A DNA stretch of 36,445 nucleotides from Candidatus Hydrothermales bacterium. Its GTDB lineage: Bacteria > Hydrothermota > Hydrothermia > Hydrothermales > JAJRUZ01. Where the stretch lies: assembly GCA_039630575.1 (NCBI GenBank), contig JBCNUW010000020.1, positions 1 to 36,445 of the forward strand. Direction: 5' to 3'. A program made the position numbers and the translations under genes. The first letter of the stretch is position 1. Each line of letters starts with the position of its first letter. The notes beneath the pieces are model-generated. The model did no database searches. It saw only the letters and a program-made list of their open reading frames with translations, and was not told where the DNA came from. Below, piece after piece: positions 1 through 36,445 of the stretch.

Positions 1-175
1 CTCCATCATGAAAATGTGGAAATGGTGTTACTCTATATTCACCTAAAGTTCCACTTATTGGATGCGCTTGATTAAAAGGAGCAATAGGCCAATCATAACC
101 AAATGTTTTTTGAGGAACTAAAAATGAACCTACCAAAATAAAGAAACTAATAAAATTTAACCTCTGTATATTCAT
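1..175 (-). CDS. Partial (runs off window) secreted M23-family peptidase-like protein
   Basis: Not in the ORF track. ATG at 175 overlaps the TGA of the upstream gene (ATGA) and follows GGAGAGG. My translation MNIQRLNFISFFILVGSFLVPQKTFGYDWPIAPFNQAHPISGTLGEYRVTPFPHFHDG shows a signal peptide, WP, GTLGEYR and HFHxG, typical of the start of M23 domains. Confidence 0.7.
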   Translation of the reverse strand, partial: MNIQRLNFISFFILVGSFLVPQKTFGYDWPIAPFNQAHPISGTLGEYRVTPFPHFHDG

Positions 176-1419
176 TTTACCTCTCCTTTTATTCTATATA
201 CTTCAACTCCATCTATTTTCCCACCATAAATATAATTTCCATCCTTTGAAAGTATTACATAGGGTTTAAACATCCCTGCACTATAACAAAAATGGGTAAT
301 AAATTTTTTTATCCCTAATTCCTTCACCAAAATTTCTTTCCCTTCCTTGTTTACTATATACAAATAATAGCTTTTTCCATGGTATCCAGGACTCAAAAAG
401 ATGATAGTGTTAAAATTACCTGAAAATATAGCCCCCCTAAAATAATTTGTTTTTAATTCAGGCTCATATTTCCATATTAATTTACTTTTAGAAAGATCAA
501 AAAGATATCCACAAAACTCTGTGGAAGTAAGTAACAATAAATTCGAATTTTCATCAAACTTCATTTCTATATTCCCTATTTTTGGTAATTGAGAATATGT
601 AAAGATTAAATTACCAATTTTATCAAATACAAAAAGAATATTAAGTGTATCTTGAGATCCTATCCCGCTTATGAATTTACCTGTCGGGGAGATAGAAATT
701 GCTCCCACAGCTGTTCCAACAGTATGCCTCCATAACTCTTCCCCATATCTATCTATAAGTAAAAGATATCCCTCCTTCTTTTTTCTATTATTTAATCCTA
801 TTACAACATATTCTCCATTTTCAGAAAAATCTATTCCTATAGATATGTGTGGTTTTGGGATCTCTTTTATTAATCCTTTTGACCCCAACATTCTCAAAGG
901 GGCTTGATGTCCATACTCAATACTGGGTATCTCAATCACATACTTTCCATCTGGAGATACAACAAAATTATAAAGATATTCATTAATCTCCCATAATTTT
1001 TTACCATCTTTATTAAACATCATAAATTTTGCTTTTGTCTTATCATTATTTTCTAAAACCTTTATCCCTATAAATTTTTCATTTTTTGATTTATTAACTT
1101 TAAAAACATCTTTATATCCAATGTTTATTTTCTTCTTAACTTTTCCCTTTTTATCTAAAAATTTTACTTCTTTTTCAGTTATTATCACTTTAACCTCAGG
1201 AAAACTTATTTTTTCTTCATCACTTTTATCCTCTAATCCCTTCACCCCTAATGATTTTGCTTCTTTAACAGTTACCTCCACTTCTTCAAAAATCAAATCA
1301 ACTATTGTATCTTTAAATGTCTTTTCGTATATAGGAACAAGGTCAATTTTTTCTTGTTGCCCATAAAAAATAGTAGTTGTAAAAAACATTAAAAAACATA
1401 ATTTTTTAAAATTTCTCAT
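172..1419 (-). CDS. Secreted WD40/PQQ-like beta-propeller protein
   Basis: N-terminal signal peptide (MRNFKKLCFLMFFTTTIFYG) and repeated blade motifs (SPDGKYV, FSENGEYV, ISPTGKFI, LSKDGNYI; G..LW). Confidence 0.7.
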   Translation of the reverse strand: MRNFKKLCFLMFFTTTIFYGQQEKIDLVPIYEKTFKDTIVDLIFEEVEVTVKEAKSLGVKGLEDKSDEEKISFPEVKVIITEKEVKFLDKKGKVKKKINIGYKDVFKVNKSKNEKFIGIKVLENNDKTKAKFMMFNKDGKKLWEINEYLYNFVVSPDGKYVIEIPSIEYGHQAPLRMLGSKGLIKEIPKPHISIGIDFSENGEYVVIGLNNRKKKEGYLLLIDRYGEELWRHTVGTAVGAISISPTGKFISGIGSQDTLNILFVFDKIGNLIFTYSQLPKIGNIEMKFDENSNLLLLTSTEFCGYLFDLSKSKLIWKYEPELKTNYFRGAIFSGNFNTIIFLSPGYHGKSYYLYIVNKEGKEILVKELGIKKFITHFCYSAGMFKPYVILSKDGNYIYGGKIDGVEVYRIKGEVK

Positions 1420-1766
1420 AAAACTTCTCTCTTTTTATAAATTATCACTTTTATTGTAAATAAGCAAGTTAACCCATCAAAAATCTACCTAAATTTTTTA
1501 TAATGGGACTATCAAAAAGTGGGAAAAAGAAATGAAACTAACAAAAATGTTAAAAAAGGTATTCAGTTAAAGTTTTTTTAAGAAGAGAATAAAATTAAAA
1601 GAAAAAATATTATACCTGGAAAAATCCTAAAATAGAAAAAATTAGATTTTTTATGAACCTGTGATTATTATTGTAAGCATCTAAAAAGTTAGTTTATACA
1701 TCATAGATTTTTTTACCCTCTTCTTTCGCAAATTTAAATAGGCACAAAATCAAAAATATTCATAAC

Positions 1767-2069
1767 CTACCCTTTCTCACCAAGAATTCTTTTAGCAAGT
1801 TCTTTCCTTTCTTCTTTTGTTTCTGCAAGGATAAGAAGTGCAATAAGTCTAAACCCTTCATCCATTCTCCTAAACCCCTCATCCATTTTTCTAAATCCCT
1901 CATCCATCTTCCTAAATCCTTCATCCATTCTTCTAAATCCTTCGTCCATTTTTTGAAGTATCGCAGTAGCATTCTCTTTTATAATCTTTCCATTTCTCCA
2001 GGCCATATAGCCTACCGCACCTGCAAGAAGTGTAACTCCTACCCCTACTAAACTTAACGCAATTTCCAT
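1767..2069 (-). CDS. Small membrane-anchored coiled-coil protein with five [K/R]MDEGFR heptads
   Basis: N-terminal TM helix (IALSLVGVGVTLLAGAVGYMAW) followed by heptad repeats. Start moved from 2114 to ATG 2069 because a good promoter lies between the two. Confidence 0.75.
   Translation of the reverse strand: MEIALSLVGVGVTLLAGAVGYMAWRNGKIIKENATAILQKMDEGFRRMDEGFRKMDEGFRKMDEGFRRMDEGFRLIALLILAETKEERKELAKRILGEKG
1849..1953. repeat. Five tandem 21-bp units (CTAAAYCCYTCRTCCATYYTY on + strand)
   Basis: Units start at 1849, 1870, 1891, 1912 and 1933; differences are synonymous or K/R. Confidence 0.95.
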
Positions 2070-2075
2070 ATTAGA

Positions 2076-2104
2076 ATAATAAAGGAAATTAAGCAAAAAG
2101 TCAA
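2076..2104 (-). promoter_or_regulatory. Sigma70-type promoter, probably leaderless
   Basis: TTGACT (2104-2099), 17 bp spacer, TATTAT (2081-2076), 6 nt, ATG 2069; no SD. Confidence 0.65.
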
Positions 2105-2283
2105 TAATATTCATGCGAAAGAAATTGTGAAGGGCTTATACGGTTCTGTAGCACAAACTTTTCGAAATTTTTTCCTTTTTATCTTTCATAAATTTTAATA
2201 TTTCTCTAAATTTTTTCATCAATGTATCAAAGGTTTATCCTTAGAAACAGAATTTTACGAGAGTAATAAAATAAAAAGATATA

Positions 2284-3207
2284 TCAAATTCCTTCAATTT
2301 TAACTTTTTTATAACCGTTTCTTATAAAAGCAACAGGCATTGAATCAGTATTCATATAATAACCGAATTCTAAATTAGTACTTATTGCAATTACACCTGC
2401 TTTCCCTCCAGTTAGTTTTTCCAGATTCTCTATTCCTTTTCTACAAGCTTCATAGGGAGATATCCCTTCAATAACTTTATCACAAACAAATTTTGTTAAA
2501 GTGACTCTCATTATTGCTTCTCCCAGACCTGTAGCAGAAGCAGCACAAGCGTAATTAGCATAAGTTCCACAACCTGGACAAGGGGTATCACCAACCCTTC
2601 CATCTAGTTTAAAAAAAATTCCACCAGTTGAAGTTCCAGAAACAATATTGCCACTTTCGTCTACCGCACATGCGCCTACTGTACTACCTGCAAAAATACC
2701 ATACTTTTCTCTTATCCACTTTAAAGTCTTAGACATTTCTTTTTTAAATTCTTCTTTTTCTCCATCCAAAATTTTAAAATACAATTTTAGCCTTTCCTCA
2801 CTAACCAAATTAACTTTCTTAAAACCCTCAAGAAGAGCAAATTCTTCAGCACCTTTACCTACTAAAAGGACATGATCAGTCCTTTCCATAACTTTTCTTG
2901 CTATAAGTATAGGATTTTTGAAATTACTTATTGCTGCAACAGCTCCAAACCTTAAAGTTTTACCATCCATTATTGAAGCATCAAGCTCAACACCACCTGT
3001 TGCTGTAAGAGCGGCACCGAATCCTGCGTTAAAATAAGGATTATTTTCCATTTCTACAATTGCAGCACAAACAGCATCTACTGCATTTCCTCCACTTTTT
3101 AAAATTTCATAACCCCTTTCACAAGCAACTTTTACACCTTCTTTAGCTTGATTTTTATTAATATGTTTACCAGCTCCACCATGAACTATTATTCCAAAAT
3201 TTTTCAT
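2284..3207 (-). CDS. iaaA: Isoaspartyl peptidase/L-asparaginase (Ntn hydrolase)
   Basis: IIVHGGAG, FNAG, ELDASIMDG, nucleophile TVGA, TSTGG, GRVGD; SD AGGAGGT upstream. Confidence 0.93.
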   Translation of the reverse strand: MKNFGIIVHGGAGKHINKNQAKEGVKVACERGYEILKSGGNAVDAVCAAIVEMENNPYFNAGFGAALTATGGVELDASIMDGKTLRFGAVAAISNFKNPILIARKVMERTDHVLLVGKGAEEFALLEGFKKVNLVSEERLKLYFKILDGEKEEFKKEMSKTLKWIREKYGIFAGSTVGACAVDESGNIVSGTSTGGIFFKLDGRVGDTPCPGCGTYANYACAASATGLGEAIMRVTLTKFVCDKVIEGISPYEACRKGIENLEKLTGGKAGVIAISTNLEFGYYMNTDSMPVAFIRNGYKKVKIEGI

Positions 3208-3259
3208 TTTTTAAATACCTCCTTTTGATTATTTAAAAAAATTATAGGAAAATTTATAG

Positions 3260-3814
3260 ATGGAAAACTACTACGAACTTTTAAAAAATAAAGAAATTAA
3301 TGAAAAAATAGAAAAATTCGTTAAAATTCTAAAAGAAGTAAATAAAAGAATAAACTTAATTAGTAAAAAAGATTTAGAAAATATTTATAAAAAACACATA
3401 ACGGAGTCCCTTTTCTTTCTTGATATTATAAAAGGAAAAAAAATAGTAGATATCGGATCAGGAGCAGGGTTTCCAGGAATTATACTTGCAATCATTAAGA
3501 AAGATTACGATTTTTACCTCATCGAAAGAAACAAAAAGAAAGCAGAATTCTTGAGAAAAATAAAAAGAGAATTAAATCTAAAAAATGTGAGGATATACGA
3601 CTGTGATCTAAAGGATTTTAATGAAAAAAATAAATTTGAGTTTGTCTCCAGAGGTGCTGGATATGAAAAGATTCTGAAAATTTTGAAAGAGAAAAAATTT
3701 AAGGGATACTTTTACCCAGTATTACCCAACGAGGAGGAAAAATACAAATACATAACTTTCATAAATAAATGGACAAACAAAAAAATAAAAATAGGAACAA
3801 TAGAAATTCAATAG
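3260..3814 (+). CDS. rsmG: 16S rRNA m7G527 methyltransferase RsmG (compact)
   Basis: N...NL, H..ES, DIGSGAGFPGI.LAI, IE...KK..FL and SRG motifs. Confidence 0.88.
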   Translation: MENYYELLKNKEINEKIEKFVKILKEVNKRINLISKKDLENIYKKHITESLFFLDIIKGKKIVDIGSGAGFPGIILAIIKKDYDFYLIERNKKKAEFLRKIKRELNLKNVRIYDCDLKDFNEKNKFEFVSRGAGYEKILKILKEKKFKGYFYPVLPNEEEKYKYITFINKWTNKKIKIGTIEIQ

Positions 3815-4425
3815 AAAGATTTAAAAGATAAAAGAAATACAACTCTACCTATAATTTCAGCTTCTTCATTAAGCTCAAAAACTCCATACCTTTTATTGTA
3901 TGACAATAAAAAAAACTGATTGTTCTTCTTCAAAAGTTTCTTAACCACAAATTCCGATGAACCTATCCTTACAACTACTATATCATGGGAATCAAACCTA
4001 CCTCTTTCAACTATAACAAAATCACCCTCATTTATAAGAGGCTCCATGCTATCAGAACTAACTTGAAGAACAAAGTAATTTTCCTTATTTCTTAAAATTT
4101 TATCTTTCAGGCGCCAGGGTAGAAAAAATAAAGGAATTTCAATTTCCCTTTCCTTTTTAATAGGATCATAATATAAAGCTTTTTTTCCTGCTCCAACTTT
4201 ACCCATTAAAGCAAGCCTTATAATACTTTCCTCATCAAAAAAATAATTTACACTTACATTAAAAATAGAGGAAAGCCTTTTTAAATCTCTTAAAGACGGC
4301 CTCCTTTCATTCCTTTCCCACCTCGAAATAGCAAGAAGCTTATATCCCAACAAATTAGCAAGTTCTCTTTGAGTTAAACCTTTTCCTTTCCTTAGTTCTC
4401 TTATTTTCTTACCAAGATCTTCCAT
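3808..4425 (-). CDS. XRE-HTH + S24 peptidase (CI/LexA-like) repressor
   Basis: HTH (IRELRKGKGLTQRELANLLG...ISRWERNERRP), Ala-Gly cleavage site (GKVGAG), catalytic Ser (SDSM) and Lys (VVKK). Confidence 0.9.
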   Translation of the reverse strand: MEDLGKKIRELRKGKGLTQRELANLLGYKLLAISRWERNERRPSLRDLKRLSSIFNVSVNYFFDEESIIRLALMGKVGAGKKALYYDPIKKEREIEIPLFFLPWRLKDKILRNKENYFVLQVSSDSMEPLINEGDFVIVERGRFDSHDIVVVRIGSSEFVVKKLLKKNNQFFLLSYNKRYGVFELNEEAEIIGRVVFLLSFKSFY

Positions 4426-4431
4426 CTAATA

Positions 4432-4461
4432 ATTATAACAGAAAAGTGAATAATTATCCAA
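4432..4461 (-). promoter_or_regulatory. Repressor promoter (extended -10, leaderless)
   Basis: TTGGAT (4461-4456), 18 bp spacer ending in TGT, TATAAT (4437-4432), 6 nt, ATG 4425. Confidence 0.65.
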
Positions 4462-4471
4462 TATGGATTAA
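4454..4471. promoter_or_regulatory. Putative operator 1, TTATCCA-ATA-TGGATTAA
   Basis: Palindromic core ATCCA-N3-TGGAT overlapping the repressor -35; repeated 29 bp downstream. Confidence 0.75.
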
Positions 4472-4482
4472 TTTGAATTTAT

Positions 4483-4500
4483 TTATCCATTTTGGATTAA
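4483..4500. promoter_or_regulatory. Putative operator 2, TTATCCA-TTT-TGGATTAA
   Basis: 16/18 identical to operator 1. It lies between TTGAAT (4473-4478) and TAAAAT (4498-4503) upstream of umuD. Confidence 0.75.
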
Positions 4501-4510
4501 AATTATAATT

Positions 4511-4873
4511 ATGGATAAGATAAAAATAAGTTTTACCGGTTTTCCATCTCCTGCAAGAGATTATGGAGAAAATTCTTTAGATCTCAACAGTTTGGTAGTC
4601 TCAAATCCCTGTTCAACATTTTTTTTGCGAGTGGAAGATAATTTTGAAAAGGAAGGTATAAAGAAAGGAGACATAATCGTAGTTGATACATCAATTGAAA
4701 ATTTTGAGAACAAACTGATTGTAGCTGAATTTAAAGGTGAACTTGTAATAGGAAGAGTTTTGAAGGAAAAAAACAAAACTATTTTTGTCTCAAAAAGTAT
4801 AAAAGAAGAAGTAAGTGAGGACACTAACTTTGAAGTTTTTGGTGTTATTACTTTTTTATTAAGGAAGTTATAA
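4511..4873 (+). CDS. umuD: UmuD-like subunit, short N-terminal arm, catalytic Ser/Lys absent
   Basis: GFPSPA.DY...LDLN, P.STFF, GD.IVVD and FGVIT match UmuD; directly upstream of umuC. Confidence 0.85.
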   Translation: MDKIKISFTGFPSPARDYGENSLDLNSLVVSNPCSTFFLRVEDNFEKEGIKKGDIIVVDTSIENFENKLIVAEFKGELVIGRVLKEKNKTIFVSKSIKEEVSEDTNFEVFGVITFLLRKL

Positions 4874-4874
4874 A

Positions 4875-6131
4875 ATGGCTGTAGGTGTTATTGACTGCGA
4901 TAACTTTTACGTATCTTGTGAGAGAATCTTAAGACCAGATATTAAAAAGATCCCTTGTATTGTACTTTCAAACAATGATGGATGCATTATTGCAAGATCA
5001 AAAGAAGTAAAGGAAATGGGTATTCCGATGGGTGCTCCCCTTTTTAAATACAAAGAAATGATTGAAAAAAATAAAATACTTGTCTTTTCTTCAAATTATA
5101 CTCTCTATGACGATATCTCAAAAAGAGTTATGAGTATAATAAAAAGTTTTGCAAAAAATGTAGAAGTTTATTCCATCGATGAAGCTTTTGTTGACCTTGA
5201 GGAAATTGAAGATAAAGAAAAATTCTTAGAAAAAGTAAAAGAAAAAATAGAAAAATGGACAAAAATACCTGTTTCGATAGGAATAGGTGAAACAAAGGTG
5301 CTTTCAAAAATTGCATTAAAATTTGCAAAAAAGATGGAAAATAGAAAAATTTTCAACATCATTGACCACAAGGAAAAAGATGAATTGTTAAAAAAAATAG
5401 AAGTTGAAGATATATGGGGTATAGGACCTATCTCAGCAAAACTTTTGAGAGAAAAGGGAATTACAAATGCTTTTCAATTTAAAAACTTGGATGTAAAATG
5501 GGTAAAAGAAAATTTAACTTTAAAAGGACTTAAAATTCTTAATGAAATAAAAGGAATAAAATGCTTTAAAATAGAAGAAAATGCTAAAATAAAGAGTATA
5601 AGTGTTTCAAGAACTTTTGGAGAAAAAATAGAAAGTTTTAAAGAAATAAAAGAAGCAGTTTCCTATCTCATTTCACTTGCTGCAGAAAGGTTAAGAAGCG
5701 AGAATTTACTCGCCAAAAAGATATGTGTCTACATAATGAGTTCTCCTTTTCAAAAAAACTTTTACTACAGAGCTGAAAAGCTTAATTTACCTGCTCCAAC
5801 AGCCTATACTCCTGACATTGTAAAATTTGGTGAAAGAATACTAAAGATAATCTTTAAAGAAGGAATAAAATATAAAAAGGCTGGCGTCTATCTTTATGGA
5901 CTTATAGAAGATGAAAAAAATATAAAGAGTGTATTTTCAGATAAACTCTTATTTAACGATAAAAAAAGAAAAATAATATTAGCTATTGACAAGATAAATA
6001 AAAACTTTGGTAGAAATACAATCTACTTGGCAAGTGGATTCATAACAAAAAGGTGGAACACTGTACAAATATTTAGATCAAAAAGGTACACTACAAGATG
6101 GGATGAGTTAAAAACTGTTAAAGTTTTATAA
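4875..6131 (+). CDS. umuC: Y-family DNA polymerase V catalytic subunit UmuC
   Basis: DCDNFYVSCER, VLSNNDGC, FSSNY.LY, YSIDEAF and the C-terminal S.RYTTRWDEL motif. Confidence 0.93.
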   Translation: MAVGVIDCDNFYVSCERILRPDIKKIPCIVLSNNDGCIIARSKEVKEMGIPMGAPLFKYKEMIEKNKILVFSSNYTLYDDISKRVMSIIKSFAKNVEVYSIDEAFVDLEEIEDKEKFLEKVKEKIEKWTKIPVSIGIGETKVLSKIALKFAKKMENRKIFNIIDHKEKDELLKKIEVEDIWGIGPISAKLLREKGITNAFQFKNLDVKWVKENLTLKGLKILNEIKGIKCFKIEENAKIKSISVSRTFGEKIESFKEIKEAVSYLISLAAERLRSENLLAKKICVYIMSSPFQKNFYYRAEKLNLPAPTAYTPDIVKFGERILKIIFKEGIKYKKAGVYLYGLIEDEKNIKSVFSDKLLFNDKKRKIILAIDKINKNFGRNTIYLASGFITKRWNTVQIFRSKRYTTRWDELKTVKVL

Positions 6132-6140
6132 ATAAAAAAT

Positions 6141-6776
6141 TTAAAAAGGTGAGGTACCGATTAATAAAATAGAAAATAATCGAGCAGGTAAAAAAACTAA
6201 AAGATCAATTATTGGAATACCTAAAAATGAAGAAATAACTATAAAAGATGTTAAAATTAAAACTCCGTAGGGTTCAAGCATTCTGTATCTTAACTTCCAT
6301 TCAAAGGGTAAAAAAATCGACAAAATCTTTGAACCGTCAAGCGGTGGAATAGGTATCAAGTTAAAAAAGGCAAGAATTAAATTTATCATATATGTAGAAA
6401 GTAAAAGCTTATAAAAATAATAAATGAATAAATTTTGTGAAGAATATGGTAAAAATCTAAGAATAAAAGAAATAAAAACAGCAAGAATTAAATTCGAAAG
6501 GGGTCCTGCAAAGGCAACCTTTGCGAAATCTTTTTCAGGATTACGAAAGTAATAAGGATTAACAGGAACAGGTTTTGCCCATCCTATATGAATTAGAAAA
6601 AGCAATATAAAACCTATAGGATCTATATGTGGTATTGGATTTAAAGTCAATCTCCCGATACTTCGTGGTGTAGGATCTCCTAACCTGTCAGCTACTAAAG
6701 CATGAGAAAATTCATGAATAGTAAGTGCTAACAAAATACCAGGTAAAAAAATAATTAAACTCGCTAAACTATCCAT
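6141..6776 (-). CDS. Site-2 protease (M50 family)
   Basis: HEFSH, GWAKPVPVNP, AGPLSN, FNLIPIPPLDG; multiple TM helices. Confidence 0.92.
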   Translation of the reverse strand: MDSLASLIIFLPGILLALTIHEFSHALVADRLGDPTPRSIGRLTLNPIPHIDPIGFILLFLIHIGWAKPVPVNPYYFRNPEKDFAKVAFAGPLSNLILAVFISFILRFLPYSSQNLFIYYFYKLLLSTYMINLILAFFNLIPIPPLDGSKILSIFLPFEWKLRYRMLEPYGVLILTSFIVISSFLGIPIIDLLVFLPARLFSILLIGTSPF

Positions 6777-6778
6777 TT

Positions 6779-7411
6779 TTAAAATTTAATTAAAATTTCA
6801 AGTCTCCTGTTTTTCTTCTTTGCATCCTCTGAGTTTTCTGTACTTAATGGACGGGATGATCCAAAGGCAGAAACATATATTCTCTCAGGTGGAATATTTC
6901 CTTTGGTAATTAAAAATCTAACTATCTCAGTTCCTCTTCTTGCAGAGAGTTCCCAATTTGTAGGGAATAATTCCTTTTTAGTCTTTATGGGTTCATTATC
7001 TGTGTGAACTTGCAACTCTATCTCCTTATATGAAAGATCTTTTAAAACTTCACTAATTTTTAATAATCTGCTCTCTCCATCCTTTGAAAGTGCATAACCT
7101 CCTGGTAAAAATATATCATCAGTAAGAATCAAAATTTTTAAAAGATTAAATTTCGTCTCAATACTGTAATCCTTTGAAAGTTCCTCCTTAGCTTTCAAAA
7201 TAGGAAGCGGTAAGTTGAAAATCATTGTATCTTTTCTTATTAAATTTAAACCCTCAAGTTCTCTTGAAAACTTTAAAACCAAAAACTCATTTTCCCTTTT
7301 TAAATCTCTTATGATAAGCTGCTGAGGTAAAACTATAAAAAAGTAACCAGAGATTAAAAAGGAAATAAGAAGTACAAATAACATAAAAATTAAAATATTT
7401 CTAAATCTCAA
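6779..7411 (-). CDS. MotB/OmpA-family peptidoglycan-binding membrane protein
   Basis: One TM helix, then HTDNEPI, FPTNWELSARR and NRRLEI. The start is probably TTG 7411 after GAGGAGG rather than 7474. Confidence 0.82.
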   Translation of the reverse strand: MRFRNILIFMLFVLLISFLISGYFFIVLPQQLIIRDLKRENEFLVLKFSRELEGLNLIRKDTMIFNLPLPILKAKEELSKDYSIETKFNLLKILILTDDIFLPGGYALSKDGESRLLKISEVLKDLSYKEIELQVHTDNEPIKTKKELFPTNWELSARRGTEIVRFLITKGNIPPERIYVSAFGSSRPLSTENSEDAKKKNRRLEILIKF

Positions 7412-9092
7412 CCCCACCCTCCTCAAATAAATAACGCTTAATTTTCTGTGTAGTTGTCTTAGGAAATTCTTCATCTCTTAAAGAAAAAGACTTTACCTTT
7501 TTATACTCAGCTAACTTCTTATTCACCTCTTCAATCTCTTTACTAACCCAGTCATTTATAAGATCCTCTGTAACATCCACATTCATTTGCTTTGCTCTGT
7601 TATCTATTTCCTCATAATCAGGATATATTATAGCATGCAAAATTTCAGTTTTAGTCTTTGGATGAATTTTAGCTAAAACAAGACATTCCTTGATAATCGA
7701 GGACTCAAGTAACTTCTCCTCTATCTCTTCTGGATATATGTTTTTACCTCCTTTAGTTACTATTACCGATTTTTTCCTTCCTGTTATATATATATATCCA
7801 TCTTTATCTATATAACCAAGATCCCCTGTTAAAAACCATCCCTCCCTAAAAACTCTCTCTGTTGCCTTTTTATCCTTATAGTAGCCAAGCATAACAATAT
7901 CACCTTTTACTGCTATCTCACCGATACCATTTTCATCAGGCTCCATTATCTTAACTTCCACTCCAGGTATCGGAGGTCCAACAGAATTTATTTTATTTTT
8001 ACCCTTAGGTGGGTTAACCGAAACAACCGGAGAAGTCTCTGAAAGACCGTAACCTTGATATATAGGAAAACCTAATCTGAGAAACCCAACTCCCACCCAA
8101 GTTGGTAAAGCAGCTCCTCCTGAAATTATATACTTTATCCTCTTAAAACCCATTTTCTCTCTAACGGTTTTAAACAATACCCTAGATGCTTTTCTACCTG
8201 TTATGGGATCAAGTAAGTGGGATAATGAGGACATAACTTTAAAAAGACCCTTTTTTGGTAAAGATAGATTCTTTATATTTTTCATTATTCCAAGATACAA
8301 TTTTTCAAGAAGGAGGGGAACTGTTAAAAATACTGTTGGTTCAGTTTCTCTTAAATCCTCTAATATCTCACTAGGTTTCAGGGAACGAGCATAAGTTATT
8401 TTTGCTCCAACGTAAAGCGGAGCAAGAAAACCACAAGTTCCCTCAAAAACATGGTGTAATGGTAAAACTGAAAAAAGATGATCGGTCTCGTTGAAATCAA
8501 AAATTTTTAAAACTGCTTCAATGTTTAAAATTACGTTTTTATGAGAAAGCATAATACCTTTTGGTGTTCCTGTAGTCCCAGATGTATAAAGAATAATAGC
8601 TAAATCATTTGGATCCCTGTCAACAGGAACTTCGAGCTTGTCCTTGAACAAAACAACATCTGAAAATGAACTCACTTTCCCATCTGATTCAGGAAAGGAA
8701 ATAATCTCAACTAAACTTTCTACCTTATCCCTTATTTCCAAAATATCGTCAACAAATTTCTTACTTACAAAAATAAATTTACTTTCAGAGTGTCTCAAAA
8801 AATGTTCCCAATCGGACTGAGAAGCTCTTGCATCTAAGGGCACACAAACTCCTCCTGCCCATTGTATCCCGAGATAGGATATTCCCCATTCAGGCATATT
8901 TTCTCCCAAAATTGCTGCTCTATCACCCTTTCTAAATCCCCGAGATTTCAGATAACCCCCTATAGACTTTATCATTTCAAGTGCCTTAGAGTATGTAAAT
9001 ACCTGAAAAGTATCACCTCTTTTTATCCTTGAAAACATGTTATCCTTAGAAATATTATAGCCCCTTAGAAAGATATCAACTATTTTTTTCAT
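7401..9092 (-). CDS. Long-chain acyl-CoA synthetase (AMP-binding)
   Basis: YTSGTTGTPKG, QGYGLSETSP, TGDLG, GRKK...GGKNIYPEEIE. Confidence 0.92.
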   Translation of the reverse strand: MKKIVDIFLRGYNISKDNMFSRIKRGDTFQVFTYSKALEMIKSIGGYLKSRGFRKGDRAAILGENMPEWGISYLGIQWAGGVCVPLDARASQSDWEHFLRHSESKFIFVSKKFVDDILEIRDKVESLVEIISFPESDGKVSSFSDVVLFKDKLEVPVDRDPNDLAIILYTSGTTGTPKGIMLSHKNVILNIEAVLKIFDFNETDHLFSVLPLHHVFEGTCGFLAPLYVGAKITYARSLKPSEILEDLRETEPTVFLTVPLLLEKLYLGIMKNIKNLSLPKKGLFKVMSSLSHLLDPITGRKASRVLFKTVREKMGFKRIKYIISGGAALPTWVGVGFLRLGFPIYQGYGLSETSPVVSVNPPKGKNKINSVGPPIPGVEVKIMEPDENGIGEIAVKGDIVMLGYYKDKKATERVFREGWFLTGDLGYIDKDGYIYITGRKKSVIVTKGGKNIYPEEIEEKLLESSIIKECLVLAKIHPKTKTEILHAIIYPDYEEIDNRAKQMNVDVTEDLINDWVSKEIEEVNKKLAEYKKVKSFSLRDEEFPKTTTQKIKRYLFEEGGVEI

Positions 9093-9095
9093 TCT

Positions 9096-9854
9096 TTAAT
9101 TATGTTTTAATTTATGTGATAAATTCCATAGTTTTGCATATTTTATGAATGTATGAAAAGAAGAGCATATGGCAAGAATAAAACCATGAAAACCATCGAG
9201 AAAACCAAGCCTTATAATATACATCCTAAGAAAAAAATAAAGGGGCCTAAATATTAAATCTAAAATTGAAGCTCTTTTACCCTTACTGAAAAGCTCTCTT
9301 GCTGATAGCTCTGTATAGAGATTTAACTTATTAATATAATGAAAAAGATCAGGATCAGTATAATGTATTATCTTTCCTCTTTTAATTTTTTTAACTTTCC
9401 CCTCTACCAGAATTTTTTCATGAACTATACTCTCTGAAATTCTTGCTTTTTCTTTTCTAAAAACTCTCAAACTATAATCAGGATACCATCCACCAAAACG
9501 AATTAGTTTTCCTAAAAAGTAAGATGCTCTCATCAAATAAAAACCATCCTCGGTATTTTTTTTTATTTCCTTTAAAATCTCTTCAGCAAGAGTTTTCTCA
9601 ACTTGTTCATCAGAATCAAGAAAAATAACCCAATCTGTTTTAACCTTTGATAAGGCAAATTCTCTCTGATTTTTAAAATTATCAAATTTTCTTTCGAAAA
9701 CTATAGCCTTCTTCTTCCTTACTATCTCTAAGGTTTTATCTGTAGAACCGCCATCAATAACTATTATTTCATCACAAAAAAAAAGAGAATCAATTGCCCT
9801 TTCAATCGTCTCTTCAGCATTTAAAGCAATAATAACTCCTGTTATCTTACCCAG
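9096..9854 (-). CDS. GT2 glycosyltransferase (WaaE/KdtX-like), about 252 aa
   Basis: The frame is open upstream of 9536 and encodes KITGVIIALNAEETIERAIDSLFFCDEIIVIDGGSTD...DWVIFLDSDE. The C-terminus has GWYPD and GFLDG. The start is probably CTG 9854. Confidence 0.85.
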   Translation of the reverse strand: MGKITGVIIALNAEETIERAIDSLFFCDEIIVIDGGSTDKTLEIVRKKKAIVFERKFDNFKNQREFALSKVKTDWVIFLDSDEQVEKTLAEEILKEIKKNTEDGFYLMRASYFLGKLIRFGGWYPDYSLRVFRKEKARISESIVHEKILVEGKVKKIKRGKIIHYTDPDLFHYINKLNLYTELSARELFSKGKRASILDLIFRPLYFFLRMYIIRLGFLDGFHGFILAICSSFHTFIKYAKLWNLSHKLKHN

Positions 9855-9859
9855 AAAAC

Positions 9860-11527
9860 TTAATCCCTTCTTTCCAACTTTTCAAGAAGAGACTTTAACT
9901 TTTCAGCCCTTTTAGGATGTCTAAGTTTTTTTAATGCTTGAGCTTCAATCTGTCTTATTCTCTCTCTTGTCACACCAAATATCCTGCCAACCTGTTCAAG
10001 AGTCATAGGAGGATGAATTCCTAAACCAAACCTAAGTTTAATGATCTTCTGTTCTTTAAGTGAAAGAGTAGAAAGGATTTCTTCTAAAGTCTTTTTAATT
10101 ATGGTTTCCCGAGAAAGCTCTGCAGGAGTCTTTGTAAACTGATCAGCTATTACCTCCTCCATAACACCATCCTCATCCTTTCCAATAGGTTTATCAATAG
10201 AAAGCGGTTGATGAGAAACTTCAAGAGCTTGTTTAACCTTTTCTTCAGGTAGGCCAAGTATATCCGAAAGCTCTCTTACGGTTGGCTCTCTTCCATAAGT
10301 TTGTAGAAAATCCTTTTGGGCTTTAGAAATTTTTGTAAGAGTCTCAATCATATGAACCGGAACTCTCACTGTCCTTGAATTATCAGCAATCGCTCTTGTT
10401 ATAGCCTGTTTAATCCACCAAGTTGCGTAAGTAGAAAACTTATAACCTTTTCTATAATCAAATTTTTCAACAGCCTTTAGTAAACCAATATTACCCTCCT
10501 CTATTAGATCAAGAAACTCTATTCCTCTATTCATAAACCTTTTAGCAGTTCCTATAACAAGCCTTACATTACCCTCAACCATCTTTTCTCTTGCGTAGTT
10601 ATAAGACTTTTTAGCCTTTTCTATTTCCTCTTTAATAGTAATAAGTTCGTTAAAACTAAGACCAAGTTTTTTTTCATATTCTTGAATTGAACTTTTCAAG
10701 AGATTAAGATTTTCTCTTAAATCTCTGTCAACAGAATTATTTTTTTCCTTATTTTTAAATTCCTCTTTCATCCTCCTATATTCTATAGTAAGGCTTTCAA
10801 GTGTTTTTATCTCTTCATATAATCTGTCTACATTCTCCTGAACATAAGAAAATTTAGGAACAATTTTTGAAAATAACTTATTAAGTTGCTTACTTTCTTC
10901 CTCCTCTAAAGTTTTTAAAGTCTTTTTTTTATCTTCAAAAACTTTAACATAAAACTCTAAAAATTCCTCAATACCTTTCTTAACTCTCTTCTTTTCCTTC
11001 TTATTAACCAACTTGTTTGTCCAATAACTTGAATCTACCTCCAAAATTTCTTCAGGTTGTAACTCAAGTTCCTTTACTTTTCTTAAAAAATTTACAAATC
11101 TTTTTAATCCAAAGTCCGTGCTAAAAAGTATTTCCTTCATCTTCTCTTTAGCATCATGAATCATCTTAGAAAACGCTACTTCCTCATCTTTTGTCAAAAG
11201 TCTCAAACCTGATATTTGCTTTAAATAAGTTTTAACAGGGTCATCCTTTACTCTAATTTCATACTCTTCAATTTCTCTATCCCTTTTTCTTTCCTCCTCT
11301 TCAACAATCTCTATTCCCTCAGCAAACAAAGCTTCCATAACTTCATCAACAAGATTAGGTGGTAAATTCATGGTTAACTCGTTCAAATCCTCCTGTCTTA
11401 TCTGCTTATATTTTTTAGCCTTTTCCATAACTCTTTCTATGACACTTTGAACTAAAGCTTGTTCAATTTCTCTCATATTCATCTCATTAACTGTTTTTTT
11501 AATTTTCTTTTCACTCCTTCTTGGCAT
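9860..11527 (-). CDS. rpoD: Primary sigma factor RpoD
   Basis: [46 protein letters not shown]; follows dnaG. Confidence 0.96.
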
Positions 11528-11542
11528 TTTTCTCCTCCCATA

Positions 11543-13198
11543 CTATTTACTTGGATTTGAACCAATACCACTCCTATAATCCTTCCACTCTTTAAAAATC
11601 TTTTCCCTCTTTAATATCCTTTCCATCCTGTTTTTAAGTTTTTCAAAGGCATATTCATATAACAAATTTTCTTCACCCTCCTTACCAAAAGAAATATACT
11701 TTTCCCTCGATTTAAAGATAGATTCTAATAATTTTTTTCTTTCACTTTCTTTCAATTCAAAAAGAACATCCTCAAAAGCGCTTCCTTCTAGTATTTTCAA
11801 TGTAACTTCCTTTAAAATTTCACTCCTAAAAACCCTGTGATCAATACCCCTTCTTTCCATTTCTTCTTTATTAAACTTGTTAAAAAAAGCTATAATTCCA
11901 AAGAGAGTAAATTCTGAAGATAGAGTATCCCTCTCAACTTTTTTTTCCTCTTTCAAAGATATAGACTCTATTCTCCTTTTTATGTATTCTGGAGATATTA
12001 AAAATCTTTCAGATAATTTTTTAACAAATAACTCTTTCTCAATATCATTAGGCATAAAAGATATAAAGTTTATCATATCAGATAATAAAATACTCTGAAC
12101 ATAAGCATCTGAAGGAAGGGTTTCAGGAAGCAGAGCGTCCAAAAAATTCTTTGCACCATTTATTAGTTTATCCATATCCTCCTTACTTTTTTTTCTTAAA
12201 AAAGATTCTGGATCTTCATTTTGAGGAAGTTCAGCTACCTTTACCTTTAAACCAACTTGAAGTAAAAAAGGTAAGATCCTCTTCATACCTCTTTTACCAG
12301 CATCATCACCATCATAAAGCACTATAATAATATCAGCAAATTTTTTAATTAGCAAGGCTTGTTCAATTGAAAAGGCAGTACCAAGGGGTGCTACTGTATT
12401 CTCAAAGCCACATTCTACCATTTTCATAACATCAGTATAACCCTCAACTATTATGATTGTATTATCTCTCTTTGCCTTATTTTTTGCAATATCTATACCA
12501 TAAAGATTTTTACCTTTTTTAAAAATTTTAGAATCAGGAGAATTTAAGTATTTAGGTTCACCTTCAAAAGCTCTTCCACCAAAGGCAACACACTTAGAAG
12601 AAATATTAAAAATTGGGAAAATAATTCTATCTTTAAAGAAATCCCTTATAACTCCCTGTGAACCTGTTATAAGACCAACTTCAAGCAGAAAAGAAGGATT
12701 TATTCCCTTTTCTCTTGCTTTTTTAATTATAAAGTCTCCCTCCGGAGGTGCATAACCTATCCTAAATCTTCTTATTGTACTTAATTTGAAACCTCTATCT
12801 TCTAAATAATTTCTTGCTTTCTCTCCTTGCCTCTCAAACAAAACTTTTTCATACTCATTAAGGGCGAATTCAATAACTTCAAAAAGTTTAAAAGTCTCTT
12901 TATCTTCATTTAATCCCTCTCCTTTTAATTCAATTCCAGCTTCTTTAGCAAGCTCCTTTAATGCCTCAAACTTTGATATTCCCTCTATTTCTGAGATCAG
13001 ATGAATCAAATTTCCAGATTTTCCACATCCAAAACAGTAGAAAAGACCTCTTTCAGAATCAAAAGAAAGCGAAGGTTTTTTATCGGCATGAAAAGGACAT
13101 ATAGCTTGGTAATTCCTACCAACCTTCTTAAAATTTAAATATCTCTTTGCTATTTCAATTGGAGAAATTGACGAGATTATTTGATTATAAATACTCAT
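11543..13198 (-). CDS. dnaG: DNA primase
   Basis: CPFH...CFGC zinc finger, KYLNSP, VEGYTD, YDGDDAG. Confidence 0.96.
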   Translation of the reverse strand: MSIYNQIISSISPIEIAKRYLNFKKVGRNYQAICPFHADKKPSLSFDSERGLFYCFGCGKSGNLIHLISEIEGISKFEALKELAKEAGIELKGEGLNEDKETFKLFEVIEFALNEYEKVLFERQGEKARNYLEDRGFKLSTIRRFRIGYAPPEGDFIIKKAREKGINPSFLLEVGLITGSQGVIRDFFKDRIIFPIFNISSKCVAFGGRAFEGEPKYLNSPDSKIFKKGKNLYGIDIAKNKAKRDNTIIIVEGYTDVMKMVECGFENTVAPLGTAFSIEQALLIKKFADIIIVLYDGDDAGKRGMKRILPFLLQVGLKVKVAELPQNEDPESFLRKKSKEDMDKLINGAKNFLDALLPETLPSDAYVQSILLSDMINFISFMPNDIEKELFVKKLSERFLISPEYIKRRIESISLKEEKKVERDTLSSEFTLFGIIAFFNKFNKEEMERRGIDHRVFRSEILKEVTLKILEGSAFEDVLFELKESERKKLLESIFKSREKYISFGKEGEENLLYEYAFEKLKNRMERILKREKIFKEWKDYRSGIGSNPSK

Positions 13199-15366
13199 AT
13201 CTTCCTGAATCTGACAATAGTTACACCTTCTCCCCCCTCATTCCATGAGGGGTGAAAAAATTCTGCTACGAAGTCCATATTTTTAATAACATCTATAACC
13301 AACTTTTTCAAGATTCCTTTTCCCTCACCATGAACTATTCTTACTTCATTATACCCAGCAGCTCTCGCATCGTATAAAAATCTTTCGAGAAGTTCCTCAG
13401 CTTCTTCTCTATTCATTCCTCTTATTGATAAAACCCTTGGAGGTAGTGGAAATGTATAAGAATTAACTTTAATTTTTTCTTCTTCAAATTTTTCCTTTTT
13501 CTCCCTCAAGAAAGAGATTGGTATTTCAATTTTCTTACCACTAATTTCAAGAAGTGCTTTATCACCTTTTATACTAATGAGTTTACCAAAAGTAGATCCA
13601 TCTTTTAGAGAATAAATTTCTCCTATTTTTAAATTTTTTAATTTATCTGTTTCTAACTCCTCTTTTTTCTCCTCTATCTTTTTGATAGCCTCCTTTAAAA
13701 TCTTCTTTTCTCTTTTCAATTCAAATTCCCTCAAAATTTTTGTTATCTCTTTACTAAATTCTTCTATTTTCTTCTTTAAATTCCTCTTATATTCCTGTTC
13801 AATTCTTTCCTTCTCCTTCTTTAAATTTTCTTTTTCTTTATTCAATTCTTCTCTTTCTTTTTCAATTTCACTCTTTAGCTTATAAATCTTATCTATCAAC
13901 TCTTGAGATTGGGGCATTTTCTGAAAAATTGATTCAGGTAAACCACACTTTCTTGCTACAAAAGTTGCAAAACTTGGAGAAACTTTCATAACCTCAATTC
14001 TATAGGTAGGCTTTAAGGATTCAAAATCTAGGGTAAAAGCAGATATCAATATTCCTTTTTCATCCTGTAAGTATGTTTTAATTTTATCATTATGGGTCGC
14101 ACATATAGTTTTTATTTTTCTATCCCTTAAATCTTTTAGTATACCGACTCCTAAATTTCCACCCTCTTCAGGATCAGTGTTTCCCATAAACTCATCAAGA
14201 AGAACAAGTTTATGTTGTGAGGAATTATTTATGGAATTTTTTATTTCTTCAAGATAAAGTGTAAAACTTGAGAAACCTTCCTCAATCTTACTTCTCTCTT
14301 CAAATCCTGCCATAAAAATTCTATCAGGGATATAAAAGTAACTTAATGAGGAGGCTGGAACAGGTATCCCCCTTTTAATCATTCTTATCAAAAGGTATAT
14401 AGCTTCAAGAAAAGTAGTTTTTCCACCTCCATTAGGACCTGTCACCAGTAAAACTTCTTTATCTTCGTCAAATTCGATATCATAGGAAACACATTTTTTA
14501 TCCAGAATCACTTTTAACAGTGGGTGATAACAATATATAAGTTTAAATTTCTTTTCTTTACCAAATTGAGGTATTTCACCTGAAATTCTATCTGCAAATA
14601 AGTAAATAGCTTGATAATAATCTAATTTTGTAACATAATTTATAAGTTCACTAATCTCATTTTTCAAATCATTATAAATTAAAAAAATGTTATTTAATAT
14701 CCTTTTCTCTTCTTCTTTTTCAATTTCTTCAAGATGTCTGAATTTCACATTTAGATTAACAATTTCTTCAGGTTCAACAAAATAACTTTCACCGCTTCTT
14801 GAGTAGGACACAAGTATAGTATTGGGAATTAAAGTCTTAAGGCATAAAGTAAATCTACCTTCTTTAAAATGAATTTCCTCGTCTCTTAGTATGTTTTCTT
14901 TCCTAAAATTTTCGATAATACTTTTTAATTTTTTTTCTATATCCTTGTAGAGACTTCTTTTTTTCTCTCTTATCTTTTGAAGTGTTTCTGATGCAGAATC
15001 CTTTATGTTCCCTTCATCATCAAAAGTAAGTTCTAATCTTTGATAAAAGGACAAAATGGACTCATTTATAGGTAAAAAAAAGTCTACATCTTGCTTAATA
15101 CTTACTATTTCTCTTTTTATCTCAAAAATTTTTCGTAAATAATCTCTGAAACTTACGAAATATTTTGAGATTGATATTGAAGTTTCATACTTTTTGTACT
15201 CAGGAATAGAGAAAAATTTTCTTCTAAGAAGTTCACTATACATTCTATACTCATCGTATCTTTTTCTTATATTCTCTATCTCTTCCTCTTCTTTCAGCTC
15301 ATATAAATATTTTCTACCTTCTTCAGTTTGTATAAATTGAGAAATGAAATTTAAAATCTTTTCCAA
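13195..15366 (-). CDS. mutS2: MutS2 family ATPase/endonuclease with Smr domain
   Basis: FVEP, TGPNGGGKT, LLDE..GNTDPEEG, coiled coil, Smr IVHGEGKG; TTG start. Confidence 0.88.
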   Translation of the reverse strand: MEKILNFISQFIQTEEGRKYLYELKEEEEIENIRKRYDEYRMYSELLRRKFFSIPEYKKYETSISISKYFVSFRDYLRKIFEIKREIVSIKQDVDFFLPINESILSFYQRLELTFDDEGNIKDSASETLQKIREKKRSLYKDIEKKLKSIIENFRKENILRDEEIHFKEGRFTLCLKTLIPNTILVSYSRSGESYFVEPEEIVNLNVKFRHLEEIEKEEEKRILNNIFLIYNDLKNEISELINYVTKLDYYQAIYLFADRISGEIPQFGKEKKFKLIYCYHPLLKVILDKKCVSYDIEFDEDKEVLLVTGPNGGGKTTFLEAIYLLIRMIKRGIPVPASSLSYFYIPDRIFMAGFEERSKIEEGFSSFTLYLEEIKNSINNSSQHKLVLLDEFMGNTDPEEGGNLGVGILKDLRDRKIKTICATHNDKIKTYLQDEKGILISAFTLDFESLKPTYRIEVMKVSPSFATFVARKCGLPESIFQKMPQSQELIDKIYKLKSEIEKEREELNKEKENLKKEKERIEQEYKRNLKKKIEEFSKEITKILREFELKREKKILKEAIKKIEEKKEELETDKLKNLKIGEIYSLKDGSTFGKLISIKGDKALLEISGKKIEIPISFLREKKEKFEEEKIKVNSYTFPLPPRVLSIRGMNREEAEELLERFLYDARAAGYNEVRIVHGEGKGILKKLVIDVIKNMDFVAEFFHPSWNEGGEGVTIVRFRKI

Positions 15367-15369
15367 AAA

Positions 15370-15579
15370 TTATTTTTTTAATTTTTCTTGTAGTTGTTTT
15401 AATCTTCTTAAAGCTCTTCTTTTTGCTGTGGCTAATTCCTTTCTCTTCTTTTCTGAAGGTTTCTCATAGTGTTCTAATCTCTTTAAGTCATCCATAATTT
15501 TATCTCTATTTAGAACTTTCTTAAATCTCTTTAACATTTCTTCAAAATTCTCACCATCTCTTAATTTAACTCCTGTCAT
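15370..15579 (-). CDS. rpsU: 30S ribosomal protein bS21
   Basis: V...ENFEEMLKRFKK and EHYEKPS.KKR; ATG 15579 with SD GGGAGGT at 15594-15588. Confidence 0.93.
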   Translation of the reverse strand: MTGVKLRDGENFEEMLKRFKKVLNRDKIMDDLKRLEHYEKPSEKKRKELATAKRRALRRLKQLQEKLKK

Positions 15580-15623
15580 AAATTTATACCTCCCTTTAAA
15601 AATTAAGGGGGGGAATTGAACCC

Positions 15624-15962
15624 TTATCCCGGTGGCCAACCTAATATTCTTCCTCCAAGTAAATGAAAGTGAAGATGAAAAATACTCTGACCTGCCTCTT
15701 TTCCATCATTTACTACAACTCTAAAACCATTTTCCAGTTTCCTTTCAAGGGCAATTTTACTTATTACATATAATATATGTCCTATCAAATTTTCATCCTC
15801 AACATTCATCTCTCTAAGAGATCCTATATGTTTTTTGGGGACAATTAAAATGTGAGTAGGAGCTTGCGGATTTATATCCTCAAAGGCTAAACATTTTTCA
15901 TCTTCATAAACTATTTTTGAATTAATTTCTTTATTTATAATTTTGCAGAATAAACATTCCAT
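15624..15962 (-). CDS. Histidine triad (HIT/HinT) nucleotide-binding protein
   Basis: CLFCKI, DINPQAPTH, HLHFHLLGG, WPPG. Confidence 0.95.
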   Translation of the reverse strand: MECLFCKIINKEINSKIVYEDEKCLAFEDINPQAPTHILIVPKKHIGSLREMNVEDENLIGHILYVISKIALERKLENGFRVVVNDGKEAGQSIFHLHFHLLGGRILGWPPG

Positions 15963-16687
15963 TATAGGTTCCTCCTTTCGGATAAATATAAGAAAATCAT
16001 TCCAGCAAATAAAAGGGCTGTTTCTGATCTTAAAGTTCTAAGACCAAGATTCCACTCTTCAAATCCTATTTTCTTCAAAAAATTTATCTCATCTTGTGTA
16101 AAGGAGCCCTCTGGACCAGCAACTATTACAACTCTTCTAAAATTGTTCTCTTTAACCTCTGGTCTTATTTTTACTTTTTCATTCAGTAGAATCTTCAAAT
16201 CATAATCAGTGACTAAATTACCAAAGTCAGATAAACTAACTGGTCTTTCAATAAAAGGTAACACACTTCTTCTCGATTGTTTCATCGCCGAAATTGCTAT
16301 CTTGTTCCATCTTAAAACTTTACTCTCACTCGGTTCTACTTCTGTTTTTTCTGTTAAAAGAGGGAAAAACCTCGTGACACCGAGTTCTGTGCCCTTTTCT
16401 ATCAGAAGATCCATTCTCTCTCCCTTCAAAACTCCGCAGGCAAAGGCAAGTTCAAAGGGAATCTCGTTTGGTTTTCTTCTTTTTTCAATAATTTTGCCCT
16501 CTGCATAACCATCTTCAGTTTTTGATAACAAAACAGTATACTCATCACCTTCTCCATTTACTACTTTTATAATATCCCCTTGTCTTTTTCTCAAAACTTT
16601 ATGAAGATGTAAGTATTCCTGTCCAAAAATATATACCCTATCATTTTTTATATCCTTTTTGGGAACATAAAAGTATCTTAGATCCAT
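15962..16687 (-). CDS. rsmE: 16S rRNA m3U1498 methyltransferase
   Basis: HL.KVLR, EKGTELGV, GPEGSF, LG.RTLRSETA. Confidence 0.95.
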   Translation of the reverse strand: MDLRYFYVPKKDIKNDRVYIFGQEYLHLHKVLRKRQGDIIKVVNGEGDEYTVLLSKTEDGYAEGKIIEKRRKPNEIPFELAFACGVLKGERMDLLIEKGTELGVTRFFPLLTEKTEVEPSESKVLRWNKIAISAMKQSRRSVLPFIERPVSLSDFGNLVTDYDLKILLNEKVKIRPEVKENNFRRVVIVAGPEGSFTQDEINFLKKIGFEEWNLGLRTLRSETALLFAGMIFLYLSERRNL

Positions 16688-17820
16688 TATCTTTTTATCT
16701 CCATTAATCTCTTTAAAATTTCTCTTTCTTCATTTGAAACATTCTTAGGGATATAAACATCTACCTCCACATAAAGATCTCCTTTATGACCGTTGAGATC
16801 ATTAATTCCATGTCCTTTCACTTTAAACACTTGACCTGTTTGTGTTCCAGGTGGAATATGTATCTTTACTTTTTTCCCATTTAATGAATCAACATAAATT
16901 TCTCCTCCTAAAACAAGTATAGGGTAAGGAACTTTAACTTTTGTCTTTAAATCTTTACCATGTCTCTCAAAGACTTCACTTTTAATTTCCTCAACAATTA
17001 CAATTAAATCACCATATTCTCCCCCTCTTAATCCTGCATTACCCATTCCTTTTAATCTCAAAATATTTCCTTCCTCTACACCTTTAGGTATGTTTATTTT
17101 TACCTTTTCATCTTTTAATACCCTACCTGTTCCACCGCAATTTTCACATTTATCTTTTAAAATTTTCCCAGAACCACGACAGGTAGGACAAGTTGATTGA
17201 GTAACAAAGTGTCCAAAGAATGTTCTTTTCTCTTCTCTTATAAAGCCAGAACCATGACAGGTGCTGCATGTGCTATATGATCTTGACTTAGATCCCAAAC
17301 CACCACAGGATTCGCATCTTGTATATCTTTTAATGGCTACTTTTTTGGTTACTCCATTATCAATTTCCTCAAGTGTTAGTGGTATTTTTATTCTTAAGTC
17401 CTCACCTCGCTGAGAAAAAAAATCTTCCCTCTGCTTTGTTCTTCTCCCAGAGTCAAAAATAAAATCAAAAAAGGATCCTCCAAATCCAAATTCTTCGAAA
17501 ATCCTTCCTATATCACCAAAAATATCTTCCAAATCCTCAAAATGAGAAAAATCTCTCCATGTAAAGTCTCCTTCTCTAAATACCCCTGCTCCCTTTAATC
17601 CATCGTGTCCATATCTGTCGTAAATTTCTCTTTTCTTTGGGTCACTTAAAACCTCATAGGCTTCAGAAATTTCCATAAATTTTTTTGCTGCTTCTTCTTT
17701 ATTTGTTGGATTTCTATCCGGATGATATTTTAAAGCTAACTTCTTATATGCCTTCTTTATCTCATCCTGTGTAGCATTCCTGTTTACTCCAAGAATCTCA
17801 TAGTAATCTCTCTTTGTCAT
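16687..17820 (-). CDS. dnaJ: Chaperone DnaJ
   Basis: J-domain HPD, G/F-rich region, four CxxCxGxG motifs. Confidence 0.97.
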
Positions 17821-17827
17821 TTACGCT

Positions 17828-19771
17828 TTACTCTATGACCTCATAATCTGCATCTACAGTTTTTTCTTTCCCTTTATCCTCCTTTTTTTCTTCTACTTTT
17901 TCCTCAGGTGGTCTTCTTTCTTCACCCTTTTCTCTACTTCCAAAACCACCTACTCCTGAAGTAAAATCAGATCTAACTCCGCCACGCTGATAAATCTCCT
18001 CAGTTGCTTGATACCAAGACTCCTGTAACTCTTTCATTTTATCCTTTATATATGAAGCGTCATCTTTTCTTAAAGCCTCTCTAAGCGCATTTAATTTCTC
18101 TAAAACTTTTGATTTTTTATCTGGTTGAATTTTATCGCCTAAATCTCTTAAAGATTTTTCCACAGTATATATAAAAGAATCAGCTTGATTTTTTGTATCA
18201 ATTAACTCTTTTCTCCTTTTATCCTCTTCTGCATGTAACTGTGCTTCTTTAATCATCCTCTGGATTTCTTCCTCAGTTAAACCAGATGAAGAATGGACCC
18301 TTATCTTTTGTTCTTTTCCAGTAGCGAGGTCTTTAGCTGAAACATGTAAAATTCCATCAGCATCTATTTCAAAGGAAACCTCAATCTGAGGGACTCCTCT
18401 TGGGGCAGGTGGAATACCATATAACTCGAATCGTGCAAGAGATCTGTTATCAGCAGCCATAGGTCTTTCACCTTGCAAAACGTGTATGGTAACAGCTGTT
18501 TGATTATCCTGAGCAGTAGTAAATATTTCCGATTTTCTTACAGGGATAGTGGTATTTCTCGGAATTATAACTGTCATAACTCCTCCTAAGGTTTCAACTC
18601 CTAAAGATAAAGGTGTTACATCTAAAAGAACTATATCCCTTTTAATTTCTCCAGCTAAAACTGCAGCTTGAATGGAGGCTCCTACTGCAACCACTTCATC
18701 AGGGTTAACACCCTTATGAGGTTCTTTACCAAAGAAATTTTTAACCGCATCTTGAACAGCAGGCATTCTGGTCATACCACCTACAAGAATTACCTCATCT
18801 ATATCTGAAGGTCCTAACTTAGCATCTGCAAGAGCTTTTTTGCATATTTCAATGGTTCTGTCAATATAATCTCTCACCATTGCTTCTAACCTTGCTCTTG
18901 TTAGTTCTCTTTCAAGATGTTTTGGTCCAGATATAAAAGGTAGCGAAATTGTGGTTGACATCATTGTTGAAAGTTCAATTTTTGCTTTTTCAGCTGCCTC
19001 TTTGAGTCTTTGTATTGCAGATCTATCTTTTCTTAAATCTATCCCTTCTTCCTTTAAAAACTCCTCAACAAGCCAATCAATTATTCTTTGATCAAAATCA
19101 TCGCCTCCAAGATGAGTATCTCCATTTGTTGACTTTACCTCAAAAACACCCTCTTCTGAGAGTTCAAGAATTGAAATATCGAAGGTGCCTCCTCCAAGAT
19201 CGTAAACAGCAACTCTTATATCTTTCCTTTTGTCAAGACCATAAGCGAGAGCTGCAGCTGTGGGCTCATTAATGATTCTTAAAACCTCAAGTCCAGCTAT
19301 TCTACCTGCATCTTTTGTGGCTTGTCTCTGAGCATCGTTAAAATAAGCAGGAACTGTAATAACTGCCTGAGTAATTTTTTCACCTAAATAATCTTCTGCA
19401 CTTTCTTTTAAATATCTTAAAATAAAAGCTGATATCTCTGGCGGTGAATAAACCTTTCCTCTAATTTTAACTCTTGCATCATCATGGGGTCCCCTTACAA
19501 CCTCATATGGAACTCTTCTAATCTCTTCCAAAACTTCATCATATCTTCTTCCCATAAATCTTTTTATTGAATAAACAGTATTTTCTGCATTCACGATAGC
19601 TTGTCTCTTTGCAATACTTCCCACAACAATTTCTCCTGTTTCTCTAAATGAAACAACTGAGGGAGTTACTCTTCCACCTTCCTTGTTTGGAATCACTTTT
19701 GGTTCATTTCCTTCCATAATAGCAATGCAGGAGTTGGTTGTTCCAAGATCTATACCCACAGCCTTAGGCAT
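17828..19771 (-). CDS. dnaK: Chaperone DnaK (Hsp70)
   Basis: [35 protein letters not shown]. Confidence 0.98.
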
Positions 19772-20327
19772 AATTAATTTCCTCCTTTCTATTTACTTCT
19801 TCCTCGGGGTTTGAACCCAATTCTCTCCTATCTTCTTTAAAAACTGCCACAATAACTCTTGCTGGACTTACTGATTTACCCATATATTTAAATCCTCTTT
19901 GAACACTTTTAATTATCTTTTTATTAAGGTTTTTATCAGAAACTTCAACCAAATCAATTGCTTCATGAATCTCAGGATTAAAATCCTCTCCCTCTTTAGG
20001 TTCTACTATCTCTCCCCCCTCCTCCTTTAACAGATTTATAAACTGTTTATAAATCATTTCTACTCCTTTGTATAGGCTTTCAGTGTCACCCTTATTCTCG
20101 TTTATCACTTCGAGCGCCCTACCAAGATTATCAATTGCATTAAAAAATTTCTTAATTAATTCCTTTTTTCCCTCTACTTTTGCTTCTTTAAACTCTTCCT
20201 CTTTTCTCTTTTTAAATTTGTTGAAATCTAGTACTACCTTTGTATAAAGATCTTTAAATTCTTCTGCTTCTTTATGAATAGCAAGTAATTCTTCTTTTAT
20301 TCTCTTCACCCATTCCTTTTTTTCCAT
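19764..20327 (-). CDS. grpE: Nucleotide exchange factor GrpE
   Basis: [26 protein letters not shown]; immediately upstream of dnaK. Confidence 0.92.
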
Positions 20328-20378
20328 TATATTTAAATACTATTAAAGTGTATTTTTTTCAAGTATTTTATTTAATTT

Positions 20379-21914
20379 TTAAAGAGGTAAGTTACAATGC
20401 TTCTTTGGTGGTAAACCTTGTCTTTTATTTCTTAAAAGTTTCAATGCTCTTATAATCCACCCTCTTGTTTTTCGAGGCTCAATTACATCATCTATATAAC
20501 CGTAAGCTGCGGCATAATACGGATTTGCAAACTTATCTCTATACATCCTTACAAGTTCCTTTCTTAACTCATCTGGATTTTCTGATTCTTGGATTTCTTT
20601 TCTGTAAATAATATTTATAGCTCCCTCTGGACCCATAACAGCAATTTCTGCAGTTGGCCATGCTAAGTTTATATCACCCCTTACTTGTTTAGAGGAAAGA
20701 ACACAGTATGCACCACCATAACTTTTTCTTGTGATAACAGTAATCTTAGGAACAGTTGCCTCACAGTAGGCAAAAAGAAGTTTTGCTCCCTCCTTAATGA
20801 TACCTCTATGTTCTTGATAAACGCCAGGGAGAAAACCGGGTACATCTTCAAAAGTTATAATAGGAATGTTGAAAGCATCGCAAAATCTAACAAATCTTGC
20901 AGCCTTCACAGAAGCATCCACATCAATCGCTCCAGCGAGATGGAGAGGCTGTTGTGCAACTATTCCAACACTGAAACCACCCATTCTAGCAAATCCAACA
21001 ATAATGTTAGGTGCAAAATTTCTGTGAACTTCAAAGAAAATACCATTATCCACAACCCTTCTTATTACCTCCTTCATATCATATGGAGCATTAGGATCTT
21101 CTGGAACTATATAATCAAGTTCCGGATCTTCCCTATCTTCCGGATCACCTGTATCAACATAGGGAGGTTCTTCCATGTTATTTTGTGGTAGATAAGTTAG
21201 AAGTGTCCTTATTCCCTCCATTACCTCCTCTTCTGTGTCATAAACAAAATGAACAATACCGCTTTTCTCAGCGTGAACATCAGCACCACCTAACTCCTCA
21301 AAAGTTACCTCTTCATGAGTAACTGCCTTTATAACGTCAGGTCCTGTTATGAACATGTAACTGTTTTTTCTTACCATAAAAATAAAATCTGTTAAAGCGG
21401 GTGAATAAACTGCTCCACCAGCGCAGGGACCTAAAATTGCAGAAATTTGAGGAATGACCCCTGAAGCAAGTGTATTTCGCAAGAAAATTTCTGCATAGCC
21501 TGCAAGTGAAGCAACACCCTCTTGAATTCTCGCACCCCCAGAATCATTAAGACCTATAACTGGAACTCCAATTCTTAGAGCAAAATCAAGTACTTTCTTT
21601 ATCTTATCAGCATGGGCAAGTGAAAGTGTGCCACCAAAAACTGTAAAATCCTGTGAGAAAATTAAACAATCCCTACCATGAACCTTTGCAAAACCAGTTA
21701 CTACTCCATCTCCAAATACTTTGGGTAAATCAAAATCAACTATCCTATGAGTTACAAACATATCAATTTCCTGAAAACTTCCCTCATCTACAAGCAACTC
21801 TATTCTCTCTCTTGCTGTTTTTTTCCCCTTTTCTTTTTGTTTTTTTATTCTTTCTTCTCCCCCTCCTTTCATTGCTTCTTCTCTCATTTTCTTTAATTTT
21901 TCAAATCTTTCCAT
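20379..21914 (-). CDS. Acyl-CoA carboxylase beta / methylmalonyl-CoA decarboxylase alpha-type carboxyltransferase
   Basis: DSGGARIQEG, GPCAGGAVY, DVPGFLPG, RKSYGGAY, KKH.NLPL. ATG 21914 has AGGAG 8 nt upstream (the track start is GTG 21923). Confidence 0.93.
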   Translation of the reverse strand: MERFEKLKKMREEAMKGGGEERIKKQKEKGKKTARERIELLVDEGSFQEIDMFVTHRIVDFDLPKVFGDGVVTGFAKVHGRDCLIFSQDFTVFGGTLSLAHADKIKKVLDFALRIGVPVIGLNDSGGARIQEGVASLAGYAEIFLRNTLASGVIPQISAILGPCAGGAVYSPALTDFIFMVRKNSYMFITGPDVIKAVTHEEVTFEELGGADVHAEKSGIVHFVYDTEEEVMEGIRTLLTYLPQNNMEEPPYVDTGDPEDREDPELDYIVPEDPNAPYDMKEVIRRVVDNGIFFEVHRNFAPNIIVGFARMGGFSVGIVAQQPLHLAGAIDVDASVKAARFVRFCDAFNIPIITFEDVPGFLPGVYQEHRGIIKEGAKLLFAYCEATVPKITVITRKSYGGAYCVLSSKQVRGDINLAWPTAEIAVMGPEGAINIIYRKEIQESENPDELRKELVRMYRDKFANPYYAAAYGYIDDVIEPRKTRGWIIRALKLLRNKRQGLPPKKHCNLPL

Positions 21915-21919
21915 GTTTT

Positions 21920-22378
21920 TCACTCCTTTTTAAATTTTTCTTTAGTATCTAAAATAATGCTTACAGGACCATAGTTAATATGATGCACTTCCATATAAGC
22001 ACCAAATTCTCCCTCAATAACATTCAAATTACTCTCTTTTAACTTTCTGACAAATAAATCAAACTTTTCCTTTGCTTTATCTTTTTCCTCTGAATTATCA
22101 AATGAAGGTCTATTCCCTTTCATAACATCAGCACATAGGGTAAAATTTGATACTACTAAAATATCTCCCTTTACATCTGATATACTCAAATTCATTTTTC
22201 CATTTTTATCTTCAAAAATTCTTAAATTTAGAATTTTATTAGCTGCCCACTCTATTTCTTCAGTTGTATCATTCTTACAAATACCAGTAAATAAAAGAAG
22301 TCCAAACTTTATATTTAACTCTTTTTTATTTTCTATCCTTATAATTCCCTCCTTTATTCTTTCAATTAGCACCCTCAT
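21920..22378 (-). CDS. dtd: D-aminoacyl-tRNA deacylase
   Basis: NLRIFED..GKMN, SNFTL, GNRPSF, FGAYM, N.GPV. Confidence 0.93.
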   Translation of the reverse strand: MRVLIERIKEGIIRIENKKELNIKFGLLLFTGICKNDTTEEIEWAANKILNLRIFEDKNGKMNLSISDVKGDILVVSNFTLCADVMKGNRPSFDNSEEKDKAKEKFDLFVRKLKESNLNVIEGEFGAYMEVHHINYGPVSIILDTKEKFKKE

Positions 22379-23414
22379 TTACAAGGTAATATATCCTTCT
22401 TAAAAGAAAAGTCCTTTCAGATTCCCTAAACCCTTTTTTGCTAATTAAAATTTTTTCTAAAATTTCTATAGTCTTATCGTATGTTGATTTATTTATTCTG
22501 TAAGGAATTCCATCCTTACCACCATGTGCAAAGGAGAATCTTGCTGGATCTGAGTAGTCAGGTTTCCTACCATAAATAAGTTCTGAAAGTAGCGTAAGCG
22601 CTCTTAGTGTTTTTTCGCCTACACCACGGATAAGCAAAATATCTTCAAATTTGTTAACATTTTCATTATAAAAGTTAAGAGAAATTTCAAAAATTTTTTT
22701 TAAGTTAATATCTTTTAATTTTATTATATGTCTATCTGGCATTTTATATATTTCGTTGATTGATCTTTCTTTAATCAAATTAACTATACTTTCTCTTATT
22801 GATTTATTTTTTTCTGAAACAAGGTTTAAAACTTTTATTTCCTTATTATCAGCAATAATTCCCGTGTGAGGTTCACAGGTAATTTCCTTAAACGTTTTTG
22901 AAAATATGTGGTATCTTCTAGCAGTTCTTTTTAAAGTATTCATTCCCTGCTGGACTACAAGCCAGTTTCCTTTATTATCAAACCAGAAAGTGTGATGATA
23001 AAGATTATGTTTATCCTGAACACAAGCATTATCAATCTTAGCTGTTAAACGAGAAAAGTAAATAAAATAATCTGGATTTAAATTTAACTTTTCTGAAAAA
23101 TTTAAAATTTCTTTAGGGGTTTCAAGAGCAAATTTTCCTTTACCACCAGATATGTAAATTGGAATATCTCTCTCCAAAAAACCCTTTTTTAAAGCATTTG
23201 TTAAAGTTACAGTAATACCTGAGGAGTGCCAATCAAAACCAAGAAAACATCCAAAACTTTGAAACCAAAGAGGATCTGAAAATTTCTCTAAAATATCATG
23301 AGTTTCGTATTCTTCAAGTAGATACTCAATAATAAGAGAAGAAAGCCTTTTAATCCTGTTGAAAAGCCATTGTGGAACTTTTCCATAGTGTAGGGGAAGA
23401 CTTATAACTTCCAT
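22362..23414 (-). CDS. DUF763 family protein
   Basis: LPLHYG.VP.WL, DWHSSG, GGKG, VVQQGM, FSFAHGGKDG.P. Confidence 0.85.
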   Translation of the reverse strand: MEVISLPLHYGKVPQWLFNRIKRLSSLIIEYLLEEYETHDILEKFSDPLWFQSFGCFLGFDWHSSGITVTLTNALKKGFLERDIPIYISGGKGKFALETPKEILNFSEKLNLNPDYFIYFSRLTAKIDNACVQDKHNLYHHTFWFDNKGNWLVVQQGMNTLKRTARRYHIFSKTFKEITCEPHTGIIADNKEIKVLNLVSEKNKSIRESIVNLIKERSINEIYKMPDRHIIKLKDINLKKIFEISLNFYNENVNKFEDILLIRGVGEKTLRALTLLSELIYGRKPDYSDPARFSFAHGGKDGIPYRINKSTYDKTIEILEKILISKKGFRESERTFLLRRIYYLVNEGAN

Positions 23415-23418
23415 TATC

Positions 23419-26400
23419 TCAGGGAAATTTAAAAGCTATTTCCGGTCTAAAATGCCCAAGAGAGTGAGGCCAGATACCTATAACTTTTTCTGATAAAAGA
23501 ATTCTCTCAAATGGATGATATAAAAATACTGAAGGAGCATCTTCAAGTATCCTCTTTTCAATTTCCTGATAAATTCTCTTACGCTCTTCTGGTACTCTTA
23601 CCCTTCTTGCCTCCTCTATTAGCTTATCCACAACAGGATTTGAATATCTTGTTTCATTAGTTCCGAATTTAATTGAATTTGAATGAAAGAGAGGATAGAC
23701 AATACTGTCAGGATCACCTGTATCAGCTATCCATCCTAATATATGGCACTCTGTCTTATCTGAATGAACAGCTTCAAGAAATTCCTTCCATGGTTTTGTT
23801 TCCACATCAAACTCGATCCCAAGTTTTCCTAAAGATTCGATTAAAAACTTTGCAGCCCTACGATTAGTTTCACTTTCTGAAATAGTCAACTTCAATCTAA
23901 TAGGAAGTTTAACTCCTGACTTAAGAAGTTCCTCTTTTGCCTTTTCGATGTTATATTCATATCCCTTTAAATTTGGATTATAAACCTCTGAGGAAGGAGC
24001 AAATATACCCTCTGCTCTTATGGATCTACCCATCAAAACCTCTTTTACGTATCTATCCTTATCTATAGCATAATTAATTGCTTTCCTAAAATGAATATTT
24101 GTAAAGGGAAATTTTCTGTTATTAAAATCGAATCTTTGAATTGAAAGTTCAGGTGTAATTTTTATCTTATCTAAATAATGGGGAGCTCTCTCTTTCAAAA
24201 TTTTTTCATCCTCCATAGATGGCTCTATAACATCAATTTCACCTTTTAAAAATAGATCGATAAATTTCTTTGTTTCTCTTTCTTTAATAAAAAATATTAT
24301 CCTATCAACATTTGATCTACCTGCGAAGTAATCTTCAAAAGCCTCAAGTTCAACAAACTCATCTTTTACAAAATTTTTAAGTTTAAAAGGTCCAAGCCCT
24401 ATCAACTCTCCGTCTCTTTCTTTTGTTATAGCAGATCCCATAAGAGAGAGGTTATAAATTAATGGAACAAAAGGATATTCAAGTTCAATTTCAATTTTAT
24501 TTTCATCAACTACCCTTATTCCTTCAACATAATTTTTCTTACCATCGATAAAATCTTTTGCTCCTTTTATCATATCTAGATAATTTCTATAGCTTCCCTT
24601 AAGTGACCTTAAAAGCGAATCTCTGACATCATAAGATGTTAGAATTTCACCATTATGAAATTTCACATTTTTCCTTAAATAAAAAATATATAAAAGCCCA
24701 TCTTTTTCAATCTCAAACTTTTCAACCAAAGCAGGAATTACTTTACTTGAAAGAGGTGAGGTCATAAAAAGTGCCCTATGTATGTTTTCAAGAATAGTAT
24801 TACTCGTAGCATCTGTTGCAATATAAGGGTTAAAAGTAACTGGATTAGAACTTAAAGGCAATCTCAAGGAGATTTCCTCTCTGATTTCCTCTTCTGCAAT
24901 TTCAATCTGTGGTAAAAATCGTGTATTATCTTGTCTAATTTCCAACAAATCTTTTTTCACCTCAGGCATTATCTTTTCTATTTCCTTAAACTTTAGGCTC
25001 AAAATTCTCATAAACTGCTCTAATTCTTCAAAGGCTTTTCTAAAAATTTCGATATTCTTACCTATTTTTTCTGTCATCTCACCAATTTTTTCAAAACTTT
25101 CCTCAAAGAGAATTACATTTTCTTTAACATCAAAGAATTTTATAAACTCCCTGGTTTCTCCCTCAAAACTTAGCATTTCTCTGGTTAAAAGATCTATATC
25201 TTTTGCTGATCTAATTATCTCCTCTGAGAGACTTAGAGAGATTCTTACTCTCTCTTTAAGTTCTGCAGAAAGGGGATCTTCCTTAATTCCAGACCTTGCA
25301 GTCTCTACTGAAGAATAAAGCGATAGTATTTCTCCATCCTTTAAATCCTCCTTCATTTGTGTCAAAATCCTTAAAAATCTTAAATCTATATTTCTAAAGG
25401 AAAATGTATCTTTGTAAGAATTTATGTGACTAAAAAATTCCTTAATGATTTTATTAAAATTGTTTATTTGATCCAAATAATATGATAAATCTAATTTAAA
25501 TACTTTTGATATTGTTTCGTCAAGTTCTTTGATTTTTCTATCCTGTATGCTGATTTTCCCTATGATACTCCTTATAATATCCAACTTCCTTTCAAGTTCA
25601 CTTTTACTTTTTTCAAAATTTAAAAATCTTTCATTAAGCTCTTTTAAAATAGTATCTATGTTATTTAAAAAGAAAATTAGTTTATTCTTTATGCGATTTT
25701 TTAAGTAAGATGGAGATGAAGCAGCAATTTCTAACATTTCAAGTAGAGCATTTTTAATTTCATCGTTTCCATTGAAAATTTCAGAATATATCAATACTTT
25801 TTCAGCATCAGCAAAAAAAACTAAACTTTTTGTTTCAAGATCTACGATATTTTTAAATAGTTCATCAAACAGAGTTTTCCTTTCTGAGTAGATACTTGTG
25901 ATATCTTTTAAAGAGTACAAAAAATTGTCAACAGTTTTTCTTAAATTTTCAAAAATTTCATCCAAAGATTTCTCGTATTTGCTTATTTCCCTAACTAACT
26001 CTAAAATCCTACCTTGCCTAAACTTTAATGATTCAAAGTTCTCTTTAATTTTTTCAATATCAATAGAAAGATTTTCTCCATGAGTTATAATCCTTTGCGC
26101 TAATTTTGAAAGTTCTTGAGAAACAACCTGTAGACCCTTTCCCATTTCTCCTAAATGAAAAGCTTTTATTTCAGAATTCCTTGAGACAATTTCTATATGA
26201 TGAATTTCATTAAGTAATAAAAACGTATTTTTACTTAAGTTTTCAAAAAGATTTAATATCTTATCTATCCTTTTAATCTCGTTGTTATAAAAATCGATAC
26301 ATTGAGGTAAACTGTCGTATATGGTCTTTAGTTGATTTTCAATGTTATTTGAAATATTACTTATTTCAAAAATCACCTTTTCCAGTTCTTTAAATGTATC

Positions 26401-26529
26401 ACTAATAGTCTTCAGTTCACTGTGAGTAAAATTTTTTATATCTTCTAAATTTTTTCTTTGAGTAAAAACATACAATCCTAAATCATAAAGCATTTTAAAA
26501 AAGTTAAAAACTCTTAATGCTTTATTCAT
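23419..26529 (-). CDS. Soluble fusion of an MCP-like coiled-coil region and a family-5 solute-binding domain
   Basis: aa ~1-550 are helical with MCP-tip-like motifs. aa ~555-1036 are DppA/OppA-like (F.LRKNVKFHNG, GLGPF, PFTN...RKAINYAID, W.ADTGDP). No signal peptide or TM helix. Confidence 0.8.
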   Translation of the reverse strand: MNKALRVFNFFKMLYDLGLYVFTQRKNLEDIKNFTHSELKTISDTFKELEKVIFEISNISNNIENQLKTIYDSLPQCIDFYNNEIKRIDKILNLFENLSKNTFLLLNEIHHIEIVSRNSEIKAFHLGEMGKGLQVVSQELSKLAQRIITHGENLSIDIEKIKENFESLKFRQGRILELVREISKYEKSLDEIFENLRKTVDNFLYSLKDITSIYSERKTLFDELFKNIVDLETKSLVFFADAEKVLIYSEIFNGNDEIKNALLEMLEIAASSPSYLKNRIKNKLIFFLNNIDTILKELNERFLNFEKSKSELERKLDIIRSIIGKISIQDRKIKELDETISKVFKLDLSYYLDQINNFNKIIKEFFSHINSYKDTFSFRNIDLRFLRILTQMKEDLKDGEILSLYSSVETARSGIKEDPLSAELKERVRISLSLSEEIIRSAKDIDLLTREMLSFEGETREFIKFFDVKENVILFEESFEKIGEMTEKIGKNIEIFRKAFEELEQFMRILSLKFKEIEKIMPEVKKDLLEIRQDNTRFLPQIEIAEEEIREEISLRLPLSSNPVTFNPYIATDATSNTILENIHRALFMTSPLSSKVIPALVEKFEIEKDGLLYIFYLRKNVKFHNGEILTSYDVRDSLLRSLKGSYRNYLDMIKGAKDFIDGKKNYVEGIRVVDENKIEIELEYPFVPLIYNLSLMGSAITKERDGELIGLGPFKLKNFVKDEFVELEAFEDYFAGRSNVDRIIFFIKERETKKFIDLFLKGEIDVIEPSMEDEKILKERAPHYLDKIKITPELSIQRFDFNNRKFPFTNIHFRKAINYAIDKDRYVKEVLMGRSIRAEGIFAPSSEVYNPNLKGYEYNIEKAKEELLKSGVKLPIRLKLTISESETNRRAAKFLIESLGKLGIEFDVETKPWKEFLEAVHSDKTECHILGWIADTGDPDSIVYPLFHSNSIKFGTNETRYSNPVVDKLIEEARRVRVPEERKRIYQEIEKRILEDAPSVFLYHPFERILLSEKVIGIWPHSLGHFRPEIAFKFP

Positions 26530-27331
26530 GTATCACATAGGAAATATATCCCACAACATAACCTACTTCCTTATCCTTTGTAACATCCCTTGAAGTAGTC
26601 ATGTTGAGAACTTTTCTTTTATAGAAACTTTCCTCATAGACTCTCAGAAGAACATAGATCCCAGAGGCACCACAAGCCATAATGTTATCATTTATAATCT
26701 CTTTATAAAATTCCTCTGCTTTTCCTCTCTCTAATATTTCCTTTGAATTTTCATTCACCTTTACACATTCTTCATAAGAGTAACCATGATAAAAGTCTGA
26801 ACTTGCAATAATAAAGGTTTCTCTATCTTTTTCCTCTCTAATAGCCTTTGCAATCTTTTCGAGGGTTTCTTTTTTAAAAGTACCAATTAAAATGGGAACT
26901 ATTTTTAACGAGTTTTTAAATTTATATTGTAAAAAGGGAATCTGAACCTCTAAAGAGTGCTCCCTTTCATGATAATGAGAGTTAAATTCAAAAATATTAT
27001 ACTTAAGCAGCTTCTTTTCAAATTCAATATCTTTAGAAATTTCACCAAATGGAGTAAGCCAATATTCATTTTCATCCAAACAAGCAAAATTAAATGTGTA
27101 ATTATGAGAAGATCCAAGTATGATCACTCTTTTAAAATTATTTTTCAAATTTTTATACATATATGATGCAGTTTTGCCTGAATAAATGTAACCTGCATGA
27201 GGTGAAATAGCTGATACTGCCTTAATGTCAAATTCTTCAACACTATCAAAGAGTTTCTTTATCAGATTCTCTAAATCTTTTTTATCGGATGGATAAAAAA
27301 TTCCACTGACTGCTGGTTTTCTAACTTTCAT
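26522..27331 (-). CDS. amrB: AmmeMemoRadiSam protein B (Memo family)
   Basis: RKPAVSGIFYP, PHAGYIYSG, EHSLEVQIPFLQ, ASSDFYH, CG, VVGY. Confidence 0.92.
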   Translation of the reverse strand: MKVRKPAVSGIFYPSDKKDLENLIKKLFDSVEEFDIKAVSAISPHAGYIYSGKTASYMYKNLKNNFKRVIILGSSHNYTFNFACLDENEYWLTPFGEISKDIEFEKKLLKYNIFEFNSHYHEREHSLEVQIPFLQYKFKNSLKIVPILIGTFKKETLEKIAKAIREEKDRETFIIASSDFYHGYSYEECVKVNENSKEILERGKAEEFYKEIINDNIMACGASGIYVLLRVYEESFYKRKVLNMTTSRDVTKDKEVGYVVGYISYVIHE

Positions 27332-28635
27332 AGAATATATTTAGATAAATCTTCCTCTTTAAGTGCCTTTGAAAGAATTTCATCTACATAAAAAGAGTTT
27401 ATTATATAGGGATTTCTATCTAAATAAGGCATTCTGAACAAAGCATCTTCAAGAACAAGATTCATTACAGTTTGTAATCTTCTTGCTCCTATGTCTTCCA
27501 TTTTTTGATTAGCAAGAAAAGCATAGTGAGCGATTCTTTTAATAGCTTCAGGTTCAAATTCAAGTGTATAACCCTCAGCTTCAAACAAAGCCTTAAACTG
27601 TTTGACTAAAGAATTCTCAGGTTCAACTAAAATTCTCTCAAACTCTTTTTCTCCAAGGGGATGTAATTCAACCCTTATTGGAAACCTACCCTGCAACTCA
27701 GGGATTAAATCTTGAGGTGATGATTTACTGAAAGCTCCTGCTCCAATAAAGAGAATATTGTCAGTTTTTACAATACCGTATTTTGTCCATACGCTTGTTC
27801 CTTCCACGATAGGTAAAAGATCTCTCTGAACACCTTCTCTCGAAACTGATGGTCCATGTTCCTCTCCTCTTCCTACAATTTTATCGATTTCATCAATAAA
27901 TATAATTCCTTTTTCTTGTGCTATTCTAACAGCTTCTTGTTTGATTTCATCAAGATTTATTAACTTATTTGCTGCTTCATTTGTAAGATAGTCAAGTGCA
28001 TCTCTAACTTTCATCCTTTTCATAACAGTTCTCTTTGGGAATAAATCTTCCAGGACATCTTGTAAATTCTGTGCAATAGTATCATGACCTACAGACATAA
28101 CTGGAACAATAGAGACTGGTGATTGTTTTACCTCTATATCAATTTCTCTATCATTATAAAGCCCTCTTTTTAGATTTTCTCGTATATATTCCGAGGAGGT
28201 GTACTGAAGCCCCGTTAAGATTTCAACAATTTTATTTTCTGCTATTTCTTTTGCTCTATTTTCAACTTCCTTAACCTTTTGCTGCCTCAACATATTAAAG
28301 GCAACTTCAACAAGGTCTCTTACCATACTTTCCACATCCCTCCCAACATAACCAACTTCTGTATACCGTGTTGCTTCAACTTTCAAAAAAGGTGATCCTG
28401 TTAACTGAGCAAGTCTTCTTGCAATTTCAGTTTTTCCAACTCCAGTGGGTCCAATCATCAAGATATTAAAAGGATGAATTTCCTCTTTTATTTTCCCCTT
28501 TACCTGCATCCTCCTCCATCTGTTTCTTAAAGCTATAGCCACAGCTTTCTTTGCCTCTTCTTGACCAATTATGTATTTATTAAGCTCTTCTACTATTTCA
28601 AAAGGAGTTTTTTCTGCTTCGAAAACTTCTATCAT
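27328..28635 (-). CDS. hslU: HslU ATPase
   Basis: AIALRNRWRR, GPTGVGKTEIARRLA, GYVGRD, IDEIDK, C-terminal DLSKYIL. Confidence 0.96.
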   Translation of the reverse strand: MIEVFEAEKTPFEIVEELNKYIIGQEEAKKAVAIALRNRWRRMQVKGKIKEEIHPFNILMIGPTGVGKTEIARRLAQLTGSPFLKVEATRYTEVGYVGRDVESMVRDLVEVAFNMLRQQKVKEVENRAKEIAENKIVEILTGLQYTSSEYIRENLKRGLYNDREIDIEVKQSPVSIVPVMSVGHDTIAQNLQDVLEDLFPKRTVMKRMKVRDALDYLTNEAANKLINLDEIKQEAVRIAQEKGIIFIDEIDKIVGRGEEHGPSVSREGVQRDLLPIVEGTSVWTKYGIVKTDNILFIGAGAFSKSSPQDLIPELQGRFPIRVELHPLGEKEFERILVEPENSLVKQFKALFEAEGYTLEFEPEAIKRIAHYAFLANQKMEDIGARRLQTVMNLVLEDALFRMPYLDRNPYIINSFYVDEILSKALKEEDLSKYIL

Positions 28636-29093
28636 TTATCCTTTTTAAAATACTTTATGTCTTTTATCGAGCCAACCCTTTTTTCACTGAAAACTGGTTT
28701 AACATTATCACCACAATCTATTTCTTCTTCAGGATTAAGAAAATGAATAATTCCACCTTTAGAGTTAGGTAAAACCATAAGTCCTACTCTTTGAGGCTTA
28801 TCAAGTTGATTACCATCTAAATCAAAATAAATGTCTGTAACGGCAAAAACAACAAAGGGTCCCTCAATATCAATAAATTTCTCTATTTTTTCAAAGCAAT
28901 CTTCACAGTATATTCTTGGAGGAATAATCACTGATTCACATTTCTCACAAAATCCACCCTTTATTTTCCCTTCTTTTAACCCCTCATAGAAGATATCTCC
29001 AGCTAATCCAGCAGTATAAATCCACCATACAGGTATACTACCTTTTTGAGTTTTAATATCACTGAAACTTTCCAAAAAATCTTTAAAGGGCAT
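28632..29093 (-). CDS. DUF35 Zn-ribbon/OB-fold protein
   Basis: CEKC...PPR.YCEDC; C-terminal VKPVF...RVGSI.DI.YF. Confidence 0.88.
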   Translation of the reverse strand: MPFKDFLESFSDIKTQKGSIPVWWIYTAGLAGDIFYEGLKEGKIKGGFCEKCESVIIPPRIYCEDCFEKIEKFIDIEGPFVVFAVTDIYFDLDGNQLDKPQRVGLMVLPNSKGGIIHFLNPEEEIDCGDNVKPVFSEKRVGSIKDIKYFKKDK

Positions 29094-29104
29094 TATACTT
29101 CCTC

Positions 29105-29614
29105 CTATTTTATTGGTTTAAAATAAAGGATATCAGTTATGGCACCTTCTCTTTCTTCTTCCTTTTTCCAAACAGCTTTAACCTTAGTTCCAATATCAAT
29201 ATTTTTGAGGATTTCTTCAAGCGTATCCCCTGCTTCTCCAATTTTATGTAAAATTCCAATATTTGGTGAGGCACCATAAAGCCTTATTACAGCAGGAATC
29301 TCAGGTTTTTCTCTTCTTGTAGCATCCCAATTTACAAAACAAACAGAAAAGGTTAGAATTTCTCCCTCATCACTTAAAGTAACCCATTCATCATTTGGTC
29401 TAAAGCATAATTCACAGAACATTCTCGGTGGCACTAAAACTCTACCACAGACATTACATTTTCGTGCTAATATATAGCCTTTCTTAAGACCTTCCAAAAA
29501 CTTACTTATCGCTATTCCGCAATCCCACTCGTACTCTATTTTGGGTTTCCATTCTATCTTTACAACTTTCTCAAAACTTTCTTGATCAAGAGGAGTTCCT
29601 TCTAAATTCTTCAT
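29105..29614 (-). CDS. DUF35 Zn-ribbon/OB-fold protein
   Basis: CNVC...PPRMFCELC and V.AVWK...REGAITDI.YF; ATG 29614 follows AGGAGG. Confidence 0.88.
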   Translation of the reverse strand: MKNLEGTPLDQESFEKVVKIEWKPKIEYEWDCGIAISKFLEGLKKGYILARKCNVCGRVLVPPRMFCELCFRPNDEWVTLSDEGEILTFSVCFVNWDATRREKPEIPAVIRLYGASPNIGILHKIGEAGDTLEEILKNIDIGTKVKAVWKKEEEREGAITDILYFKPIK

Positions 29615-29624
29615 TTTTTTCCTC

Positions 29625-30797
29625 CTATTTTGATAATATAACAACTGTTCCTACTTGCATCAAGTCACCCCATGCTTGAGCTAAACCTCTCTTTATTTCT
29701 CTTTTAACCTGTCTTTTTCCTGCTTCTCCTTTTAATTGTAAGTAAATCTCAATTACTCTCATAAGACCAGCTGCAGCTATTGGATTTCCAACTCCAAGAA
29801 GACCACCAGATGGGCTTGAAGGTATACCATTTTCAGTATCTCGGTCCCAGAAACCCTTTTCTAACAGTTTTGGAGCCTCTCCTTTATCTGCTAGTAAAAG
29901 ACCTTCAAGATGATGAAGCTCCTTATATGCAAAGGGATCATAAGGTTCAACAACATGTATTTCCTTTCTGGGATCTTTAATTCCTGCCATTTCATAAGCC
30001 ATTCTTGCTGCGTATTCCACATACTTCGGATAATAAAGATCTCTATTTGTCCAGTAAGAAGTATCAAGACAGAATCCAACACCTTCAATCCATATCGGTT
30101 TATCTGTTCTTCTTTTTACTTCGTGTTCTGCAGCAATTACCATAGCAGCTGCTCCATCTGTCACAGGTGAAACCATTAACCTATGGACTGGGTAGGCTAT
30201 AATTTCTGAGTTTAAAATATCATTTACAGTATATTCACCAGAAATGCCTTTTTGAGTGCATGGATGATCTAAACCGTTTTTCTTATTTTTGACAGCAACA
30301 AGTGCAATTGTTTCAAGAGGTATTTTGTGGACCTTCATATACCTCATCATTTCAAGTGAAAAAATCCAAAGCAAGTTAACACCTAAGGGTCTTTCAATAA
30401 ATTGATCATAAATTGAATTGAAAGCTCCCTGTGGATGAGGCATACAACTTGACATTTTCTCTTCGGCAACAATTAAGCATTTATCAAAAAATCCACTTGA
30501 AACAAGATACCATCCATGAATTATTGAAAATACGCCAGAACCACCACCTACAAAAGATCTCATAAAAGGTTTCTTTTTAGCACCTGCTCCATCAGAAAGC
30601 CAGTCTCCTTTCATGTGGACACCATCAAAAGCATCAGGAGCCGTAGAAATAACAACACAGTCTATTTCATTGATATCCATTCCAGCTTCTTCAAGTGCAT
30701 GTTTTGCAGCTTCAAAAGCTAACTCTTTACCTGTTTCCTTCGCTCTTCTCATAAACTTTGTAATTCCTGCACCAAGAATTCCAACTTTTCTTGCCAT
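29625..30797 (-). CDS. SCP2-type thiolase-family protein (non-canonical active site)
   Basis: VAVKNK.NG, SPVTDGAAA, EPYDPF, SGGLLGVGNPIAAAG. Confidence 0.85.
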   Translation of the reverse strand: MARKVGILGAGITKFMRRAKETGKELAFEAAKHALEEAGMDINEIDCVVISTAPDAFDGVHMKGDWLSDGAGAKKKPFMRSFVGGGSGVFSIIHGWYLVSSGFFDKCLIVAEEKMSSCMPHPQGAFNSIYDQFIERPLGVNLLWIFSLEMMRYMKVHKIPLETIALVAVKNKKNGLDHPCTQKGISGEYTVNDILNSEIIAYPVHRLMVSPVTDGAAAMVIAAEHEVKRRTDKPIWIEGVGFCLDTSYWTNRDLYYPKYVEYAARMAYEMAGIKDPRKEIHVVEPYDPFAYKELHHLEGLLLADKGEAPKLLEKGFWDRDTENGIPSSPSGGLLGVGNPIAAAGLMRVIEIYLQLKGEAGKRQVKREIKRGLAQAWGDLMQVGTVVILSK

Positions 30798-30798
30798 T

Positions 30799-31944
30799 TT
30801 AACCCTCCCTTTTTAAAATAACTACAGCACCACTTGCTGACGGTAATCCCTTCCAAGAGGCAACAAGGGCTGTCTCTGGATCTAGTAGCTGTACATTTCC
30901 TGCATGACCACGAAGTTGTAAAACTGCATCGTAAAGTGACCTTGCGCCATTCATCAAAGAGAGGTTTCCATTACCCATATTTCCTCCAGTTGTATTTACT
31001 GGTAATTCTCCATCTAAATCATAGAATCCTTCTTTTAATAGTTCTGCAGATTCACCAACTCTTGAAAGAGATAGAGCCTCAATATGTTGGAGCTCCTTAT
31101 AAGAGAAAGTGTCATCAATCTCAGCAAAATCGATTTCTTTTATTGGATTTTTAATACCAGCCATTGAATATGCCTTTTTTGAGGCAACTTCTAAGTATTC
31201 TGCATCACCTCTCCACATCTCAATGTTTGGAGTAAATCCTCCAAATCCTAAACCTAAAATTCTTATAAGATCTTTTTTTCTTTCCTTTGCTACCTCTTCA
31301 TTTGCAATAACAAAAACACAGGCACCATCAGCATTTGGTGAAATATCGAGCCTTTTAAGTGGTTCAGAAACTGGTTCAGAAAACAACACTTCCTCTGGAG
31401 TTATAGTAGTTCCAAAAGGACTCCTCCCAAAAGTAAGAGCATTAGATTTATTCTTAGAAACAACAAAAGCTGCATCTAATTCATCATAACCTCGTGAATC
31501 AAGAAACATTGCCATTTCAAGACCAGCAATAAAATAAGGGTTTACCTCAAGAGGCCTTATATAAACAGGATCAAGACCCATAGCAAAAAGATGGGAATGG
31601 TTTTTAACATTTGATAACTTTGAATGCGCTTCAAGAACACCAATTTTAAAATGACCAGTTTTTATAAGAGAATAAATTGAAACAAGACCGGTTAAAGCAT
31701 CAGCACATATAGTATGAACAGGTTTTAAAACAGCTCCAAGTTGATCTGGCACATACTCATCAAAAATTGATGTTCCCTCCTCAAAATCCTCAGATACAGA
31801 AACAAAAATATCTACATTTTTAGGTTCAATATTTGCGTCCTTATAAGCCTTTATAGCTGCCTCATAAATCATCTCTCTAAAACTAAACTCTGAAGATGAT
31901 TTTTTTGGTAAGGATATACCCATTCCTACTATATAGACATTCAT
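30799..31944 (-). CDS. SCP2-type thiolase-family protein (partner subunit)
   Basis: VVSKNK.NA, ADGACV, EIDDTF, LPVNTTGG, QLRGHAG. Confidence 0.85.
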   Translation of the reverse strand: MNVYIVGMGISLPKKSSSEFSFREMIYEAAIKAYKDANIEPKNVDIFVSVSEDFEEGTSIFDEYVPDQLGAVLKPVHTICADALTGLVSIYSLIKTGHFKIGVLEAHSKLSNVKNHSHLFAMGLDPVYIRPLEVNPYFIAGLEMAMFLDSRGYDELDAAFVVSKNKSNALTFGRSPFGTTITPEEVLFSEPVSEPLKRLDISPNADGACVFVIANEEVAKERKKDLIRILGLGFGGFTPNIEMWRGDAEYLEVASKKAYSMAGIKNPIKEIDFAEIDDTFSYKELQHIEALSLSRVGESAELLKEGFYDLDGELPVNTTGGNMGNGNLSLMNGARSLYDAVLQLRGHAGNVQLLDPETALVASWKGLPSASGAVVILKREG

Positions 31945-31983
31945 TATGAGTTGCCTATTATTAGGAATTGAACCTCATTTTCC

Positions 31984-32013
31984 ATTATATACCAAGTTAA
32001 GATCCTGTAGCAA
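31984..32013 (-). promoter_or_regulatory. Putative promoter for the thiolase cluster
   Basis: TTGCTA (32013-32008), 18 bp spacer, TATAAT (31989-31984). Confidence 0.5.
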
Positions 32014-32680
32014 TGCAAAGTGCATAAACTTTCAGGGCACCTTTTTCTTTCAAAACTTTGGCACATTCTTCAAGAGTAGAGCCTGTTGTAAAAACATCAT
32101 CTAAAATCAATATCCTTTTCTCTTTAATCTCATCTTTTAATAAAACTTTGAAGGCATTTTCAACATTTTTTCTTCTTTTTTCCCTATCCTCTATTTTAGC
32201 CTGGGATTTTGTTGGTTTTAGCCTAATGATGATATCCTTTTTATAATTAAACTTTTTTAAATTGCTAAGTTTATCTAAAATTATCTCATTCTGATTAAAT
32301 CCCCTTTCCCTTTCTTTTGATGGATGAAGTGGAACAAAAGTTAAGATGTCAAACTCTGGAATAATTTTTTCTAAATATTCTAACAAAAATGGAACAAAGA
32401 AATTAGCTAAATTTGTGAACCTTTTAAATTTATAAGATTCAATTAGATCTTTAATTTTTTCTGTGTAATTAAAAATTGCAAAAACTTGATCAACATAATT
32501 TAATTTTACAAAACATCTGTGTTTCTTTAAGTTTCTTCCACAGTTTTTACAAAAAGGAGGAAAAATACGGGATCTTAAAATATCTGTTAAACAGTCCTTA
32601 CAAAAAAATTCTCCATCTTTTAAATTATCACAGGTCATGCATAAAGGTGGTAGAAAAAAATTTAAAATTTCCCTTAACAT
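31997..32680 (-). CDS. comF: ComF family protein (zinc ribbon + PRTase)
   Basis: CxxC pairs, VPLH...ERGFNQ, ILDDVFTTGST. Confidence 0.9.
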   Translation of the reverse strand: MLREILNFFLPPLCMTCDNLKDGEFFCKDCLTDILRSRIFPPFCKNCGRNLKKHRCFVKLNYVDQVFAIFNYTEKIKDLIESYKFKRFTNLANFFVPFLLEYLEKIIPEFDILTFVPLHPSKERERGFNQNEIILDKLSNLKKFNYKKDIIIRLKPTKSQAKIEDREKRRKNVENAFKVLLKDEIKEKRILILDDVFTTGSTLEECAKVLKEKGALKVYALCIATGS

Positions 32681-32704
32681 ATTAAATTATATTTAATCAT
32701 AAAA

Positions 32705-33301
32705 ATGAAAAAAAATCTTTTCCTTTTCCCCTCTTGTGTAGGTTCTATTTTATATAAGGATATAGTGTTGCTACTTAAAAATTTTTTAAATAATAGGGGA
32801 TTTAAAACTTTTATTATAAAAAAACCCTTTTGTTGTGGTCAGGTCTTTTACAATACAGGAAATTTAAAGGAAACTCACAAAATCCTTTTTCAAATTTGTA
32901 AACACTTTAAAAATAAGGAGATATTAATATTATCAGGTTCCTGTCTTGAATTTTTAGTAAAAAATATCCCAAAAATTTTAGGTAAAGATTTAAACTTTAA
33001 AATAAAAGAAATTACTGAATTTTTCATCGAGGAAAAACTCGTTGATTTTGTACCTGAATATCATAAATCTTGTCATTTTAAAACACTTAAAGGTGAAAAG
33101 TTAGATTTTTTTAGCTGTTGTGGATTTGGAGGTGTTTTTTCTTCTTTATACCCCCAAATTTCTGATAGGATTTTTAAAATTAAATTTAAAGAAACAAAAA
33201 AGGTTTTATCTTGTGAACCAGGTTGTTCTCTTTTTATTCTATCAAAGGGTTTAAAAACAGAACACCCCTTGGAAAGCATAATAAAAAAAATTGAAAAGTA
33301 A
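32705..33301 (+). CDS. lutA: LutA/GlcF-like CCG Fe-S protein (compact)
   Basis: LFPSC, CCGQ...NTG, SGSC, YHKSCH, CCGFGG.FS; overlaps the lutB-like gene. Confidence 0.75.
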   Translation: MKKNLFLFPSCVGSILYKDIVLLLKNFLNNRGFKTFIIKKPFCCGQVFYNTGNLKETHKILFQICKHFKNKEILILSGSCLEFLVKNIPKILGKDLNFKIKEITEFFIEEKLVDFVPEYHKSCHFKTLKGEKLDFFSCCGFGGVFSSLYPQISDRIFKIKFKETKKVLSCEPGCSLFILSKGLKTEHPLESIIKKIEK

Positions 33302-34877
33302 TATTATCAGAAACATAAAGAGGGCTTTTGACAAAAGAAATTTAGCTTTTAAAGAAATAGATTTTGAGAGTTTAAGGAAAAAAGCTAAAGAAATTAAGGA
33401 AAGATCAATTGAAAATTATAAAGAACTTTTGGAAATTTTTACCAGAAAAATGCAAGAAAGGGGAGTCAAAGTTTTTATAGCAAATTCAAAAGAAGAGGCA
33501 AGACATTTAATAAAAGCAATATTAGAAAAAGAAAAGGCAAAAAGTATTGTATCATCCAAATCTATGACCTCTGAAGAAATAGATTTAAAGATTTATTTAA
33601 GAAAATGGGGGTTTGAATTTAATGAAACAGATCTTGGTGAATGGATTTGTGACCTTGCCTTTCTAAGACCTAAGCATATCGTAGCACCTGCAATAAGCTT
33701 TTCAAGATTTGATGTAAAAAAATTATTTGAAGAAAAGTTTAATATCAAACTTACTGAAAAAATTGAAGAACTTACAGCTTTTGCAAGAGAAAAATTAGAG
33801 AAAATCTTCCTTGAAGCTGATGCTGGATTAACAGGTGCAAATTTTGTATTTGCAGAAGAAGGTATTGTTAGTATCTTTGAAAATGAGGGAAATTTTGGAA
33901 AAACTTTTTATTTTCCAAAAACAGTAATTACACTTTTTGGAATAGAAAAATTCGTTGATAGTATAAAAAACTTTCCTCCCTTTTTAAGACTATTACCAAG
34001 AAGTGCTACAGGACAGAGATTAACATCTTTTGTTCATCTTTTAACAAATAAAATTGGAAATTGGTACATTATGATAATCCTCGGAAAAAGAAGAGAAATT
34101 GCCGAGAATAAAGAATTTAAAGAAATATTATACTGTATAAGATGTGGAGCATGCATGAATGTATGCCCAGTCTATGGGGCAAGTGAAGCAGAAGGATACA
34201 AAGGTCCCTATAATGGTCCAATTGGAATACTTTTTAACTCTCTTTTATATAACTTTTATTCAAATGCTTTCTACTCAACTCTATGTGAATCTTGTGATCA
34301 AGTTTGTCCTGTTAACATTAACATTTCTGAGTTAATAAGAAAATTAAGAAAGGAGAAAAACTTACCTTTTAAAGTAAAAATGTTTGTTAAGGCTTATTCA
34401 AAATTAAAATCTTATCCAAAAGTAGCAGAATTTATTGGAAATTACATACCTTTAAATTTATTGTTATATTTTTTAAAGAGTAAAAAATTGTCAAACTTTT
34501 TTGATAAAGATTTCTTTGAAGAGCCTTATATTGTAGAAGAAAGAAAAGAGAATAAATGTTTTGAAAACTTATGGATAGAGTACGGTGGAAAATTTGGGGA
34601 AAAAGGAAAAAAATTTAAAGTTCTCTATGCTATAGAGGAAACTGGTTCTTTAATTCTTAACTCCGATGACTTTAAAGATTTTTTTAGTGAAAAAGAGGTT
34701 TGTTTAGAATTAAAAAGAAAAGATTTATTAAAAAATTTTGAAGAATTATTTAATAAAGATTTGAATTTAGATAAAAATTATCTCTTTGTTTCAGGACCCT
34801 CAAGAACAGCAGATATAGAAAAAAAACTCATAATAGGTGTTCATGGACCTTGGGAAACCTATGTAAATTTAATTTGA
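33291..34877 (+). CDS. lutB: LutB-LutC fusion (LUD + 4Fe-4S + LUD)
   Basis: SKSMTSEEI, ETDLGE, RSATGQ, CIRCGACMNVCPVY, then the LutC motif SGPSRTADIE...GVHGP. Confidence 0.82.
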   Translation: MKSNIIRNIKRAFDKRNLAFKEIDFESLRKKAKEIKERSIENYKELLEIFTRKMQERGVKVFIANSKEEARHLIKAILEKEKAKSIVSSKSMTSEEIDLKIYLRKWGFEFNETDLGEWICDLAFLRPKHIVAPAISFSRFDVKKLFEEKFNIKLTEKIEELTAFAREKLEKIFLEADAGLTGANFVFAEEGIVSIFENEGNFGKTFYFPKTVITLFGIEKFVDSIKNFPPFLRLLPRSATGQRLTSFVHLLTNKIGNWYIMIILGKRREIAENKEFKEILYCIRCGACMNVCPVYGASEAEGYKGPYNGPIGILFNSLLYNFYSNAFYSTLCESCDQVCPVNINISELIRKLRKEKNLPFKVKMFVKAYSKLKSYPKVAEFIGNYIPLNLLLYFLKSKKLSNFFDKDFFEEPYIVEERKENKCFENLWIEYGGKFGEKGKKFKVLYAIEETGSLILNSDDFKDFFSEKEVCLELKRKDLLKNFEELFNKDLNLDKNYLFVSGPSRTADIEKKLIIGVHGPWETYVNLI

Positions 34878-34903
34878 AATTCATTTAGACTTTTAATTAT
34901 AAT
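34874..34903 (+). promoter_or_regulatory. Sigma70-type promoter, probably leaderless
   Basis: TTGAAA (34874-34879), 18 bp spacer, TATAAT (34898-34903), 5 nt, ATG 34909. Confidence 0.6.
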
Positions 34904-34908
34904 AGTTT

Positions 34909-34981
34909 ATGGTGAGTTTAGTTTTTTTGTTTTACTATTACAGTTTGAAGAATTGAGTCTTGAGGAACTTCTCAAGGTTAA
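34909..34981 (+). pseudogene. 5' remnant of a secreted, TonB-dependent-receptor-like gene (frameshifted, IS-interrupted)
   Basis: Adding one T to the T7 run at 34922-34928 gives MVSLVFFVLLLQFEELSLEELLKV; the IS follows directly. Confidence 0.5.
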
Positions 34982-36445
34982 CCCATGTTTGCCAACTTAA
35001 TTTAAAAATCGTTGAATATCAATCATTTTTATTTTCATCTTGTCCCCACCGAAAAATATCTCCCTATTTTTACTCATCTTTTACACTTCTAACAGTTTTC
35101 AAACGCGGAAATCGTTGATTTTTAGTGCCAACTTTTAACTAAATTTTTTATTTAACACTTGACAAATTTTAATTCTTCCTGTTTAGTTATAATGTCTAAT
35201 TATGTTTGTAAGAATAAAAATGTAAAAGGTAAAAAATATCTCCAGGTAGTGGAAAATAGGTATATTAAAGGAAAAATAAAACAGAAAGTTATATGTTCTC
35301 CTTTAAATTATGAAAAGTTAAAAAAGAGCGGAAAGTTAGAAAATGTTTTAAAAGTCTTTTAAGATTTTCTTCTAAGTTAAAATTTTATGAAATTTTGGAC
35401 CCGATTTAGTTTTCAAGAAATTATGGGAAGATTTAAAGTTGACAGAAATTTTTGAAAAATATAGTGAGAAAACAAATTTTTCTTTTAATTTAGAGAGTGC
35501 AATATATTCTGGGAGTTTACTTTCTTTATTTTCTCCTTTTTCAGACCGAATGGAGCATTTTTTAAGGAGGGAGTATGAGATAGAGGGTGCATCCGCTTTA
35601 TTCCTTCATCATATTTACAGGGCAATTTTCTGGCTTGGGAAAAATAAAGAAGAGATAGAAGTGGTATTAAAAATTGTTATAGATAGCAATTTGCGACCAA
35701 TTTTATGTGAAATTTTAAAAGCCAATTTCTGATGTAAAAATTTTAGTTCCTACAATAGAGAAGCTGAGAAATGAGTTTGGTGTGAAAGATTTTTGTGTTG
35801 TTGCAGATAGAGGAATGGTTTGTGAAAAAGTGTAAGGAGAAATAGAAAAGATGGGGATTCATTATATCTTTAGGTTCAGGGTAAAATAAAGCAGTAAAAG
35901 GATAGGGAGCGAAATTTTAAAGAATATGGATTTTAATGAGTTAATAAAAGAAAAACTTTATGCTGGTGAAATCATTTATCAAAATAAGAGGCTCATTTTT
36001 TGTTTGAATGAAGAAGAAAAAGAAAGAGAGAGATTAAAAAGAGAAGAAATAATTTCCTTTTTAAAAGAAAAATTAAAAGAAAGACCAAAAGATTTGATAA
36101 AAGATTCATACTTTAAAAAATATTTAAAAATGGGAAAAGGTATTTTTAAAATAGACAGAGAAAAAATAAAAGAGGAGGAAAAATTTGACGGTGTTTATTC
36201 TCTTATAACAAATACAGATTATCCTGTAAAAAAAGTAGTATTAAGGTATAAAGAGTTATGGCAGGTAGAGAGCATATTTAGAGATTTAAAGAATGTATTT
36301 AAATTAGGACCGGTTTTTCACAGAACAGAGGAAAAAGGTAGAAGGACGTATTTTTGTAAGGTTTTTAAGTTTTGTTCTTTTTAAAGAGCTTTTGAAAAGG
36401 ATTGAGAAAAAAGGAATAGAGAAGCTAGGAATTGATAGATTAAAA
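34982..36445 (+). mobile_element. Decayed IS1634-family element (right end outside the window)
   Basis: Transposase remnants. The left end is inferred at CCCATGTTTGCCAAC, where the upstream reading frame loses coherence. Confidence 0.7.
35202..36445 (+). pseudogene. IS1634 transposase pseudogene
   Basis: Fragments in different frames: MFVRIK/..YLQVVEN..GKIKQKVI, GPDLVFKKLW, DVKILVPTIEKLRNEFG..CVVADRGM, FDG...L.TN, YKELWQVESIFRDLK...PVFH. Multiple stops and frameshifts. Confidence 0.88.

Follow-up and report, generated by a model that had tools for sequence, protein, structure and literature searches.

In the literature that we drew on, cleavage of UmuD to UmuD' is treated as a step that defines activation of Pol V, and HumD, cited as a short and already activated UmuD, is called an exception (PMC7092418). 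HumD of phage P1 (NF051876) is a UmuD homologue that is made without the inhibitory arm (PMC7092418); in our analysis, its active site is eroded. Repressors other than LexA have also been described beside error-prone polymerases. In Francisella, a phage-type S24 repressor (FddR) is divergent from the gene for the polymerase DinB, the two share palindromes, and the unit is self-contained (PMC13148647). In Bacteroidetes where LexA is absent, non-canonical LexA proteins (HTH_3, PF01381, joined to S24) control error-prone polymerases (PMC8565304). Similarly, HdiR of Streptococcaceae, SetR of R391/SXT, and UmuDAb of Acinetobacter are non-LexA S24 repressors of umuC-like or umuDC-like genes (PMC8565304, PMC8460599). 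Finally, the engineered E. coli variants UmuD 18 and UmuD 3A are uncleavable, have an undocked arm, and partially mimic UmuD' (PMC5342242).

Here we describe a three-gene cassette from a WOR-3 bacterium (genome of 1.89 Mb, 94.7% complete). It lies in a stretch of 36,445 nucleotides that was analysed as a whole and that we call the window. We think it fairly probable that UmuC and an uncut, UmuD'-like UmuD are controlled in this cassette by a CI-type repressor whose self-cleavage site is intact. The parts have precedents (HumD, FddR-dinB, HdiR, and SetR). The combination of such a repressor with a dead, short-armed UmuD was not found in the openly accessible main texts that we searched; in particular, the texts examined mention no dead, short-armed UmuD for HdiR, SetR, or UmuDAb (PMC8565304, PMC8460599). 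SetR and UmuDAb, which the preliminary description offered as precedents, do exemplify non-LexA S24 control of umu-like genes, but HumD and FddR-dinB are closer. By the accounts available to us, rumAB is also controlled by LexA and CroS and its RumA is cleaved, and UmuDAb is a UmuD that bears a DNA-binding N-terminus.

The anatomy in the preliminary description, with a divergent repressor and two palindromes between rsmG and an M50 protease, agrees with the open reading frame calls. The repressor (3808-4425, minus strand, 205 amino acids) is divergent from umuD (4511-4873, plus strand, 120 amino acids) and umuC (4875-6131, plus strand, 418 amino acids), across an 85-bp gap (4426-4510) that holds two 17-bp palindromes. 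Only 1 nt separates umuD from umuC, so a UmuD-like S24 fold is encoded immediately 5' of umuC. The flanking genes are rsmG (3260-3814) and the M50 peptidase (6141-6776). We found no support for a prophage or mobile element: the neighbors are housekeeping genes and the GC content is 0.287, as compared to 0.303 genome-wide. In two Logan assemblies, both from one hot-spring study, umuD is covered and none of its letters is listed as differing; one of these may be the source sample.

Judging from its domains and residues, the repressor belongs to the CI-type S24 class. HTH_3 (residues 8-62) is joined to Peptidase_S24 (residues 73-196; both from Pfam), with an Ala79-Gly80 scissile bond (4191-4186, minus strand) and a Ser-Lys dyad of Ser126 (4050-4048, minus strand) and Lys162 (3942-3940, minus strand). 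All four residues are invariant in the 5 aligned orthologues, and the protein matches PHROG phrog_4 (E = 2.8e-40). It is not a canonical LexA, as it has HTH_3 in place of the winged-helix DNA-binding domain of LexA (PF01726) and scores 47.5 bits against the LexA profile TIGR00498, under the cut-off of 110.95. In the repressor tree, the window's protein groups with that of the relative G014, with support of only 90/92. The 94.7% complete host genome, in which a canonical lexA was to be sought, has no match to PF01726 anywhere, and a LexA above the cut-off was found in none of the 11 genomes of the order and in none of the 4 congeners. The host encodes an intact RecA and just two S24 proteins, both from the cassette. 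A lexA might sit in the missing 5% of the genome.

The palindromes are predicted operators without an assigned strand: box 1, TTATCCAATATGGATTA, at 4454-4470, and box 2, TTATCCATTTTGGATTA, at 4483-4499. Both are conserved in three congeners (G001, G003, and G004). Conservation extends over the whole intergenic region and does not single out the boxes. Allowing up to 2 mismatches, the box pattern has 2 matches in the window, against a chance mean of 0.08, and 0 of 100 shuffles gave 2; this control is favorable by construction, because these sites, together with their orthologues, served to build the pattern. In the 1.89 Mb of the genome, TATCCA-N3-TGGAT is found two times, each time in the cassette. 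A genome-wide scan with a matrix gave 26 matches; apart from the two boxes, none of them is intergenic, and none is at recA. We therefore reject a genome-wide regulon. In this the repressor differs from the non-canonical LexA of Bacteroidetes, whose regulon is global and includes recA (PMC8565304). The motifs differ as well: GGA-N5-TCC or CTAA-N5-TTAG in Bacteroidetes, where the window has TCC-N5-GGA, which reverses the order of the half-sites (PMC8565304), and GTG-N11-CAC in Francisella, where the target is DinB rather than UmuDC and the window has ATCC-N5-GGAT (PMC13148647). The window does share with FddR-dinB the layout of a repressor that is divergent from its likely target, with a common palindrome.

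Both predicted promoters are overlapped by the boxes. The predicted repressor promoter (4432-4460, minus strand) has TGGATA inside box 1, a spacer of 17 nt, an extended -10 of TATAAT, and the ATG 6 nt on. It was the 1 site found by our consensus scan, and because the chance mean was also 1.0, this match is not significant alone. Its -10 sits 5-6 nt before the ATG in all 4 genus members, and we infer that the promoter is of a leaderless type. The predicted umuDC promoter (4473-4503, plus strand) consists of TTGAAT, 19 nt, and TAAAAT, with the ATG 7 nt on. The spacer holds box 2, which touches the -10. Such spacers are 18-19 nt in the 4 genus members; the consensus scan allows 16-18 nt and did not report this promoter. 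We think it likely that the repressor binds the two palindromes and would thereby repress both promoters, including its own (negative autoregulation).

Conversely, the repressor might not repress umuDC at all: it might regulate only itself, or act as an activator, or a LexA that was not assembled might be in control. The link from protein to box is indeed drawn by inference, the Bacteroidetes study could not exclude activation without non-cleavable mutants (PMC8565304), and 2 of the 5 Desulfobacterales genomes with a cassette also encode LexA. Nevertheless, we would be very surprised if this were correct, as all 4 genus members have box 2 within the predicted umuD promoter, the repressor and umuDC are either both present or both absent at this site, and LexA did not reach the cut-off in any of the 11 genomes of the order. 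The conservation of the arrangement, which the preliminary description set as a test, is borne out. Synteny of the cassette holds in 3 of 4 congeners, the boxes are kept along with the arrangement, and the cassette is seen again in another WOR-3 family. G014 has the same divergent layout, but its recognition-helix region is not the same, nor is its repeated palindrome (ATACCC-N3-GGGT, read by eye). So a dedicated CI-type repressor likely regulates this cassette.

The UmuD of the cassette should not be able to cleave itself. In an alignment with E. coli UmuD (8gmt_B), Asn44 is at the position of Ser60, with one residue deleted before it, and Gly81 is at the position of Lys97, which agrees with the earlier view that the repressor has kept a complete S24 apparatus while UmuD has lost it. 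The cleavage site, Cys24-Gly25 in E. coli, aligns with Thr9-Gly10. Just 9 residues precede the glycine, as compared to 24, so most of the inhibitory arm is gone. The preliminary description overlooked this short arm. Of the marks of a canonical UmuD, the Ser60-Lys97 dyad, the Cys/Ala-Gly site, and the arm of about 24 residues are absent. The GFPSPA segment of the arm is retained. The predicted structure has a pLDDT of 87.6, and its best fold match is to UmuD' (1umu, TM = 0.72). We considered whether umuD might be a decaying relic, but dN/dS is 0.11-0.29 over 6 pairs, which indicates purifying selection. We also considered, and rejected, a longer start. The frame is open for 13 further codons in the window, without any ATG, GTG, or TTG. 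For three congeners, a longer arm is impossible, because the ATG is abutted on its 5' side by a stop codon (open frame of 121 amino acids).

The most probable role of this UmuD is that of a ready-made subunit of the UmuD' kind, comparable to HumD of phage P1. The protein is not a member of the HumD family: it scores 70.2 bits against NF051876, below the cut-off of 120, and does not have the Met-Gly start that is seen, along with eroded active sites, in the phage proteins. (All 5 of the phage HumD proteins that we tested exceed the cut-off.) Also, it keeps 9 residues, is chromosomal, and abuts umuC, whereas we found no umuC in the loci of 15 HumD-family proteins. UmuD 18 and UmuD 3A are laboratory variants with intact active sites; here the protein is natural and the active site is lost.

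Could the arm be removed by another enzyme? The preliminary description suggested that the repressor's protease might process UmuD in trans. In that case, one S24 enzyme, on the RecA filament, would serve both gates. UmuD heterodimers do allow an arm to be cut in trans (PMC5342242), and a cleavable CI-type repressor adjoins 10 of 12 loci with dead UmuD, as compared to 4 of 252 loci with intact UmuD. These 12 loci amount to just three clades in the UmuC trees, though, and an obligate pairing is rejected: dead UmuD and umuC are kept without an adjacent repressor at 2 of the 12 (G031 and G035), and CI-type repressors also flank 4 intact umuDC loci. The co-occurrence that had been proposed as a check is therefore an enrichment and not a rule. 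(In G035, which is 88% complete, we found no further S24 match.) Furthermore, threonine replaces the scissile alanine or cysteine, the arm lacks the docking residues T14, L17, and F18 and, by the precedent of UmuD 18, has not the length to dock. The arm of UmuD 18 is similar, and that protein stays uncut although its own active site is intact (PMC5342242). We see almost no chance that UmuD is cut in this way.

Alternatively, an unrelated protease or aminopeptidase of the host, or an internal start, might yield a true UmuD'. There is an in-frame methionine 2 residues ahead of the glycine in G014 and 1 residue ahead in G035, and threonine precedes the glycine in 8 of 11 dead locus proteins. On the other hand, the window and three congeners have no ATG, GTG, or TTG between residue 1 and the glycine; dead UmuD proteins differ in the residue ahead of the glycine (T, A, L, M, S, I, K, or V); and the empty site, too, has the M50 gene that adjoins the cassette. 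We consider such maturation quite unlikely and prefer the view that UmuD is used uncut.

UmuC has the features of a Pol V catalytic subunit. It has the IMS, IMS_C, and DUF4113 domains (the last from residue 369, in the C-terminal tail), it keeps Asp7, Asp102, and Glu103, which are invariant in 89 of 89 aligned proteins, and dN/dS is 0.10-0.14. Its top NCBIfam match is UmuC, although at 324 it is under the cut-off of 431; UmuD is under its NCBIfam cut-off as well. Clamp binding is uncertain, because KSVF stands where homologues carry QxxLF (across the genus, KSVF, KNIF, or KSIF). UmuC and two copies of full-length UmuD are predicted to assemble: the complex scored 0.77, and the best of 3 controls scored 0.00. 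Of 157 solved complexes, 116 attain the mark that we used, as do 2 of 215 mismatched pairs; these counts are only roughly valid here. The runs had at least 86% of contacts in common, with pLDDT of at least 78 for the partners. In the model, residues 404-418 of UmuC touch one copy of UmuD, residues 13-23 of the other copy touch UmuC, and residues 1-12 of UmuD are absent from the confident contacts. These contacts resemble those in a published model of E. coli Pol V (PMC11791011). Because the alignments are mostly of canonical UmuD and UmuC, the pass speaks to likeness and not to binding by this copy. Overall, the cassette shares with E. coli Pol V the umuD-umuC operon, the UmuD' fold, the catalytic residues and tail of UmuC, and the modelled asymmetric UmuD2C interface; it differs in having no detectable LexA and in a UmuD without Ser60, Lys97, and Cys24 and with an arm of 9 residues instead of 24.

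Another possibility is that UmuD binds UmuC and, remaining uncut, permanently brakes or tunes it, so that the enzyme is nearly inactive or mostly accurate and serves tolerance rather than mutagenesis. In the Pol V model, the N-terminus of UmuD' lies near UmuC's active site, and mutagenesis is altered by changes of single residues there (PMC11791011), so an additional 9 residues might block activity. UmuD 18 supports low but detectable mutagenesis, and its authors allow for accurate bypass (PMC5342242). Also, there are 9-residue arms that end in Thr-Gly in WOR-3 as well as in Desulfobacterales, which suggests that the arm has a role. Yet purifying selection has held the catalytic residues of UmuC and the GFPSPA segment, the arms of short dead proteins range from 3 to 17 residues, and it is a mutagenic product that would call for tight repression. 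We judge a permanent brake to be unlikely. By analogy to UmuD 18, the enzyme is probably less mutagenic than UmuD'2C because of the 9 residues that are left.

We surveyed 118 single-domain UmuD cluster representatives, of which 24 lack both the serine and the lysine and 86 are intact. Arms of 17 residues or less were found in 15/24 dead and 8/86 intact representatives (Fisher p = 2.5e-7), and a residue other than alanine or cysteine is ahead of the glycine in 15/24 versus 3/86. Arm lengths in the database hinge on gene callers, and 9 of the 24 dead representatives were called with long arms. In five Desulfobacterales genomes, a different CI repressor is in tandem with dead UmuD. Among 401 Desulfobacterota genomes searched (78 with matches), we found no more dead UmuD among the 64 UmuD reading frames classified in 67 loci, and a pattern scan of metagenome DNA gave 2 matches, with 0 inside a UmuD reading frame. 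Despite the three clades, we do not claim independent origins: a single origin passes AU tests (p-AU = 0.386 for UmuC, 0.74 for UmuD, and 0.456 for WOR-3 alone), and the UmuD tree that was constrained to a single origin outscored the unconstrained one. FastTree placed the Desulfobacterales clade with Solidesulfovibrio, a position that was lost in two later analyses.

We propose that after DNA damage, RecA-stimulated self-cleavage likely destroys the repressor, which would induce umuDC. The short-armed UmuD would then join UmuC uncut, and polymerase activity would follow, with RecA presumably still needed, in a non-proteolytic role, for an active mutasome. So just one proteolytic gate likely remains. 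The earlier idea that control collapses to one gate likely holds for the dedicated repressor (no detectable LexA, only two S24 proteins, and conserved boxes) and for proteolysis, but not beyond: activation of the mutasome by RecA probably persists, because UmuC retains the C-terminal region (the DUF4113 part) that, according to published work, binds RecA and UmuD'.

It is conceivable, although we lean somewhat against it, that there is a widespread and so far undescribed class of chromosomal, cleavage-free Pol V, a portable three-gene unit in which a short uncut arm sets the activity and a captured CI-type repressor the control. Its scope would be WOR-3, Desulfobacterales, and the 24 of 118 UmuD representatives, which were judged without gene context. 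Our surprise is limited, because FddR, HdiR, and the repressors of Bacteroidetes had shown the regulatory logic before. For dead, short-armed UmuD proteins, the annotation "autoproteolytic subunit" would be wrong. A natural umuDC without cleavage but with a RecA-sensitive repressor would make the purpose of the second cleavage directly testable, along with the effect of a short uncut arm on mutagenicity, which it may lower. And the cassette would be a worked example of how captured phage repressors can rebuild SOS-like control in lineages without LexA, a route that has been proposed (PMC13148647).

A phage-type repressor diverging from umuD-umuC between rsmG and an M50 peptidase gene had been proposed in the preliminary description, and this arrangement stands. 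On the minus strand there is a 205-amino-acid HTH_3+S24 gene (3808-4425), followed after an 85-bp gap by a 120-amino-acid UmuD-like gene (4511-4873, plus strand) and a 418-amino-acid umuC (4875-6131, plus strand). As claimed, the repressor keeps a complete S24 apparatus (Ala79-Gly80, Ser126, and Lys162), and the gap holds two palindromes, boxes 1 and 2 (4454-4470 and 4483-4499), which account for every TATCCA-N3-TGGAT site in the host genome (1.89 Mb, 94.7% complete, with the window as one of its contigs). UmuD indeed lacks the self-cleavage residues: Asn stands at the position of Ser60 of E. coli UmuD and Gly at that of Lys97, and its cut site is Thr-Gly where E. coli UmuD has Cys24-Gly25. 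What had been overlooked is the arm: there are 9 residues before the Gly, versus 24 in E. coli. We found no common start codon in the upstream frame of the window that would give a longer umuD, and in three congeners (G001, G003, and G004) a stop lies directly 5' of the umuD ATG. So three things are missing from this UmuD at once: the enzyme, the residue at the cut, and the greater part of the inhibitory arm. Its modelled structure best matches UmuD', and a relative that is 72% identical is labelled candidate division WOR-3 at its source, which is why we assign the host to WOR-3. In contigs of two runs from one hot-spring study, no differing letter is listed for umuD. Decay of umuD is ruled out by its dN/dS of 0.11-0.29, which is near that of the repressor (0.14-0.23) and umuC (0.10-0.14).

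The arrangement is also conserved: in three of the four congeners the cassette sits at the same position and both boxes are present, although in G001 it is spread over two overlapping contig ends. In the fourth, G002, rsmG and the M50 gene are 160 bp apart, and this empty site (L294:2053-2211) contains a 52-bp umuC remnant (78% identity, E = 2e-6) corresponding to about 5658-5710 of the window, so the cassette was lost there. In another genus (G005), rsmG and the M50 gene are adjacent. In all four genus members with the cassette, a hexamer resembling a -10 element precedes the umuD ATG by 6-7 nt and the repressor ATG by 5-6 nt. This spacing suggests leaderless transcripts for both genes, while a promoter scan alone performs at chance level.

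Elsewhere in the window, a 115-amino-acid ORF (1767-2114, minus strand) contains DEGFR[RK]M four times in tandem and matches nothing in Pfam; its homologue in G002 has two repeats. A 146-amino-acid ORF (9096-9536, minus strand) matches only part of 250-amino-acid proteins in three congeners; a frameshift or stop codon has probably interrupted it in the host genome. At the contig end is a DDE transposase-like ORF (35926-36384, plus strand).

Across the phylum (272 genomes), the best 24 UmuD-like loci among the matches listed comprise 10 canonical UmuD, in other classes, 11 LexA-like fusions, and three further UmuD without the catalytic Ser and Lys ("dead" UmuD). One of the three (G014) has a repressor in divergent orientation, an arm of 10 residues, and a repeated palindrome of its own. 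In the other two (G031 and G035), the arm has 14 residues and no repressor adjoins the gene. Their dead umuD genes (L034:4636-5100 and L036:4570-5031) have TTGAC[AT]-17-TAAAAC, with unlike spacers, 7 nt before the ATG, which hints at unregulated expression. The LexA of G031 has no recognisable S24 domain. In one WOR-3 family, four genomes have proteins in which a LexA DNA-binding domain is joined to a C-terminal part without Ala-Gly or GDSM motifs (L235:2985-3665, L236:2691-3290, L237:402-1043, and L238:61-699); Pfam found no S24 domain in the one tested, and these proteins are possibly non-cleavable LexA, which in G031 occurs alongside dead UmuD and UmuC. At 11 loci of one WOR-3 family (L054, L055, L057, L058, L060, and L062-L067), proteins of about 195 amino acids that combine a LexA-like N-terminus with a UmuD-like AGFPSPA S24 domain lie directly 5' of a Y-family polymerase. 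Also, three genomes of the same class as the host have HTH+S24 repressors with intact motifs (L037:925-1590, L038:4614-5249, and L039:4467-5105) and no Y-family polymerase match.

Does dead UmuD go with an S24 repressor? An S24 regulator lies within 600 bp of 8 of 11 ORFs without both residues versus 1 of 188 intact ones, where the dead loci fall into just three clades and dead-UmuD queries were used to draw the samples. (We classified 218 UmuD-like ORFs, of which 15 HumD-like and 4 mixed or truncated ones were set aside; 4 more lacked the search motif.) With the split contig of G001 and a further genome, G515, included by hand, the count is 10 of 12. In a scan of GTDB, the 80 loci included a single dead UmuD, from a Desulfobacterales MAG, and a search of 301 Desulfobacterales genomes found four more. 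All five have Ser replaced by Ala and Lys by Arg; umuC follows downstream, and upstream, in tandem, lies a CI-type repressor that is cleavable (Phage_CI_repr + S24 domains at L110). Thr-Gly is present in four of the five, with arms of 9, 9, 9, and 17 residues; three have a TGTTTAT-N4-ATAAACA-type palindrome 5' of the repressor, and LexA is also encoded in two of the five genomes. Among 64 further intact UmuD from Desulfobacterota, 8 have a neighbouring regulator, 4 of CI type and divergent (L347, L352, L353, and L358, in four genomes) and 4 of LexA type and in tandem, with two of each type assigned by Pfam. So the association is strong but not obligate.

Among the best 150 of 7,787 cluster representatives (118 single-domain proteins scored, 28 tandem, and 4 without the motif), 24 of the 118 lack both Ser and Lys, and short arms and altered cut sites are enriched in these 24. 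Phylogenetic trees are compatible with either one or several origins of dead UmuD. The 28 tandem UmuD-UmuD proteins (P0132-P0144, P0154, and others) have 220-301 amino acids. In P0133, P0134, P0142, and P0144, the first domain has the arm but not Ser/Lys, which the second keeps, a pattern suggestive of a UmuD dimer in one chain with cutting from one domain to the other.

If it acts as other S24 repressors do, the repressor would bind boxes 1 and 2 as dimers and shut off both promoters, RecA filaments would trigger cleavage of the repressor at Ala-Gly, and umuDC would be released; UmuD would then join without any cut. The host RecA is intact. The LexA DNA-binding domain has no match in the host (14 candidates scored); S24 matches are confined to the two cassette genes, and umuC is the sole Y-family match. 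A matrix built from 8 boxes has 26 matches above 9 bits genome-wide, of which only boxes 1 and 2 are intergenic, and the same scan found no box at recA. We predict that the regulon is the cassette alone.

The idea that control collapses to one gate probably holds for proteolysis, in that UmuD would need no cut. Pol V activity requires RecA transfer (PMC6511836 and PMC12926913), so RecA probably still acts at a second step, one that involves no proteolysis. A model of UmuC with two copies of full-length UmuD scored 0.77 versus 0.00 for the best of 3 controls (116 of 157 solved pairs and 2 of 215 mismatched ones reach the mark for this score, which is roughly valid here). Contacts agree by at least 86% between models, and partner pLDDT is at least 78. 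In the model, the UmuC tail touches one UmuD copy and residues 13-23 of the other touch UmuC, the same layout as in a published Pol V model (PMC11791011). This shows likeness to Pol V, not activity. UmuC has KSVF (5920-5940) in place of the QxxLF clamp motif of most homologues, and congener UmuC also lacks the Gln.

HumD, the short UmuD homologue of phage P1, is cited as already activated (PMC7092418), and 5 of 5 phage proteins starting Met-Gly that we tested scored over the HumD cut-off; their active sites are eroded. E. coli UmuD 18, whose arm is similar to that of the window's UmuD, is uncleavable though its active site is competent; it is described as a partial UmuD' mimic, with low but detectable mutagenesis (PMC5342242). 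Because modelling places the UmuD' N-terminus near the active site, two rivals to a ready-made, active subunit have some probability: it is unlikely that the uncut UmuD gives a weak or braked enzyme, and somewhat less likely still that another protease trims it. Cutting in trans by the repressor, which the preliminary description had offered, we consider very improbable.

On the features tested, the cassette does not belong with LexA, canonical UmuD, HumD, the Bacteroidetes family, or FddR, and our searches of the open-access literature (main texts) did not find the combination. Its captured-repressor half resembles FddR-dinB (PMC13148647) and HdiR and the Bacteroidetes repressors (PMC8565304), beside which SetR (PMC8460599) and UmuDAb (PMC11332147) are cited; the other half resembles HumD. 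The cassette is real and conserved, and it works like two known ideas fused: a captured repressor and a HumD-type, ready-made subunit.
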